64,000 nucleotides of DNA from Candidatus Omnitrophota bacterium (GTDB taxonomy: Bacteria; Omnitrophota; Gorgyraeia; 2-01-FULL-45-10): positions 101,269 to 165,268 of the forward strand of contig JBAZKH010000003.1 of the NCBI GenBank assembly GCA_041650935.1. The letters are read 5' to 3'. Both the position numbers and the translations under genes were made by a program. This document shows positions 1 through 64,000 of the stretch, one piece after another. The notes beneath the pieces were generated by a model. The model ran no database searches and had not been told where the DNA came from. It saw only the letters and a program-made list of their open reading frames with translations. The stretch's first letter is position 1. Each line of letters starts with the position of its first letter.

Positions 1-774
1 CAGGACATCCCTGTCTTTGACATAATCCGTTGTCAATCCGGCTACCCCTCCCGGTTTCAATAGGCGCCCGACTTCAGACATCATAAAGGCTCTGACAGCG
101 GATGGGAGATGTTCGATAACGCATACTGAAAAGATGTGGTCAAAGCAGTTATCGGGAAACGGCAGCCTCCTGGCAAGATCTATGTCATGGGCCTTAAGAT
201 GCCAGCCCATTTTATAAGCAACATAATTAGTGTTAAAGACCGTGCCGCAATTCCCCCAGTCATTATCGACGACATCCACGTCGCAGCCAATGCTGGCCAG
301 ATAAAAAGCGAATACCGTAGACGCGCCGCCCAGGTCCAGCACCCTCTTTCCCTCGCGCACACCGGAGTGCGCGATCATCCAGCAATTTTCCCAATTTTTA
401 GTACGCTCGGTCCTGTCAAGATACGTGGTAGATTTAAATATCCCGGCCGGAGAGCAATATGCCAGGCCGCGCCTTTCCATTTCCTGCTTTAAAAGATAGA
501 TGCCGTGACAGATCGACTGCACGGCCGGCGCTTTCATATCTTCGTCGATCCACCGGGCGCTTTTATTGATAGCGGCGCGTTGGGCCGAAAGATCCGAACC
601 CGGCTGAGACCAAATAGCATTGCCGTCGGGGGTTATACCCCGCGGCCCGGATATCCTGGCTTTTCGCTCGAGGATGCGCACAAGGCTCTGGCGGTATACT
701 TTCCTTATTATCAGGAATATCAGGTAATAAAGAGGCAGATAGCGGGGATATTTTTTCTTATCGTTTTTTTTCAT
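1..774 (-). CDS. Class I SAM-dependent methyltransferase. The C-terminus runs off the window start; the N-terminus has a hydrophobic segment.
   Basis: Minus-strand translation gives MKKNDKKKYPRYLPLYYLIFLII...GKRVLDLGGASTVFAFYLASIGCDVDVVDND...VIEHLP...LLKPGG, with a glycine-rich SAM-binding motif I and motif II-like blocks. The ATG is at 772-774. It is absent from the ORF track because it has no stop inside the window. Confidence 0.6.
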   Translation of the reverse strand, partial: MKKNDKKKYPRYLPLYYLIFLIIRKVYRQSLVRILERKARISGPRGITPDGNAIWSQPGSDLSAQRAAINKSARWIDEDMKAPAVQSICHGIYLLKQEMERRGLAYCSPAGIFKSTTYLDRTERTKNWENCWMIAHSGVREGKRVLDLGGASTVFAFYLASIGCDVDVVDNDWGNCGTVFNTNYVAYKMGWHLKAHDIDLARRLPFPDNCFDHIFSVCVIEHLPSAVRAFMMSEVGRLLKPGGVAGLTTDYVKDRDVL

Positions 775-787
775 CTAATGGCGTTTT

Positions 788-1012
788 TTAATTACCACCG
801 CCGGAGCCGGTGTTCATAGATGACTGGACCTGGTCCACTTCGGCTTCGCCCTGGGCGCGGTCACCATTGATCTCAGAGCTCAAACCTTCATCCATCCTGG
901 ACTCGGACTGTTCGATCATCCTATCGTCGGCACTATCATCCTGGCAATAGACCGGCGCTTCCCAGCTCGCAAGAAACGCGCAGGCCGTCATTACCATAAG
1001 CATCCTCTTCAT
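788..1012 (-). CDS. Small acidic secreted protein (signal peptide, Gly-rich C-terminus), function unknown
   Basis: 74-aa ORF with an N-terminal hydrophobic signal-like segment (MKRMLMVMTACAFLASWEA) and a D/E-rich body. Confidence 0.4.
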   Translation of the reverse strand: MKRMLMVMTACAFLASWEAPVYCQDDSADDRMIEQSESRMDEGLSSEINGDRAQGEAEVDQVQSSMNTGSGGGN

Positions 1013-1142
1013 GGCACCCTCCTTATCTATTTGTGGAACAATAAATTATAACATATAACCGGCTCAGGGTAATACCAATTATTTGCAAAAAAGTGCCCAT
1101 AATTTACTATGGGCACTTTGATATGAAGCTTGGATATGCGCT

Positions 1143-1508
1143 CTACTTCTTTTCGTATACAGCCACGCCATTACCGGTATTGGCGTCGACAAAGACCCAG
1201 ATATCTTTCCGCGCGTCGTCGTAAAAATCGAAGTATACCGCCTGATACTTATACTTTTTAAGAATGCCGTGAGGCAGATACCCGTGGTTCTTATCGTTGG
1301 GCATACGGGCCACATAATCGCCCCACCCCGCCCATGCCTTATTCCCTTCGTCATACACGACATTGCAGTCGACCACTTTAATATTCCTGTCGGCAAGCGC
1401 CTTCCTGGCGCTATTTATAACATCTTCCCGATTCATATCGGCAACGGCTGCGGATGCCGCAATACAAACGGCGATTGCCGCTATGAACAAAACGCTGAAT
1501 ATTTTCAT
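1143..1508 (-). CDS. PepSY-like secreted protein
   Basis: Signal peptide (MKIFSVLFIAAIAVCIAASAAVA). The C-terminal block DIWVFVDANTGNGVAVYEKK resembles the PepSY end motif. An AG-rich RBS lies upstream. Confidence 0.6.
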   Translation of the reverse strand: MKIFSVLFIAAIAVCIAASAAVADMNREDVINSARKALADRNIKVVDCNVVYDEGNKAWAGWGDYVARMPNDKNHGYLPHGILKKYKYQAVYFDFYDDARKDIWVFVDANTGNGVAVYEKK

Positions 1509-1536
1509 CTCTCTTCTCCTCTCTTTTTTGAAACCG

Positions 1537-3315
1537 CTAATTCGCGGCAGGCGTGAAATTCCCGAATTTACCGGATGCGATCTCGCTGCTCTTCACGTTA
1601 ATTTGCTTCAACAGTTTATTGGTTATCTCATAATCGCATGAAATTATATCAAGAAAAATTTCCATAGACATCTCCTCGAGTTTTTTCAAATCGCTATAGC
1701 CCGCGCACCGCGCCATCAGGAGATGCTCGTCCATCAGGTCCGAGGGGATACCTAAGGCATTTATGGCCCTGGCCTGTTTTATGTGCGTCGGGATCCATTC
1801 GGCTATACTCTTGCCCAGGAATGAATAAGGAGATTTGAAGTTTTTATCCACCAGGATATGGACGGATATATCGGCCCTCAACCCTATCCTTGCGAACTTT
1901 TCTTTATCCAATGAAATATTATATTTCTCCGGCTCGTGGTACCATTTTGTGCCCGCATATACTATAGCGGGGATCACCTGGAAAGAGTCCGGCATCGTAA
2001 GTTTGGCAAGCCTGATATTATCTTCATATACCTGCTCCATCGTGATGCCTTTTTCTACTAAATTCTTCGTGAGCGGACAAGGATATATATACGATGTGAT
2101 GATATAGACATGCACATTCTCAAGCTCGCTGGCACGCCTGATGCATTTGACCGTGTCGATAATATCCTGGCTCGTAAGATCCTTATTCATCACCTCCCTA
2201 AGGACGTCGTCGTTCCCGGATTCCGCGCCTATAAATACTATCCTCATGCCGGCCCTGATTATCGTACGGAAGGTATCGATCAGGTAATCTCTTTTGGCAG
2301 CGGCGGACTTCCAGGCACGCGTCAGCATAGTAAATTCTATCTGCAGGCCGCGGCGTAATATCTCCTCGCCGATCGTCTTGGCCTGTGGCAAAGGCGTATC
2401 GGAAGCCGTGAACGTAAAGAAGCTTATCCCCCGCTTAATCATAAACTCGATCTCATCGACGACCAACCCCGGTTCCCGCAAATGGAATTCGCGGTGTATC
2501 TGCGGATGTATACAAAAACTACAGCGGCCGTAATCGCACCCGATACCGTTAACTATTGTGTGGGATCTTATTTTACCCGATAACTCATGGGGCGTATATT
2601 CCGGGGTGAGCCTCTCGTTGACCGGCCCGTAAACTACAGGGTTAATTTTAATCTCGCCGCCGGCGCGGTAAACGAGATTTGGGATATTCGCCTTTACGAT
2701 AGCACCGATCCTGTCTTTCCGCGTTTCATACTGTTTGGCTATCTTTACTATATTGACAAGCGCTTCCTCCCCTTCGGAGTAGACCGCCAGATCGAAAGCG
2801 GTATCTTTAAGTATAAGGCCGTCGGCGAAAAAACAGTTGACCTGCGGCCCGCCGACAACTATCACCGTCTCCGGGCTTGCCCTGTGGATCATGTCGCACA
2901 ATTTTTCGCAATATTTGAAGGGACTGCCCGACCAAAGCTTGATCCCGAATACAGGGATCTTGCCGCGCGCCACCGTCTCGGTGATTCTACCGAGGTATTC
3001 ATCCATCTTAAGATCATGAAATTTTACCAGTCGGGAATAGAGCTTCTTGATCTTTAAAGCGTAAAACAGCTCTTTTAGTTTGGAATTTTTGTGTTTTGGG
3101 AAAACAACTTTTTTGAATAGTTCTCTTAAGGGTTTCGTCACCTGCGGATATCTAAAATCGTCGTACCCGTCGACCGTCATGCGGTCTTCGATAATGAAAT
3201 CTATACCCGACAACTTAAGGCGTCTCCGTAATATACCTATGCTATTATCTAAAAAAACATCGCCCGGCGCGCGCTTGCGCGGGGTAAAGCTATTATATAA
3301 AAATAGGTCCGCCAT
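1537..3315 (-). CDS. B12-binding-domain radical SAM protein (class B radical SAM, putative methyltransferase)
   Basis: 592 aa. The N-terminal Rossmann-like B12-binding region precedes a cysteine triad, GCDYGRCSFC, in the radical SAM core. The track ORF start is a long clean ORF. Confidence 0.8.
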   Translation of the reverse strand: MADLFLYNSFTPRKRAPGDVFLDNSIGILRRRLKLSGIDFIIEDRMTVDGYDDFRYPQVTKPLRELFKKVVFPKHKNSKLKELFYALKIKKLYSRLVKFHDLKMDEYLGRITETVARGKIPVFGIKLWSGSPFKYCEKLCDMIHRASPETVIVVGGPQVNCFFADGLILKDTAFDLAVYSEGEEALVNIVKIAKQYETRKDRIGAIVKANIPNLVYRAGGEIKINPVVYGPVNERLTPEYTPHELSGKIRSHTIVNGIGCDYGRCSFCIHPQIHREFHLREPGLVVDEIEFMIKRGISFFTFTASDTPLPQAKTIGEEILRRGLQIEFTMLTRAWKSAAAKRDYLIDTFRTIIRAGMRIVFIGAESGNDDVLREVMNKDLTSQDIIDTVKCIRRASELENVHVYIITSYIYPCPLTKNLVEKGITMEQVYEDNIRLAKLTMPDSFQVIPAIVYAGTKWYHEPEKYNISLDKEKFARIGLRADISVHILVDKNFKSPYSFLGKSIAEWIPTHIKQARAINALGIPSDLMDEHLLMARCAGYSDLKKLEEMSMEIFLDIISCDYEITNKLLKQINVKSSEIASGKFGNFTPAAN

Positions 3316-3391
3316 TTCGATATCCTCCTCTATTCGACAAGTATATCACGGAAAACCGGAAAAGCAATGATGGCGCGGGATGTCTTACGTA

Positions 3392-3859
3392 TTATTTCGA
3401 GGCGAGTTTGACGGCTGCTACCTTTAAATCGAATTCAACGACTTCGCCGATCCGCGAATAAGGATACTGCTCATTCTTCTCGTTGACAAAATTGTCCCTA
3501 AGACAAACCTTATATCTCCGCGCCTGGCCGGGCGGGACGGGATCGTTCAGGGCGTCTTTGACGATGACCTTTTTTATCAGGTATCCCCCCTCGCCGTAAT
3601 AGCTCATCTCCAATGCCAGGTTGGCTATCTTCCGGCCGCCGTTATTATTTACCGTTATGTAGAGGTACGCCAGTATCGGGGTTTTGGAGCGCTCTATGTC
3701 TATGGTCTCGTTTGTTATGACGACATTGTTTATGTAGTCTTTATCTTCCGCCCCGCCGGCGGAGGAGGAAAATAACGAAGAGAGAAGGCAGGTAAAAATA
3801 ACGGCTGCCGATATTGTCGGAAAATATTTTCGCCGGTGCGCCATTACCGTATCTTGCAT
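3392..3859 (-). CDS. Secreted hypothetical protein
   Basis: 155-aa ORF with a signal-like hydrophobic stretch (ISAAVIFTCLLSSLFSSSAGGA). The start may be the internal Met (MAHRR). Confidence 0.45.
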   Translation of the reverse strand: MQDTVMAHRRKYFPTISAAVIFTCLLSSLFSSSAGGAEDKDYINNVVITNETIDIERSKTPILAYLYITVNNNGGRKIANLALEMSYYGEGGYLIKKVIVKDALNDPVPPGQARRYKVCLRDNFVNEKNEQYPYSRIGEVVEFDLKVAAVKLASK

Positions 3860-3889
3860 CCTTTTATATGCCCGCCTCCTTAGGCGGTA

Positions 3890-4951
3890 TTACTTCATCA
3901 GCCACTGCTCATTGGTCACAAAATGAGCAATAGTGTTCCGGTTATCATAGGAATAGACGACATGTATCAACCCGTGTTTGTCCTGTATGACGGAAGGGTA
4001 CCCGTAGACGTGGCCCGCCTTGCATTCGATCATCCTGACATGCGGCCAGGTCCTTCCCCCGTCGCGGGAAAGCGCGATGCTGAGGCTGTCGCGGTCCGTC
4101 CTGGCATTATTGAATGCCATAACGACATTACCGCTATCCAGCTTAATCATCTCGAGAGAAAATCCCGGGTTCCTGACGTTGGAAAGCCTCTGCTCTTTCC
4201 AACTGCGGCCGCCGTCACGGCTAACCGCCTGCCAGGCGAACCGCGGCCAGGTGCCTGTCCGCATAAGCGCGAATAGACTTAAGTCCGGGCGCTGGATTAT
4301 AGTGGGTTGTATGCCGAAGAAGAAGAGTATGTACCTGGGTCCTTTCCATGTCAGGCCGCAGTCCCTGGATATCACCGCCGCCGAAGATGTGCACAGGTCC
4401 GTGTATACAGGAAGAAGTATACTGCCGTCCTGAAGCTTTATCGGATGAGTCCTGCCCAAAAACCACGGAAGCACCTTGACAGCGCCGGCTTCGTCCCACG
4501 TCCGGCCGAAATCCGAAGATTTTTTTAACCATATAGTATCCTCGATGATCTTGAACGGCCATCTCTTCTCAATCCCCCAGAAGAGCCATAGCTTCTCATC
4601 GGGCCCAAAATAAAGTACCGGATTCTTGTTACCATGCCCCGGGGTGCGGTTTATTATCGAGGGCAGCGTCCATTTGTCGCCGCCGGCTGGCCTGCGCGAA
4701 CCCCAGATGACGGATTTAGGGGCCCATGAAGCATGCCACACCGCGTATAGATCCCCATTGGGAAGTTCGGCTATGCTGGACGCATGGGAAGAAGGAATAA
4801 GCCCCAGCGGGAATATGAATTCTTTATACGGCAGTTCGGGATACGGGCCCGACTCCCCGGCATGCGCAAGCGAAGGCGCGTAACTTGCGGCCGCCGCAAA
4901 AAACGCCGCCGCCAGGATAAAACTTGCCTTATTTATCCACATCTTTTTCAT
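3890..4951 (-). CDS. BNR/Asp-box repeat glycoside hydrolase, sialidase-like (secreted)
   Basis: Signal peptide, then repeated Asp-box motifs: SRDCGLTW, SRDGGRSW, SRDGGRTW, SSDFGRTW. This is the typical exo-alpha-sialidase/BNR beta-propeller pattern. Confidence 0.8.
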   Translation of the reverse strand: MKKMWINKASFILAAAFFAAAASYAPSLAHAGESGPYPELPYKEFIFPLGLIPSSHASSIAELPNGDLYAVWHASWAPKSVIWGSRRPAGGDKWTLPSIINRTPGHGNKNPVLYFGPDEKLWLFWGIEKRWPFKIIEDTIWLKKSSDFGRTWDEAGAVKVLPWFLGRTHPIKLQDGSILLPVYTDLCTSSAAVISRDCGLTWKGPRYILFFFGIQPTIIQRPDLSLFALMRTGTWPRFAWQAVSRDGGRSWKEQRLSNVRNPGFSLEMIKLDSGNVVMAFNNARTDRDSLSIALSRDGGRTWPHVRMIECKAGHVYGYPSVIQDKHGLIHVVYSYDNRNTIAHFVTNEQWLMK

Positions 4952-4980
4952 ATTTGCATTATATCATATTTTGGTGGAAA
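4926..4980 (-). repeat. 55-nt direct repeat copy 1 (leader plus first 8 codons MKKMWINKA of the BNR gene)
   Basis: gccttatttatccacatctttttcatatttgcattatatcatattttggtggaaa is about 43/55 identical to 5685-5739. Confidence 0.7.
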
Positions 4981-5100
4981 GGGCTTACTTAACGAAATCT
5001 TAAATATACTAATACAACCGCCAATAGAAGCAACAGGCCATAAAATATAACGCGTATCGTTACATGAGCCAGTATCTTTGAGAATATATTCTTCATTCTG

Positions 5101-5562
5101 CTATGGTCTTCTTTTCTTCTTTGACATCAATATAGAAATATCAACATCATCCTGCTTACGTCCGGATTTTTTCTTATTTTTTATCAATTCATTAAACCCT
5201 ATGAAAATCACTTTTTGCCTTCCGTAGGTACCTATGGCCCTATTTTCCCACGCCTCCTTGAAATCGCAACCTTCTATAGAGGTCATTAAATCAATTCTTA
5301 TAGGTTCATAACCAAGCTGAATAACTCTTCCTTTTCGGATTAAATCTTTTTCTTCAAGCGATAGGCTTTTGAATCCAAATTCCTCAAGCGATTTTATTAT
5401 TTTATGCGCATTATTCTCATCCGGTTCTACGAAGATATCCATATCCTTTGTGTATCTTGGCTCAGCATAAAAGGCGACAGCATACGCACCAACTATGCAA
5501 TATCTTACCTTGTTTTTGTTAAATAACTTTAATAACTCTTCGAAGTCCTTTTCCGTTTTCAA
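5101..5562 (-). CDS. Nucleotidyltransferase-fold protein (MNT/AbiEii-like family; putative toxin-antitoxin or accessory component)
   Basis: 153 aa. VRYCIVGAYAVAFYAEPRYTKDMDIFVEP resembles the widespread small 'nucleotidyltransferase family' proteins. The start codon appears to be TTG at 5560-5562, and it overlaps the upstream small ORF by 44 nt. Confidence 0.55.
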   Translation of the reverse strand: MKTEKDFEELLKLFNKNKVRYCIVGAYAVAFYAEPRYTKDMDIFVEPDENNAHKIIKSLEEFGFKSLSLEEKDLIRKGRVIQLGYEPIRIDLMTSIEGCDFKEAWENRAIGTYGRQKVIFIGFNELIKNKKKSGRKQDDVDISILMSKKKRRP

Positions 5563-5710
5563 TTTTCGAAGCCCTCAATTTATGATAAATTTCTCGTAAA
5601 AACTGCATAGTATCTATCCGCTCCGCTTTTGACATTTTAGCATAATAGGCGGAATCAAATTTTGCCGCTTCTTTAAACGAATTCGCCTTATTTATCCATA
5701 TTTTTTTCAT
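5519..5710 (-). CDS. Small partner protein of the nucleotidyltransferase-fold gene (unknown function)
   Basis: 63-aa ORF directly upstream of and overlapping the NTase-fold gene. It shares its first 8 codons plus about 30 nt of leader with the BNR gene at 4926-4980. Confidence 0.4.
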   Translation of the reverse strand: MKKIWINKANSFKEAAKFDSAYYAKMSKAERIDTMQFLREIYHKLRASKIENGKGLRRVIKVI

Positions 5711-5739
5711 GATTATATTATATCATGTTTTATGAAAAA
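5685..5739 (-). repeat. 55-nt direct repeat copy 2 (leader plus first 8 codons MKKIWINKA of the small ORF)
   Basis: gccttatttatccatatttttttcatgattatattatatcatgttttatgaaaaa. Together with copy 1 it brackets the 0.8-kb NTase-pair cassette. Confidence 0.7.
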
Positions 5740-5915
5740 ACAAAACGCCTACCGATAAACTACCGATAAACTTTTTTGATTCCCAACCTGGCTTGCCATA
5801 GCGGCCTTTTCTTTCATAGTCCTGGCCCATATCCGGCCGCAAATAGACACAATATCAGCCTCCCGTTGTTTAGGGGTCATCATGTGATAAAAAGTTCCTT
5901 TCATGCTTTTGGTTT

Positions 5916-7004
5916 ATGGTATATAATACGGGTATGAAAGGCCGTATTATGCCATTTAACCCAAAATATACCATAACCGAAAAAATACTCTATAACCTCA
6001 CCATGATTGCCGCGGCCCGTGAGGTTATAGAGAGCTCTTATCTTATCCCTAAATGGGAAGCGTCGCTTCGCAGGCAGGCAAAACTGCGCAACACCCATTC
6101 GTCCACCGCCATTGAAGGCAATAAACTTACACTTGAACAAGTTGAGGCCCTTGCTGATGGTAAGGATGTTATCGCTACCGATAAAGACAAGAAGGAAGTG
6201 CTTAATTACCTTGAGGCGCTGGACGCTATTCATTCCTTTGCCGAGAAAGGCAATGTCAGGGTCGAAGACCTTCTTAATATTCACAGAATGGTTTCAAAGA
6301 ACGTCTTGCGGAATAATAAACACAGCGGCGCCTTCCGCGACCGGCAGGTCTTTGTGGGTAGACGTGTTTTTGACGGAACAGGATTTAAGGAAGAGGTAGA
6401 ATACATGCCTCCGTCCACCCGGGACGTACCTAATCTGGTAAAGGAATTTATTGCCTGGCTTAATTTAGATAAGACATGGGAAATAAATCCGGTTTTACTT
6501 GCCGGGATTACCCACTACGAGATCGCCAGGATCCATCCTTTTATTGACGGCAATGGTCGGACAGCCCGGCTTTTTGCGACGCTTATTATTTACTTAAGCG
6601 GCTTTGACCATCGCAGACTTTTTGCCCTCGATGATTTTTATGACCGTGACAGGCAGGCGTATTACGCGGCCTTGAAAACAGCCCAGGATAATAACAATGA
6701 CATCAGCAAATGGCTTGAATACTTCACCGCAGGCGTAGCATATTCTGTTAATGAGATAAAAGAGGCTGTTCTGAAATTGGGGGCTAAGAAAAAACGCGAT
6801 TCAAAAGAGCAAATCCCTCTTACCGACAAACAGATGAAGATCGTCGAATTTATCAATGCACGCGGCAAAGTCACTAACAAAGATATGCAGACGCTTTTTA
6901 AGATTTCGGCTCAGGCCGTGCACAAGGAGCTGGCAAAGCTGGTAGAGCTTAAAGTAATCAAACCGCAAGGCGCCGGACGTTCGCTGTATTACGTTTTGGA
7001 ATAA
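5916..7004 (+). CDS. Fic family protein (AMPylase/adenylyltransferase) with C-terminal winged-HTH
   Basis: Canonical Fic motif HPFIDGNGRTARL. The C-terminal ~60 aa are DeoR/wHTH-like (KQMKIVEFINARGKVTNKDMQTLFKISAQAVHKEL). The true start may be the internal MKG or MPF Met. Confidence 0.85.
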   Translation: MVYNTGMKGRIMPFNPKYTITEKILYNLTMIAAAREVIESSYLIPKWEASLRRQAKLRNTHSSTAIEGNKLTLEQVEALADGKDVIATDKDKKEVLNYLEALDAIHSFAEKGNVRVEDLLNIHRMVSKNVLRNNKHSGAFRDRQVFVGRRVFDGTGFKEEVEYMPPSTRDVPNLVKEFIAWLNLDKTWEINPVLLAGITHYEIARIHPFIDGNGRTARLFATLIIYLSGFDHRRLFALDDFYDRDRQAYYAALKTAQDNNNDISKWLEYFTAGVAYSVNEIKEAVLKLGAKKKRDSKEQIPLTDKQMKIVEFINARGKVTNKDMQTLFKISAQAVHKELAKLVELKVIKPQGAGRSLYYVLE

Positions 7005-7007
7005 ACA

Positions 7008-7046
7008 AGCGATTGATGATTAGGTTGATGATTAGGTTGATGATTA
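7008..7046. repeat. Short tandem repeat (ttgatgattagg x3) immediately after the Fic stop codon
   Basis: The sequence gattgatgattaggttgatgattaggttgatgattattagg is seen directly. Confidence 0.7.
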
Positions 7047-7199
7047 TTAGGCGGCTCCCCTCAGTTGACGATTATAGAACTTTAATGGGGGAGTTTATAG
7101 AGTTTTGTTATACTAAGGAGGCGGAGGCAATGAGACTAAATATATGATTACTGCTCAAACAGGCTTGAAGGTGACAAGAAAACAATCTCGTCGAATAAA

Positions 7200-7475
7200 T
7201 TATTTATTAGGACTCATCAAAGGAAGCTTTGCAATAGTTTGCTGAGAATAAGCTTCATAAGTTGTTGCCATTCGACTTGCTAAATATACATTACCGCATT
7301 TAAGACAAGTAATTTTCCAGCCAGGGTTTCTATCCTGTTCGTTTTTCAATGCGCTCATTTCATAACCACACGTAAGACATTTAAGGCCGACATACTTTGT
7401 TGGCGTTACAGTAACAGCAAATACACATGATGTTACTAAAATTATCGCTAATAAAAAACTCGGGATTCTTAACAT
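7200..7475 (-). CDS. Small secreted zinc-ribbon-like protein (two CxxC pairs)
   Basis: 91 aa with a signal peptide and CLTCGYEMS...CLKCGN, in an AT-rich stretch. Confidence 0.45.
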   Translation of the reverse strand: MLRIPSFLLAIILVTSCVFAVTVTPTKYVGLKCLTCGYEMSALKNEQDRNPGWKITCLKCGNVYLASRMATTYEAYSQQTIAKLPLMSPNK

Positions 7476-7600
7476 AATATGCCTTTCTTCAAATAATCTT
7501 CACCTAACAGTATTTGGTGAAATACGAACCGTCTTACCATTCTGCCGTACCGCTTTTTTTAACGCCGCTTCGGCTTTGTCCTGTAAAGACATTCTCTTTT

Positions 7601-7816
7601 TTACGATTTCACCCATCCGACTTTTCGATGAGATTGCACACAATCCCTCAGATACATATTGATTAAAATCTGATAAGGTACGTCCATCTCGTCTGCCAGA
7701 TGCTTAAAATACGCTATGACATCGGAGCCAATCCGTATCGTTACTGGTTTTTTTAGCCTTGCAGCATATGGATTGCGCTTACCATGTAATTTTGAAAAAT
7801 CATATTCTGTTCTCAT
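7601..7816 (-). CDS. brnA: BrnA antitoxin (type II TA)
   Basis: 71 aa: MRTEYDFSKLHGKRNPYAARLKKPVTIRIGSDVIAYFKHLADEMDVPYQILINMYLRDC, a hallmark BrnA sequence, immediately downstream of brnT. Confidence 0.85.
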   Translation of the reverse strand: MRTEYDFSKLHGKRNPYAARLKKPVTIRIGSDVIAYFKHLADEMDVPYQILINMYLRDCVQSHRKVGWVKS

Positions 7817-7819
7817 ATT

Positions 7820-8104
7820 TTACTCCTTTCGATAATTATCAGCCTCAGGGCGGGTCGCTTTCCTCGCTGAAATTATCCTTATAGTATTTCCTTTTCTTGT
7901 GCAATAACACACGACCAACATCCGTAACTTAAAACTAAAGCCCAGCATTATAAATCTATCCTCATCCTCTGAATGATCCGGGTCAAAATATTCTATGGCA
8001 TTCTCATCATAAAAAACAGTTTGTGCCTCTTCAAAAGAAACGCCATGCTTTCTTTTGTTAAGCAACGCTTTTGGATTGTCCCATTCAAAACGAATATCAT
8101 TCAT
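7820..8104 (-). CDS. brnT: BrnT toxin (DUF497 ribonuclease, type II TA)
   Basis: 94 aa: FEWDNPKALLNKRKHGVSFEEAQTVFYDENAIEYFDP...RIISARKAT, the characteristic BrnT motif set, with a 4-nt spacing to brnA. Confidence 0.85.
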   Translation of the reverse strand: MNDIRFEWDNPKALLNKRKHGVSFEEAQTVFYDENAIEYFDPDHSEDEDRFIMLGFSFKLRMLVVCYCTRKGNTIRIISARKATRPEADNYRKE

Positions 8105-8174
8105 ATGTACAATGTAAATATACCATAAATACTGATAAATGCAAATGTTTTTTGAATATTGTTACTACGGCGAG

Positions 8175-8218
8175 GATCCTCAAAACAAGAACGCCCACCG
8201 TTAAATGATGGGCGTTCT
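8175..8218 (-). terminator. Rho-independent terminator downstream of tRNA-Asn (minus strand)
   Basis: GC-rich stem AGAACGCCCA/TGGGCGTTCT with a 10-nt loop. It is followed on the minus strand by UGUUUUG. Confidence 0.55.
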
Positions 8219-8223
8219 CAACA

Positions 8224-8576
8224 TGGCTCCCCCGCGAGGACTCGAACCTCGGACACTCTGGTTACGATCTGACTCCGATTACTCGGAGAGTCGGACTATA
8301 CCATTACCATGGCCTTTTTTAGGCTTTAGGTAGCGAGTCTCTAGTCTCTGCACCTTCCTTACTTCGCTCGTAAGACGCCTGGATAAGAGTCGAGCTTCGT
8401 AAGGCTTGGCTCAGGATTGACCCTTCGGCGCGGCCAAATATCCAACAACGGCCTTGCTCAGGGCGTTCCCTGAATTTACTCGCTTTTCACCGCAACGTTT
8501 CCGTTGCGGGCTGCTAACTTTAGGCGCTTTGCGCCTCGTGCACAGCCAGATGCTCTACCGACTGAGCTACAGGGGA
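8224..8576 (-). tRNA. tRNA-Asn (anticodon GUU) interrupted by a group I intron. The exons are 8542-8576 and 8224-8264, giving a mature length of 76 nt with CCA encoded.
   Basis: The joined exons give UCCCCUGUAGCUCAGUCGGUAGAGCAUCUGGCUGU|UAACCAGAGUGUCCGAGGUUCGAGUCCUCGCGGGGGAGCCA. D-arm, T-arm (GGUUCGAGUCC) and the 7-bp acceptor stem all pair. The sequence is very close to E. coli tRNA-Asn, which also has U1-A72 and the loop CUGUUAA. Confidence 0.8.
8265..8541 (-). ncRNA. Group I intron (IC3-like, Azoarcus/Anabaena tRNA-intron type), 277 nt, inserted in the anticodon loop (inferred between positions 35 and 36)
   Basis: The intron contains AAGGUGCAGAGACUAGAGAC...ACCUAAAG...GGUAUAGUCC (P7 GACUA/UAGUC plus J8/7), GAGCCAAGCCUUACGAAGCU and UAAAUUCAGGGAA. 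All closely resemble the Azoarcus pre-tRNA-Ile intron core. It ends in G (omega G), and the preceding exon ends in U. Confidence 0.75.
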
Positions 8577-8635
8577 ACGATTTATACAAAGAGCTGGGGA
8601 AAGTGTAGCACAATCCGATATTTTTTTCAAATACT

Positions 8636-9751
8636 TTAGCCCTGCTCCAAAAGATAAGGCGCGGGACGACCCAGGAAGAAACCCTGGCCCGCCTTGACCC
8701 CGAGGCCGATCAACGTATCGAGCTCTTTTTCGGTCTCTATGCCTTCGGCGATGGTAATGATCTTATTCTGTTCGCAGAATGATAAGATGGCCTTTACCAG
8801 GTTCTGTTTTTTGACATTGGTATCTATATCGCGGAGCAGGGCGATGTCGATCTTGGCGTAACCCGGGTCTATCTCGGCGATGGAGTCGAGACTGGAATAG
8901 CCGCTGCCGACATCGTCGACGGCTATCCCGAAACCCTGCGAGTTGATCACGCGCAGCGTCCGGCAAAAGACCGCGAAATCCTTTATCTCCGCGCGCTCGG
9001 TGATCTCCAGGACGATCTGCGACGGCTTACCATAAAGAGCGGTGATCTCGCCGAACTGCCCGGATTCGATGATATAAGGGCTGCAATTAAAGAAAAATAG
9101 CTTCTTATCGATCTCCGCGCCTATCTTTTCCAGCGCTTTCCGGCGGTAAAGCATCTCCAGGTCCAAGAACATCCCGCAGTTTAAGGCGCTCTGGAACAAT
9201 TTTTCCGGGTTTTCCAGCCGGCTCCCTTCCGGGCCGCGCACCAGCACTTCGTAAGCGAATATCTCGCGAGGCCGCAGGTAACAGACGGGCTGGAAGAGCA
9301 CGGAGACCAGTCCATCCTGTATAATATGCTTCAACTCTTTGACAAGCGATAATTTCTCCCCGTCCATATCTTCGGAGAAGCCGCTCCGCCTCAACAAGGC
9401 TTCGATACGGGCAAAAAGCTCTTCCATGTCGGCGGATTTGTTTATATAATCGTCGGCGCCGATCTGCAAGCCCTCAACTTTGTCCCTGGACATATTCTTC
9501 GCGGTCAGCATGATTACGGGGATATTCCGCGTCGCGCCGTCCTGCCGTATCCGCCCGCATATCTCATACCCGCCCATAACGGGCATCATCACATCCAGCA
9601 GAATGAGATCCGGTTTCTCTTTCACCTTCTCCAGGGCCGCCGCGCCGTCATGGACCATCGTCACTTTATAACCCCGCAGCTGCAGGCGCATAGCCATCGT
9701 CTGCGCGAAGTCGACCTCGTCATCCACAAGTAAGATATGCTTTTTAACCAT
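8636..9751 (-). CDS. Response regulator with receiver plus EAL (c-di-GMP phosphodiesterase) domain
   Basis: Receiver: LLVDDE...DLILLDVMMP...MLTAK. EAL domain: EVLVRG, EITE, DDVGSGYSSL, EGIETE. The track start at 9871 overlaps the upstream kinase, so the start was chosen at the MVKKHILLVDDE Met (9749-9751). Confidence 0.85.
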   Translation of the reverse strand: MVKKHILLVDDEVDFAQTMAMRLQLRGYKVTMVHDGAAALEKVKEKPDLILLDVMMPVMGGYEICGRIRQDGATRNIPVIMLTAKNMSRDKVEGLQIGADDYINKSADMEELFARIEALLRRSGFSEDMDGEKLSLVKELKHIIQDGLVSVLFQPVCYLRPREIFAYEVLVRGPEGSRLENPEKLFQSALNCGMFLDLEMLYRRKALEKIGAEIDKKLFFFNCSPYIIESGQFGEITALYGKPSQIVLEITERAEIKDFAVFCRTLRVINSQGFGIAVDDVGSGYSSLDSIAEIDPGYAKIDIALLRDIDTNVKKQNLVKAILSFCEQNKIITIAEGIETEKELDTLIGLGVKAGQGFFLGRPAPYLLEQG

Positions 9752-9767
9752 AGGATTATTTTTAAGT

Positions 9768-11204
9768 TTAAGGCGGGCTAATGGGTAATGTGAAACTGAA
9801 CTTCGCGCCGCCGTCTTTACCGCTTTCCGCCCAGATCTTTCCTTTGTGCAGAAGAATGATCTCCCTGGCAATGGACAATCCCAGCCCGGTCCCGCTTATA
9901 TCCGTATGCGCCCTCTCCCCTTTTACCTGGTAGAATTTATCGAAAATTTTTCCAAGGTCTTTTTCGTCTATCCCGGCGCCGGTGTCGGATACGCTCACGA
10001 TAAGATTCTTACCGTCATTATCGAAACCTGCCTCGATAGTTATAACGCCCTGCCGCGGAGTAAACTTTATTGCGTTGCCGATAATATTATTTATGACCTG
10101 GATCATCCTGTTATAATCCAGGTTTATGTCCGGCATATCCCGGTGAATCCTCTTCTCTATCCTGATAGCCTTGGCTATCGCCCAGGCGCTCAGGCCGTCG
10201 CAGGCATCGTTTACCAGTTTTTCGACGGAATACCGCGCAACCTGCAGCTCCAATTTGGATGCCTCGAGCTTCGCCTCGTCGAGTAAGTCGTTGACTAATA
10301 GAGAGAGCCTTTGAAGGCTGCGTTTGGCTATGCTCAGAAAATTTTCCTGCTCCTTGGTAATATCGCCGAGCGATCCTCCCAATAGCAGCGCCACGGCATT
10401 TTGGACGGTTATAATGGGCGTGCGCAGTTCATGCGAGACCTTGGACACAAAATCCGACTTGAGCTGGTCGAGCTCCTTCTGTTTCGTCACATCGCTTAAG
10501 ACGGAGACCATGCCGACCGTCTGCCCGTTCTCGTTTTCTATGATCGCGCTGCTCGACCTCAGTATCCGCTTGGTCTCGTCTTCCGGGCTCGTTATCTCTA
10601 TCTCCGAATTCTCTTCGCCGGCAGGATTCGTAGACATGGAAATCAGGTGCTCTTTCTTGAGGTTCTCCAGGATAGGCTTACCGACTTTGTCCTTCTGCAA
10701 AACACCGAGGAGCTTTTCCGCAGTAGGGTTCATCATGATGACGTTGCCTGCGGCATCGACCACAACGAGGCCCTGGGCGATACTGCGTATGACCGCTTCC
10801 GTCTCTTTTTTGGCGACGAGCACATTATTATACTTCTGCCACGCGGCCTGCTCGCTCCGCTCTTTCTGCCGGATGACAACGTTATACTGGTCCGCCAGTT
10901 CCCGCCCTTTTAACTCCACCCTCTTCTGTGTCTCGTTAATGAAAATTCTCGATATCGTCTCGGCCATCGCCTTGCCGCGCGGCTCGGCGCCCAGCGTCTT
11001 CTCTATGGTCGCAAAGATCGTATCCTTCATCTCTTTATCGGTAATAACTTCACCGGCAGGAGTAGCGCCGTCGCGGAGACTTTCGGTATTGGCTGCCCCG
11101 GCCTGGAACGACATGCGTGATAAATAGTTCGATAATATAACAACGGCAACCGCGAGTGCCGCTATTCCCAAAAATATCAGCGGAGCATAAAAGATAAATG
11201 ACAT
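9768..11204 (-). CDS. Membrane sensor histidine kinase (PAS domain, HisKA, HATPase_c)
   Basis: N-terminal TM segment, a PAS-like region, H-box SHELRTP and G-boxes DTGAGI...GTGLGLSIA. It lies immediately upstream of the EAL response regulator. Confidence 0.85.
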   Translation of the reverse strand: MSFIFYAPLIFLGIAALAVAVVILSNYLSRMSFQAGAANTESLRDGATPAGEVITDKEMKDTIFATIEKTLGAEPRGKAMAETISRIFINETQKRVELKGRELADQYNVVIRQKERSEQAAWQKYNNVLVAKKETEAVIRSIAQGLVVVDAAGNVIMMNPTAEKLLGVLQKDKVGKPILENLKKEHLISMSTNPAGEENSEIEITSPEDETKRILRSSSAIIENENGQTVGMVSVLSDVTKQKELDQLKSDFVSKVSHELRTPIITVQNAVALLLGGSLGDITKEQENFLSIAKRSLQRLSLLVNDLLDEAKLEASKLELQVARYSVEKLVNDACDGLSAWAIAKAIRIEKRIHRDMPDINLDYNRMIQVINNIIGNAIKFTPRQGVITIEAGFDNDGKNLIVSVSDTGAGIDEKDLGKIFDKFYQVKGERAHTDISGTGLGLSIAREIILLHKGKIWAESGKDGGAKFSFTLPISPP

Positions 11205-11264
11205 TCCTGCCTCCTGGTATGTCTTACAGGATAAAGCTTAACATAAAAAAATTACATGCGCAAG

Positions 11265-12917
11265 CTATCCGGACCCGCACTTTTTGAGATTCCGGATAGC
11301 GTCGTCATAAAAAGGATATATCGTAACCGCCCTTTTGAAATAGCGCCTTGCGCCGGCGATATCCCCGCGCATCGCCATCATGGCTCCTATATTGTTTGCT
11401 GCCCGGAAATATTCCGGATCGAGGCGAAGAGCCTTGCGATACGCCGTCTCCGCCTTCGGGCGGTCTTTCATGTCGAGATAGATATCCCCGAGCGCCTTAT
11501 AGCCCTCCGCATCGTCAGGGTATAGGCAGATGTACTCTTTGATTTCGGCAAGCGCTCTATGCGGCTCCGATCTTTTTAGATAAACCTCCGCCAGGCTTAG
11601 ATGTGTCCGAGAATATTCCCTGGGCTTGACACCGGCCATATCGATATTCACGAGGCCGCAGCAAATTAGCAGTATGCAAACGGCATAGACAAGGCCTCTT
11701 CTGTCCGCCGAGGCTATCCGCTTCCATATATCATCGAGCGCAAATACGGCGAATAACAGGAGCATTACTGCAAGAAATAACCTGTGGCGCGAACTTGTCT
11801 GGAAAGGAACGAGCGTCAGGAACGTAGCTATCAAGAATAGATAGTGCAACGCAAGTTCCCGCCGCCGCTTAAACATAAGTACCGCGCCGCACAGTCCCAG
11901 CGGCCCTATGAGCCAGAAACCCGGAAGACTGAATATGAGCGGCGAAAAATTCCTGTTATACAATATCTCTTTATCCGCGCATATCTCGACGCTCGATAAG
12001 ATCGATAAGGCATTCGTAAAAATGTGTTTAATAAAAAGTACGGGTTCCTGCGAGATCATCAACATGGCCTTCGCTATCCAGAACCTGCCCTGGCCATTCC
12101 CGCTGAGCACATTTGCGCGGATCGGCTCAAGCATCCACTTATCCCAGACGAGCCCTGCCCTCACGCCATACATCGTATCAAGATGCGGGTTAAGGCCCAG
12201 GAAGAGATTAAGCCCGCCGTGCGCCTGCAATAATACAAATTCGCCGCTCACCAGATAATGGCGCAAGGTTATCGGCGCAATAATAACGGCCGCCCCCGAT
12301 ATTAAAATAAGCGCATTCTTCACAAAAGACCCCCGGCGCGATATCATAAATATCCACACCAGAATAAAAGGGACGATCAGCGCTATATTGGGCCTTGCGG
12401 CGGCAGAGAGTCCGATAAATAATCCGGCGAGAAAGGTTATCGCCGGACGCTTGTCGTCCGCCGCCCTCCACAAAAGCAGAAAAGCCGCCAGGCTGAGGAA
12501 TATAGCAAGCGTCTCCGTCACAAGTTCGCACGACCAGTAGATAAGCGGCCAGTAAAAAGCCGCGGCAAGGCCCGCTATTATGCCGGCCACCCGCCCGCAC
12601 GATTTCCGGGAGATATGAGCTATAAGGACACAGGCCAGGGATGATACCACAACGCCAAAAAGACGTCCTATATAGTAGCCGCCGCCGAATATCTTATACA
12701 GGAAGGCAAGCAGATACGGATATAGCGGACCATGGTACGGGACACCGCTCCACAACAATCTTCCGGAGAGTATCTCCTTCGCCCACCTGTCGTATTCGAA
12801 TTCGTCGGCAATAAAGAATCCGAAGAGCGGACTCTGCGTAAGTTGATTGAGATAGATCAGCCTGATGACAAACGCGAGAAAAAATATTATGAGGTATGTG
12901 CGCCGTGTATTGGCCAT
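11265..12917 (-). CDS. GT-C fold glycosyltransferase family 39 (ArnT/PMT-like) fused to C-terminal TPR repeats
   Basis: 550 aa with about 11 TM helices and the typical N-terminal DEFEY-type loop (FIADEFEYDRWAKE). The C-terminal ~120 aa are TPR-like (AEGYKALGDIYLDMKDRPKAETAYRKALRLDPEY...). Confidence 0.75.
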   Translation of the reverse strand: MANTRRTYLIIFFLAFVIRLIYLNQLTQSPLFGFFIADEFEYDRWAKEILSGRLLWSGVPYHGPLYPYLLAFLYKIFGGGYYIGRLFGVVVSSLACVLIAHISRKSCGRVAGIIAGLAAAFYWPLIYWSCELVTETLAIFLSLAAFLLLWRAADDKRPAITFLAGLFIGLSAAARPNIALIVPFILVWIFMISRRGSFVKNALILISGAAVIIAPITLRHYLVSGEFVLLQAHGGLNLFLGLNPHLDTMYGVRAGLVWDKWMLEPIRANVLSGNGQGRFWIAKAMLMISQEPVLFIKHIFTNALSILSSVEICADKEILYNRNFSPLIFSLPGFWLIGPLGLCGAVLMFKRRRELALHYLFLIATFLTLVPFQTSSRHRLFLAVMLLLFAVFALDDIWKRIASADRRGLVYAVCILLICCGLVNIDMAGVKPREYSRTHLSLAEVYLKRSEPHRALAEIKEYICLYPDDAEGYKALGDIYLDMKDRPKAETAYRKALRLDPEYFRAANNIGAMMAMRGDIAGARRYFKRAVTIYPFYDDAIRNLKKCGSG

Positions 12918-12980
12918 AGGAAGACATTTTATCAGATTCCGCGCTAAATCGGAAGTTTTCCATGATATACTTATCGCATA

Positions 12981-13409
12981 ATGAAAAATCGCATTACGAA
13001 AGAGGATATAGCGCTGGCGTCCCTTCTCCTTATCGCCTTCATAATAAACATGTCACTGCTCGCGCAAGCGCTTAGATCGATCACCGAGATAGACAAGGTG
13101 GATTGGATCACCGCTTATGAAAACCGGTTCGACGGCCTTAAAAAAACTCTGCCGGGATATGGCACGGTCGGCTATGTAACGAATAACCAGGCGGAAGATA
13201 TTCGCTACATCTTCGAAGAGTCCAAGAGATATTACCTGGCACAGTATGCGCTCGCACCGATTGTGCTCGAATACGGCGGTAGAAAAGGACCTGTCGTGGG
13301 TAATTTCAAGGATCCGGCCGATGGGCGGGACGCGCTTAAGAAGATTGGATTGCCTTTAGTGCGCGACTTTGGAAACGGCGTCGTACTGCTGGAGGAGGCA
13401 AAGCGATAA
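12981..13409 (+). CDS. Membrane-anchored hypothetical protein
   Basis: 142 aa with a single N-terminal TM segment. Its stop overlaps the start of the next gene (TAATG), indicating translational coupling. Confidence 0.5.
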   Translation: MKNRITKEDIALASLLLIAFIINMSLLAQALRSITEIDKVDWITAYENRFDGLKKTLPGYGTVGYVTNNQAEDIRYIFEESKRYYLAQYALAPIVLEYGGRKGPVVGNFKDPADGRDALKKIGLPLVRDFGNGVVLLEEAKR

Positions 13410-14800
13410 TGCTCCCTATCTTATTTTCTATCCTCGTCCCGGCATCGATAGGCTTCTTCTTCGTATCTATCGTCTTAAAAGACAGCAAAATACTCTCCCG
13501 TAATAACCTGTTCAAAGTATGCCTGGGGACCGGGATCGGTTTCGGCATCACCTCATATTTATTCTTTATATGGTGCGTGATATTCGGCCCGGCATGTAGA
13601 GGTTACTTTATAATAGAGGCGCTCCTCCTGGCGTCTCTTATAATAATACACTGCTCCACGAGCCGGAAAGGTCTGCCAGGCGCCGGTGGAAAACACGACG
13701 CTCCCGGAAAAAGGAATATTCTGCATAAATTACTCGAACCCTGTTTCTATCTTTCGGCAATAGGCGCGGCCGTAACGCTATCTATCTTGTCGCTCCTCAA
13801 CCCGCACGGATCCTGGGACGCGTGGATGACCTGGAACCTGCACGCAAAGTTCATCTTCCTGGGCGGGGAGCACTGGAAAGGCATATTCGCGCCGGCACTT
13901 GCCTGGTCGCATCCCGATTATCCTTTTCTGATCCCGGCAGCTATCGCCCGGTGCTGGATATTCATAGGCCGCGGCACGACGGTGATACCGGCAACGGTAT
14001 CGATCCTATTCACTCTCGCAACCGCCGGAACTTTAACCGCCGCCTTGATCATCATGCGCGGGCGGAGCCAGGGGTTCCTGGCGGGGATGGTACTACTCGC
14101 CACCCCGTTTTTTATAACGCAGGGCGCCGCCCAATACGCGGATATCCCCGCGGCTTTCTTTTATCTGGCAACGGTCGTGCTATTATGCCTTTGGGATAAC
14201 TCGGCGCCGGCAGCTAACGGACTGCCGCTCCTTGCCGGGTTAACGGCGGGATTTTCGGGATGGACAAAGAATGAAGGACTGCTCTTCCTGACAGCCATAA
14301 TAGTTGCCCGCGCCTTCGCCCGGATAATAATAAGGCGGGAGCGTAAAAGCTATCTTAAGGAGACATTATACTTTTTCGCCGGAGCCATACCTATACTACT
14401 GCTCATAATATACTTTAAAAGCGCGCTGGCAACGCATAGCGATCTCCTATCAGACCGGACGATCGGTTTGGCCGTAAAAAATCTGGCGGATCTGCCAAAA
14501 TGCCGTTTGATCTTATCCGAATTTTTCAATACGGCCATGAATTTCGGCCAATGGCGCGGTCCGTTCATGCCGCTATTATTCTTTTGCGCCCTCCTTTTCG
14601 GAATAAAGGTGCGGGTAAAAGAGAGGCCCGTCTTCGCCGCTATCCTGGCCGCCGCATTCATGATGCTGGCGGGCTACTTCTTCATATTCCTGACCACTCC
14701 ATATGGCGTCGAATGGCATATGGGCACCGCGCTTGACCGGCTCTTCCTGCAACTATGGCCCTGCATAGTATTTATATATTTCCTGGCAACTCTTGCATAA
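13409..14800 (+). CDS. Polytopic membrane protein, possibly GT-C-like glycosyltransferase/glycan-processing protein
   Basis: 463 aa with at least 10 hydrophobic helices. It is divergent from the GT39 gene. Confidence 0.5.
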   Translation: MLPILFSILVPASIGFFFVSIVLKDSKILSRNNLFKVCLGTGIGFGITSYLFFIWCVIFGPACRGYFIIEALLLASLIIIHCSTSRKGLPGAGGKHDAPGKRNILHKLLEPCFYLSAIGAAVTLSILSLLNPHGSWDAWMTWNLHAKFIFLGGEHWKGIFAPALAWSHPDYPFLIPAAIARCWIFIGRGTTVIPATVSILFTLATAGTLTAALIIMRGRSQGFLAGMVLLATPFFITQGAAQYADIPAAFFYLATVVLLCLWDNSAPAANGLPLLAGLTAGFSGWTKNEGLLFLTAIIVARAFARIIIRRERKSYLKETLYFFAGAIPILLLIIYFKSALATHSDLLSDRTIGLAVKNLADLPKCRLILSEFFNTAMNFGQWRGPFMPLLFFCALLFGIKVRVKERPVFAAILAAAFMMLAGYFFIFLTTPYGVEWHMGTALDRLFLQLWPCIVFIYFLATLA

Positions 14801-14826
14801 CACGGCTTATATGTTATACTAATGGC

Positions 14827-15156
14827 ATGCGCGGAAGAGAAAAGATTATTATAGTAATACTTTGTATTTTTTGTCTTGCAGGATGCGCCCAGTCGATGAA
14901 ACAACGCGCCAACATGATCAACGCCATGAACGGTAAATTCGGCCATGTTAATTACACCAGGACATATATCTTTTCGACGTTCGGCCGGCCCAATTCGAAG
15001 ACCGTGTCGGTCACAGACGGCGTAACCACGGAAGTTTGGGTTTATAAGACACGGATGGCCGACAAGGATACTATCTTTGTCAAGCGGTCCGCAAAAGAAA
15101 GATGCATGAAGATAACGATGACTAACACCATAGTCACGAATGTCTCTTATGAATGA
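14827..15156 (+). CDS. Lipoprotein (lipobox LAGC)
   Basis: MRGREKIIIVILCIFCLAGCAQS is a classic signal peptidase II lipobox. The track ORF starts earlier (14755), but the internal Met fits better. Confidence 0.55.
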   Translation: MRGREKIIIVILCIFCLAGCAQSMKQRANMINAMNGKFGHVNYTRTYIFSTFGRPNSKTVSVTDGVTTEVWVYKTRMADKDTIFVKRSAKERCMKITMTNTIVTNVSYE

Positions 15157-15165
15157 GGAGTAGCT

Positions 15166-16239
15166 ATGAACTTTAAAGACGTTTTCGAGATAATGATAGC
15201 CAGGAAAGCCTCCGATGCTTTCATAGTGCCCGGCGGCCCGTTACGCGCCAGGATATATTCGGAGGTGCAAACTATCGGAGACTATATATTCACCCCGAAA
15301 GACATAGAAAAGTATGTCTCCGAAATAACAGATACTGCGGAAAGGGAAATACTGAAAGAGACCAAAAGTTGCGAACTGGGCGTTAATCACGACAACCGCT
15401 GGAGGTTCCGCATAGGCGTATTTTACCAGAGGGACGTTATTTCGATAGTCTTGAGAAAGATCGACCTTGATATATTGAACTTCGAGGAATTAAACCTGCC
15501 CGTTCACGCATTTCAAAAGCTGTGCCAGGAGCGCCGCGGCCTTATCCTGCTTACGGGGCTGACCGGAAGCGGCAAATCCACGGCTATCGCCTCCATGATC
15601 GAGCATATCAATAAGAACTACGGGCGGCACATAATGACCATCGAGGAACCGATAGAGTTCACGTTCACCGACAAAAAATCGATAATAAACCAGCGGGAAA
15701 TAAACAGGGACGTCCGCACATACCAGAAGGCCCTGAAAGAGACGGCAATGCACTCGCCCGACGTCCTCTATATAGGCAATATCAGGGACCGCGAAACATG
15801 TTACGCGGCTCTAAGCGCCGCCGAAACCGGCGTGCTCGTATTCTCGACGATCCACACCATCAATGCCCCTTCCGCGATCGAGCGCATAGTAAACTTCTTC
15901 CCGCCGGAGCAGCAGCATCTCATATTCAACCAGCTTTCTTTCTTTTTGAAGGCCGTCGTTTCCCTGCGCCTCCTCCCCCGCGCCGATGCCGAAGGTCTGA
16001 TACCGGCCTATGAAATAATGACGCTATCCTCTACCGTTTCGGCCCTTATAAAAGAACATAAAATATGGGACATACCTCAATATATGGAATCGGGCGAGAT
16101 CTACGACATGATGACCTTCAACCAGTGCCTCTGGAGCCTTATCAAGAAAAAACACATTACGACCGAAACCGCCCTGCAATATTCGGATGAAAAGGCAAAT
16201 CTGTCATTAATAATGAGGAAGGAAAGCTACGCTAAATAG
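15166..16239 (+). CDS. pilT: Type IV pilus retraction ATPase PilT/PilU family
   Basis: 357 aa. Walker A LTGLTGSGKSTAIASMIEHIN, Asp box, His box (IGNIRDRET) and Walker B (VLVFSTIHT). Confidence 0.85.
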   Translation: MNFKDVFEIMIARKASDAFIVPGGPLRARIYSEVQTIGDYIFTPKDIEKYVSEITDTAEREILKETKSCELGVNHDNRWRFRIGVFYQRDVISIVLRKIDLDILNFEELNLPVHAFQKLCQERRGLILLTGLTGSGKSTAIASMIEHINKNYGRHIMTIEEPIEFTFTDKKSIINQREINRDVRTYQKALKETAMHSPDVLYIGNIRDRETCYAALSAAETGVLVFSTIHTINAPSAIERIVNFFPPEQQHLIFNQLSFFLKAVVSLRLLPRADAEGLIPAYEIMTLSSTVSALIKEHKIWDIPQYMESGEIYDMMTFNQCLWSLIKKKHITTETALQYSDEKANLSLIMRKESYAK

Positions 16240-16290
16240 TGAAGCTCCACCGCCTTACAGCGGTGACTTCATGGGTAAATTAAGGGGGTA
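16238..16290 (+). repeat. 50-nt post-stop-codon repeat (copy 1) between pilT and the PilZ gene. It contains the hairpin CACCGCcttacaGCGGTG nested in TGAAG/CTTCA.
   Basis: TAGTGAAGCTCCACCGCCTTACAGCGGTGACTTCATGGGTAAATTAA. It overlaps the pilT stop codon. See copy 2 at 36715-36768. Confidence 0.65.
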
Positions 16291-16295
16291 TTACG

Positions 16296-16679
16296 ATGTC
16301 GAACGATTACGCGGGAAAAGATAAGAGAGAATTTTTCAGATACAGGCACGAAGGGCCGGCTCTTTTTAAAGAGGTATCGAAAAGCAATAATACCGTCTCT
16401 GATACCGCCCAGGCAATCACCAGAAACCTTAGCGCCTCCGGGATGCTCTTCACAAGCCAATACCCGCCGAGGCTCTCGAGCATAATAATCCTGGAGATCG
16501 ATTACAGGACGACGAGACTATGCGAAGAGATAGAGAACCGCGCCCTCATACTGAACAACAAACTGCTCGGCAAAGTGGTGCGTATCGAAGATAACGACAA
16601 TGGTTCTTACGATATCGGCATCGCCTTCGTGAAAAAATCGGAGAGCCTGCCGCAGGATGTCTTGACGCTCATAAAATAA
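16296..16679 (+). CDS. PilZ domain protein (c-di-GMP receptor)
   Basis: KREFFRYRHE (RxxxR) followed by NLSASGMLF (D/NxSxxG) are the two c-di-GMP-binding motifs of PilZ. Confidence 0.75.
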   Translation: MSNDYAGKDKREFFRYRHEGPALFKEVSKSNNTVSDTAQAITRNLSASGMLFTSQYPPRLSSIIILEIDYRTTRLCEEIENRALILNNKLLGKVVRIEDNDNGSYDIGIAFVKKSESLPQDVLTLIK

Positions 16680-16688
16680 AAAGGTGAG

Positions 16689-18065
16689 GTGCGCATGACA
16701 AAGTTATTCATCTATATTACCGCGGCGATAGCGGCGCTGGCAGGTCTTCTCTTCGGATATGATACCGGTGTAATATCGGGCGCTATACTATTCATAAAGG
16801 ACCAGTTCGCTTTAAGTTCCCGCTCCATAGAAAACGTCGTCAGCGCCGTGCTTCTTGGCGCCGTGATCGGCGCCGCGTTAAGCGGCGCCCTGGCCGACCG
16901 GTTCGGGCGGCGCAAGGTCATAATAGTCACCGCCATCCTATTCGCGGCGGGCGCAATCGGCGCCAGCTTCGCTATAAACGTAGCCATGATCATAACCTTC
17001 AGGCTCATCATCGGAATAGCGATAGGCGTCGCTTCATATACCGCCCCTCTATACATCTCTGAAATATCGCCGCCGCAGGCAAGGGGCGCGCTCGTATCTT
17101 TGAACCAGCTTATGATAACCTGCGGCATAGTCGTCTCTTATCTTGTCGATTACATCTTATCCGTGGGACAATCGGAATGGCGGTGGATGTTCGGCCTGGG
17201 AGCGGTCCCGGCAGTCATCCTCATTATAGGAATGATCGCCCTCTCCGAGAGCCCGCGCTGGCTCGTAAGTAAAAATCGCGACGAAGAGGCGCGGGCGGTG
17301 CTTTCACACGTTATGCCGGCCAAAGAGATCGACACGGAGATACAGGCTATACGCAGTTCGCTCACAGTCAAACAGGGAGGCTGGAAGGAGCTTATGGCGC
17401 CGTGGGTAAGGCCGGCGCTGGGCGTCGGTATAATCCTTGCCTTCCTCCAGCAGTTCACAGGGATAAATACTATAATCTATTATGCTCCTACCATATTCGA
17501 ATTCGCCGGGTTCGAGTCGCATAAAATTTCGATACTAGCCACTGTAGGCGTAGGCGTAGTAAACGTCCTCATGACGCTTGTCGCAATATGGTTCTTAGAC
17601 CGCCTCGGCAGGAAACCCCTGTTATACATAGGGATGGCCGGCATGACAATATCGCTCGGTATACTGGGATTTGCTTTTCACTGTTCCAACCTGGGCGGCG
17701 GTCTTAAATTAATATCCGTTTTGAGCGTCGTCGCCTATATCGCGTCATTCGCCATAAGCCTGGGGCCCATCTTCTGGCTCATGATATCCGAAATCTACCC
17801 GCTGGAGATAAGAGGGCGCGCAATGAGCCTTGCGACCGTAGCAAATTGGGGATGCAACATGGTCGTTGCCGCGACGTTCCTCACCCTTACGGAGAAACTC
17901 GGTAAATCGGGTGCATTCTGGTTCTACGGCGCTGTCTCGGCCATCGGTATAATATATTGCTACTTTTATGTTCCCGAGACGAAAGGGCACACCCTGGAAG
18001 AGATAGAAGCCCATCTGCGTTCTAGAAAGAAACTGGCCCTGCTTGGGCGCAAAGGGAGAGCCTAA
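16689..18065 (+). CDS. MFS sugar porter family transporter (sugar:H+ symporter)
   Basis: 458 aa with 12 TM helices. Motifs GRRK, PESPRWL, PETKG and GYDTGVISGA. Confidence 0.85.
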   Translation: MRMTKLFIYITAAIAALAGLLFGYDTGVISGAILFIKDQFALSSRSIENVVSAVLLGAVIGAALSGALADRFGRRKVIIVTAILFAAGAIGASFAINVAMIITFRLIIGIAIGVASYTAPLYISEISPPQARGALVSLNQLMITCGIVVSYLVDYILSVGQSEWRWMFGLGAVPAVILIIGMIALSESPRWLVSKNRDEEARAVLSHVMPAKEIDTEIQAIRSSLTVKQGGWKELMAPWVRPALGVGIILAFLQQFTGINTIIYYAPTIFEFAGFESHKISILATVGVGVVNVLMTLVAIWFLDRLGRKPLLYIGMAGMTISLGILGFAFHCSNLGGGLKLISVLSVVAYIASFAISLGPIFWLMISEIYPLEIRGRAMSLATVANWGCNMVVAATFLTLTEKLGKSGAFWFYGAVSAIGIIYCYFYVPETKGHTLEEIEAHLRSRKKLALLGRKGRA

Positions 18066-19412
18066 ATGAAGATGTTGAAAAAACTTCTATCGGTAATTCT
18101 TGTTGCGCTGTTCGCCTCGCCGGTTTACGCCGACGTACCGAACGCAGCCGATAACTCCGAGAGATATTTCAGGGACCTGCATTGCCAGAAATGTAAACAG
18201 GAACACATGAGCGGCAATTGGAAAGAAACAAGGGTCGACATCGAGGATAAAGGCGTTACCATAGAATCCACCATCGTAGCCGATACGCTCGGCAACGTAT
18301 CGGGCGGAAAAAGGCAGGGAGCCAGATACAATAACTCGATGAGTTACGACATAAATTTCGACCTGGAAAAATTCGCCAAGATGATGGGAACGCAGTTCCA
18401 TATAAGCGGATTGTGGCGCGCCGGAGAGAGCGTTTCCGCCGCTTGCATAGGGAACGTTTTCGTCGCCAGCAGTATATACGGCACCCAGCAGTTCAGGTTC
18501 TTCGGCCTATATCTTGACAAGATGTTCCTCGACAAAAAATTGAACATACGCATCGGCAGGTTGGCCGCCGGAGATGATTTCGCGTCCGACAGCATTTACT
18601 GGAATTTTGTAACTAACGCCATTGACGGCAACCCTATAGCAATACCATTGAACCTCTACTTCCCATGTTACCCTATATCTACATGGGGCGTGCGCGCCAA
18701 GTATAACTTCACGGATGAATTCTATACCAAGAGCGCCCTTTATAACGGCGACCCCGGTGTCCAGCAACTGGGGAATTACGGCTTCGATTTCTCGTTCAGG
18801 TTTAAACGCGGCCTTATCTTCTGCCAGGAGCTGGGTTATACTCCTACTTTTAAAGGATTGCCGGGACGATATAAGGCGGGCTTCTACTACAACGGCGGGA
18901 CTTTTAGAGACCAATATACCGATATCAACGGTATGCCTGCCGTAGTTACCGGGGCGGATTTCAAAAAACATATCGGAAATTACGGGCTATACTTCCACGC
19001 CAGCCAGACGATCTATAAGCCCGCCAAGACCGATTGCGACGAGGGCTTAACGCCTTTCGCGGTAGTTACGCTGGCACCGGACAACATAAACCAGTTCCCG
19101 TTCTTTATCGACGGAGGCTTCATCTATAAAGGGCTTGTGCCAACACGGCATCACGATATAACCTGCGTAGGCTTTGCTTACGGCAGGTATGCCGATTCGA
19201 TCTATCGCTCGGAGCGAATGAACCGGGAGGCGAACGGCAACCTTAATACGCCGTTACAGACATACGAACTGATCTTCGACTTCTCGCACAAGATAGAGAT
19301 AACACCATGGATGTTCATGCAGCCCGATTTCCAATATATAGTAAATCCGAGCGGCACGAATAATATAGACGATGCGTTCGTCGTCGGGACACGGTTCGGA
19401 CTAACGTTCTAA
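18066..19412 (+). CDS. Carbohydrate-selective porin, OprB family
   Basis: 448 aa. Signal peptide, beta-barrel-like alternating pattern, C-terminal ...RFGLTF (aromatic terminal residue). It is translationally coupled to the sugar transporter (stop/start adjacent). Confidence 0.7.
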   Translation: MKMLKKLLSVILVALFASPVYADVPNAADNSERYFRDLHCQKCKQEHMSGNWKETRVDIEDKGVTIESTIVADTLGNVSGGKRQGARYNNSMSYDINFDLEKFAKMMGTQFHISGLWRAGESVSAACIGNVFVASSIYGTQQFRFFGLYLDKMFLDKKLNIRIGRLAAGDDFASDSIYWNFVTNAIDGNPIAIPLNLYFPCYPISTWGVRAKYNFTDEFYTKSALYNGDPGVQQLGNYGFDFSFRFKRGLIFCQELGYTPTFKGLPGRYKAGFYYNGGTFRDQYTDINGMPAVVTGADFKKHIGNYGLYFHASQTIYKPAKTDCDEGLTPFAVVTLAPDNINQFPFFIDGGFIYKGLVPTRHHDITCVGFAYGRYADSIYRSERMNREANGNLNTPLQTYELIFDFSHKIEITPWMFMQPDFQYIVNPSGTNNIDDAFVVGTRFGLTF

Positions 19413-19420
19413 CGCTTACT

Positions 19421-21181
19421 TTAACCAAGGCATACGCGGTTCTTACCTTCCTCCTTAGCTTTGTATAATGCTTTGTCCGCTTTTTCGATCAACTCTTCCT
19501 TTTCATGCTCGCTCGTATATTCGGCCGCACCCATGCTTATCGTCGTGCCGAAGTTATCGCTCTTGAACCTGAATTTTTTATTCTGCGCGCCGTCACGGAT
19601 CTTCTCGGCTATATCAAGCGCTTCCTTCTCCCCCGCCCCGGACAACATCACTATAAACTCTTCGCCCCCATACCGAGCCACAACGTCGGTCTGGCGGCAT
19701 TTCGACTGTATTATCCTGGCAAACTCCTTCAACACCACGTCACCGGCCTGGTGGCCGTAAGTATCATTGATATGCTTAAAATTGTCGATATCGGCCATGA
19801 TTATGGCGAGGCGTTTCGATTTATAGATCGAGACGTTCCTGAATTCGGCTTCGAAGAGAAGGTTGAAATGGCGGATGTTGTAAAGACCGGTAAGCCCGTC
19901 GCGCGTGGCCTGCCTGAACAGGCGCGCGCGTTCGATCGACTGTAATATCTGAGCGTATAACGACGTTAAGCTGTACGATAGCGCTATGGCAAGTATGGGA
20001 TAGAATGTCGCTACCGTTATCCTGAAAAATCCGAACAGGAAGACCGACGCCATGGCATAAGAGACGATACCCATGGTAGCAAGCGCCATACCGCCGACAA
20101 GCCGCAGGTTGGAAAGATAGAGCGTAACGACTATCGATACCAGGAGTATTATGATTATATTGAAATATCTCGGCAGGCTGTAGATAAAATCATTGTTGAT
20201 CACGCCGTTTATCACCATGGCATTTATACCTACCGCCGGATATGCGTTCTCTATAGGCACCGGTTTTATATCGGTCAATCCCGCGGCGGTCAGTCCGACC
20301 ACGCATATTTTGTCCTTAAAGTCATCGAAATTTATCGGGCTCGGAAGGCCCCGCGCAAGCAGGGCGTAAGACTTTATGACGCTTGCATAGGAAAAGTGCT
20401 TGAACTCTCTTCCCCACCTGGCCTTCCAGTTTATAATGAACTGGTTTCTCTCGTCCAGCGGTATCCTTACCGTCTTATTATCTGCTGTCTGCGCAGTTAT
20501 CTCGTGCCCGGACGGGTCAAACGATATATCATCGTCTTTTATCCCGAGCGTATCGAGCCCGACCTTAAGACCCAGTTGATACGCCGGCTTTCCCTTGAAG
20601 GAGATGACCGGGGGTATCCGCCTCAATATCCCATCCATGTCCGGGATCGCGTTGATGTGTCCCACGCCTTCGGTTTGCCTGATAAACTGCGGAAGCGGTT
20701 CTATCACCGACAGGACGCCTTCGCCCCTATAGAGAAACTCCGCGTTCTGCTGTTTCAGGTCGAATAATAACGGCAGGTATACGGCGCCGGAACCTTTTAT
20801 CGCCTCTTCCAGGGCCGCATCGTCCGCGGTGCCTTGCGCCTCGGAAAACAGGACATCGAATACTATCGCTTTCGGTTTGTAATCGGAAAGGGCCTTTATA
20901 AGAGCGGCGTGCCAACTCCTGGGCCACGGCCACCTGCCGATCGCCTGTATGCTGTCCTCGGACATGTCGATAAAGACTATCTCCGTACCGAGCGGTGCGG
21001 GCGACTTAAGCTTAAACCGGTAATCCAACGTAAGGAGCTCGAGCCGATCCAATACGTTAAACTGGTAAAGCACTATGACGATCAGCGCGACGATAAGCGC
21101 CAGGGCCCATTTTATGCGGTATTTGTATTTGAATGTCCGCTGGTAGATAAAATCACGTATATCTTTTATGGTCGAGATCAT
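19421..21181 (-). CDS. CHASE2 sensor domain-containing diguanylate cyclase (GGDEF)
   Basis: An N-terminal TM segment plus a CHASE2-like periplasmic region, then TM helices, then a GGDEF domain with RYGGEEF and substrate-binding NIRHFN. Confidence 0.85.
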   Translation of the reverse strand: MISTIKDIRDFIYQRTFKYKYRIKWALALIVALIVIVLYQFNVLDRLELLTLDYRFKLKSPAPLGTEIVFIDMSEDSIQAIGRWPWPRSWHAALIKALSDYKPKAIVFDVLFSEAQGTADDAALEEAIKGSGAVYLPLLFDLKQQNAEFLYRGEGVLSVIEPLPQFIRQTEGVGHINAIPDMDGILRRIPPVISFKGKPAYQLGLKVGLDTLGIKDDDISFDPSGHEITAQTADNKTVRIPLDERNQFIINWKARWGREFKHFSYASVIKSYALLARGLPSPINFDDFKDKICVVGLTAAGLTDIKPVPIENAYPAVGINAMVINGVINNDFIYSLPRYFNIIIILLVSIVVTLYLSNLRLVGGMALATMGIVSYAMASVFLFGFFRITVATFYPILAIALSYSLTSLYAQILQSIERARLFRQATRDGLTGLYNIRHFNLLFEAEFRNVSIYKSKRLAIIMADIDNFKHINDTYGHQAGDVVLKEFARIIQSKCRQTDVVARYGGEEFIVMLSGAGEKEALDIAEKIRDGAQNKKFRFKSDNFGTTISMGAAEYTSEHEKEELIEKADKALYKAKEEGKNRVCLG

Positions 21182-21275
21182 AATAACCCTAAGTATATCA
21201 TAAAAGTCAGCGTTTACAAGTAGGCATAAAGTTTACTGTTGCCGTCCGGCGGGGATACTACTATAATGTATCGGT

Positions 21276-21971
21276 ATGGAAAATTTAATAAAAACGATAA
21301 CGATCGATTGGGACTGGGTCAAGACACGCGTCTCGACCAGAGAAAAGCTCACGCGGATACACGCGGTCGAAACCAAAGAAGCTCTTTTAGATTCTCTCGG
21401 GAAAGCCTTGGAGGAGGCAAGATCAAAGGCCGCGCCGAAAATAGCCATAGTAAAAAAGTTTATCGCAAAGTTCGAAACCGCATCTTTCACGCTCGAGGAT
21501 GGCCCGGTCATATCCACTAAGGAGCTCTCCGCCTACATAAAGGGCGCGAACCACATATACGCCTTCCTTGCCACTATCGGCAAAGATGTCGAGGAGAAAG
21601 CCACCTCCTATATGAACGGCGGCGACCATCTCTCCGGCTATCTCCTGGACAGGATCGGTTCTTTCGCAGTCGAGTCCATGGCAAAGAACGCGGAAGATGC
21701 CCTGAGACGCAAGCTCCAGCTCAAAAATTTAAGCGTTTCCATGCGCTTCAGCCCGGGTTACTGCGATTGGCCCATCGAAGAACAGTCTAAGATCGCGCAG
21801 ATAATCGATTTCTCAAGCGTCGGAGTCACGTTAACGCAAAGCTGTGTAATGGTACCCAGAAAATCGATAACGGCGGTAGTGGCCGTAGGCCCAGGGGACT
21901 TATTCAAGGATATAAGATCACCTTGCGCGGTATGTAATATGCGGGTTTGCGATTATCGTAGAAAAGACTAG
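21276..21971 (+). CDS. Hypothetical protein with C-terminal Cys cluster; possibly methionine-synthase activation-domain-like
   Basis: 231 aa: ...MRFSPGYCDWPIEEQ...SPCAVCNMRVCDY. The family assignment is tentative. Confidence 0.5.
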   Translation: MENLIKTITIDWDWVKTRVSTREKLTRIHAVETKEALLDSLGKALEEARSKAAPKIAIVKKFIAKFETASFTLEDGPVISTKELSAYIKGANHIYAFLATIGKDVEEKATSYMNGGDHLSGYLLDRIGSFAVESMAKNAEDALRRKLQLKNLSVSMRFSPGYCDWPIEEQSKIAQIIDFSSVGVTLTQSCVMVPRKSITAVVAVGPGDLFKDIRSPCAVCNMRVCDYRRKD

Positions 21972-22921
21972 GCGCTTTTGGCGGGTTCTTCCTGCGCCTT
22001 AGCTTGCATTTCTCTTTCAAGAAGCTCTGCCCACCTCTTATCGGTCCGATTCTGCAGATCGTCCAGGATCGCCTTATTTTCAGGTCTCATGAGGTGCCTG
22101 AAACGGCCCTGGAGTTTCATCCACTCGACGATAGGCTTCTTCTCTTTGGGTTTATACGTAATGCGGTACTGCCCGTTCTGCACTTCGTAGAGCGGCCATA
22201 CGCACGTATCCGCCGCAAGCCTGCCCATTTCGCAGGTTAGCTCCGGCGGAAACGACCAGCCCAGCCTGCACGGCTGGAATACATTGATGAACTTCGGCCC
22301 TTCGATCGAAAGCGCCTTCTCAACCTTTGAGGTAAGGTCGCGCCAATTCCCGGCTATCGATTGCGCGGCATAAGGTATACCGTGAGCAACCATTATCGCG
22401 GTTAAATCTTTGCGATACTGCTCTTTCCCCTTCTTCACCTTGCCGAAGGGGGCCGTCGTCGTGTCGGCGCCTTTCGGAGTCGCGCCGGAACGCTGGACAC
22501 CCGTATTCATATAGGCTTCGTTGTTGTAGCAGACGTACAGGATATTATGGCCGCGTTCCATGGCGCCGGAGAGCGATTGCAGCCCTATGTCGTATGTGCC
22601 GCCGTCTCCCCCGAAAGCTATAAAATTCAGCTTCTTCGATATCCGTCCCTGCCTGGTCAATGACTTATACATCGCTTCGACACCGCTTATCGTAGCGCCG
22701 GCATTTTCGAAAGCGCTGTGGAGGAACGGGACATTCCAGGAGGTATACGGGTAGATGGTGGAGACTACCTCAAGACATCCTGTAGCGCTGACTACCACCG
22801 TATCCGGGCCCGCAGCCATGAGCACCTGTCTCGCCACCAGGGCCGCGCCGCAACCCGCGCATCCGCGGTGGCCGCTCGTGAATAATTCCTTTTGTTTAGC
22901 CAGTTCTTTTAAGTTAGCCAT
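21968..22921 (-). CDS. porB: Pyruvate:ferredoxin (2-oxoacid) oxidoreductase beta subunit (TPP-binding)
   Basis: GCAGCGA near the N-terminus and the TPP-binding GDGG...YNNE motif. It is the last gene of the por operon. Confidence 0.9.
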   Translation of the reverse strand: MANLKELAKQKELFTSGHRGCAGCGAALVARQVLMAAGPDTVVVSATGCLEVVSTIYPYTSWNVPFLHSAFENAGATISGVEAMYKSLTRQGRISKKLNFIAFGGDGGTYDIGLQSLSGAMERGHNILYVCYNNEAYMNTGVQRSGATPKGADTTTAPFGKVKKGKEQYRKDLTAIMVAHGIPYAAQSIAGNWRDLTSKVEKALSIEGPKFINVFQPCRLGWSFPPELTCEMGRLAADTCVWPLYEVQNGQYRITYKPKEKKPIVEWMKLQGRFRHLMRPENKAILDDLQNRTDKRWAELLEREMQAKAQEEPAKSA

Positions 22922-22925
22922 ATAT

Positions 22926-24104
22926 CTACTCTCTCACGCCCAGGTAGGTGATCCTGTCGATCGCCTTACCCTTTACGGCATCTGTCAACTTTTTATATAC
23001 GCTCTCGATATCGCCCATGCCTATCTCTCTTCCGCCAAGCCCGTAAATATAATTCGCGACGATCTTGTTTAAATTTTTATTAAAGAGAGCGGCTTTAACT
23101 TCCGAACAGAGCGGCCCCTCGCATCCACTGAGCGAATCGGACCTGTCCATAACAGCTATGGCTTTTACACTTTTCAGCGCATCCGCTATTTCGTCCTGGG
23201 GGAACGGCCTGAACGCTCTCGGTTTAAGCAGGCCGACCTTCATACCTTTTTCCCTCAACTCGTCGACGACAACCTTCGTCGTACCAGCCGTCGAACCCAT
23301 TGCAACGATGGCGCAATCGGCGCCGTCCAGCTTATACGTTTCGAAAAGGCCGTAAGAACGGCCGGACTTCTGCGCGTATTCTTTGCCGACATCCGCTATT
23401 ATCGATTTTGCGTTCTTCATTGCCTCGGCCGCCTGGCGCCTGTGCTCGAAATAATAGTCGGTCAGATCGAGCGCGCCGACCGTAATAGGTTTAGCGGCAT
23501 TTAAAAGGTAATATTCGGGTCGGTATTCACCTATGAATTTCTGCACATCCTCGTCGGAAAGAATCTCGATGCGTTCCATGCCGTGGCTTATGATGAACCC
23601 GTCCGTCGTCACTATCGTGGGCAGTTTTGCTTTCTCGGCTATCTTAACCGCCTGTATCATATTGTCATAACCTTCCTGCGCGTTCTCGGAGAATATCTGG
23701 ATCCAGCCGGCATCCCTGACCATCATAGTATCGGAATGGTCGCAATGTATGTTGATCGGGCTGGAGAGGGCGCGATTGACGTCGGCCAGCACTATCGGAA
23801 GCCGCAGTCCTGCCGCGATGTAGAGCATCTCTGCCATCAGGGCAAGGCCCTGGCTCGAGGTACCGGTCATCGCCCTGCCGCCGGCCACACTTGCGCCTAT
23901 GCAGGCAGACATGGCGGAGTGTTCGCTCTCGACCGGGACAAACTCTGTCTTGACTACGCCGTCCGCGACATAGCCGGCGAATATCTGGACTATCTCCGTC
24001 GCCGGGGTTATCGGATAGGCCGCGACTACGTCAGGATTTACCTGCCGCATCGCTTCCGCCATCGCCTCGTTTCCGGTTCTCGCTAGTACATTCATTTTAG
24101 CCAT
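22926..24104 (-). CDS. porA: Pyruvate:ferredoxin oxidoreductase alpha subunit
   Basis: 392 aa: MAKMNVLARTGNEAMAEAMRQVNPDVVAAYPITPATE..., a typical PorA. Confidence 0.9.
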   Translation of the reverse strand: MAKMNVLARTGNEAMAEAMRQVNPDVVAAYPITPATEIVQIFAGYVADGVVKTEFVPVESEHSAMSACIGASVAGGRAMTGTSSQGLALMAEMLYIAAGLRLPIVLADVNRALSSPINIHCDHSDTMMVRDAGWIQIFSENAQEGYDNMIQAVKIAEKAKLPTIVTTDGFIISHGMERIEILSDEDVQKFIGEYRPEYYLLNAAKPITVGALDLTDYYFEHRRQAAEAMKNAKSIIADVGKEYAQKSGRSYGLFETYKLDGADCAIVAMGSTAGTTKVVVDELREKGMKVGLLKPRAFRPFPQDEIADALKSVKAIAVMDRSDSLSGCEGPLCSEVKAALFNKNLNKIVANYIYGLGGREIGMGDIESVYKKLTDAVKGKAIDRITYLGVRE

Positions 24105-24174
24105 GTTTTAGGGTCTAGGATATCAGGATATATTAGATAGGAAAATATTTTCCCTATTCATTATAGCCCCTACC

Positions 24175-24495
24175 CTATCTACTATTCTGTTTCGCTTCTT
24201 TCTCGGAAATCATCTTAATCGCTTTTCCCTTGACCGGGCACTCGTGCTCGCATATCCCGCACCCTTTACAATGGTCGTAATCGAACCCCACGACCTTGCC
24301 GTCCTTGACTATAACGGCCGAATCGGGACAGTATACCCAGCACGTAAGACAGCTTATGCACTTTTCAGGTATTAGGACCGGCCTTGATGAACGCCAATCG
24401 CCGGTCTTAAAATCTTTTGCCGTGCCGCCGCCCGCTATAATATCCGCTTCCGGTATCGCCCGCCACCCTGGTTTTTTATTTTTCTCTATAGCCAT
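24175..24495 (-). CDS. porD: Pyruvate:ferredoxin oxidoreductase delta subunit (2x[4Fe-4S] ferredoxin)
   Basis: CISCLTCWVYCP and CKGCGICEHECP cysteine motifs. Confidence 0.9.
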   Translation of the reverse strand: MAIEKNKKPGWRAIPEADIIAGGGTAKDFKTGDWRSSRPVLIPEKCISCLTCWVYCPDSAVIVKDGKVVGFDYDHCKGCGICEHECPVKGKAIKMISEKEAKQNSR

Positions 24496-24520
24496 ATTCC
24501 CGCCATCTGACAGCTAACAG

Positions 24521-25099
24521 CTAACTCCTGACTTCGCTATATGCCCGCTCGATAGCTTTAAGGTTTCCCTCTATGACTTCGGGCTTAGACTTGAACTTTT
24601 TTTCGAGCTTCTTGCGCATATCCTCGGACATTGCCTTAAAATCGAGTATGCCGGTCGCTTTTATGAGCGCGCCAAGCATCGGCGTATTGGGTATATCCCT
24701 GCCTATGGTCTCCATGGATATAGTAGAGGCGTCGACCGTAAAGACCTTGATAGAGCCTGTTATATTGAATATCTTCTTGATATCGGCAGGCGGCTTTTCG
24801 CTATTAATAACGAGAACGCCGTTTACAGGTATACCTTCGGTCACATCCACAGTCTCTATAAGAGTCGGATCGAGGACCATTACAATAGAGGGATTTTCCA
24901 CTCCGGAATGGAGCAGGATCGGCTTGGATGAAATACGGTTAAACGCTGTAACGGGCGCGCCCATGCGCTCCGGACCATACTCCGGAAACGCCTGTATATA
25001 CATTCCTTGGGCAAGCGCAGCGTCCGCAAATAAAAGAGCGGCCGTCTTTGCTCCCTGGCCGCCCCTTCCATGCCAGCGAATTTCAGTTAATTCTTTCAT
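24521..25099 (-). CDS. porG: Pyruvate:ferredoxin oxidoreductase gamma subunit
   Basis: 192 aa: MKELTEIRWHGRGGQGAKTAALLFADAA..., a typical PorG. Confidence 0.9.
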   Translation of the reverse strand: MKELTEIRWHGRGGQGAKTAALLFADAALAQGMYIQAFPEYGPERMGAPVTAFNRISSKPILLHSGVENPSIVMVLDPTLIETVDVTEGIPVNGVLVINSEKPPADIKKIFNITGSIKVFTVDASTISMETIGRDIPNTPMLGALIKATGILDFKAMSEDMRKKLEKKFKSKPEVIEGNLKAIERAYSEVRS

Positions 25100-25117
25100 T
25101 ATAATAAGTTATCCACA

Positions 25118-25147
25118 TTGTAGGGGACGTTTAAACGTCCCCTACAA
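25118..25147. repeat. Palindromic hairpin element, TTTAAA-loop family (copy A), with AGTTATCCACATTG flank
   Basis: ttgtaggggacgTTTAAAcgtcccctacaa between the membrane-protein stop and the porG start. It is related to the copies at 58310-58339, 59220-59243 and 36613-36634. Confidence 0.7.
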
Positions 25148-25150
25148 AAT

Positions 25151-25948
25151 TTAAATCGTCTTCTCCGGCTTTGCCGCTAAACCGAGGTAGTATACCATGA
25201 ACGCGGCCATCATCACAATGCCCAAATAACCGTTAATTATACTGGTCACTACAGCCATCAATATTTTGCCTACCATATCCGGTGTCACGGCGCTGATCAA
25301 GCCGACGATAAAGCCGAATACCAATCCTACGCCCAGCGAAATAAGGATCAGGATAACAAAGAGAAGGATAAGCAGGAATACCCTGACAAAAGGCTTCTTT
25401 GCGACAACCAGGCTCCTCTTCAGCGAGGTAATAACGCCAAGGCCTTCGCATATGAGCGCATAAGGCGAAAGGGCAAACGGAATAAAATAGAATAAGGAGG
25501 TCATAACACCGATCACTATGGCAATAGCTACCGCTATGCCGGAGATGACCGGATTATTTAACGGCGCCGTTCCTGCTATAAGCAGCGCCGCTACCAAGGC
25601 CACTATGCCTATAATTAGGACTATCAGGATACCAAGGACCAGAAGCTTAAGGTAATATTTGGCTCCGTATGAAATAAATGAGCCCAACTTCATCTTACCT
25701 TCCTTTATAGTATCTCTGACCAGGCCCAGGGCGCCGCCCTGGATAAATATGCTTATAAGGATGAAAACTATAGTAAATATTATCGCTCCCACCATCATTT
25801 CAGGCGGCGGCGTCTGGCCGGGTTGGACGGCAAAAGGCATACTAGTAAGATTTCCGATCAGATTAAATATAATCAAAACCAGGACAAGACCGAGACTTTT
25901 TGTGGCAATACCGAATCCCCTCTTAATCGCCTCTAATACTCCTGCCAT
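25151..25948 (-). CDS. Polytopic membrane protein of unknown function
   Basis: 265 aa with about 6 strongly hydrophobic helices. Confidence 0.6.
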   Translation of the reverse strand: MAGVLEAIKRGFGIATKSLGLVLVLIIFNLIGNLTSMPFAVQPGQTPPPEMMVGAIIFTIVFILISIFIQGGALGLVRDTIKEGKMKLGSFISYGAKYYLKLLVLGILIVLIIGIVALVAALLIAGTAPLNNPVISGIAVAIAIVIGVMTSLFYFIPFALSPYALICEGLGVITSLKRSLVVAKKPFVRVFLLILLFVILILISLGVGLVFGFIVGLISAVTPDMVGKILMAVVTSIINGYLGIVMMAAFMVYYLGLAAKPEKTI

Positions 25949-26088
25949 GTTTACCCCCTGATTTGTTATAATTTTACTTCAGACAAATCATCCCGGGACG
26001 CTATCTTCTTACTACTGCGGCGAGGGATTACATTAAATTATAATAACGCATAAGAATATAGCAGATAACTATCACCATGTCAAGGGCT

Positions 26089-26697
26089 TTACGCCCCCTC
26101 CAGGTCTCTCCTGCCCTCGAACGCCTTAGCTATCGTAGCCTGGTCCGCATACTCCAGGCCGCCCCCAACCGGTATCCCGTAAGCTACCCTTGTCAGCCTG
26201 GCGCCCGAACCCTTAAGGACCTTAAGGAGATAAAGGGCGGTTGCCTCCCCTTCCGTATTAAAATCGGTGGCTATGATTATCTCCTTAAACTTCTCTTTCT
26301 TTACCCTTTCGAGCAATTCTTTTATCTTTAATTCGGATGGCCCTATTCCGTCCAGCGGCGACAACGAACCCAAAAGAACGTGGTACAGGCCATTAAAGTT
26401 CCCGGCCCGCTCTATCGTAACCATATCATTGGGCTCTTCCACAACACAAAGTACCGATCTTGTCCTCGAAGGGCTCTTACATATTTCGCAAAGTTCTTCG
26501 TCGCTTAAATTGTTGCAGATCCTGCAAAACCGGACCGATTCCTTTACTTTGCGTATAGCGCCCGCAAGCGATTCGGCGTCATTTTTAGGGCTCCTCAGTA
26601 TATAAAAAGCGAGGCGCTGTGCCGTCTTGGGCCCGATCCCGGGCATCCGAGAAAATTCCTCTATCAAGAGCTTCATCGAAGCTGGGAATTCCGTCAT
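26089..26697 (-). CDS. recR: Recombination protein RecR
   Basis: HhH (PGIGPKTAQRLAFY), zinc finger CRICNNLSDEELCEIC and a Toprim domain. Confidence 0.9.
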   Translation of the reverse strand: MTEFPASMKLLIEEFSRMPGIGPKTAQRLAFYILRSPKNDAESLAGAIRKVKESVRFCRICNNLSDEELCEICKSPSRTRSVLCVVEEPNDMVTIERAGNFNGLYHVLLGSLSPLDGIGPSELKIKELLERVKKEKFKEIIIATDFNTEGEATALYLLKVLKGSGARLTRVAYGIPVGGGLEYADQATIAKAFEGRRDLEGA

Positions 26698-28359
26698 CTA
26701 ACGCCTACCCGACGGGCCATCCGCCATATTACCGCCGAAAATCTCCATCGCCGCTTTTACTATAGGATCAACCTCTTTTTTGAGCGCACCGCCGTCTCCG
26801 GTAAAATCACCATCAGTCCCGGAAAGATATGCGCCCGGGGAATTCGGCATAGATTGCGGTTCCACCAGCATGAATACAACCCTCACTTCTTTGCCGAGGA
26901 CGGTCTTAGCGGCCGCCTCCACGAAGCTCTTATTCTCGGGGGATTCGAGAACCTCTTTATGGAACTGCAGGCTTTTCGGAAATCCGATAGCAAGCGTTCC
27001 TTTTTCGAAAGAGGCGGGATATCCCTCCTGCAGATATGACGCAACCGACATCTTCTTCGCCATAATCTGGTTTATTATGGCCGACCAAGAGCCTGAGATT
27101 TCACCAAGATTTGCAGGTTTAGCTGCTTTTGCTTCCGCGGCGGCCGGCTGCGGCGGTTTTGGGATATTAGAGGGTTGTTTAATATCCTGGCTAACCGCAA
27201 TACCTGATTCTGTACCATGATTCCTCTCAAGCGCCTCCAGCCTCTTCGTTATCTCGTCCAGCGCAAGTATGGGACGATTCAATGTAAGTTTGACAAGCGC
27301 CGCTTCGAGCGGCACCCGCGCTATATTCGCTTTTTTTATAAAATCGATAGCCCCGGCCATCGTATATATGATATAAAGGGTCTCTTCTACGGTAAAAGCA
27401 CCCGCCTCCTCGCGATAACGTTTTATCTTGTCGGCTCCGGCATCGATCAGATTATCGTTCTTCGGGTCGATCTTGCTTATGGCGATATTGCGAAAATGCT
27501 CGATGAGACCGGCGGCAATCTGCGCGGCATCTTTACCCTCAATCAGCAGCCGATCGATCGTTCCGAGAGCTTTTGCCGCCGCTTTATCCCTAATCGCGGC
27601 CGATAATTCGAAGAGCGCTTCATCCGCGACCATCCCCAATATCCGCGTAACGTCTTCCGCGCCGACTTTTCCGTTCGCAAAAGACGTTATCTGGTCGAGC
27701 ATCACCTGCGCGTCACGCATACCTCCGTCGGAATACCTGGCGATAAGTCCGAGCGCACCGTCGTCTATCTTGAGCGATTCCGAGTCGACTATACGTTTAA
27801 GGTTCTCGACGATAAGGCTCGTCCCGATACGCCTGAAGTCGAACCTCTGGCATCTCGAAAGTATCGTCGGAGGGACCTTGTGGGCCTGGGTAGTCGCGAA
27901 TATAAATTTGACGTGCCTGGGCGGCTCCTCAAGCGTCTTTAAGAGGGCATTGAAGGCCTCGGAGGTGAGCATATGCACTTCGTCTATTATATATACCTTG
28001 AACTTTCCTTTGGATGGCGCGAACTTGACGTTATCCCGCAAATTCCTGATCTCGTCTATGCCCCTATTGGAGGCTCCGTCTATCTCCAGTATGTCGAGAC
28101 TCGATCCTTGAGTTATCTCTTTGCATGAGGCGCAAACATTGCATGGTTTCGGGATCGGACCTTTTTCGCAGTTCAACGCCTTGGCGAGTATCCTGGCCGC
28201 CGTCGTCTTGCCCACCCCGCGGGGTCCGGAAAAAAGATAGGCGTGAGCAACCCTATCCTGCGTTATGGCATTTTTTAATGTGGTTGTGACGTGCGATTGG
28301 CCGATGATGTCGTCAAAAACCTGGGGCCGGTACTTCCTTGCGAATGCGATGTAGCTCAT
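26698..28359 (-). CDS. dnaX: DNA polymerase III subunit gamma/tau
   Basis: Walker A GPRGVGKTT, zinc module CEKGPIPKPCNVCASC and an AAA+ clamp-loader core. It is directly abutted by recR. Confidence 0.9.
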   Translation of the reverse strand: MSYIAFARKYRPQVFDDIIGQSHVTTTLKNAITQDRVAHAYLFSGPRGVGKTTAARILAKALNCEKGPIPKPCNVCASCKEITQGSSLDILEIDGASNRGIDEIRNLRDNVKFAPSKGKFKVYIIDEVHMLTSEAFNALLKTLEEPPRHVKFIFATTQAHKVPPTILSRCQRFDFRRIGTSLIVENLKRIVDSESLKIDDGALGLIARYSDGGMRDAQVMLDQITSFANGKVGAEDVTRILGMVADEALFELSAAIRDKAAAKALGTIDRLLIEGKDAAQIAAGLIEHFRNIAISKIDPKNDNLIDAGADKIKRYREEAGAFTVEETLYIIYTMAGAIDFIKKANIARVPLEAALVKLTLNRPILALDEITKRLEALERNHGTESGIAVSQDIKQPSNIPKPPQPAAAEAKAAKPANLGEISGSWSAIINQIMAKKMSVASYLQEGYPASFEKGTLAIGFPKSLQFHKEVLESPENKSFVEAAAKTVLGKEVRVVFMLVEPQSMPNSPGAYLSGTDGDFTGDGGALKKEVDPIVKAAMEIFGGNMADGPSGRR

Positions 28360-28484
28360 AGCATGTTATAAAATAACACATCCTGCGCCCTAATTCAAGG
28401 GTGAAAAATTTTTCGTATCAGTCGAATGTGCCGTGTCGATGTAGTTCGTAGGGACGCGCAATTTTCAGCCATGTGAAAATTGGA

Positions 28485-28510
28485 TTATTTCCACCCCGGG
28501 GTGGAAATAA
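28485..28510 (-). terminator. Perfect 26-bp palindrome TTATTTCCACCCCGGGGTGGAAATAA. It is a putative terminator of the MFS-DegT operon and may act bidirectionally or as an operator.
   Basis: Seen directly, 30 nt downstream of the MFS stop (28542). Weak T-tracts follow on both strands. Confidence 0.45.
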
Positions 28511-28541
28511 TATTCGGATTTTGTGCTTACCGATCTCTTTT

Positions 28542-29843
28542 TTAGTCTTCCGGCGGCAGTGTGAGGCGCGTAGCGGAGCCGATGCCGGAGGCGACCTCGG
28601 GGATTATACCCATCTTCCTGTATATAGGATGGATCTGTTTCTTTATGAGCGGAAGTTTTGTGGCGAAGATGCCGGATGCCAGAACACAGCAGACCCCGCC
28701 TATTATAAGCGTATTCCCCGCTCCTATCTTATTCGCCAGCGTTCCTGCCAATAGACTCCCCAACGGCGCCATGCCCATGAAGGCCATCGTATAGAAACTC
28801 ATAACCCTGCCGCGCTTATCATCGTCGGAGATCGTCTGCAGGATCGTATTGCTTGCCGCCATGTGCGTCATAAATCCAAATCCGGATATCGCCAGTAAAA
28901 GCACCGAAAGCCATAATGAACGCGAAAAAGAGAATGCTATAAGGCCCGCGGCGAATATCGAAGCGCACACAGGTATCATGCCGCCAAGGCCCACTATGCT
29001 CTTACGCGATGCCAGATATATCGTAGCCGCCAGCGCCCCGACGCCGATAGCGGCCATGAGAAGGCCGAAAGTCTCCGGCCCGCCGCCCAGGACGTCTTTG
29101 GCAAATACCGGCATAAGCACAATATACGAAGCCCCCATCAGGCTTATCACGGCCAGAAGCAGTATTATAAACCTGATCGGCTGAAAGCCGAATGTATATA
29201 AAAACCCTTCCCTCAACTCATCAAAGAGCCGTATCGGTGTCTTCTCGGACGCACGCCTTTTGATATCCATCGCAGCCAGAGATGCAATTACGGCCGTGAA
29301 GCTTACGGCATTCAGCAGAAAACAGATTCCTTCGCCCATAATCGCAATGATTACACCGGCAATCGACGGGCCGATAAGGCGCGCAACGTTAAACATCAAG
29401 GAATTAAGCGCTATCGCATTCGCCAGGCTCTCCTTCTTCTCGACCATCTCGACTATAAAAGCCTGGCGCGCCGGAATATCGAACGAGTTTATGAGCCCCA
29501 GGACTACGCCCAGCACAATTATGTGCCATACAGCTATCGTTCCTGTAAGCGTCAATACCGTAAGCACCACGGCCTGCAGCATTAAAAGCGACTGCGTCAC
29601 TATCAAAATTTTGCGGCGGTCCACCCTGTCGGCCAACAGCCCTGCGAACGGGCTGAATATAAAAGTCGGTATCTGGCTGGAAAAACCGACTATGCCTAGG
29701 ACGAGCGGCGAATTTGTCATGCGATAGACCAGCCAGCTCATCGCAACGGCCTCCATCCATGTCCCTACCAGCGATATACCCTGACCGATAAAAAAGAGCC
29801 GGAAATTCCTGTAACGCATAGCGCGGAAGATGGTCCTTAACAT
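28542..29843 (-). CDS. MFS transporter (efflux type, EntS/macrolide-exporter-like)
   Basis: 433 aa with 12 TM helices: MRYRNFRLFFIGQGISLVGTWM. Confidence 0.8.
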   Translation of the reverse strand: MLRTIFRAMRYRNFRLFFIGQGISLVGTWMEAVAMSWLVYRMTNSPLVLGIVGFSSQIPTFIFSPFAGLLADRVDRRKILIVTQSLLMLQAVVLTVLTLTGTIAVWHIIVLGVVLGLINSFDIPARQAFIVEMVEKKESLANAIALNSLMFNVARLIGPSIAGVIIAIMGEGICFLLNAVSFTAVIASLAAMDIKRRASEKTPIRLFDELREGFLYTFGFQPIRFIILLLAVISLMGASYIVLMPVFAKDVLGGGPETFGLLMAAIGVGALAATIYLASRKSIVGLGGMIPVCASIFAAGLIAFSFSRSLWLSVLLLAISGFGFMTHMAASNTILQTISDDDKRGRVMSFYTMAFMGMAPLGSLLAGTLANKIGAGNTLIIGGVCCVLASGIFATKLPLIKKQIHPIYRKMGIIPEVASGIGSATRLTLPPED

Positions 29844-31066
29844 CCCGAGCCCTCCTTTATTATCCTGACTACCGCGTCCATATCTTTCGCGTCGAGATAC
29901 GTGCTCGTCGATAAGGCCAGGGACCTTGCCGCAAGGCTCCTGCCGCCCTGCGCCCGCCTGTCCGGCACAATCCCTTTCAGGTAGCCAAAATCCGTTACCG
30001 CTTCGGAATAGATTACCGAGGCGCCGAGCCCGGCCCCCTGCAGAGCCGACAATACTTCGCCGCGCCTTTCGGCCTTTTCGAAAAGGATCGTTACGAAAGG
30101 ATACGTCGCAAAATCTCCGGGAGATTCTCTCACAAGCCTAACCCCTTTCACACCCATAAGTTTCCCGAAAAAATAACCGGCTTTTTTTCTCTGGTCCCTG
30201 ATAGCGTCTTCTATTCGATAAAATCCGGCATGTCCCACCGCCTGTCTGAAGGCCGAAACCTTGTTCACGGGAAAGCCGGCGTCGAAACGATCCTGGTTTG
30301 CCCTTACCCTATCGCCGGCCATGACCCAAAAAACATACGGAAGCCTGTAAACAAACCAGAATGCCTGCGGCCGATAGAATAACCAGTAACCGAAGAGTTC
30401 CGCTATCTTTACGCTTTCCGAAAACGCTTCCTTTTTAACGAGCCGGGCAATCGTATCGTCGAGCTTTGTCTCAAATTCCTTATTATTGGTTACCAGGGCG
30501 CCGCCCTCGTAAATAGTAAGCCCCTTCCCGCGCGCCAGGCTAAAGAAAGAAAAGTCGCCGGATGTCCCGGCATATCTACCTTGATGCCGCACCCCGAACG
30601 ATTGAGCGCAATCTTCTATCAGAAACGCCCCGCATCGTGCCGCCGCCTCTTTTACAGCATTTAGTCTTACAGGCACGCCTCCGATATGCGCGGCCACTAT
30701 TGCCAGGATCTCCTTATTACCGGCGCATATGCGCTCAAGCTCATCCGGCGCGAAATTAAAATCATCGCCTGTTACATCGCAGACCTCTATCTTCAGGCCG
30801 GAGCGCGCAATGGCCAGGGGTACGAGCGCGCATATATAAGAAGGTATCACCACCGTCTTCTTACCGGATATTTTTTTAAGTGTCTCCAGGATAAGATACA
30901 GGGCCGTGGTGCCGGAATTTACTATGCGGCAATAACCGGTTCGAAGATAATTTTTAATATCATCTTCGAGCGAACCGGCAGGCAAGGCGCCCGCAACTGC
31001 CGAGAGCAAATCTTTCGCGTAAAGCGGTATCCCCGCGGTCGGCGGGATCTCTTTGAATATTCCCAT
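29837..31066 (-). CDS. DegT/DnrJ/EryC1/StrS family PLP-dependent aminotransferase (sugar aminotransferase, ArnB-like)
   Basis: 409 aa with N-terminal aminotransferase-fold blocks. Its start overlaps the MFS gene by 7 nt. Confidence 0.7.
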   Translation of the reverse strand: MGIFKEIPPTAGIPLYAKDLLSAVAGALPAGSLEDDIKNYLRTGYCRIVNSGTTALYLILETLKKISGKKTVVIPSYICALVPLAIARSGLKIEVCDVTGDDFNFAPDELERICAGNKEILAIVAAHIGGVPVRLNAVKEAAARCGAFLIEDCAQSFGVRHQGRYAGTSGDFSFFSLARGKGLTIYEGGALVTNNKEFETKLDDTIARLVKKEAFSESVKIAELFGYWLFYRPQAFWFVYRLPYVFWVMAGDRVRANQDRFDAGFPVNKVSAFRQAVGHAGFYRIEDAIRDQRKKAGYFFGKLMGVKGVRLVRESPGDFATYPFVTILFEKAERRGEVLSALQGAGLGASVIYSEAVTDFGYLKGIVPDRRAQGGRSLAARSLALSTSTYLDAKDMDAVVRIIKEGSGC

Positions 31067-31152
31067 AAATTCGTTAAATCGGTTGTGCTAAATTCCTTTT
31101 TATTATAGAATAAAAATATACTTTTTACATAGAAAAATTTAAGATAAAAACT

Positions 31153-32280
31153 ATGCCACTCGCGGTAAAGATATCCCGGTCGATAACCGGGATCGGCCAA
31201 AAAGACTGGGAGAGCGTCTACCCCGGCATCCCGGAAAGCTATGGTTATCTCAAAACCTGCGATGAGACCCTCCGCGGACAATTCGAATTCTATTACGTCT
31301 CTATTTATGACGAGGGCGGCATCGCCTTCTGTGCGCCCATCTTCGTAGCCAACTACCCTATCGAGACGACACTGGACGGCCCTTTAAAAAAGACGGCCGA
31401 GGCGATCAGGCGCGTCCTGCCTAAACTACTCACGTTCCGCGCGGTAATATGCGGCTCGCCGGCATGCGAGGGCCGCGTGGGCATAAAGGATACTGCCGGA
31501 TGGGCCAGGATGCTCGATATCCTTGTGCGCGAGATGGACGGCATCGCCCGGACCGAAAACGCGTCGGTTTTGGGGTTCAAAGAATTTTCGGAAGATTACG
31601 ATACCCCTTTCGCGCGCCTTAAGGATATCTTTTTTCGCAAGTTCCCGGCTTTTCCATCCGTCAGGATGGAATTGCCCTTTGGGACTTTTGATGAATATTT
31701 CCGGACATTGAGCAAAAAGACACAGATAGACCTTAAGCGAAAATTTAAGAAGACAGACGGCACCGTCGATATAAGGATGGCGGTGCTCCCCTCGCTGGGC
31801 GCCCTGCTCGACGAAGCCTACGGGTTGTACAGGGCCAATCTCGATAAAGCGGAGACGAGGTTCGAGGAGATGACCAGGGATTTTTTCCGCAGGATTCCGG
31901 AAAATATGCCGGGGGAATCCAGATATTTTGTCTGGCACATCGACGGCAGGCTCGCCGCCTTCAGCCAGACGCTCGTATCTAAAGACCTGCTGATAGCCGA
32001 ATATATAGGATTCGATTACAGCGTGGCATACAAATACAACCTGTATTTCATAGTAATGAGGGACCAGCTGAAGTGGTGCATCGAAAACGGCATACGTAAA
32101 TATGAGTCGGGCGCGCTAAATTACGACCCGAAGAGACGGCTGGGCTTCACGTTTGTGCCGCAATATATCTACGCAAGGCACAGGAACCGTTTTGTCAACG
32201 GACTTCTTGCCATAGTTACTGGAATATTGGACCCGCAAAAACACGATCCCGTCCTCAAATCTTTGCGGAAGAAGCCGTGA
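31153..32280 (+). CDS. FemAB-like/BioF2-like GNAT acyltransferase (Acetyltransf_6-type), paralog 1
   Basis: 375 aa with conserved blocks RYFVWHIDGRLAAF, KYESG and KRRLGF...YARHRNR, which are shared with the paralog at 35332-36555. Confidence 0.65.
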   Translation: MPLAVKISRSITGIGQKDWESVYPGIPESYGYLKTCDETLRGQFEFYYVSIYDEGGIAFCAPIFVANYPIETTLDGPLKKTAEAIRRVLPKLLTFRAVICGSPACEGRVGIKDTAGWARMLDILVREMDGIARTENASVLGFKEFSEDYDTPFARLKDIFFRKFPAFPSVRMELPFGTFDEYFRTLSKKTQIDLKRKFKKTDGTVDIRMAVLPSLGALLDEAYGLYRANLDKAETRFEEMTRDFFRRIPENMPGESRYFVWHIDGRLAAFSQTLVSKDLLIAEYIGFDYSVAYKYNLYFIVMRDQLKWCIENGIRKYESGALNYDPKRRLGFTFVPQYIYARHRNRFVNGLLAIVTGILDPQKHDPVLKSLRKKP

Positions 32281-33157
32281 CGCGCTGGAAAAAATCGGCC
32301 ACTTTCCCGGCAACCGTCTCCCTCTCCTGGTCGGCGGTAACCACATGGTAGGAATCGTAAAGGAGTATCATCTCTTTTATCTTCGAGTTTACTTTGTCAT
32401 AAATAAACTTCGAATTTTTGACACTCGCCACGTCGTCGTCTTTAGCCTGTATAAGTTGGACCGGGAAATCCATCGCCGGGAGCCTTCGCGTAACATGTTT
32501 AACCATGAGCTGCAGCTCGTATAACAGCGTAACAGGGAAGAATGGATAGCCATACTGTTCGGCGTCTTCGGTATCTTCAAACCGGGCCGTGCTATAATAT
32601 TTGTGGATACGCTGCTGAATTATCTCGTTCTTTATCCCGTAAGGCGGCGATTCCTTAAAATACGCCAGGTGCCGGAGCGGCGTATACGCGAACGGGAAGA
32701 AGAGCTTGGAAAGCGGCGTGTTCCACCCGTCGTAAAAGAGCGTCGGCGCAAGACAGCTCACGCCCAGGACGCGGTCCCTGAATTCATCGGCCAGCATAAG
32801 GGCAAAGAGCGCGCCCATCGAAAGGCCGGAGATGAATATTGGCCCTTCGAAGTCCGCCATGGCGCCGTTTATAAATACCATACGCAGCGACGCATAGAAC
32901 TCCTGCCAGGTCGTATTCTTCAACACCCATAATGACTCACCGTGATTTGCAAGCTTAGGACATATCACCGTGTAACCGCGTTTATTGAGGTAAGTGGCGA
33001 GATACTTCATTTCATTGGGAGTGCCGGTAAGACCATGGATGAGGATAACGGCACTGCCGTTATCTCCCGGGAAGAATAACCCCTTACCGTTATTCGAAGA
33101 ATTTTTCGGCTTATGCTTCTTTAGATTATTTATGTCGAACGAAAAGATAACGGACAT
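32255..33157 (-). CDS. Alpha/beta-hydrolase fold esterase/lipase
   Basis: 300 aa with nucleophile elbow GLSMGA and an HGLTG oxyanion region. Confidence 0.75.
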   Translation of the reverse strand: MSVIFSFDINNLKKHKPKNSSNNGKGLFFPGDNGSAVILIHGLTGTPNEMKYLATYLNKRGYTVICPKLANHGESLWVLKNTTWQEFYASLRMVFINGAMADFEGPIFISGLSMGALFALMLADEFRDRVLGVSCLAPTLFYDGWNTPLSKLFFPFAYTPLRHLAYFKESPPYGIKNEIIQQRIHKYYSTARFEDTEDAEQYGYPFFPVTLLYELQLMVKHVTRRLPAMDFPVQLIQAKDDDVASVKNSKFIYDKVNSKIKEMILLYDSYHVVTADQERETVAGKVADFFQRVTASSAKI

Positions 33158-33167
33158 ATTTTTAAGC

Positions 33168-34613
33168 CTACGCGGGATAAGATATCGGTAGTGATACGGT
33201 AAAAGTCGAGCCTTTACCCGGCCGGCTCTCCACGTCTATCCTGCCCTTATGCGATTCTGCGATCGATTTCGCTATGCTCAAACCCAGGCCAAAACCATTC
33301 TTGTTGATGCGGGGTTTATTTATCTGGTAGAACCTGTCGAATATATACGGAAGCTCGTCGTCCGGCATACCTATGCCGGTATCGCTTACGGTAATCCGCG
33401 CGCATTTTTCATCCTTGTGGGCCGACACTATTATCCGCCCCTTCCTGAGGGTGTATTTGACCGCGTTGTCGAGCAGGTTGGAGAATAATTTCTTAAGCTG
33501 GTCCTCGTCACCGTCCAGGATTATCTTATTGTGCAGAAACGAGGATAGGGCTATGTCTTTCCCCCCGGCGGATATCTTTGCGTTCCTTACCATCTCCTCC
33601 AATATATTCGTCACGTTGGTCTTCTTTATCTCGAGCGGCATCCGGGAATTGTCAAACTTCGCGAGGATGAGAAGGTCATCGATGATCGACGAGAAGTGAT
33701 TCAGCTCTTCCAGGGCCTTATGCAGGATCGCATCAGACGCCTCTTTGGAATACGGTTTTCTTACTGCCTCCTCGAGCTCTCCTTTAAGCATAACCAGCGG
33801 CGCTTTAAGTTCGTAAGATATATCCTGTATAAAGCTTTGCTGAGACGAAAAAGACCTGTCGAGACGGTCTATCATATCGTTAAAGGTATCGGCGAGCCTC
33901 TTCACCTCATCTTTCGTATCGGGGATGTGTATCTTAAGTTTCAGGTTTTCCGCCGTAATCTGCTTTAGGGTATCTATCATGCTATTGACCGGTTTCAGCG
34001 TCAAGCCGGCCAAAAGGACACCGGGGATCCCGGCAAGAAAGATCGTAAGAGGCAGGAGAAGGATGAGGACAAGGATGAGGTTGTGCAGCGCCAGCGATAT
34101 GAGATAGGCCGGCGCGGCCACCTGGACTACATACCTGACCTTCCCGTCCTCGATAACGGGCTTGGTATAAACTTTGAATCTGGTCTTCTTCCCTTCGGAA
34201 GAGACGCCCTTCAGCGTATCGAAACTATCTTCGCCGTCCAGGACATCCTCGAAGTCAGACTTATCGATGGACGATATGAAAGGCATTGACTTGGTCGCCA
34301 CCAGTCTCTCGCCGCCTGGATTGAGTATCTGGACGTATAGCTTCATAAGCTCCGGGTCTTTGCGCTTCTCCTCCACCCACCCGCGGGCGATATCGAGGAA
34401 AGAATTCGTATCCGTCCTGGTTTCGGCGGAATGCAGATAGGTATGTACGGCATCGACCACGCCTTCCGCGCGCGAACTCAAAAGATCCTCAAGGTTTCCC
34501 ACAAGGATCTTATCAAAGCTTCCGTAGAGCACTCCGGAAAAAGCGAAGAGCGTTATCGTAAGCAGGAGCATGTACCACAAAAGCATCTTGAATCGTATCG
34601 ATCTTATGAACAT
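33168..34613 (-). CDS. Sensor histidine kinase (two TM, HAMP, HisKA, HATPase_c), orphan
   Basis: H-box LKAPL/ISYELKAPL, N and G boxes DTGIGM...GFGLGLSIA. No adjacent response regulator. Confidence 0.85.
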   Translation of the reverse strand: MFIRSIRFKMLLWYMLLLTITLFAFSGVLYGSFDKILVGNLEDLLSSRAEGVVDAVHTYLHSAETRTDTNSFLDIARGWVEEKRKDPELMKLYVQILNPGGERLVATKSMPFISSIDKSDFEDVLDGEDSFDTLKGVSSEGKKTRFKVYTKPVIEDGKVRYVVQVAAPAYLISLALHNLILVLILLLPLTIFLAGIPGVLLAGLTLKPVNSMIDTLKQITAENLKLKIHIPDTKDEVKRLADTFNDMIDRLDRSFSSQQSFIQDISYELKAPLVMLKGELEEAVRKPYSKEASDAILHKALEELNHFSSIIDDLLILAKFDNSRMPLEIKKTNVTNILEEMVRNAKISAGGKDIALSSFLHNKIILDGDEDQLKKLFSNLLDNAVKYTLRKGRIIVSAHKDEKCARITVSDTGIGMPDDELPYIFDRFYQINKPRINKNGFGLGLSIAKSIAESHKGRIDVESRPGKGSTFTVSLPISYPA

Positions 34614-34623
34614 ATTTTTTCTT

Positions 34624-35004
34624 TCAGCTCACCGATATCAGCACTATACCGCCCATCACTAAAAGCGTGCCCGTAACCTTCATCCTGTCTACCTTTTCGC
34701 CCAGGAAGATATGCGCCGCGGAAAGTATAAAGATGTATTGGATGCTGCCGATGGGAAATACGAAGCTTAAATCTGCCTGGGCCAGGGCCATTATCCATGT
34801 GGCAACACACAAAACTTGAAAGGCCAAACCAAGCCATATATAGCTTTTCGAAAGGACGGTCTTCAAATAACTGATGTGCCCGGATACTCCCCGCATCTTT
34901 CCCGCTTCTACCGCGTTGGTGCTCTTTTTGAAGAATATCTGGCCGGTAACATTCAGGGCTTCCGATAACAGGATAAGCAGTATTACCCTAATCACTGTGG
35001 ACAT
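34624..35004 (-). CDS. Small 4-TM EamA/DMT-family protein (ArnE/ArnF-like flippase subunit)
   Basis: 126 aa with four hydrophobic helices. It pairs with the adjacent 146-aa paralog, as ArnE/ArnF heterodimers do. Confidence 0.55.
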   Translation of the reverse strand: MSTVIRVILLILLSEALNVTGQIFFKKSTNAVEAGKMRGVSGHISYLKTVLSKSYIWLGLAFQVLCVATWIMALAQADLSFVFPIGSIQYIFILSAAHIFLGEKVDRMKVTGTLLVMGGIVLISVS

Positions 35005-35432
35005 ACTGCACCGTCTCCTTTTTGCCCTTCGGCAAGCTCAGGATTTTTGCTCTGCGACGTGAAATATATCCCCAGAACTATCATGGCTATACCCAGCCAT
35101 CTGATAGGACTGACATGCTCGTGCAGGAAAATTACCGCTATGATAGGGACAAAAGCATAAGCAACCGAACCCACCGGCATCGCTATGCTGAGGTCTATGC
35201 GGTAGATTATCACCAGCCATAAGACAAAATTCACTATGTATACAAGTATGCCCAGCCATACGAGCCAGGACGAGAGGCTGGCAAACCCGAACTCTATTAT
35301 ATTGTTTAAACCTATTACGCTGATCCCTGTATCAGCCAGCCCTTTTTTCAGAAACAGCTGGGCTATGCTGTCCATGGCGTCGTTTAATACTATCAGGGCG
35401 AACACCTTTAGCGTCAGATGTCCTTTTTTCAC
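34992..35432 (-). CDS. Small 4-TM EamA/DMT-family protein (ArnE/ArnF-like flippase subunit)
   Basis: 146 aa, translationally coupled to the downstream paralog. Its 5' end overlaps the C-terminal tail of the GNAT paralog by about 100 nt, so one of the two boundaries is uncertain. Confidence 0.5.
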   Translation of the reverse strand: MKKGHLTLKVFALIVLNDAMDSIAQLFLKKGLADTGISVIGLNNIIEFGFASLSSWLVWLGILVYIVNFVLWLVIIYRIDLSIAMPVGSVAYAFVPIIAVIFLHEHVSPIRWLGIAMIVLGIYFTSQSKNPELAEGQKGDGAVCPQ

Positions 35433-36555
35433 GGAGACTCCTTGCTATTTTTTTCAGGTCCGGATCGAAATTCTCAAATTTTAAAAATTTGCACATCGTC
35501 CTGAATAGCGGATTGATCACGCGGTTCCTGTGTTTAGCATAAATATGAAGCGGCGTAAAATCGAACCCGAGGCGTTTCTTAGGCTCGTATCCGCTAAAAC
35601 CTATCTCATACTTTTTTATATTGTTATCGATGCACCATTTCATAACGTCCCGGTGTTTCACGAAGAAGAGATGAAGATCGTGCGCCACCGCATAGTCGAG
35701 GCCAAGGTAATAATCGACCATCAGGTCATTCGCCACAAGAGCCAGAAGAAAAGCGACGAGCTTGCCGTCTACCCGCCATAAGAAGAACTTCGTCTCGCGC
35801 GGCATGTGCCTTGGTATGTTTTTGAAAAATTCGATCGGCACTACTTCGAAGCCCACTTCATGCTTATTGACCATCTGCAGGTAAAGGCCGTAAACCTCTT
35901 CCAGGGTCTTCTCATCAAGACTATCGACGATCTCCATCTTTATATTCGCGCTCGCTTCCGCTTTTTTGAATTTTCTTCTCAGGTCGTATCTTGAAGCACT
36001 GCTCAATTTCATCAGATATTTGTCGAAACTGTCGAAGTCGAGATCCATCTCCGCGTAAGGCAGGCTGTCCACTTTAAAAAACTTCTTTGCGAGGAGCGGC
36101 TTCAGGGTATCGTTGTATCCGTGCGAGAAGTCTTTAAAAGCCAGGACCGAAGCCTTCTCATGTTTAGCTATCTCTTCCATCTTGTGCAGCAACACTTCGA
36201 TGATCTCCTCTTCCCGGGCGGCCATACCTATATGGCCCTGCCCCATAGGGACTCCGCAGACAAAAGCCCGCACGCTTAAAAAGTTGGGGAAGGCGCGCTT
36301 CACAAGGTTCATCATGCGCTTTGTCGCGCCGGTCATACTCGTATCGAGGGAAAAATCTACCGAGAAGCAGGGCGCGGCGCCGACAAGATCTTCGCCGTCG
36401 TAGACCGTTACGTAATAGAGGGAAAATTGTTCGAAGTTACTATCGTCCATCACCCTGAAAAAGTCGTACCCTTCGATGGTGGCGGGAAATATATCTTCCC
36501 AGGCGGCCCTGGGAACATCTTCGATCTTTTTTGTTACTCTTGTCGTTAAGTTCAT
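35332..36555 (-). CDS. FemAB-like/BioF2-like GNAT acyltransferase, paralog 2
   Basis: 407 aa: KFFLWRVDGKLVAF...KYEIG...KKRLGF...YAKHRNR, parallel to paralog 1. It has an extra ~30-aa basic C-terminal tail. Confidence 0.65.
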   Translation of the reverse strand: MNLTTRVTKKIEDVPRAAWEDIFPATIEGYDFFRVMDDSNFEQFSLYYVTVYDGEDLVGAAPCFSVDFSLDTSMTGATKRMMNLVKRAFPNFLSVRAFVCGVPMGQGHIGMAAREEEIIEVLLHKMEEIAKHEKASVLAFKDFSHGYNDTLKPLLAKKFFKVDSLPYAEMDLDFDSFDKYLMKLSSASRYDLRRKFKKAEASANIKMEIVDSLDEKTLEEVYGLYLQMVNKHEVGFEVVPIEFFKNIPRHMPRETKFFLWRVDGKLVAFLLALVANDLMVDYYLGLDYAVAHDLHLFFVKHRDVMKWCIDNNIKKYEIGFSGYEPKKRLGFDFTPLHIYAKHRNRVINPLFRTMCKFLKFENFDPDLKKIARSLREKRTSDAKGVRPDSIKRRHGQHSPAVSEKRAG

Positions 36556-36612
36556 AGGTTATATTATACTAGTAAAACAAGCTTTTCGTAAAGCTAATTG
36601 TGGAGAAAATTT

Positions 36613-36634
36613 GGAGGTTTAAACCTCCCCTACG
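36613..36634. repeat. TTTAAA-loop hairpin element (copy D, truncated left arm)
   Basis: GGAGGtttaaaCCTCCcctacg. The right arm is identical to copy C (58310-58339). Confidence 0.55.
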
Positions 36635-36714
36635 TTCTCGTTGAGATACTTCTTTACGCGTCTTAAGCTCGCCACAGAGCCACATCACATTAGACTGATA
36701 CGAAAAATTTTACC

Positions 36715-36768
36715 CATAAACCAGAAAGCCGCTGCTGTAAGGCGGTGGAGCTTCACTGCCGCCGCCTT
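36715..36768 (-). repeat. 50-nt post-stop-codon repeat (copy 2) AGTGAAGCTCCACCGCCTTACAGC...ATGGGTAAAATT, overlapping the PRTase stop codon
   Basis: 24/24 nt are identical to 16238-16261, and ATGGGTAAA(A)TT is shared again 20 nt downstream. It has the same orientation relative to the flanking genes as copy 1. Confidence 0.65.
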
Positions 36769-37436
36769 GAAAATTCTTCCTTCAGTATGGCAATGACCGC
36801 TTCGTCCGTAGTCTGTTCGAAATTGACGTAGAATTCCCCGACTGCGCCGAAGAATGGAGGGACCCGCAGACAGACGACTTCGTCGCAAGAACCTGCTATC
36901 CTGTTGACGGCTTCGGCTGAAGCAACCGGGATACCGGCGATAAGCCTGGCCGGGGCCTCTTCTCTTACCGCCCAAAGCGAAGCCTGCATCGTAGCGCCTG
37001 TGGCCAGCCCGTCATCTACAATAATAACCGTCTTATCATTAAGGATTGTCTTAGGTAATGCTTTGCGGAATATCCCTGACCTGCGCCTTATCTCCGACAA
37101 TTGACGTCCTGCCTCTGCTTTTATATATGTCTCGTCGGCTCCGGTCTGCGCGGCTATATTCTTATCCAGAAAGATCCTGTTAGTTTCGCTTATCGCACCT
37201 ATGGCAAGTTCGGAATTGCGGGGAGCGCCAAGTTTCCGGGAGAGCGCTATGTCAAGATCCGATTCCAGGATAGCGGCTACCTCTTTACCGATAACGACTC
37301 CGCCGCGCGGGATCCCGAGGACAACCACCGCAGAACCGCCGCCCAGGTGCCGCAGCGCGTTCCCTAATAGCCTGCCCGCTTCTTCACGGCCGCGGAAGGC
37401 CGCGCTACTATCCGACAGGATCGTTATCTTTCCCAT
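36753..37436 (-). CDS. Phosphoribosyltransferase-domain protein (type I PRTase fold, COG1926-like)
   Basis: 227 aa with the PRPP-binding loop VIIVDDGLATGATM. Confidence 0.75.
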   Translation of the reverse strand: MGKITILSDSSAAFRGREEAGRLLGNALRHLGGGSAVVVLGIPRGGVVIGKEVAAILESDLDIALSRKLGAPRNSELAIGAISETNRIFLDKNIAAQTGADETYIKAEAGRQLSEIRRRSGIFRKALPKTILNDKTVIIVDDGLATGATMQASLWAVREEAPARLIAGIPVASAEAVNRIAGSCDEVVCLRVPPFFGAVGEFYVNFEQTTDEAVIAILKEEFSRRRQ

Positions 37437-37453
37437 GGGGCTATTTCACCGGA

Positions 37454-37696
37454 TCAATTCTTATCGATATTCTTAAGCCAGTCGGCGGTTGCGGTAAAGA
37501 ATGTCTGCTTATTTCCCGGCCTCTTGAACGGCCTGTCGAACATCGAAAAATAATCCGAAAGATGATTAAAGATGCTCTTTTTGTGCGCGGGACTCGCAGC
37601 GGCAGAAGCGCCGGATTGATCGCTATCTGCGGCAAATAGCGGCGCCGAAACCGCCAATATAACTATCGATATTAAGATAGGCATCATTTTTTTCAT
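37454..37696 (-). CDS. Small secreted protein
   Basis: 80 aa with a signal peptide (MKKMMPILISIVILAVSAPLFA). Confidence 0.45.
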   Translation of the reverse strand: MKKMMPILISIVILAVSAPLFAADSDQSGASAAASPAHKKSIFNHLSDYFSMFDRPFKRPGNKQTFFTATADWLKNIDKN

Positions 37697-37798
37697 TATC
37701 CACCTCCATTGGGATTTTGGATTTTATTTGTCCTTAATATATATAGCACAAAATATCGCCCTTGACAATCGGCGCATTTTTAATTATTGTAATATCTT

Positions 37799-39571
37799 AT
37801 GCACGCTTTAACACTCCTGATTACAAGTCTCCTTATATTCGCGCTCGCGTATCGCTACTATTCGAAGTTCATAGTCGCCAGGATACTGGTACTAAACGAC
37901 AAAACCCCGACCCCGGCCCATACGTTCAGGGACGGACGCGACTATCACCCCACAAATAAATACGTCTTATTCGGGCACCACTTCGCCGCCATATCGGGCG
38001 CAGGGCCCCTGGTCGGCCCCGTCCTCGCCGCGCAGTTCGGTTTCTTGCCGGGATTTTTATGGATCCTTATCGGCACCGTCCTCGGCGGAGCCGTTCACGA
38101 TACGGTAATACTCTTCGCTTCCGTCCGGACGAAAGGACTGTCGCTTACAAGGCTGGCGCGGAAGAATGTAAGCAAGACCGCGGGACTCACGACGGGCTTC
38201 GCCGTCTTATTCATCATAATCACCGCCCTGGCAGGACTTGCGCTCGTCGTCGTAAATGCTTTGAGCGAAAGTTCCTGGGCCACCTTTACGATCGTAATGA
38301 CCGTACCCGCCGCCCTCATCGTGGCGCTCTATATGTATAAATTACGTCCGGGCAAAATAGTAGAAGCGTCTTTGATCGGTGTGGCGATAGTGCTAGCCGG
38401 CGTCGTGGCCGGTGAGCCTTTATCGAAGACGGCCTTCGGGCAGTACTTCCTATTGTCTAAATCCGCGCTGTCGATAATCCTTCCTATCTACGGCTTCATC
38501 GCCTCGACGCTGCCGGTGTGGCTGCTCCTGTGTCCCAGGGACTACTTAAGTTCCTATATGAAATTGGGGACGATAGCGCTTTTGGCAATAGGTATATTCC
38601 TGGTCAACCCCGTCTTGCGCATGCCGGCCGTCACCTCATTTATACACGGCGGCGGACCGATAATCCCGGGAAAGGTCTGGCCCTTCGTCTGTATAACGAT
38701 CGCCTGCGGCGCCATAAGCGGCTTCCATTCGCTCGTCGCTTCCGGCACCACGCCCAAGATGATAAACAAAGAGTCCGACATCCGCATGATAGGCTTCGGC
38801 GCAATGCTTATAGAATCGCTCGTATCGATAATGGCGCTCATAGCAGCCACCGTCCTGCTGCCCGGAGATTACTTCGCAATAAATATCCCGGCCGACCTTT
38901 TTCAAAAGCTCGGGCTCCAGACGAACCAACTTGCGTCTATAGAACAGATGACCGGCGAAGCGCTGTCCGGCAGGGCCGGAGGCGCCGTATCGCTTGCCGC
39001 CGGGATGTCGCTCATCCTCTCCTCCATCCCGGGTATGAAAGGCCTTATGGGCTACTGGTACCATTTCGCAATAATGTTCGAGGCGCTCTTCATACTCACG
39101 ACGGTAGATACCGGGACGAGGGTAGCGCGGTACATCTTCCAGGAACTGCTCATGCACGTAAATCCGCGGATAGGAAGGAGTAAAAAACTGCCGGTCATTA
39201 TAATAACCGGGGCTATAATCAGCTGCCTCTGGGGATACCTCGTCTACAACGGCGAGGTTTCGACTATCTGGCCGATGTTCGGGGTGGCAAACCAGCTGCT
39301 TGCAACAGTCGCCCTTCTCATCGGAACGGTTTACATACTCAAACATACCGGCAAATGGTACTACGGCCTCGTCACGTTTATGCCGGCCGTCTTCATGTTC
39401 GCCACCACCATCACAGCCGGCATAATGAACATAACCGGCAACTATCTGCCGAAACACACGTTCCAGGGGAACCTAAACGCATGGCTCTGCCTTATAATGA
39501 TAGTCCTGGTAATAGTGATAACAGCCGAATCGCTTAAGAAGATATATAGCATAAGGAAACAAATACGATGA
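37799..39571 (+). CDS. cstA: Carbon starvation protein A (peptide/pyruvate transporter family)
   Basis: 590 aa with the typical CstA N-terminal conserved region (FGHHFAAISGAGPLVGPVLAAQFG...). Confidence 0.85.
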   Translation: MHALTLLITSLLIFALAYRYYSKFIVARILVLNDKTPTPAHTFRDGRDYHPTNKYVLFGHHFAAISGAGPLVGPVLAAQFGFLPGFLWILIGTVLGGAVHDTVILFASVRTKGLSLTRLARKNVSKTAGLTTGFAVLFIIITALAGLALVVVNALSESSWATFTIVMTVPAALIVALYMYKLRPGKIVEASLIGVAIVLAGVVAGEPLSKTAFGQYFLLSKSALSIILPIYGFIASTLPVWLLLCPRDYLSSYMKLGTIALLAIGIFLVNPVLRMPAVTSFIHGGGPIIPGKVWPFVCITIACGAISGFHSLVASGTTPKMINKESDIRMIGFGAMLIESLVSIMALIAATVLLPGDYFAINIPADLFQKLGLQTNQLASIEQMTGEALSGRAGGAVSLAAGMSLILSSIPGMKGLMGYWYHFAIMFEALFILTTVDTGTRVARYIFQELLMHVNPRIGRSKKLPVIIITGAIISCLWGYLVYNGEVSTIWPMFGVANQLLATVALLIGTVYILKHTGKWYYGLVTFMPAVFMFATTITAGIMNITGNYLPKHTFQGNLNAWLCLIMIVLVIVITAESLKKIYSIRKQIR

Positions 39572-39584
39572 AAGAAGGCGCGGA

Positions 39585-40325
39585 ATGAAGATACGTATCC
39601 TGGGAACGAACGGCTGGTTCGACACCGCGATCGCCAATACAGTATGCATACTCATTGAGACAAATGAATGTTACATAATACTCGATGCCGGCGGCGGATT
39701 CCATAAGGCAAGAGAGTATATAAAGGCGGACCGGCCGGTCTATCTATTCATAAGCCATCTGCACCTCGATCATATAATCGGACTTCACACCCTTCCGCTA
39801 TTCAAGGTACCTCAGGGAATAGATATCTATCTGCCCGGAGGCATGGCGGCGCCGCTAAAGACTTTCCTGGATAAGCCCTACACTTCGTCTGTCGATACAC
39901 TCGCCTCTCCGGTAAGGATACACGAGATAGATACCGAGAAGCCGCCCAGACTCGCGGTCGATTTTGGACAACTTTGCCACTGGACCCTCTGTTACGGGTA
40001 CCGGTTTAACCTGGAAGGCAGGATAATCTCTTATTGTACGGATACGGGTATCTGCGACGAACTACGCATTCTCGCAAAAGACTGCGACCTCCTTATAACA
40101 GAATGCTCGTTCAAGCCCGGAGAGGATGTCAGCAAAACCCTCCATCTTAATCCGGAAGCGGCGGCAGAGATCGCTAAAGAGTGCGGGGTAAAAAAACTCG
40201 GCCTCATCCATTTCGATGCGGGACGTTATCCCGCCTTAAAAGACAGGGCCCTGGCCGAGAAGACAGCTGTAAAGATATTTCCGAATACTTTCGCGGCGTT
40301 CGACGGGCAGGAAGTCAAACTGTAG
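39585..40325 (+). CDS. MBL-fold metallo-hydrolase (RNase Z/phnP-like)
   Basis: HLHLDH metal-binding motif (SHLHLDHIIG). Confidence 0.75.
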   Translation: MKIRILGTNGWFDTAIANTVCILIETNECYIILDAGGGFHKAREYIKADRPVYLFISHLHLDHIIGLHTLPLFKVPQGIDIYLPGGMAAPLKTFLDKPYTSSVDTLASPVRIHEIDTEKPPRLAVDFGQLCHWTLCYGYRFNLEGRIISYCTDTGICDELRILAKDCDLLITECSFKPGEDVSKTLHLNPEAAAEIAKECGVKKLGLIHFDAGRYPALKDRALAEKTAVKIFPNTFAAFDGQEVKL

Positions 40326-40353
40326 AAAAGCAGCAGCGGGTAGTGAGCGCTTA

Positions 40354-40878
40354 TTACTTTTTAAGGAATGCGAGCAGATGTTCTATTATGGTAATTGGAT
40401 CGGGCGGGCATCCCGGTATGTGCGCCGATACCGGTATTATATTTTTAACACCGCCTGCGACATAGTAAGCGCTCCTGAATAACCCTCCGCCTAAGGCACA
40501 ATCACCAAGCGTTATTACATATTTCGGCTCCGGTATTGCGTCGTAAGTCTTTTTGAGCGCAAGCGCCATATTTTTGGAGACCGGCCCCGTAACTAAAAGA
40601 GCGTCCGCGTGCCTGGGTGAGGCGACAAAATCGACGCCAAACCTCTGAATGTCATACACCGGGTTCGTCGCTGCGATGATCTCGGACTCGCAACCGCCGC
40701 AGGAACCGGTATCGAGGGCGCGGATATGAAAGGACCTGCCGAATTGCTTACAGACCAGCTCTTTAAACTCGCTCCCAAGCGCCTCCAAATCCGCCGGCTT
40801 TTGGCGCATCGCATCCGGTAAGGATCTTGTCACGACGCCTTTGGATAACCTGTTCTTTATTATCCTGAATATGCTCAT
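40354..40878 (-). CDS. NuoB/hydrogenase small-subunit-like [4Fe-4S] protein of the Ehr-like/FHL-like complex
   Basis: CGGCESE, GDCALGGG and IPGCPP, the four Cys ligands of the N2-type cluster. Confidence 0.85.
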   Translation of the reverse strand: MSIFRIIKNRLSKGVVTRSLPDAMRQKPADLEALGSEFKELVCKQFGRSFHIRALDTGSCGGCESEIIAATNPVYDIQRFGVDFVASPRHADALLVTGPVSKNMALALKKTYDAIPEPKYVITLGDCALGGGLFRSAYYVAGGVKNIIPVSAHIPGCPPDPITIIEHLLAFLKK

Positions 40879-42467
40879 AGATCATTCCCTGAATAAGATA
40901 GATCGAAGCTCTTATTGCATAACGGAAAATCGGGTATTATGTTGCCCAGGACGGCAAACGAAAGCGCTTCCCAGTTATGGAAAGACGGGTCGACGATCTT
41001 GCATCTTTCGATAAGACCCCCATCATCGATTTCGACCCAATAGAGTGTCGCGCCGCGCCAGCCTTCCGAGTATCCGAGGGCGGCGCCGGACTTAAACGGA
41101 GGTATCGAACCTGCGCATGCCGCTTTTGAGGAAAGCTCATCCCAGTCGATAAGCTGCGCTATGATCCTGGCAGATTCTTCAAATTCCGCTATCCGGAGAT
41201 TGAGCCTCGCAAGAACGTCGCCGGCCGACTCCTTTGCCGCGTTAAACCGGATCCTGTTATATATACCTGCAGGAAAATCCTTACGTATATCCATCGATAT
41301 GCCGCTCGCCCTGGCCGCGGGGCCGACTACGCCCAGGTCCTCGGCCGTCCGCTTCTTTAATATACCCGTTCCGTCAACCCTATCCATGAACGAAACGCTG
41401 TTATAGAGCATCGCTTTTAACTTAGCGAAATCTTTCGAAATAATGTCAAGGGATCCGCGAAGGTTTGCCGCATCTCCGCTCGTCAAGTTTTTGCATACAC
41501 CGCCTATCCTGTTCATGCCCTTAAGATACCTGCTGCCGGTAAGGGCCCGGTTCATGGCAAGCATAGACTCTTTTATCACGGATGCATATGCAGACGGAAA
41601 GCTAAAACCCACATCTACAGCCATACCGCCTATATCCGCCGCATGATTATACATCCTCTCCAGTTCCAGCATTATTGCCCTGGCGGCCGCGGCATCCTCC
41701 GGGATGTTTATCCCGCAAATCTTCTCGACGGCGCGGCAGAACGCAAGACTATGGCCGAAACAAGAATCACCGCTCACGCATTCGGCGATCTTCACGGCCT
41801 CGGAGACGCATATCCCTTCCAGCAGTTTTTCGATGCCCCTGTGGGTGAAGCCGAGCCGCTCCTCCATGTTTATGATCGGCTCGCCGGCAGCGCTGAACCG
41901 GAAATGGCCGGGACCGATGATGCCCGCGTGGACGGGCCCGACGGGCACTTCGAATATCCCTTCGCCCTCTATCCTGTTGAATTTGTATTCACCGGACGGC
42001 GGCTTACCCGCTCGAGCGGCGGAAAAGTCTTTCCTTAAAGGATACGCCCCTTCCGGCCATACCTCGTCGTGAAGCTTGAGCCTGCGGCTATCGGGATTCC
42101 CATCCGGGGTTATACCGAACATCTCTTTTATCTCGCGCTCGAAGAGGCTCGCCGAATAGATATCTTTCGACAGGCTGTCGAAGCGCGGGTTATCGCCGCC
42201 GATATCGGCGCAGACTATTACCCATCTCCTGTATTTGGCCGACATGAAGACACATTTCAGCGTAAATACTCCTCTTGACTTTCTTTCATCGGAAGCGAAG
42301 AAAGCCATCACCGGCGATTTCAGCGTCCTGTGCAGTTCAAGGCAGGTCTCCTTAAAGTTTTCCAAAGCTACCTTTATGCGGACCTCGTCGCCGTATAATT
42401 CCGTCATCACGCCGGCCGGCATATTCCGCTTCTCCAGGATATCTTTAAAGATAAGCTTGGGATCCAT
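40875..42467 (-). CDS. Fused NuoC-NuoD / HycE-like large subunit, apparently lacking a complete NiFe ligand set
   Basis: An N-terminal 30-kDa-subunit-like domain is followed by a 49-kDa-subunit-like domain (GPVHAGIIGPGHFRF...GFTHRGIEKL). The L1 site reads ECVSGDSCFGHS instead of RxCGxCxxxH. The C-terminal L2 site reads VDPSFHNW instead of DPCxxCxxH. Confidence 0.8.
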   Translation of the reverse strand: MDPKLIFKDILEKRNMPAGVMTELYGDEVRIKVALENFKETCLELHRTLKSPVMAFFASDERKSRGVFTLKCVFMSAKYRRWVIVCADIGGDNPRFDSLSKDIYSASLFEREIKEMFGITPDGNPDSRRLKLHDEVWPEGAYPLRKDFSAARAGKPPSGEYKFNRIEGEGIFEVPVGPVHAGIIGPGHFRFSAAGEPIINMEERLGFTHRGIEKLLEGICVSEAVKIAECVSGDSCFGHSLAFCRAVEKICGINIPEDAAAARAIMLELERMYNHAADIGGMAVDVGFSFPSAYASVIKESMLAMNRALTGSRYLKGMNRIGGVCKNLTSGDAANLRGSLDIISKDFAKLKAMLYNSVSFMDRVDGTGILKKRTAEDLGVVGPAARASGISMDIRKDFPAGIYNRIRFNAAKESAGDVLARLNLRIAEFEESARIIAQLIDWDELSSKAACAGSIPPFKSGAALGYSEGWRGATLYWVEIDDGGLIERCKIVDPSFHNWEALSFAVLGNIIPDFPLCNKSFDLSYSGNDL

Positions 42468-42468
42468 G

Positions 42469-43929
42469 TCATGCGCCCTTCAGTATCTCTGTCGCCGAAA
42501 CTATGGCACCGTTAAGTAACGACGGCACCTTAAGGCCCATCACGCATATCAATACTAAGAGAAATATAAATACTATCTTCCCGCTAAGAGGTTCGCCCGA
42601 GACCGTCATCTTTTCCGGGGGCCGGCCGAATATGATCTTGCTCAGATGGAATATGATCCCGCCGAAGATAACGGGAATAAATAAGAGCAGCAGCGCCGAC
42701 GTAAAATACGCGCCTTTGGTAAAAGCGGATATGATTATTATGATTTCGCTTAAAAATATGGAAAAAGGCGGCGAGCCCACAAGCGCAAAGCCCGCTATGA
42801 TAACGACCGTGCCTATAAACGGCATCGTCTTTATTACGCCCCTTATCATATTCATATTATTCGTCTTATATTTCTTCACTATCTTTCCGGCGCCGAAGAA
42901 AATGATCGATTTCGTCATCGCGTGATTAAATACGTGGAGGAGCGCGCCGTAAATCCCCATGACGCCGCCGATCCCGAGCCCTATGCAGACTATCCCTATG
43001 TGCTCTATGCTGCTGTATGCGAAGAGCCTCTTCAGGTCCTTCTGCGCCAGTATAAAACCCGCCGACACCACAAGCGACAGGCAGCCGAAGAATATCAAAA
43101 GATTCGAAACATACGCGGAGCCCGCGCACCTGTTCACTATCACGGCAAACCTCAGGACCGCGTAGATCGCCGTCTTGAGCAATACTCCCGAAAGGAGCGC
43201 GCTTATCGGCGAGAGCGCCTGGCTGTGCGCATCGGGCAGCCATGTATGCATCGGCACGAGCCCGGCCTTCGTTCCGTAACCCACCAGTATGAAGAGGAAC
43301 GCCGTCTTTATCAGCCGGGGGTCGAGCCGGGACGCAACGGAGAGCATGCCGGTCCAATCAAGGGTCCGGACACCGCCATGCATGGCAATGGCATAGTAAA
43401 ATAGTATCGTACCGAAAAGCGCCAGCGTTATACCGACCGAGCAGATTATGATATATTTCCATGCGGCCTCGACAGAAGGCTTATCGTTATGAAAACCTAC
43501 GAGGAACGCGGAGACTAGCGTCGTCATCTCTATGGCAACCCAGACAAGCCCCATGTTGTTCAGGACCACTACCAGGAACATCGAAAGCGCAAAGAGATTG
43601 AATAGCGCGTAATAGGTCTTGAGCTTCCTTAAAGATATCGTGCCGGCGGCGAAATCGAGCGCCATGTAATCTATGGAATATAATGATGCCGCAAGGTCGA
43701 CGACCGAAATGGTAAGAAGAAAGAAGGCGCTCAGGGCGTCTATATAAAGAAAGCTGCCTATGGCGATGACCGATTTGGCGGTTACGACAGAATAGGTTAT
43801 TTTGAGGCTTATAAGCGCCGCCGCGAGATGGCCCGAAAAATTTATAACGCCCAGGCCTTTTGCATTATTGACAAAAGGCGCGATCGCGGCAAGCGCCAAA
43901 ATTATACCCAGTATAACCAGTATCTCCAT
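42469..43929 (-). CDS. Antiporter-like membrane subunit (NuoN/NuoM/HyfF/MrpD family)
   Basis: 486 aa, about 14 TM helices, with the WLPDAHSQA motif. Confidence 0.85.
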   Translation of the reverse strand: MEILVILGIILALAAIAPFVNNAKGLGVINFSGHLAAALISLKITYSVVTAKSVIAIGSFLYIDALSAFFLLTISVVDLAASLYSIDYMALDFAAGTISLRKLKTYYALFNLFALSMFLVVVLNNMGLVWVAIEMTTLVSAFLVGFHNDKPSVEAAWKYIIICSVGITLALFGTILFYYAIAMHGGVRTLDWTGMLSVASRLDPRLIKTAFLFILVGYGTKAGLVPMHTWLPDAHSQALSPISALLSGVLLKTAIYAVLRFAVIVNRCAGSAYVSNLLIFFGCLSLVVSAGFILAQKDLKRLFAYSSIEHIGIVCIGLGIGGVMGIYGALLHVFNHAMTKSIIFFGAGKIVKKYKTNNMNMIRGVIKTMPFIGTVVIIAGFALVGSPPFSIFLSEIIIIISAFTKGAYFTSALLLLFIPVIFGGIIFHLSKIIFGRPPEKMTVSGEPLSGKIVFIFLLVLICVMGLKVPSLLNGAIVSATEILKGA

Positions 43930-43941
43930 ATCCGGCCTTCT

Positions 43942-44580
43942 CTACCCTTTCAACTCCCTCATCTTATTGACGTCTATATGAGTAAATACCTTGTTGATTT
44001 TGTAAACGAACATCCCCAGTATGATAACGCATACAAATACGTCGAAGAATATCGCGATCTCTACGAAGAACGGCATACCCCCCGAAACGGACGACGCCAC
44101 CAGAAACAGGCCGTTCTCCATTACAAGGAGCCCCACTATCTGCGAGACCGCTTTCATCCTTGAGACCATCATGAATAATCCTATAAGGGTGACCGAAAGA
44201 GATATGATAACCGCCTCTCCCTGCGCGCGGTCCGCCAGCGGCATGCGGCCGGTGAAAAGATACGAAATATACGTAAGAAGGATCGCTATAAATATGGAGA
44301 CGGTGGGGTTTACGAACAATCCCGCAGTCCCTTCCGTCCGTATCCTCTTCACCATCCTCGACAATATATAAGGTATGGCTATGACCTTTACCGACAAAAG
44401 GAGGAACGCGATTATATAGATTTCGGCATCCCCCGCCCTGACGGCCATATAAAGCGTCGCGAGGAAAAGGAAGAACGATTGCGCGCGAAACGCGCCTATT
44501 ATGGCATCCAGCCTTTTGGCGGCTACAAGCGCAAATGCCATAAAGAGAATGCCTGTCAGGAATAATTGCATTATATCCAT
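43942..44580 (-). CDS. HyfE-like small membrane subunit of FHL/hydrogenase-4-type complexes
   Basis: About 212 aa with about 6 TM helices. The internal Met (MDIMQLF) was chosen as the start to avoid overlap with the upstream gene. Confidence 0.6.
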   Translation of the reverse strand: MDIMQLFLTGILFMAFALVAAKRLDAIIGAFRAQSFFLFLATLYMAVRAGDAEIYIIAFLLLSVKVIAIPYILSRMVKRIRTEGTAGLFVNPTVSIFIAILLTYISYLFTGRMPLADRAQGEAVIISLSVTLIGLFMMVSRMKAVSQIVGLLVMENGLFLVASSVSGGMPFFVEIAIFFDVFVCVIILGMFVYKINKVFTHIDVNKMRELKG

Positions 44581-44581
44581 G

Positions 44582-45457
44582 CTATAACCCCACCGCCGAG
44601 ATAACAAGCGCCGCCATCGCCAGGACGAACGCAAAGCTTAAGAAATCGACGGCCCTGAAGAGCCGCATCTTTGCCACCGAGACCTCGATGAGCGCCGCCA
44701 TAACGGATATTATCAATACCTTTACCGCCAGCCCCCATACGGGAAAGACCACGTTTGCCAGGATGACGAAAAAGACCATCTGCTTAATCTGCGATGCAAG
44801 CTCGATAAGCGCAAGGGACCTGCCCGAATATTCCAGCACCATCGCCTCATGTATCATCGTAAGTTCAAGGTGCGTCTCCTGGTTATCGACGGGCACTCTC
44901 GAAGTCTCCGCCAGCACCGCCATAATAAGCGAAACGCCCGCCACAATGGAAGAAAACCGGATCGAGTGGTGGCTGTATATAACGGCAGGATTTGTGGAAG
45001 CGAAATTGGCGCAGACGGCGAATATCGCAGTAAGTATTACGGGTTCGACGAGGCTCGATATAAACATCTCCCGCGATGAACCCATCCCCCCGAATGCACT
45101 TGCCGTATCGAGGCCCGCGAGCGCCAGGAAGAAACGGCCGAGCGCCATCAGGAATATTATCGCAAGAAGCTCCCCCATATAATTGAACGGGTTTGCCGCG
45201 CCGGATACGGGCAGAAGGAAGAGCGCCAGCGCGCAGGATGTAAAGACGACATACGGCGTAATGGTAAATATCCAGGACCTGTTTTCGGATACGACTTCCG
45301 CCTTGCCGAATAATTTGGCCAGATTGTAATACGGCTGGAGTATGCCGGGCCCGCGGCGCATCCTTATATTATTCTTTATCTTACTGATAATACCGCTTAC
45401 AAGAGGCGCCGCCAGTATAAGCAGAATAACCTGGGCTGTTATAATTAAGAATTTCAT
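44582..45457 (-). CDS. NuoH/HycD/HyfC-like membrane subunit
   Basis: 291 aa with 8 TM helices, in the complex I subunit 1 family. Confidence 0.8.
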   Translation of the reverse strand: MKFLIITAQVILLILAAPLVSGIISKIKNNIRMRRGPGILQPYYNLAKLFGKAEVVSENRSWIFTITPYVVFTSCALALFLLPVSGAANPFNYMGELLAIIFLMALGRFFLALAGLDTASAFGGMGSSREMFISSLVEPVILTAIFAVCANFASTNPAVIYSHHSIRFSSIVAGVSLIMAVLAETSRVPVDNQETHLELTMIHEAMVLEYSGRSLALIELASQIKQMVFFVILANVVFPVWGLAVKVLIISVMAALIEVSVAKMRLFRAVDFLSFAFVLAMAALVISAVGL

Positions 45458-45461
45458 AATT

Positions 45462-47303
45462 TTAAAACCTGCTCATGAAAATTATAAGCGCAATCATGGT
45501 TATGAATATATAGGCTATATATAGATGGATACTGCCGGACTGCATCCGTTTCAGGGTGTCGGATATCTTAAAGACGGCGCGCAGGATAGGTTCATATATA
45601 TATTCCTTGAAGAGGAGCGTCGTATAGACCTCATACTTAAAAGACTTCACATGATAGAACGATTCGCGGATCTTTTCCGTCTTACGGTACGGCTTAAGGA
45701 AGAAGTTGAACGCTATCCTGAAAGGCTTGGAAAACGCGGTGGCCGTATATTCCGTCCTGGAATCGAGCTTGTAATAACCGCAGTCCCACGTCCTGTTTAC
45801 CGCGCGCCGCGGCGCGCCCGCTAAAAGATATACGGTTAAGACCGTTATCCCGGCGATCGCCAGAAGGGCGAGCGCGATCAAAGACGGCGAAAGATATGCG
45901 CCGGAAGAAACCGGGGGCATAATAATAAAACCGTTAAAGGTAAATGCGATCTGCGACGTATCGATTGCCAAAATACTCCCGGAGACGCAGACTAAAACCT
46001 TTAATATGAACGGCGCCGCAAGCCCGAAGACCACCGCAAGTATGGCAAGAAAAATCATCGCGAGCTTCATGGAAAACGGGGACTCTTTTGCCTCATGCGC
46101 GCTCTGGGACCTCGGCATGGCGAGAAACGTTATGCCGAACGCCTTGACAAAACACGCCGCCGCGAGCCCGCTCGTCAAGGCCAGGACGCCTGCCAATAGC
46201 CCCATGAATATTTTTATCCCGGCCGCGCCGCTTATTACACCGGTGAAAAATGCCTGGAACGTCAGCCACTCGCTCACGAAGCCGTTTAAGGGCGGCAGGG
46301 CCGATATGGCCATCGCCCCGATCAGGAATGAAACAGCCGTAACCGGCATCGTTTTGATGAGCCCGCCCATCCGCTCCATATTGCGCCTGCCGGTAGCCTT
46401 GTAGACGCTCCCCGCCGAGAGGAAGAGCAGCCCTTTGAATATCGAGTGGTTAATAAGGTGGTATAGTCCTGCCGCCATGGCTAATACGGCGGCGGCGGGC
46501 ATCTGCAGTTTAAGGAACAAAACCGAAGCTCCGACGCCTAAAAGTATTATGCCGATATTCTCGACGCTATGGTAAGCGAGCAGTTTCTTTATGTCGTGTT
46601 CCATGAGGGCATATATGACGCCGACCAGACACGAGATGGCGGCTATTACAAGGACGGTACCGCCCCACCACGCTGCCTGGACACCGATTATCATTACCGT
46701 AAATCTTATGAAAGCGTATATAGCCGTCTTTATCATGACACCCGACATGATGCTGGATATGTGGCTGGGCGCCTGCGGATGCGCATACGGCAGCCAAACA
46801 TGCAGGGGTACTATACCGGCCTTGGTCCCGAAACCGCCAAGGAATAACAGGAAGGCGAGGTTTTTCGCTCCGGGCGACATCGCCGGGCACGCGGCTTTCA
46901 TCGCCGCGAAGTCGAACGAATGCGAGTAACCGAATATGATCAGGATGGCCGCAATGATAAAAGCCGTCCCTATATGCGTCATGACGATGTATATCGTGCC
47001 GGCCTGGATAGAACGGTCGTGTTCACTGTCGAATATAACGAGAAAATACGACGCCAGCGACATCAGTTCCCATACGATTATAAACGAGAAGGCGTTCTTT
47101 ACGGTAACTACCAGAGACATCGAAAGGACGAACAAGGCAAGGATCGCCCATCCCAGGACTATCCTCCGGCGCGTATATTGATTCTTCAGGTACCCGATCG
47201 AATAGACGGCCGAGGGCAGCGACACTACGGCTATTACGGCCAGAAAGAAGACCGATAAAGGATCGAACGATAATGTGAAGATGCTGTTGATAAGATATCC
47301 CAT
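45462..47303 (-). CDS. NuoL/HyfB/HycC-like antiporter-type membrane subunit
   Basis: 613 aa with the WLPYAHPQAPSHISS motif. It is the first gene of the operon. Confidence 0.85.
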   Translation of the reverse strand: MGYLINSIFTLSFDPLSVFFLAVIAVVSLPSAVYSIGYLKNQYTRRRIVLGWAILALFVLSMSLVVTVKNAFSFIIVWELMSLASYFLVIFDSEHDRSIQAGTIYIVMTHIGTAFIIAAILIIFGYSHSFDFAAMKAACPAMSPGAKNLAFLLFLGGFGTKAGIVPLHVWLPYAHPQAPSHISSIMSGVMIKTAIYAFIRFTVMIIGVQAAWWGGTVLVIAAISCLVGVIYALMEHDIKKLLAYHSVENIGIILLGVGASVLFLKLQMPAAAVLAMAAGLYHLINHSIFKGLLFLSAGSVYKATGRRNMERMGGLIKTMPVTAVSFLIGAMAISALPPLNGFVSEWLTFQAFFTGVISGAAGIKIFMGLLAGVLALTSGLAAACFVKAFGITFLAMPRSQSAHEAKESPFSMKLAMIFLAILAVVFGLAAPFILKVLVCVSGSILAIDTSQIAFTFNGFIIMPPVSSGAYLSPSLIALALLAIAGITVLTVYLLAGAPRRAVNRTWDCGYYKLDSRTEYTATAFSKPFRIAFNFFLKPYRKTEKIRESFYHVKSFKYEVYTTLLFKEYIYEPILRAVFKISDTLKRMQSGSIHLYIAYIFITMIALIIFMSRF

Positions 47304-47551
47304 TTAACAATCTGGTTTTGCTACGGGATAGGAGGGCTTAAGCGGTAAAACGATAAGCGGTAAGACATTTCGCGAGTCTCTCTATCTTAGCTACGCCATT
47401 CAAATTCTACTTTGCTCTTATATGCCCAAACACTGGCAGAGCTTCGTAGAAATTCCTGCAAAGCCATATCTTAAGTAAAACTGCTGAATGGCGTAGCAGA
47501 AGTTGTAATTAATTATAAGCTGAATCCTGCCGGTATGTCAAATATTTTACT

Positions 47552-47935
47552 CTACTTCTTGGAATCGTACTTATCGAGCACTTTTTTTATATCGTAGAGA
47601 AGCTCTTCGGAATCGAAAGGTTTGCTTATAAAATAAGTAACGCCGCTCTTCAGGCTCTTCGCCACGACATCCTGGCCCATCAGCGCAGTCACCATTATAA
47701 CGGGGATATCCTTCGTCTTATCATTCTCTTTCAGATGTTTCACTACTTCGAAACCGCTCTTCCCGGGGAGCAGTATGTCCATAAGTATAAGGTCGGGTAT
47801 ATCGTCTTCCGCCTTCTTGAGACAATCCTCCCCATTAACGGCGGTAACTACCACATAGCCATTCGACACCAGCCTGGCCCGGATTATCTCCAGCATATAC
47901 GGCTCGTCGTCGACCACTAGAATCTTCTTGGCCAT
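47552..47935 (-). CDS. Single-domain response regulator (CheY-like receiver)
   Basis: 127 aa: ILVVDDEP...DLILMDILLPG...VIMVTAL...K. Confidence 0.85.
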   Translation of the reverse strand: MAKKILVVDDEPYMLEIIRARLVSNGYVVVTAVNGEDCLKKAEDDIPDLILMDILLPGKSGFEVVKHLKENDKTKDIPVIMVTALMGQDVVAKSLKSGVTYFISKPFDSEELLYDIKKVLDKYDSKK

Positions 47936-47972
47936 TTTGCACTCCTTCGTTTTTGGTACTTGCCGCTATAAC

Positions 47973-49475
47973 CTAAAGAGCTTCCATGCCGCGGCGGCAA
48001 ATCTCCCTGGCGTAATCCGTCCACAACCCCTGCCCCCAGTAACGGAAATCGCTCGATTGGGATAAGAGAAGATACAGGAGAGCCTTCCGGTAGCCAGGAT
48101 CCTCCGTATCCGCGCTTTTGCTGCCGGCCCTTCTGCGGCGCACGGGGTCGATACTGAGCTCTGTCGAAGTATCGAACTTGCGATGGAACATGACGCTTAA
48201 TTTATTGATGGGGCCCAGGATATCCTCGTATCCCTTTACCCAGTTTTTATCATTGGTCCATGAGCCTTTGTCGAGATTGTAGTTCGGGTCTCTTCCATGT
48301 ATGGCTTCGATGGCGCGATCGCACGCGCCGGGTGAATATTCGGTTACGAATTCCCATATCCTGTGCTGGGATACAGGCTGGACCGGCGTAAAAAACCGCT
48401 CGTCGGCGCCGGAGAGTTTCAGAAATTCGAGATACTCGGAGCCGTTCATCCCGACGGTGCCCACTATACCTATCTCACGAAAAGCCTGTTTGTATGCCGG
48501 CGGGAATTCGTTCATCATCACGCCGCCGTTCTCGCCGTCCCCTATCTGCAGGACATAGGGCGGCATCCGCCTGCCCTGGAGATCCTCGCGGAGACGGGAT
48601 TTTGCCTCATAGTACGGCTGCATCTGGGCGACGAGCTTGGTGTCCGACCCCTGGGTCTTGACCAGGACCGTTATCTCTTCTGTCTTGCCGAGAGAATTTT
48701 TGGCAACAAGCTTATGCGGGAAATGCGGCCTGTGTATCGGTTTCCCATCCAGGTTCTCTATCGTGTGCTCCTGCACCATCAGCCATTCGTAACCGCACTC
48801 TTTAAGCGCCTTAACATATTCGTAACATACGTCCGGATGTATCGGCAGGTGCATCTCGGGAGCGGAAAAACCTTTCACGCGGTCGAGCGCGTCGTAACCG
48901 AATATCGACGCAAAATGTTTACGCCAGGCGAGCATATGCAGTTTTATGTCGGGCACGGGCGTTGACGTCACAACGGCATGCGACCACATCGTCCCCAGCC
49001 ATTCGCAATACCGGTAATATTTCTTATCGCAGGTGATCAGGCTTAAGCTATCGAGCGCTTTGCCGCCGTCGATCTGCCTTAAACCCCACAGTAGATTACC
49101 GGAGTAGTCCAGCATCACGCGCGGATTATGGCCCTGCCCGGCGAGCTCCCTTAAGAATTCGGACATGCGCGCATAGCACCACAAAAATACGGTCGCATTA
49201 TGATTGTCGCCTATATTCTGGTGCTCCAGCATATACTGTAGGTTCGAGATAAGATGGGCACCCCTTAGATCATCTGTCGATGCGGGGATAGTGGGCTGGT
49301 GCATATGGAGGGCTATGCCGAAACCGGAATTTACCCTCTCGAAATCTATATTCGAAACCGGCGCGTATACTTCTTTTTTGCGCCGCGCGCCTTTTAACGC
49401 AAGCCGCTCCTCCCCGCCGCTTATGTTGGGGAGCCCGTCGACAAGTTCCCGCGGTCTTTCTTTAATGGTCGGCAT
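47973..49475 (-). CDS. Glycoside hydrolase family 57 protein (alpha-glucan-active, amylase/glucanotransferase-like)
   Basis: GH57 region-I motif ALHMHQP. The start was set at MPTIKERP (GGAGG RBS upstream), because the track start overlaps the upstream gene. Confidence 0.7.
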   Translation of the reverse strand: MPTIKERPRELVDGLPNISGGEERLALKGARRKKEVYAPVSNIDFERVNSGFGIALHMHQPTIPASTDDLRGAHLISNLQYMLEHQNIGDNHNATVFLWCYARMSEFLRELAGQGHNPRVMLDYSGNLLWGLRQIDGGKALDSLSLITCDKKYYRYCEWLGTMWSHAVVTSTPVPDIKLHMLAWRKHFASIFGYDALDRVKGFSAPEMHLPIHPDVCYEYVKALKECGYEWLMVQEHTIENLDGKPIHRPHFPHKLVAKNSLGKTEEITVLVKTQGSDTKLVAQMQPYYEAKSRLREDLQGRRMPPYVLQIGDGENGGVMMNEFPPAYKQAFREIGIVGTVGMNGSEYLEFLKLSGADERFFTPVQPVSQHRIWEFVTEYSPGACDRAIEAIHGRDPNYNLDKGSWTNDKNWVKGYEDILGPINKLSVMFHRKFDTSTELSIDPVRRRRAGSKSADTEDPGYRKALLYLLLSQSSDFRYWGQGLWTDYAREICRRGMEAL

Positions 49476-51087
49476 AAGATGCCTCCGGTAAGTAATATAC
49501 GGCACAGTCCATATCGCGGAATATATTATCCCGGCTCTCCACCTCTTCCAGCCACTCCTCATCTATGGAATTGCCGAGTATGTCGTTATATAGTTTCGTA
49601 AACCTGTTTATGTGCACACAGGTCCTTTTATTGGCATACGGCACCATCGTGCCGGTCTTTATTATAAAGGCCCAGTCGCTCGATTCCGCAAGCACCAGTT
49701 CTCTGGCGGCCTGGTTCAACGCACGGGTCCGGAGCTTGTTTAATTCGGGGTTCTTTATATTCGCTTCGAACTTTTGCGCCAGCTCCACCATCCTATCCTC
49801 CGCCGCGTGCAAGTGCTTATATATCCAATCCGTCCCGCCGCTGAGCCACTGTTCGCTGTAACCCTTCCACCCCCAGCTCGAGCCGGACGGCAGCGCGACC
49901 TGGTTCGTCGGATATTCTTCGAGATATTCGCCGGGCGTCGCCATCTTTACCGTCTTCTGGTCGTAGGCCATCTTCCTTGCCAGGAAATCTATCCACATCG
50001 GCCCCTCGAACCACCAGTGGCCGAAGAGCTCGGCATCGTACGGCGCAATGATGATAGGTTTCCTGTCCATATGGTGGGAGAGATGCTCTATCTGCTTCTC
50101 CCTATTGAACATAAAGTTACCGGCGTGCATGGCCGCTTTTTCGCGCGCCCAGTCTGGAACATACGGTTCCTTATGTTCGGTCTTGCCGGTTATACGCCAA
50201 TACTTCATGCCGGTATTTATCCTCAACCCGTTAGGGTGTATGTACGGTTTTATATACTCGTGATCGAGCTCATAGCCTATGTCCTTGTAATATTCCCTGT
50301 AATCTACGTCGCCGGGATAACCTTCTTTCGAGCTCCAAACCTGTTTAGACGATTCCCAGTCGCGGCCGAACGCCGCTACCCCGGACGGGCAATAGAGCGG
50401 CGCATATACGCCGTATTTCGGCGCGGGATCCGCGTTCATTATACCGTGTGAATCTACGAAGAAATACCTGACGCCCGCGTCTTTCAGGATCTTGTCGACG
50501 CCCGGATAATAGCCGCATTCGGGGAGCCAGAAACCTTTGGGCGTGCGCCCGAATGTCTTCTTGTAGTGATCGACGCCGATGTTGATCTGCGCCCTGGCCG
50601 CCTGTTCATTTACACCGAGGATGGGCAGGAAACCGTGCGTCGCGCACGAACCGATGACCTCGACATATCCCATGTCCTGGAATTTCTTAAAAGCGCGCAC
50701 GAGATCCCGCTTGTATTTGTCGACGAAAGTCTCTCTCGCTTCGAGGAATTTCCTGTGATACATGAGCGCGAGCCCGTGGAAGCGCGCGTCATAACCGGTC
50801 CTCTCCATCTCTTTTTTCGCCAGGTCTATGAGCCTGTCGATGTGACGGATATAGCGGTTCTGTAAAAACGGGTCCTTTAACATCGAGACAAGGGGAGGCG
50901 TCAGGGACATTGTTATGCGGAATTCCACGCCGTCGGCTATAAGTTTCTCGAAGACATTTATGAGCGGGATGTATGTTTCGGTAATAGCTTCGTAGAGCCA
51001 GTTCTCCTCGAGGAAATACTCTTCTTCGGGATGGCGGACAAACGGAAGGTGTGTATGCAGGACAAGGCTTAAATATCCTTTATACAT
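49462..51087 (-). CDS. GH57 family 1,4-alpha-glucan branching enzyme
   Basis: LVLHTHLPFV motif and a C-terminal helical domain. The start was chosen at MYKGYLS (51085-51087). Confidence 0.75.
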   Translation of the reverse strand: MYKGYLSLVLHTHLPFVRHPEEEYFLEENWLYEAITETYIPLINVFEKLIADGVEFRITMSLTPPLVSMLKDPFLQNRYIRHIDRLIDLAKKEMERTGYDARFHGLALMYHRKFLEARETFVDKYKRDLVRAFKKFQDMGYVEVIGSCATHGFLPILGVNEQAARAQINIGVDHYKKTFGRTPKGFWLPECGYYPGVDKILKDAGVRYFFVDSHGIMNADPAPKYGVYAPLYCPSGVAAFGRDWESSKQVWSSKEGYPGDVDYREYYKDIGYELDHEYIKPYIHPNGLRINTGMKYWRITGKTEHKEPYVPDWAREKAAMHAGNFMFNREKQIEHLSHHMDRKPIIIAPYDAELFGHWWFEGPMWIDFLARKMAYDQKTVKMATPGEYLEEYPTNQVALPSGSSWGWKGYSEQWLSGGTDWIYKHLHAAEDRMVELAQKFEANIKNPELNKLRTRALNQAARELVLAESSDWAFIIKTGTMVPYANKRTCVHINRFTKLYNDILGNSIDEEWLEEVESRDNIFRDMDCAVYYLPEASYADH

Positions 51088-52135
51088 ATCGTGTCTTTTC
51101 GCGCTCCGCGGCTGTAATAATCTCACGCTTTTCCGCATCATCAGCGGAGATCGCGGTAAAACCCAGCGGTATCTTCCCATCGGGCAGGGCGAGCCTCATA
51201 TCGAATGTCCCGTCGGGGCGCAATTCTATTTTTTTATCGCCCCAGAAGACTTTTGCATCCGGCTCCGTCCGGCCGTAAACTATGAGTTCAGTGCCGATCT
51301 CGAAAAAAAACTTTCTTGCCGGGGATTGTTCGCTGGCGCCCGGGAAGGCCTCGCTCGCGCCGCCGTATTCGGAAGCGCCCAGAAATGTCTTTTTGGAGAA
51401 TCTTCCCGCGATAGCGCTGCAGGTATCGGATCCCGTCAGGGAGAAATCGAGCCCCAGGCGCTTAAGCATGCCTCTGCGGGTCAGGCGGCGTGCAAGTCTT
51501 TGTGATATAACATCTTTAAGGAGGGGTGAAATATTCGAATAATACTCCGCTACGTCCTCTTCAGTCAGGGTTATCCTGCGGCGGCGGTTCGGTCTGTTCC
51601 CGGGCGTTCCTGTTCTTTGATTTTTTTTTACGTCCGCTATTACGTAAGGCGCCGCCGGCTTGAAACCCTCCGCCTTCATCCATATCTCTTCGCGGCGGTT
51701 CGAAGAATTAATCCGCGGCGTCGTGACAAAGTTGGATCTTGTCAGGGCGAAGAATCTCCCGTCATTAAAACGGTAACCTATCTCAGCGCAATAGCTCGCG
51801 TTATCGTTCCAAAGATTTACGTACCAGTTATCTGAGTTAGCGCCCACATCGATATCGAACTGGCGGTTAGCGTTGGTCCCGTTAAAATCGATGCAGGAGA
51901 CATCATAGAGACGCAGGATCCGGGCGGCACCGTCCAGGGAACCTATCCGGCTCTTCAGCTCGTCGACCGAAGAATACGGGATCTCCCAGTATGCGTATAT
52001 CCAGTGCGGATCCCGCGCTACTAAGGTGAGTTTTATCCTGTTATAGGCAAGAGGTATGTCGAGACTCTCAACAAACGGCTTTTTTACGCCATGGCTCTTC
52101 TTGTTCCTGCTAGTGGCCATACGAAGTTTCACCAA
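51080..52135 (-). CDS. Hypothetical protein conserved with GH57 glucan genes (DUF4912-like)
   Basis: 351 aa with a basic mid-region (GTPGNRPNRRRRITLTEED). The family call is tentative. Confidence 0.5.
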   Translation of the reverse strand: MVKLRMATSRNKKSHGVKKPFVESLDIPLAYNRIKLTLVARDPHWIYAYWEIPYSSVDELKSRIGSLDGAARILRLYDVSCIDFNGTNANRQFDIDVGANSDNWYVNLWNDNASYCAEIGYRFNDGRFFALTRSNFVTTPRINSSNRREEIWMKAEGFKPAAPYVIADVKKNQRTGTPGNRPNRRRRITLTEEDVAEYYSNISPLLKDVISQRLARRLTRRGMLKRLGLDFSLTGSDTCSAIAGRFSKKTFLGASEYGGASEAFPGASEQSPARKFFFEIGTELIVYGRTEPDAKVFWGDKKIELRPDGTFDMRLALPDGKIPLGFTAISADDAEKREIITAAEREKTRYV

Positions 52136-52141
52136 ATTGCT

Positions 52142-53305
52142 TTAGGAGCTGTAAACATCCAATACCTGGTCGGCGACTATATCCCACGAAAACGCGGATT
52201 CCACCGCGACCCGGCCGTTTCTTCCCATCCACCTGGCATGCTCGAAATCGTTAAAAAGCGTCCCTATTCCCCACGCTATCGATTCCGGATTGCAGTATAT
52301 CTTCAAACCCGTAACGTCGTGCCATATTATCTCGGACGGTCCGCCGTTGCCGCAAGCCACAACGGGTTTGCCGGCGCTCCACGCCTCGAGTATCACGATA
52401 CCAAACGGCTCGTTCCTGCTCGGCACCACTACGCAGTCGCAGGCCTTGTACAGGTCCGACAACCGCCACCCGTTGTGATAACCGAGGAATCTTGTCGCGT
52501 GAGCAACGCCGATCTGCCTGGCGCGCGCCTCGACCGACCAGCGCATTTCACCGTCACCGACGAATACGAATTTAGCGTTTCCGTAATATTTGAGGATGTA
52601 AGGGATCGCCTCGACCAGGAGGTCCGGCCCTTTCTGGTAGACCATCCTTCCCGAAAATAAGACCATCGGATCCATCGGCCCTACGCCGTACATACGCCGC
52701 ACGCCGGCAGGATCTATCCAGCCGTCGTAATTTCTGGGATTCACACCGTTATATACTACGCTGACTTTCCAGTCCGGCAGATTATACATCCACATTATCT
52801 CGTTCTTAAGCGCGCCCGAGACAGCCATCACCTTGTCCGCGCAGAATGTACCGTGGCGTTCGTGGTCCCTTATGCGGGCGGACCTTCCTCCGTGAAAATT
52901 ATTGCCGCATCTGCCGTATTCGGTAGAGTGTATCGTCAAAATACTCTTCCGGCCGCGGCCCTGTTTTATCCATACCATAGCGTTAGATGCCAGCCAGTCG
53001 TGGGCATGGACAATATCGAACGGCGCGCCCATGTAATCCTCGGCATGGAAGACAGCATCGACAAACGCCCTGCACATATTATTTATCTCTTCGACAAAAT
53101 CGGAATGTGACGTGAACGGGACCCTGTGATAATGGACGCCCTGGATACGCTCATACTGGGCATGGTTGGGCCTGCCCATGCGGGTAAATACATGGATCTC
53201 ATTGCCTTTGCGTTCCAACGCACATGCAAGCTCGGTAACATGCGCCGCTACGCCGCCTACGCCTATCGAGTGAAGGGATTCCCATGAAAGCAACGCTATC
53301 TTCAT
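52142..53305 (-). CDS. GT4-family glycosyltransferase (glycogen/alpha-glucan synthase-like)
   Basis: 387 aa with the C-terminal E-x7-E-type motif region (PSRNEPFGIVILEAWSAGKPVV). Confidence 0.75.
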   Translation of the reverse strand: MKIALLSWESLHSIGVGGVAAHVTELACALERKGNEIHVFTRMGRPNHAQYERIQGVHYHRVPFTSHSDFVEEINNMCRAFVDAVFHAEDYMGAPFDIVHAHDWLASNAMVWIKQGRGRKSILTIHSTEYGRCGNNFHGGRSARIRDHERHGTFCADKVMAVSGALKNEIMWMYNLPDWKVSVVYNGVNPRNYDGWIDPAGVRRMYGVGPMDPMVLFSGRMVYQKGPDLLVEAIPYILKYYGNAKFVFVGDGEMRWSVEARARQIGVAHATRFLGYHNGWRLSDLYKACDCVVVPSRNEPFGIVILEAWSAGKPVVACGNGGPSEIIWHDVTGLKIYCNPESIAWGIGTLFNDFEHARWMGRNGRVAVESAFSWDIVADQVLDVYSS

Positions 53306-53400
53306 AACACCCTCTCTATTCCGCCACTATTAGAATTGTCGTTAAGGTAGGTCTATATTATATCATATGTTGCATATAATGTCACAAGAAAGTGAAGTTT

Positions 53401-54396
53401 CTATCTATGAAGTATTTGACGCAACGCAAGGTAAGATAAGGCCGATATGAATGCCGAACACGGTATGGTCAATATCCAGGCCCAGACGATCCTGCCGGCA
53501 ACACCCCATTTTACCGCGCTCAAGCGCCTGAGAGAGCCAATGCCCATAATGGCGCCGGTAATGGTATGCGTCGTGCTTACGGGGATACCGAATCCGGAAG
53601 AGATGAATAATGTAGCGGCGGCGCCCAGTTCGGCGCAAAAACCGTCGACCGGTTTTAACTTCGCCACCTTCTGCCCCATCGTCTTGACTACACGCCATCC
53701 GCCGAACATCGTACCGGCCGCAATGGCCATATAGCAGGCTATGATAATCCAAAACGGGATGTAGAATTTGTCACCAAGCAGCCCCGCGCTGAATAGAAGG
53801 CTCGCTATGATTCCCATCGTCTTCTGCGCATCGTTCCCGCCGTGGCCCAGGCTGTAAAATGCCGCCGAGAGTAACTGCCCCTTGCGGAATATGTGATCGA
53901 CCTGGGCGGGAGCGCTCGACCTGAATATCCAGTAGACTACTATTCCAAGTCCAAGGCCCAATGCGAGCCCCAGTACCGGGGATATAAAGATAAACGCGAC
54001 TGTCTTGATGATGCCGCTCCACAAAAGCGCCCCGGTGCCGACCTTTGCCAGCGCTGCCCCTATCATCCCGCCGATCAGCGCGTGGGATGAGCTCGTCGGA
54101 AGCCCCAGATACCATGTAATAATGTTCCATCCGCACGCTCCTATGAGCGCGCCGAAGATCGTCATCTTGTCGATAGTATTTATATCGACGATGCCCTTGC
54201 CTATAGTGGTCGCAACATGCAGCCCGAAGAAGAGGAACGCGGCGAAGTTAAAGAACGCCGCCCATATCACGGCTTTTTTCGGGGATAATACGCGTGTAGA
54301 AACAATAGTAGCTATGGAGTTAGCGGAATCGTGGAACCCGTTTAAAAAATCGAACAGGAGCGCGAGGGCTATAAGAAAAAGTATGGCCAGCGTCAT
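53401..54396 (-). CDS. Inorganic phosphate transporter, PiT (PHO4) family
   Basis: GFHDSANSIAT and a repeated GxNDAQK motif (GHGGNDAQKTMG). Confidence 0.85.
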   Translation of the reverse strand: MTLAILFLIALALLFDFLNGFHDSANSIATIVSTRVLSPKKAVIWAAFFNFAAFLFFGLHVATTIGKGIVDINTIDKMTIFGALIGACGWNIITWYLGLPTSSSHALIGGMIGAALAKVGTGALLWSGIIKTVAFIFISPVLGLALGLGLGIVVYWIFRSSAPAQVDHIFRKGQLLSAAFYSLGHGGNDAQKTMGIIASLLFSAGLLGDKFYIPFWIIIACYMAIAAGTMFGGWRVVKTMGQKVAKLKPVDGFCAELGAAATLFISSGFGIPVSTTHTITGAIMGIGSLRRLSAVKWGVAGRIVWAWILTIPCSAFISALSYLALRQILHR

Positions 54397-54399
54397 TTA

Positions 54400-55026
54400 T
54401 CAGGCCTGCTTTACAAGGATGGATTGGACTACGTGCGCGACGTCTTCACAGATATCGAGGACCGTCTCAGCGTCCTGATATATCTCTTTCAATTTTATTA
54501 TTTCGATGGGATCTTTCGACGTCTCGAAAAGCTCGGCAAGGACATTATCCCTCATCGTATCGCCTAAATTCTCGAGGCTGTTTATCTCTACGCACGCATT
54601 CGAAACATCTTTGGCCTTTTTAGGATCCCTCAGGCCTTTTATGGCGCACGACACGGCATAGACGGATTCGCCGATCATCGACGCGAATTCCATCAGGTTC
54701 TTGTTCGGTCCGGCAATCTTATATACCTTCATCCTGTTAACGATCGTATACAGCATGTCGATCACGTCATCCAGCTCTTTTGCCAGCGCGTGAATGTCTT
54801 CCCTGTCAAAAGGCGTAATGAAGGTTTTATTCAGGCTGTCGAGGATGGTATGCGCGACTTCGTCGCCCTGGTGCTCGATCTCGTGCATCGTTGTAAGAGA
54901 CGCCTCGTCGAGAGCGCTCTTCGATACAAGCTCTTTGAAGCATTCGGCCGCGTCTACGGCGTAACCGGCCTGTTTTTCGAATAGGTCGAAGAAATTAAAA
55001 TCTTTAGGGAAAAATTTGAATAACAT
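54400..55026 (-). CDS. DUF47 / PhoU-like phosphate transport regulator, partner of PiT
   Basis: 208 aa helical protein, translationally coupled to PiT. Confidence 0.75.
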   Translation of the reverse strand: MLFKFFPKDFNFFDLFEKQAGYAVDAAECFKELVSKSALDEASLTTMHEIEHQGDEVAHTILDSLNKTFITPFDREDIHALAKELDDVIDMLYTIVNRMKVYKIAGPNKNLMEFASMIGESVYAVSCAIKGLRDPKKAKDVSNACVEINSLENLGDTMRDNVLAELFETSKDPIEIIKLKEIYQDAETVLDICEDVAHVVQSILVKQA

Positions 55027-55079
55027 GATGATTCATTATAAGTGGCATGGTTGGAAGTGTCAATGGGAAAAAATTTATG

Positions 55080-55748
55080 TTACTTCAGCTTTTCGGGGTG
55101 GTGTTTGACGACCTCGGCCTGGACCATATAGATGACATCTTCGGCAATATTTGTGGTATGGTCGCATATCCGTTCCAGGAAGCGCGTAATTAGCAGAAGC
55201 TGGACGGCTCTGGGAGCCGTGGATGGATCCTTCAACATGTAATCCTCTATAAGCTCTTTCGAGATCAGGTTTCGCAAGCTATCGGCCTCGGCGTCGGAAA
55301 GTATTACTTTACGCGCCAGCTCTACATCGCCTTTTATAAAAGAATCTACGGCCATCTTCACCATATTCTGCGCGATTGCTGTCAGTTTAGGGATGTCTAC
55401 AAGCGGCTTTAATAGAGGTTTATCTGCGAGCTCCAGCACCCGCTGGGCTATATCTAAGGCTATGTCGGCAATACGTTCCAGTTCGGCGTTTAATTTCATG
55501 CCGGTCGTAATAAAACGCAGGTCTTTGGCCATCGGTTGGTAGCGCGCGATAAGGTCGATGCATCTCTCATCAATATCGAGCTCCAGCTTGTCTATATTGG
55601 CATCGTTGGCTATGACGCTCTTCGCCAGTTCCCCGTCCCGGCCTTTCAACGCTTCTATCGATTTATAGATAGCCTCTTCCGCATAGCATCCAATCTTCAG
55701 GATCTCCTGGTTCAACTCTTTCAATTCCTGGTCTAAATGTCTTTCCAT
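55080..55748 (-). CDS. phoU: Phosphate signalling complex protein PhoU
   Basis: Two PhoU repeats with the conserved E(R/x)IADxAxxIAE and ERICDH motifs. Confidence 0.9.
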   Translation of the reverse strand: MERHLDQELKELNQEILKIGCYAEEAIYKSIEALKGRDGELAKSVIANDANIDKLELDIDERCIDLIARYQPMAKDLRFITTGMKLNAELERIADIALDIAQRVLELADKPLLKPLVDIPKLTAIAQNMVKMAVDSFIKGDVELARKVILSDAEADSLRNLISKELIEDYMLKDPSTAPRAVQLLLITRFLERICDHTTNIAEDVIYMVQAEVVKHHPEKLK

Positions 55749-55761
55749 GGTAACCCTCCGT

Positions 55762-55940
55762 TTTAGCTCTTAGGTCATAGCTATTAGCTCATAGCTCTTA
55801 GCTCATAGGTCATAGGGAGTAGCTCGTAGGTCATAGGTCATAGGTTTATAGGAAAATTTTATTCTTACCCCTATCACCTATCAGCTATGACCTATCACCT
55901 ATGAGCTATCAGCTAAGAGCTATGAGCTATCACCTACACT
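55762..55940. repeat. Long imperfect palindrome, about 80-bp arms, each made of degenerate 8-9-nt tandem units (tagctcata/taggtcata), between pstB and phoU
   Basis: Left arm ggtcatagctattagctcatagctcttagctcataggtcatagg.... Right arm ...cctatcacctatcagctatgacctatcacctatgagctatcagctaagagctatgagctatcacc. The centre is ggaaaattttattcttacc. Confidence 0.8.
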
Positions 55941-56694
55941 ACCCATATCTTCCCGTGATATAATCCTCTGTCCTCTTATCCTGCGGCGCGGTAAATATCT
56001 GCTCCGTCCTGCCGAATTCTATCAGTTCGCCAAGGAGCATGAAGCCGGTGTCGTCTGAAACGCGCGCCGCCTGCTGCATGTTGTGCGTGACTATTATTAT
56101 AGTATAATTACTCTTCAACTCACGCATTAATTCTTCGATCCTCGCGGTCGCCTGCGGGTCGAGGGTCGAACACGGCTCGTCCATCAAGAGCACGTCCGGC
56201 TTGACCGCTATGAGCCGCGCGATGCAGAGCCTCTGTTTTTGCTCTAGCGATAACGAGAGAGCCGATTTATTCAAGCCGTCTTTCAACTCGTCCCATAATA
56301 ACACGCTCTTAAGGCTCGCCTCAACTATCCCGTCCAGATCGTTACGTTTGATATTTTCCGTATGTATCCTCTGGCCGAAAACTATATTCTCATAAATTGA
56401 CAAAGGAAACGGGTTGGGCCTCTGGAAGACCATTCCGACCTTTTTGCGTAAACTCACCAGGTCCGCTTTGCCGCCCAGTATATTTTCTCCGTCGATAATA
56501 ACCTCACCTGCCTGCCGGACACTCTCTATCAGGTCGTTCATCCTGTTAAAAATCCGAAGAAGCGTCGACTTACCGCAACCCGAAGGCCCTATTATCGCGG
56601 TAATCTTTTTGGGCGCGAAACTCGAATTCACATCTTTGATCGCGTGAAAACCGCCATACCATAAATTGAGTTTTCTGGTGACTATTTTGCTCAT
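55939..56694 (-). CDS. pstB: Phosphate ABC transporter ATP-binding protein PstB
   Basis: Walker [10 protein letters not shown], signature LSLEQKQRL, Walker B LLMDEP. Confidence 0.9.
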
Positions 56695-57449
56695 CCGAAC
56701 TTTCCTCTTATATATCCGTCAGTGCGTTTATCACGCGGCGCGGTAAATATCTTATCGGTACTGTCAATCTCAAGCAGTTCTCCGCTCAGGAAGAACGCCG
56801 TCCTGTCCCCGACCCTTGCCGCCTGTTTTACGTTATTCGTCACAAGCACTATCGTATATTTTTCTTTCAGTTTTAGCATCGCGTCTTCGACTTTAGCCGT
56901 CGAAATAGGATCGAGCCCCGAACACGGTTCGTCGAAAAGTATCACCTCCGGACCCACCGCAAGGGTCCTCGCTATGCAAAGGCGCTGCTGCTGGCCGCCT
57001 GATAATTTAAACGCCGACTCATCGAGCCTGTCCTTAACCTCCTCCCAGAGGTAGGCCTGCCGAAGCGCCTCCTCGACATGCGTCTTTATGCCTCTGCGTT
57101 TGATCTTGGCTTGCATACTTATTCCGTATGCTACATTATCGAATATCGAAAGCGGGAGAGGAAGCGGGAGCGCGAAGACCATCCCCACCCTGCGCCGGAG
57201 AGACTCTACGTCGAGGCCCCTGGTGTCCTGGCGCTCAAGCTCTATCAAACCCGTCATCCTGCAATTAGCGCTCAAGTCGTTCAGGCGATTCAGCGCGCGC
57301 AAAAAAGTCGTCTTCCCGCTGTTGGACGGCCCGATTACGCTCAAGATCTCGTTTGCATTGATCTCCATGCTCACATCTTTTAAAACACGGAGCGCGCCGA
57401 ACCATATATTTAAATCGTGAAGCTCGAATTTTGTCTGCGGGGCTACCAT
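56691..57449 (-). CDS. pstB: Phosphate ABC transporter ATP-binding protein, second tandem PstB paralog
   Basis: Walker [10 protein letters not shown], signature LSGGQQQRL, Walker B ILFDEP. It overlaps the downstream pstB by 4 nt. Confidence 0.85.
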
Positions 57450-58294
57450 TTCTTCTTCTTTCTGAATTTATAACGGATAATTATCGCAACCAGGTTCATG
57501 AAGAGCACCATTGCCAGCAATACGAGCGCGGTCCCGTATCTCACCTTTTCATCGACGTTAGGCACCTGGGTCGAAATTACATATAAGTGGTACGGCAAAG
57601 CCATCGCCTGGTCAAAGATCGAAGCCGGAAGCTGCGGCAGGTAAAATGCCGCAACGGTAAAGAGTATCGGCGCAGTTTCGCCCGCCGCGCGGCCGAGCCC
57701 CAGGATCGTGCCAGTCAGGACGCCGGGGATGGCGTTCGGCAGGACTATGCGGCGTATTGTCTGCCATTTACTTGCGCCGAGCGACAGGCTCACTTCGCGA
57801 AAAGATTGCGGCACGCTCTCGAGCGCCTCGCGCGACGTAGTAATGATAATCGGCAGTATCATTATGCCCAGCGTAAGCGAACCTGAAAGTATCGACGCGC
57901 CGAACTTAAAGAATGTGACGAAGAGCGCGAGGCCGAAGAGACCGTAGACCACCGACGGCACGCCCGCCAGATTTACGATAGCGAGCCTTATTATCCGGCT
58001 TATGAAATTTTCTTTAGAATATTCGCTCAAATATATCGCGGCCAAAAGCCCTATGGGAAGCGCAAAAAGGATCGCGCCCGAAACTAAATATAGCGTGCCG
58101 ACGATCGCCGGGAATATACCTCCGGCGCGCATTCCCTGGCGCGGGATATCCGACAAGAATTGCCAATTTATCGCGGGCAGGCCCTTCTGGATGATGATTA
58201 CAACGATAAGCCCCACCGGCACGACTATCAAAAGCGTCGCCAGGAAGAGTAACGCAAAAGCTATTTTTTGTGATCTGTAAGGGTTTCTTTTCAC
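57443..58294 (-). CDS. pstA: Phosphate ABC transporter permease PstA
   Basis: 283 aa with 6 TM helices and the EAA-like loop. The start is GTG. Confidence 0.85.
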   Translation of the reverse strand: MKRNPYRSQKIAFALLFLATLLIVVPVGLIVVIIIQKGLPAINWQFLSDIPRQGMRAGGIFPAIVGTLYLVSGAILFALPIGLLAAIYLSEYSKENFISRIIRLAIVNLAGVPSVVYGLFGLALFVTFFKFGASILSGSLTLGIMILPIIITTSREALESVPQSFREVSLSLGASKWQTIRRIVLPNAIPGVLTGTILGLGRAAGETAPILFTVAAFYLPQLPASIFDQAMALPYHLYVISTQVPNVDEKVRYGTALVLLAMVLFMNLVAIIIRYKFRKKKKW

Positions 58295-58309
58295 TATTGA
58301 CTCTCTGAT

Positions 58310-58339
58310 CGTAGTGGAGGTTTAAACCTCCACTACGAT
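58310..58339. repeat. TTTAAA-loop hairpin element (copy C) between pstC and pstA
   Basis: cgtagtggaggTTTAAAcctccactacg, a perfect 11-bp stem. Confidence 0.7.
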
Positions 58340-58342
58340 GGC

Positions 58343-59206
58343 TCATTTCTTTTTGTGGAGAAACAGGTCTGCGGTCACATTGATCGCGAAACTTATAACA
58401 AATAACACTATGCCGATGGCAAACAAAGCAAAATAATGCTCGCTGCCCACCACCGCCTCGCCCATCTCCGCGGCGACTGTCGCCGTCAACGTCCTGACAG
58501 GGGCAAGTATGCTCTGCGGGATCACGGCGGCATTACCCGTGATCATCATGACCGCCATCGTCTCGCCTATCACGCGGCCTATCCCCAGCATCACTGCCGC
58601 AAGTATCCCGCTCGACGCGGCGGGAAGCATCACTCTGCGTATCGTCTGCCAGTGTGTGGCCCCGAGAGCAAAGGCGCCCTCTTTATAACTCTTAGGCACG
58701 GAGTAAAGGGCGTCCTCGGCAATAGAAACGATCGTCGGCATTGCCATGAACGCAAGCATTATCGAGCCCGATAAAGCCGTCAGCCCCGTCGGCAGATGAA
58801 ATAAACTTTTCACAAGCGGAACGAGCGTAACCATTCCTATGAATCCCAAAACAACGCTCGGTATTGCCGCCAGGAGTTCTATCCCCGCCTTCAAAACTTC
58901 TTTTGACCTTGCAGGAGCGATCTCGGCTATGTACACCGCGCAGCCAACACCTATCGGAATAGAAATTATGGCGGCGCCCATAGTCACAAGGAGGGATCCG
59001 AGTATGAGCGGAAGTATGCCAAGCTGAGGCGGTTCGGAGATAGGGTACCAGCTCTTGCCCAGTAAAAATTCGGGTAATCTTATAAACTTGAATAACGCGA
59101 GACCTTCTTTGAGAAGAAAGAGAAAGATAATCGCAACGATAAATATCGACACCATGCCGCAGATAAGTATAAGCTTCTCTATGATAAACTCTTTGAATTT
59201 ACGCAT
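58343..59206 (-). CDS. pstC: Phosphate ABC transporter permease PstC
   Basis: 287 aa and 6 TM helices. Confidence 0.85.
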   Translation of the reverse strand: MRKFKEFIIEKLILICGMVSIFIVAIIFLFLLKEGLALFKFIRLPEFLLGKSWYPISEPPQLGILPLILGSLLVTMGAAIISIPIGVGCAVYIAEIAPARSKEVLKAGIELLAAIPSVVLGFIGMVTLVPLVKSLFHLPTGLTALSGSIMLAFMAMPTIVSIAEDALYSVPKSYKEGAFALGATHWQTIRRVMLPAASSGILAAVMLGIGRVIGETMAVMMITGNAAVIPQSILAPVRTLTATVAAEMGEAVVGSEHYFALFAIGIVLFVISFAINVTADLFLHKKK

Positions 59207-59219
59207 TTATAAACTCTGG

Positions 59220-59243
59220 TAGCTGACGTTTAAACGTCAGCTA
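59220..59243. repeat. TTTAAA-loop hairpin element (copy B) between pstS and pstC, with AGTTATCCACAATG flank
   Basis: tagctgacgTTTAAAcgtcagcta followed by cattgtggataact. This is the reverse complement of the flank at copy A. Confidence 0.7.
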
Positions 59244-59255
59244 CATTGTGGATAA

Positions 59256-60110
59256 CTATTTACTTACCGGCACAAAGTCGGTTGCGAGCACTATCTCCTG
59301 CCCTTCCTTAGAGAGGCAGAAATCTACAAATTTTTTCACGAGCCCGCGGGGCTGGCCGTTTGTATAGATAAATAACGGCCTCGATATCGGATATTTGCCG
59401 CTTATGACATTCTCTATCGTAGGCGCTTCATACTCCGGTCTGCCGTCTCCGGCTATCCAGACGGGTTTCTGCTTAGCGGAGACGTATCCCATACCGTAAT
59501 ACCCTATAGCATCGGGGTTACCGGCCACTTCGTCGGCGATCGCCTGGGAGGATGAGAGCATAAGCGCTGTCGGCGCAAACTCTTCTTTGGAATTTGGGTC
59601 GTTTTTTCTCAAGACGTGTTCTTTAAAATATACATGCGTCCCGGAATTGACCTCACGCGATAATAGAACAATGGTTCCGTTATTACCTCCGAGATCTTTC
59701 CAGTTTTTTACCCTGCCTGTAAAGATATCCGCAAGCTGCGCCACGGTAAGTTTTCCGATCGGGTTCTTTGGGTTCACCACTACCGCTAGTCCGTCCAGGG
59801 CCGCCTTTATTTCGTTCGGATTTATCCCTTTTTTGTTCGCCAGCGCGACCTCCTTCTCTTTTATGTTCCTGGAGCTCATCGCGACGTCGCAAGTGCCGCT
59901 GATAAGGCTGGATAGCCCTGTCCCGGAACCTCCGCCGGTAACGGCAACGAAATCACCCGGGTTCGCCTCCATATATCGTTCCGCCCACGCCTGGCCCAGA
60001 TTCACCATCGTATCGGAGCCTTTGACTTGTATCGAATTTTTCGCAGGCGCCGCATATGCTGAAGCCGCGAAGAAACTTATAACAAAAAATACGATCCATT
60101 TTTTAGACAT
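59256..60110 (-). CDS. pstS: Phosphate-binding protein PstS
   Basis: Signal peptide (MSKKWIVFFVISFFAASAYA) then a periplasmic-binding fold with SGTGLSSL... The start was chosen at the internal Met. Confidence 0.85.
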   Translation of the reverse strand: MSKKWIVFFVISFFAASAYAAPAKNSIQVKGSDTMVNLGQAWAERYMEANPGDFVAVTGGGSGTGLSSLISGTCDVAMSSRNIKEKEVALANKKGINPNEIKAALDGLAVVVNPKNPIGKLTVAQLADIFTGRVKNWKDLGGNNGTIVLLSREVNSGTHVYFKEHVLRKNDPNSKEEFAPTALMLSSSQAIADEVAGNPDAIGYYGMGYVSAKQKPVWIAGDGRPEYEAPTIENVISGKYPISRPLFIYTNGQPRGLVKKFVDFCLSKEGQEIVLATDFVPVSK

Positions 60111-60187
60111 ACCATTCCCCCTTTTTGCCAATATTATACTATCCCTGTATTAGATCTATATTAGGCAGGTGTAAAATCTATGTAAAA

Positions 60188-60853
60188 TCAGAATATCAGC
60201 TTCAGTTTCAAGCCGAGGATATTCGCGTCTGTCCAGCGCCCCGATTTCTTTGTGCTCTGCAGCATATAATAGATATCGCCTTTTAAGTTTTTCAGAAAGT
60301 CGAGCGATACCCCGGCAGCAAACCTATTTTTGTCCCATGCGGCATTATTCAGTTTAACAAAAACTTCGTTTGAGACATACGGCTGGATCCCGAGGGGCGT
60401 AAACTTCCACGGAGCCTTTATGAGCAATCTGTTGCGGTATTGCACGCTATCTTCCCTTTTGTCATCGAACAGCTTGAGAGCAAAGCGGTTCCTGTCTTCA
60501 AGCTTGAATCCATAAAGCTCGTATTTTGGGGTTATATTCAGGTAAGGATAGTATTCCGGCTTAAACTTCCCCTTCTCCCCTTCATATATCTGCCGGTAGT
60601 TGATGCTCGTGGTCAAATATTTATTGACGTCATAGGCCAGTCCGAGGTCGTAATGATGATAATAAAGCTCGCCCGCACTATCACCGTAGCGGAACTCTTC
60701 CTCCGCAAGTAACTTTGTTCCTTCTTTCAGATTGACATCCTGTACTTCAGTGTGCCATATCTGAAAGTCACCGTCTGTGTAACCGTAAAGATCGCAGTTT
60801 AATGCTTCCAGGCACAAAACCAACAACGCCGATCTAACTATATTCCTAAACAT
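60188..60853 (-). CDS. Outer-membrane beta-barrel protein (DUF2490-like), between pstS and phoR
   Basis: 221 aa. Signal peptide, an alternating amphipathic pattern and a C-terminal aromatic residue (...LKLIF). Confidence 0.55.
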   Translation of the reverse strand: MFRNIVRSALLVLCLEALNCDLYGYTDGDFQIWHTEVQDVNLKEGTKLLAEEEFRYGDSAGELYYHHYDLGLAYDVNKYLTTSINYRQIYEGEKGKFKPEYYPYLNITPKYELYGFKLEDRNRFALKLFDDKREDSVQYRNRLLIKAPWKFTPLGIQPYVSNEVFVKLNNAAWDKNRFAAGVSLDFLKNLKGDIYYMLQSTKKSGRWTDANILGLKLKLIF

Positions 60854-60948
60854 ACTCTCTCCTCCTTTTTACAAAGGAGTATAGACTATCAGCATTAAAT
60901 TCATTTCAAGGGTAAGTAAAATGTAGGTAAAACTGTTTTTGGTAAATC

Positions 60949-62724
60949 CTATGACCGGGGAAGCGTAAGCCGGAACTTCGACCCGAAACCTTCGACGCTC
61001 TCTACGCCGGCATCGCCGCCATGCAGTTCGATAATGTGTTTGACGATCGACAGTCCGAGACCGGTTCCACCGAGCTCACGCGATCGCGCCTTGTCGACAC
61101 GGTAGAACCGTTCGAATATACGCGGGATATCTTTCTCAGGGATACCGATGCCGGAATCTTCCACTATAATGTTTACCGCATCAGCCGTCTTACCGGCATA
61201 TATCCTGATAGAGCCTTTCTCTTTATTGAACTTTATTGCGTTATCTATAAGGTTCGTAAATACCTGCTCCATCTTATTTTTATCCGCCTCGATGGCGAGG
61301 CCCGGCGCCAGTTCGTTTCTTATCTCGACGCCCCTCTTCTTTATCTGCGACGTAAAACCAAGGATAACCTTATCGGCCAGTTCCTTCAGGTCGAGCGTTT
61401 CTTTTTTGAGACGGATCTCCCGCGATTCAAGATATGATAAGGCAAGGAGATCGTTTACCAGGATGTCGAGCCTGTCCGTATGCTCCTGCACTATTTTTAA
61501 AAAACTCCGGCCGTTTGCCCTATCGTCGATAGCGCCTTCCAGGAGCGTCTCTACAAAACCCTTTATCGAGGTAAGCGGCGTCTTCAATTCGTGCGAGACG
61601 TTAGCCACAAAATCCCTGCGCACCGTCTCCAGCCTCCTGGTCTCGGTAACATCGTGTATTACGGCTACGCATCCGCTTATTGCGTCATCGCTGAAGACGG
61701 GCGTAGCGCTCACTTCGAATATCTTTCGTACCGGATAGATAAGCGCTATCTCCCCGCGCACGGATTCACCATTTTTTAATGCATTACTTATTACCTTAGA
61801 AATATCATTATTGCGGATCGCTTCCAAAAGGAGCTTTCCTGCCACGTCGTATCCGGAAACAGCGAATATCTTTTCGATAGCGGTATTGATAGAAACGATG
61901 CGGCTCGTCTTATCGACGACTATGATACCCTCGATCATGCTGTCAAAGATCGCGGCAAGTTTCTGGTTCTGGTTCCCGATCTCGCGTACTTTGTTCTCTA
62001 TATCCCCGGCCATCTTATTAATGGTAGCTGCAAGCTCTCCGATCTCGTCCTCAGAGACCTGGAACACTCTCTTCGTAAAATCACCTTCGGAAAATTTGCG
62101 CGAGACCTCGATCATCTTATTGATAGGGCCGGTAGTCCTGGCAGCCAGTATCGATCCCAGGATAAACGCAAAGCACAGGGCAAAGAACAATCCGACGAAG
62201 ACTATCTCTCTGATAGTCAATAATGTCTTCCGTACGCTGACGAGCGGAAGCGCCAATCTCAATATGCCTAAGATCCTATTATTATCTCTTACAGGCAAGG
62301 CCGCGTACAGCATATCGATCTTGAGCGTCGGAGAATACCGTATATCGATGCCGGTATTTCCGGCCATGGCAGTCCTTATTTCGGAGCGGTTGCTGTGATT
62401 CTCCATCTGCAAAACATTTTCTTCCGTCTTTTCGGAATCGGCGAGAACTTTTCCGCCCGTATCGATTATGGTAACGCGGGCGCCGGCCTTCGGACCCAGG
62501 TTCCTGGCCAACGCTTCCAGATAAAAGATATCCCCTTTGATGATTTTTTCCGGAATGATCTGGCTCTCGATCAGTTGCGCCTGGCTGACAAGAGAGGATT
62601 TGATATTATGGAGCGAATTCTCTTCGAGGCTTCTGTCCAGAAAGAAAGATATGAGTGCAAAAGGAATCAGGATAACAACGACATAGGACAGTATCAATTT
62701 AATACCGAAACTTTTAATCTTCAT
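60949..62724 (-). CDS. phoR: Phosphate regulon sensor histidine kinase PhoR (TM, HAMP, PAS, HisKA, HATPase_c)
   Basis: H-box VSHELKTPLTSI and G-boxes DSGIGI...GGTGLGLSIV. Start at MKIKSFGIK. Confidence 0.85.
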   Translation of the reverse strand: MKIKSFGIKLILSYVVVILIPFALISFFLDRSLEENSLHNIKSSLVSQAQLIESQIIPEKIIKGDIFYLEALARNLGPKAGARVTIIDTGGKVLADSEKTEENVLQMENHSNRSEIRTAMAGNTGIDIRYSPTLKIDMLYAALPVRDNNRILGILRLALPLVSVRKTLLTIREIVFVGLFFALCFAFILGSILAARTTGPINKMIEVSRKFSEGDFTKRVFQVSEDEIGELAATINKMAGDIENKVREIGNQNQKLAAIFDSMIEGIIVVDKTSRIVSINTAIEKIFAVSGYDVAGKLLLEAIRNNDISKVISNALKNGESVRGEIALIYPVRKIFEVSATPVFSDDAISGCVAVIHDVTETRRLETVRRDFVANVSHELKTPLTSIKGFVETLLEGAIDDRANGRSFLKIVQEHTDRLDILVNDLLALSYLESREIRLKKETLDLKELADKVILGFTSQIKKRGVEIRNELAPGLAIEADKNKMEQVFTNLIDNAIKFNKEKGSIRIYAGKTADAVNIIVEDSGIGIPEKDIPRIFERFYRVDKARSRELGGTGLGLSIVKHIIELHGGDAGVESVEGFGSKFRLTLPRS

Positions 62725-63403
62725 CCTCGAACCTGTACCCATAGTTTTTCACGGTAATTATGTACTTTGCCGCACCTTTAAGTTTCTTCCGGAGCGTCCT
62801 TATGTGCACATCTACCGTTCTTGTCTGTATCTCCGATGCCTGGTCGAATCCCCAGATAGCGTCGAGGAGATAATCCCGCGAAAGGACCCTGCCTTTCGCT
62901 TTTATCAATGTTTTTAGAAGTTCGAACTCTTTTGAGGTAAGTTCTGCCGGCCTGCCTTTAACCGTTACCGCTATCCTGGAAAAATCTACGCTCATATCGC
63001 CCACGCTCAACATCTCGGGCAATCGCTCTTTTCCCCGCCTAAGCACGGCCTTTATGCGGGCAACAAGCTCCCGCGGACTAAAAGGTTTCGTCACATAATC
63101 GTCCGCCCCCAGTTCCAGGCCCACAACCTTATCGGACTCCTGCGACTTGGCCGTGAGCATTATAATAGGTATGGATGAGGTCTTGCGCTCCGTTTTAAGC
63201 GTTTTACATACTTCCAGGCCGTCCATGCCGGGCAGCATCAGGTCCAGGAGAATGAGCCCCGGGCATTCTTTACCTGCTATCTTTATAGCTTCCTCCCCGT
63301 TACGCGCGGATAGAGTAGCATAGCCTTCTTTCTTGAGGTTATACTCAAGCATCTTCACTATATCTTTTTCGTCCTCGACTATCAGTATCTTCTCTTTTGC
63401 CAT
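62714..63403 (-). CDS. phoB: Phosphate regulon response regulator PhoB (OmpR family)
   Basis: Receiver domain (ILIVEDE...LILLDLMLPG...MLTAK) plus a winged-helix trans_reg_C domain (TVDVHIRTLRKKL). Start at MAKEKIL. Confidence 0.85.
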   Translation of the reverse strand: MAKEKILIVEDEKDIVKMLEYNLKKEGYATLSARNGEEAIKIAGKECPGLILLDLMLPGMDGLEVCKTLKTERKTSSIPIIMLTAKSQESDKVVGLELGADDYVTKPFSPRELVARIKAVLRRGKERLPEMLSVGDMSVDFSRIAVTVKGRPAELTSKEFELLKTLIKAKGRVLSRDYLLDAIWGFDQASEIQTRTVDVHIRTLRKKLKGAAKYIITVKNYGYRFEDED

Positions 63404-63404
63404 T

Positions 63405-64000
63405 TTAACCCGCCGCGATAACGCCCAGGATGACCAGGGCAAGGATTATCCTGTAGATTACAAATATATTCAGGCTCGACCTTCTGACAAATCGTAACAG
63501 GAAGTGTATTGCCGCGAAACCGCTGATAGCAGACGATATCACACCTGCCCAGAAAGCTGTATTGAAATCGGATGGATGAAATTTCGGAAGTTTTAATACG
63601 GCGGCCGCGAATACGATAGGCGCGGCCAAAAGGAAAGAGAATCTCGCCGCGGCCTCGCGGGATAATCCCTCGAAGAGCCCGGCGCTCATCGTTATGCCCG
63701 AACGCGAAACACCGGGGATTATGGCTATCGCCTGGGCAATGCCTATTACAAGGCTCTCTTTCAGGCCCAGGTCATCCAGGCCTTTTACCTTCCGCCCGAA
63801 CCGGTCCGCAAACCACAGGACCACTGCGAATATCGCGAGCATCGCCATTATTACCGACGGGGACCTGAAGACAGACTCCGCTTTCTCTTCCAGGGCAAGC
63901 CCGGCAAGCGCGGCGGGTATTGTGCCCGCCATAAGATACCACAAGATATTGCTCTTACGCGGGCTTTTTTTTGCAAAGGCCGAAGTAATTATCCCGATCC
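63405..64000 (-). CDS. uppP: Undecaprenyl-diphosphate phosphatase UppP/BacA (N-terminus beyond window end)
   Basis: The C-terminal half includes the PGVSRSGITM motif. The ORF is open to the window edge. Confidence 0.7.
   Translation of the reverse strand, partial: IGIITSAFAKKSPRKSNILWYLMAGTIPAALAGLALEEKAESVFRSPSVIMAMLAIFAVVLWFADRFGRKVKGLDDLGLKESLVIGIAQAIAIIPGVSRSGITMSAGLFEGLSREAAARFSFLLAAPIVFAAAVLKLPKFHPSDFNTAFWAGVISSAISGFAAIHFLLRFVRRSSLNIFVIYRIILALVILGVIAAG

Follow-up and report, generated by a model that had tools for sequence, protein, structure and literature searches.

A 173-nt palindrome of heptanucleotide repeats in the pstB-phoU spacer of an Omnitrophota genome, a putative intercistronic mRNA stem-loop

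The STRR heptamers of cyanobacteria were reportedly described by Mazel et al. in 1990. According to the work of Mrazek (2007) as cited in two later papers, heptamers outnumber every other class of long simple-sequence repeat in most prokaryotic genomes, which is ascribed to polymerase slippage (PMC4679880, PMC4692102). Each Xanthomonas genome carries 70 to 75 pairs of convergent GGGAATC arrays that have the potential to form stem-loops. These pairs sit between genes, at a mean distance of 28 nt from the upstream open reading frame (ORF), and most are transcribed, with no known function (Rehm et al. 2015, PMC4692102). Nostoc PCC 7120 has a few convergent pairs with the unit GGGGAYT (PMC4692102), and paired heptanucleotide arrays in Geobacter metallireducens have been annotated as putative regulator sites (PMC2700814). 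Direct repeats of the heptamer TAACTGA are found in marine Beggiatoaceae, Cyanobacteria, and Bacteroidetes (MacGregor 2015, PMC4679880), and a posttranscriptional role has been proposed for them (PMC4679880). The locus described here offers a place to test what such repeats do.

REP hairpins lie between the cistrons of operons, for example between malE and malF in E. coli. Stem-loops at the 3' ends of cistrons set the stoichiometry of operons (PMC4423207, PMC8219983, PMC10667835). The element analyzed here occupies such an intercistronic position in a 64-kb stretch of DNA from a Candidatus Omnitrophota bacterium, hereafter the window. The surrounding genes are all encoded on the minus strand in the order pstS (59256-60131), pstC (58343-59206), pstA (57443-58294), pstB1 (56691-57449), pstB2 (55939-56694), spacer, and phoU (55080-55748). 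The ORF list and a match to NCBIfam TIGR00972 (PstB, E value of 5e-111, above cutoff) identify pstB2 as the second of two tandem pstB ATPase genes. The phoU gene was assigned by NCBIfam TIGR02135 (PhoU, E value of 1e-57, above cutoff), and its product is 100% identical to a protein named PhoU in a Candidatus Omnitrophota metagenome-assembled genome (MAG). The spacer between the TAG stop codon of pstB2 (55939-55941) and the ATG of phoU (55746-55748) spans 55749-55938 and measures 190 nt, the size given in the original prediction.

Two features of the neighboring genes are recorded here as observations in their own right. The tandem paralogues pstB1 and pstB2 overlap by 4 nt, an arrangement that is kept in related Omnitrophota loci. 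Downstream of phoU are a PhoU_div/DUF47 gene (54400-55026) and a Pit/PHO4 transporter gene (53401-54396), both on the minus strand, and the 53-nt gap between phoU and the DUF47/PhoU_div gene contains TTGACA-17 nt-TATAAT (55035-55063, minus strand), a 12/12 match to the sigma-70 consensus. This suggests that the DUF47/PhoU_div and Pit pair has its own strong promoter. In the closest relative (locus L001, PhoU 91% identical), the corresponding gap is 545 nt (1063-1606) instead of 53 nt and contains several inverted repeats.

The palindrome proper occupies 173 nt of the spacer (55764-55936) and consists of two opposed runs of a 7-nt unit. Tandem Repeats Finder returned a period of 7 and its multiples 14, 21, and 28 in both halves, with 76 to 80% matches across the two arms. 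On the mRNA strand, the 5' arm (55870-55937) is composed of 10 tandem TAGSTSA heptamers (period 7, 9.6 copies, 80% matches) that read TAGGTGA, TAGCTCA, TAGCTCT, TAGCTGA ... TAGGGGT, and the array starts 2 nt past the pstB2 stop codon. An AT-rich center or loop (55848-55869), with the mRNA-strand sequence GGTAAGAATAAAATTTTCCTAT and about 13 nt unpaired in the RNA fold, separates it from the 3' arm (55764-55847), which contains 12 tandem heptamers (period 7, 10.7 copies) complementary to the 5' arm and reads TAGCTCT, TAGGTCA, TAGCTAT ... TAGGTTT on the plus strand. The counts of 10 and 12 units were read from a short-read MAG assembly, and the exact number is uncertain. The 3' arm also has a weak higher-order period of 28 nt, or four units (Tandem Repeats Finder score of 99), and its two outermost units (55764-55776) sit beyond the main stem. 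The unit follows a regular pattern in which TAG.T forms an invariant core and two positions vary only between C and G. We conclude with good confidence that the element is a pair of convergent heptanucleotide simple-sequence repeat arrays, (TAGSTSA)10-loop-(TSASCTA)12.

The two segments that form the inverted repeat (55778-55844 and 55870-55936) are each 67 nt long, are 81% complementary, and are separated by 25 nt. The repeat pattern matched 17 to 20 times in the spacer against 0.5 to 0.8 matches expected for the entire window. The spacer consists almost wholly of two inverted arms and is highly nonrandom, as originally proposed; both the excess of pattern matches over an expectation of less than one and a fold far better than that of shuffled sequences bear this out. 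The dimensions required correction. A palindrome of about 180 bp with arms of about 80 nt had been described, and the palindrome holds at 173 nt with 67-nt complementary arms. The proposed 8- to 9-nt unit was one heptamer read together with 2 nt of the next ("tagctcata"), and in place of about eight copies per arm, 10 units (55870-55937) and 12 units (55764-55847) were counted.

The arrays are intergenic and lie closer to the end of the upstream ORF (2 nt) than to the downstream ORF (15 nt). The final 15 nt of the spacer (55749-55763), which lie outside the repeat arrays, include the phoU Shine-Dalgarno (SD) sequence GGAGGG (55754-55759, minus strand) 5 nt before the ATG. The 3' end of the spacer, AAAACGGAGGGTTACC, bears this SD immediately before the start codon. 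Thus, the hairpin begins 2 nt past the pstB2 stop codon, the arrays stop 15 nt before the ATG, and both the SD and the ATG of phoU are left free outside the long stem.

Folding of the element as RNA yielded −91.6 kcal/mol for the sense strand (z score of −8.6), a value that none of 200 shuffled sequences equaled, and −87.9 kcal/mol for the antisense strand (z score of −10.0). The 190-nt spacer alone folded as RNA at −87.4 kcal/mol (z score of −8.7), and the DNA fold was −42.8 kcal/mol (z score of −9.4). The minimum-energy structure is a 62-bp stem, the outermost pair of which joins positions 55937 and 55777. It is interrupted by six 1×1 mismatches (G.G, A.A, G.G, C.C, C.C, and G.G), three small asymmetric bulges or loops, and one 8-nt bulge. 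Among 28 related spacers, the sense strand folded better in 16, so that sense and antisense showed no asymmetry (Wilcoxon P = 0.38), and neither G.U counts nor sense-versus-antisense energies separated selection at the RNA level from selection at the DNA level in this set. Because there is no strand asymmetry and the mismatches in the window are G.G, C.C, and A.A rather than G.U, RNA is not indicated over DNA as the selected level. A search of Rfam 15 gave no match at or above the gathering score; only generic animal microRNA precursor models were hit, at 23 to 35 bits against gathering scores of 61 to 80.

The pstB-phoU junction was compared across about 90 related Omnitrophota loci, comprising 80 metagenome loci and the loci of the closest homologues. 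The sequence of the element was absent from all of these junctions, leaving the window as its sole carrier, and the related spacers, which differ in content, measured anywhere between 1 nt and over 800 nt. The original prediction had called for such a comparison, and the outcome was divided between short spacers in the closest relatives and unrelated hairpins in most spacers of at least 60 nt. In the closest relatives (PhoU 87 to 91% identical), the spacer is 1, 1, and 13 nt long. In those with 1-nt spacers, the SD GGGAGG lies inside the 3' end of pstB, which implies that translation of pstB and phoU is coupled. About 35 relatives have spacers of only 1 to 18 nt, so a hairpin at this junction is not obligatory. 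Among the related spacers of 60 to 209 nt, 20 of 28 folded at z < −2 (median z score of −3.3), with hairpins that are unrelated in sequence and begin 1 to 20 nt past the stop codon.

Two of the related loci, L166 and L203, carry smaller heptamer-array hairpins at the same site, built from a different unit, TAGCGNN, with three to five units per arm. These hairpins are orthologous; the aligned junction region including the element averages 90% column identity, and the two differ in one arm by an insertion or deletion of roughly one unit (6 alignment columns), the kind of change expected from slippage. In both (L203, 1407-1500; L166, 977-1064), each 7-nt unit contributes 6 bp and one 1×1 mismatch. 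The mismatch recurs every 7 nt in the L203 stem, where the unpaired sense-strand base is A on both arms in three of four mismatches. The comparison across relatives thus identifies the junction as a permissive, often structured spacer, and the window contains the largest heptamer version of the junction hairpin.

Other structures were observed at this junction. A hairpin with a conserved YCCCTCG...CTCGGGR stem base and a variable top is found in L002 (2922-3000), L141, L145, L150, L162, L163, L164, L176, L178, L183, and L208. It is often followed by a second hairpin in which two TGAAATTTCA palindromes bracket the phoU SD, and a role as a conserved regulatory RNA or as a site for a protein is conceivable. 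The spacer of L184 (1292-1500) contains three tandem 64-nt hairpin units of the CCCCCTCGCGGGAGCTCGGGG type, with a fold of −105 kcal/mol. In L129, L147, L151, L153, L172, L190, and L196, gaps of 409 to 825 nt separate the matched end of pstB from phoU. No period-7 signal was seen in these seven gaps, which may hold an extra small gene or another insert.

No second copy or comparable palindrome was found within the 64-kb window. The search for further unit arrays that had been suggested at the outset returned, in the window, a 2.3-unit TTAGCTG mini-array alone, so that the 64 kb contain one large element and this mini-array. The mini-array (24505-24530, minus strand) fills the 25-nt spacer between two minus-strand genes, with the TAG stop codon of the upstream gene forming part of its first unit, and its unit is the same as that of arrays in Acidobacteriota. 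The sole other inverted repeat of at least 24 nt in the window (5907-5966) is AT rich, with 25-nt arms that are 72% complementary and 10 nt apart. About 350 kb of related Omnitrophota DNA contained no other copy of the element. Strict period-7 arrays are rare in this DNA, yet scarcely any other period forms arrays there.

Beyond these loci, a scan for four copies of TAGSTNN in one genome per species returned at least 120 loci from many phyla, with one Omnitrophota locus among the matches listed. An inverted partner array within 150 nt accompanied about 15 to 20% of some 115 TAGSTNN arrays, again among the matches listed, and array-loop-array examples among these came from Acidobacteriota, Hymenobacter, Chamaesiphon, a Bacillota MAG, and an Elusimicrobia MAG. 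In the Omnitrophota MAG L088, CTATGAG/CTAAGAG units of the TAGSTSA family lie in a spacer between co-directional genes, where the fold is not significant. TAGSTSA arrays were also found in 49 viral contigs, 8 of which have hairpin-type arrangements. All of the hairpin-type TAGC-family examples that were examined are intergenic, and by crude ORF calling, most lie just beyond the 3' end of a gene. The arrays in genomes and viral contigs have the repeat unit alone in common with the window, since their loops differ, and a BLASTN search with the 211-nt element returned no match in phage genomes. One 47-kb viral contig (IMGVR_UViG_3300044798_000503) carries TAGCTGA/TCAGCTA arrays at four places (L221, L232, L245, and L246), at least two of them of the hairpin type. 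Four separate arrays in a single contig look like a dispersed family within it.

Several familiar identities for an intercistronic hairpin were considered and set aside. A scan of the spacer found no intrinsic (Rho-independent) terminator; the stem is followed by AAGAGCTAAAACGGAGGG, and with no U-tract, the element is not a terminator of this kind. The best candidate for an internal phoU promoter was a 9/12 match inside the hairpin that was no better than in shuffled sequences, and the region as a whole had 3 promoter-like sites versus 2.7 expected from shuffles. A REP/BIME element is a 20- to 40-nt imperfect palindrome with a GTAG or CGTC head and a high copy number, whereas the element is 173 nt long and single copy in 64 kb. 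A link to REP/RAYT through GTAG was rejected because this tetranucleotide arises trivially from TAG units.

We favor the interpretation that the element is a lineage-specific palindromic heptamer repeat that was built by slippage and works as an intercistronic mRNA stem-loop, and we give it roughly an even chance of being right. Replication slippage of 7-nt units and of multiunit blocks inside each arm would account for its growth, and the inverted layout may owe its origin or upkeep to template switching within a strand or to selection for pairing. The 28-nt period in the 3' arm, the roughly one-unit indel that separates L166 from L203, and the lack of a target-site duplication, a unique core, or other copies in the DNA searched together point to slippage and in-place palindrome formation, not transposition.

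The functional part of this interpretation is more tentative and falls somewhat short of an even chance. The operon transcript is predicted to fold into an imperfect stem-loop of about 62 bp between the pstB2 and phoU cistrons. This structure would break the pstB-phoU translational coupling that is present in the relatives with 1-nt spacers, and phoU would be translated from its own exposed SD. The stem-loop may also act as a barrier to 3' exonucleases and as a substrate for a double-strand RNase of the RNase III type, in which case the pstSCAB and phoU segments of the mRNA could differ in stability and amount. The logic would be that of "selective RNA processing and stabilisation" (SRPS) stem-loops. 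The heptamer makeup would reflect how the hairpin grew and would make its length mutable, and it is probably not itself the functional signal. This reading draws on the location of the stem right after the pstB2 stop codon, the sparing of the phoU SD and ATG, the replacement of coupling, and the hairpins in most of the longer related spacers. Three readings had been offered in the original prediction, and an RNA structure that decouples phoU from pstSCAB is the best supported of them, as we infer from the position of the element, the relatives with 1-nt spacers, and the hairpins in longer spacers. None of the three identified the element as paired arrays of a heptameric simple-sequence repeat, a kind on record from other bacteria (PMC4692102).

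The element could instead be a neutral by-product, a heptamer repeat that expanded and turned palindromic in a tolerant spacer and has no role in pst-phoU expression, an alternative that we regard as possible but rather less probable. Constraint is weak, as indicated by related spacers that differ in content and vary in length between 1 nt and over 800 nt, the element is found in 1 of about 90 related loci, folding shows no strand asymmetry, and heptamers are reported, in papers citing Mrazek 2007, as the top class of long prokaryotic simple-sequence repeats and ascribed to slippage (PMC4679880, PMC4692102). However, ribosomes and ribonucleases are very unlikely to ignore a 62-bp duplex within an operon that is transcribed, and the arms are still complementary despite variation at the level of the unit. 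The significant structure of 20 of the 28 longer related spacers and the TAGCGNN hairpin kept in two genomes, with 90% column identity over the junction region, likewise argue against neutrality. An assembly artifact, in which a repeat was misjoined or collapsed in a short-read MAG, is most improbable. Short-period repeats and palindromes are difficult to assemble, and an independent 4.9-kb Logan contig with an identical neighboring gene (DUF47) stops inside phoU, short of the element. Against this, the element lies midway in a 236-kb contig and is flanked by intact syntenic genes with a normal stop codon, SD, and start codon, the same architecture recurs in many independent assemblies that include complete genomes, and orthologous heptamer hairpins are present at the same site in two other metagenomes.

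The other two readings in the original prediction, a binding array and a MITE, fared less well. The binding-array reading would take the heptamers as a series of sites bound either by a DNA regulator, PhoB or some other, or by a protein that binds single-stranded RNA, such as one with cold-shock or S1 domains, which covers about 7 nt per monomer. The regular unit, with its invariant TAG.T core and C/G-only changes at two positions, fits such a role, as does the occurrence of the heptamer family in the Omnitrophota genome L088 and in viral contigs. Moreover, CspB binds heptamer repeats with one protein per unit, and proteins of this kind have been proposed for the TAACTGA repeats (PMC4679880). 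We nevertheless consider a binding array very unlikely. Pho boxes have repeats of about 7 nt spaced about 4 nt apart, an 11-bp period with which the 7-bp period of the spacer is incompatible, and a candidate Pho box upstream of pstS, which has the 11-bp period, contains two copies of GATTTTACA, a sequence unrelated to TAGSTSA. Since both arms are present, the units would be base paired rather than single stranded, which argues against a single-strand RNA-binding protein. With the 2.3-unit TTAGCTG mini-array as the only other array in 64 kb, no regulon-like set of arrays is apparent, and relatives use other units or nonrepetitive hairpins at the same site. A MITE or other mobile-element origin of the hairpin would explain why it is present here and absent from the orthologous site of the closest relatives, its architecture is palindromic and its size within the MITE range, and differing inserts seem to favor this junction as a hot spot. 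On the other side, the flanks GGGTAG/TG and CTAAAACGG contain no direct repeat when compared with the empty sites in L001, L205, and L125, and the element is made up entirely of tandem 7-mers without a unique core. A 10/14 similarity between the SD tail and the 3' end of pstB in L001 was rejected as a target duplication because relatives with short spacers have a like tail, and it represents ordinary SD similarity. There is no second copy in the window, the sequence is absent from the approximately 90 related loci, the 211-nt element has no phage match, and the TAGSTNN/TAGSTSA arrays found in genome and viral contigs match in the repeat unit alone and have different loops. With neither a target-site duplication nor a unique core, and with no further copy in the 64 kb, the element does not qualify as a MITE, and we consider a mobile origin highly unlikely.

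The candidate Pho box of the pst operon is itself an observation of interest. It has the form GATTTTACA-TA-GATTTTACA (60170-60189, minus strand) and starts at the upstream gene's stop codon; a TATAAT (60133-60138) follows about 30 nt downstream.

PhoU sets the strength of the response to phosphate in both the Pst transporter and the Pho regulon, which makes the ratio of PhoU to PstB physiologically important. A very long hairpin in place of tight translational coupling would be a simple means to shift this ratio. Across relatives, this one junction provides a natural series that extends from no spacer through ordinary hairpins and small heptamer hairpins to one very large heptamer hairpin, and the series is useful for testing the effect of inverted heptamer arrays. 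Even if neutral, the element would still be a clean case of slippage and palindrome formation filling permissive spacers. A broader idea, to which we assign a small probability, is that TAGC-type hairpins (TAGCTNN, TAGSTSA, and TAGCGNN) make up a class, spread across phyla, of RNA structures between cistrons or at 3' ends that slippage can tune. Hairpin arrays of this type were seen in Omnitrophota, Acidobacteriota, Bacteroidota, Cyanobacteriota, Bacillota, Elusimicrobia, and viral contigs. Were such a class to exist, gain and loss of 7-nt units would act as an evolvable rheostat, which in this case would adjust the dose of PhoU against that of the Pst transporter, and the unit might recur because a common factor generates or recognizes it rather than through chance convergence.

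Among known systems, the stem-loop would share its mechanism, by analogy, with the SRPS stem-loops. Here, as in those cases, a stable stem-loop stands at the 3' end of the upstream cistron, straight after its stop codon, the downstream ribosome-binding site is free, and the flanking genes form one same-strand operon. The effect of SRPS stem-loops is unequal stability and amount of the mRNA of the flanking cistrons, and the same would be expected here. They typically have 10 to 20 bp and are not built from tandem repeats, in contrast to the stem of about 62 bp in the window. MITEs and REP/BIME elements resemble the element in being small, palindromic, and intergenic and in their presence/absence polymorphism among related genomes. 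Unlike MITEs, it lacks a target-site duplication and conserved ends flanking a unique core, and the DNA searched yielded no further copies; REPs are 20 to 40 nt long with hundreds of copies, whereas the element spans 173 nt.

The TAACTGA repeats are likewise intergenic heptamer arrays beside start or stop codons, with stops in all frames and a scattered phylogeny. They differ in unit sequence and are short (2 to 6 units), in one orientation, and just upstream of start codons, with hundreds of sets per genome and one inverted case among 170 sets (PMC4679880). The convergent pairs of Xanthomonas, Nostoc, and Geobacter are closer. With them, the element shares head-to-tail 7-nt units, close arrays on opposite strands, the potential to form a stem-loop or cruciform, and an intergenic position between co-oriented genes near the end of the upstream ORF; the TAGCGNN hairpins of L166 and L203 suggest that the number of units may likewise vary between relatives. 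Three features of the inverted heptameric repeat pairs were found: tandem 7-nt units (at least four), close convergent arrays, and an intergenic location near the upstream ORF. The architecture is thus of a known, functionally unexplained kind. The unit TAGSTSA has no G-tract and therefore no G-quadruplex potential, unlike the Xanthomonas and Nostoc types; the window has a single large copy (10 plus 12 units) within 64 kb compared with about 180 genome-wide copies in the known type; and, unlike the Xanthomonas, Nostoc, and Geobacter pairs, the hairpin lies inside a pst-phoU operon. Such repeats were not reported for the Omnitrophota in the literature that we found. Its unit, its size, the phylum in which it occurs, and its place in this operon are new, and the hairpin is best filed as an unusually large member of the inverted heptameric repeat class.
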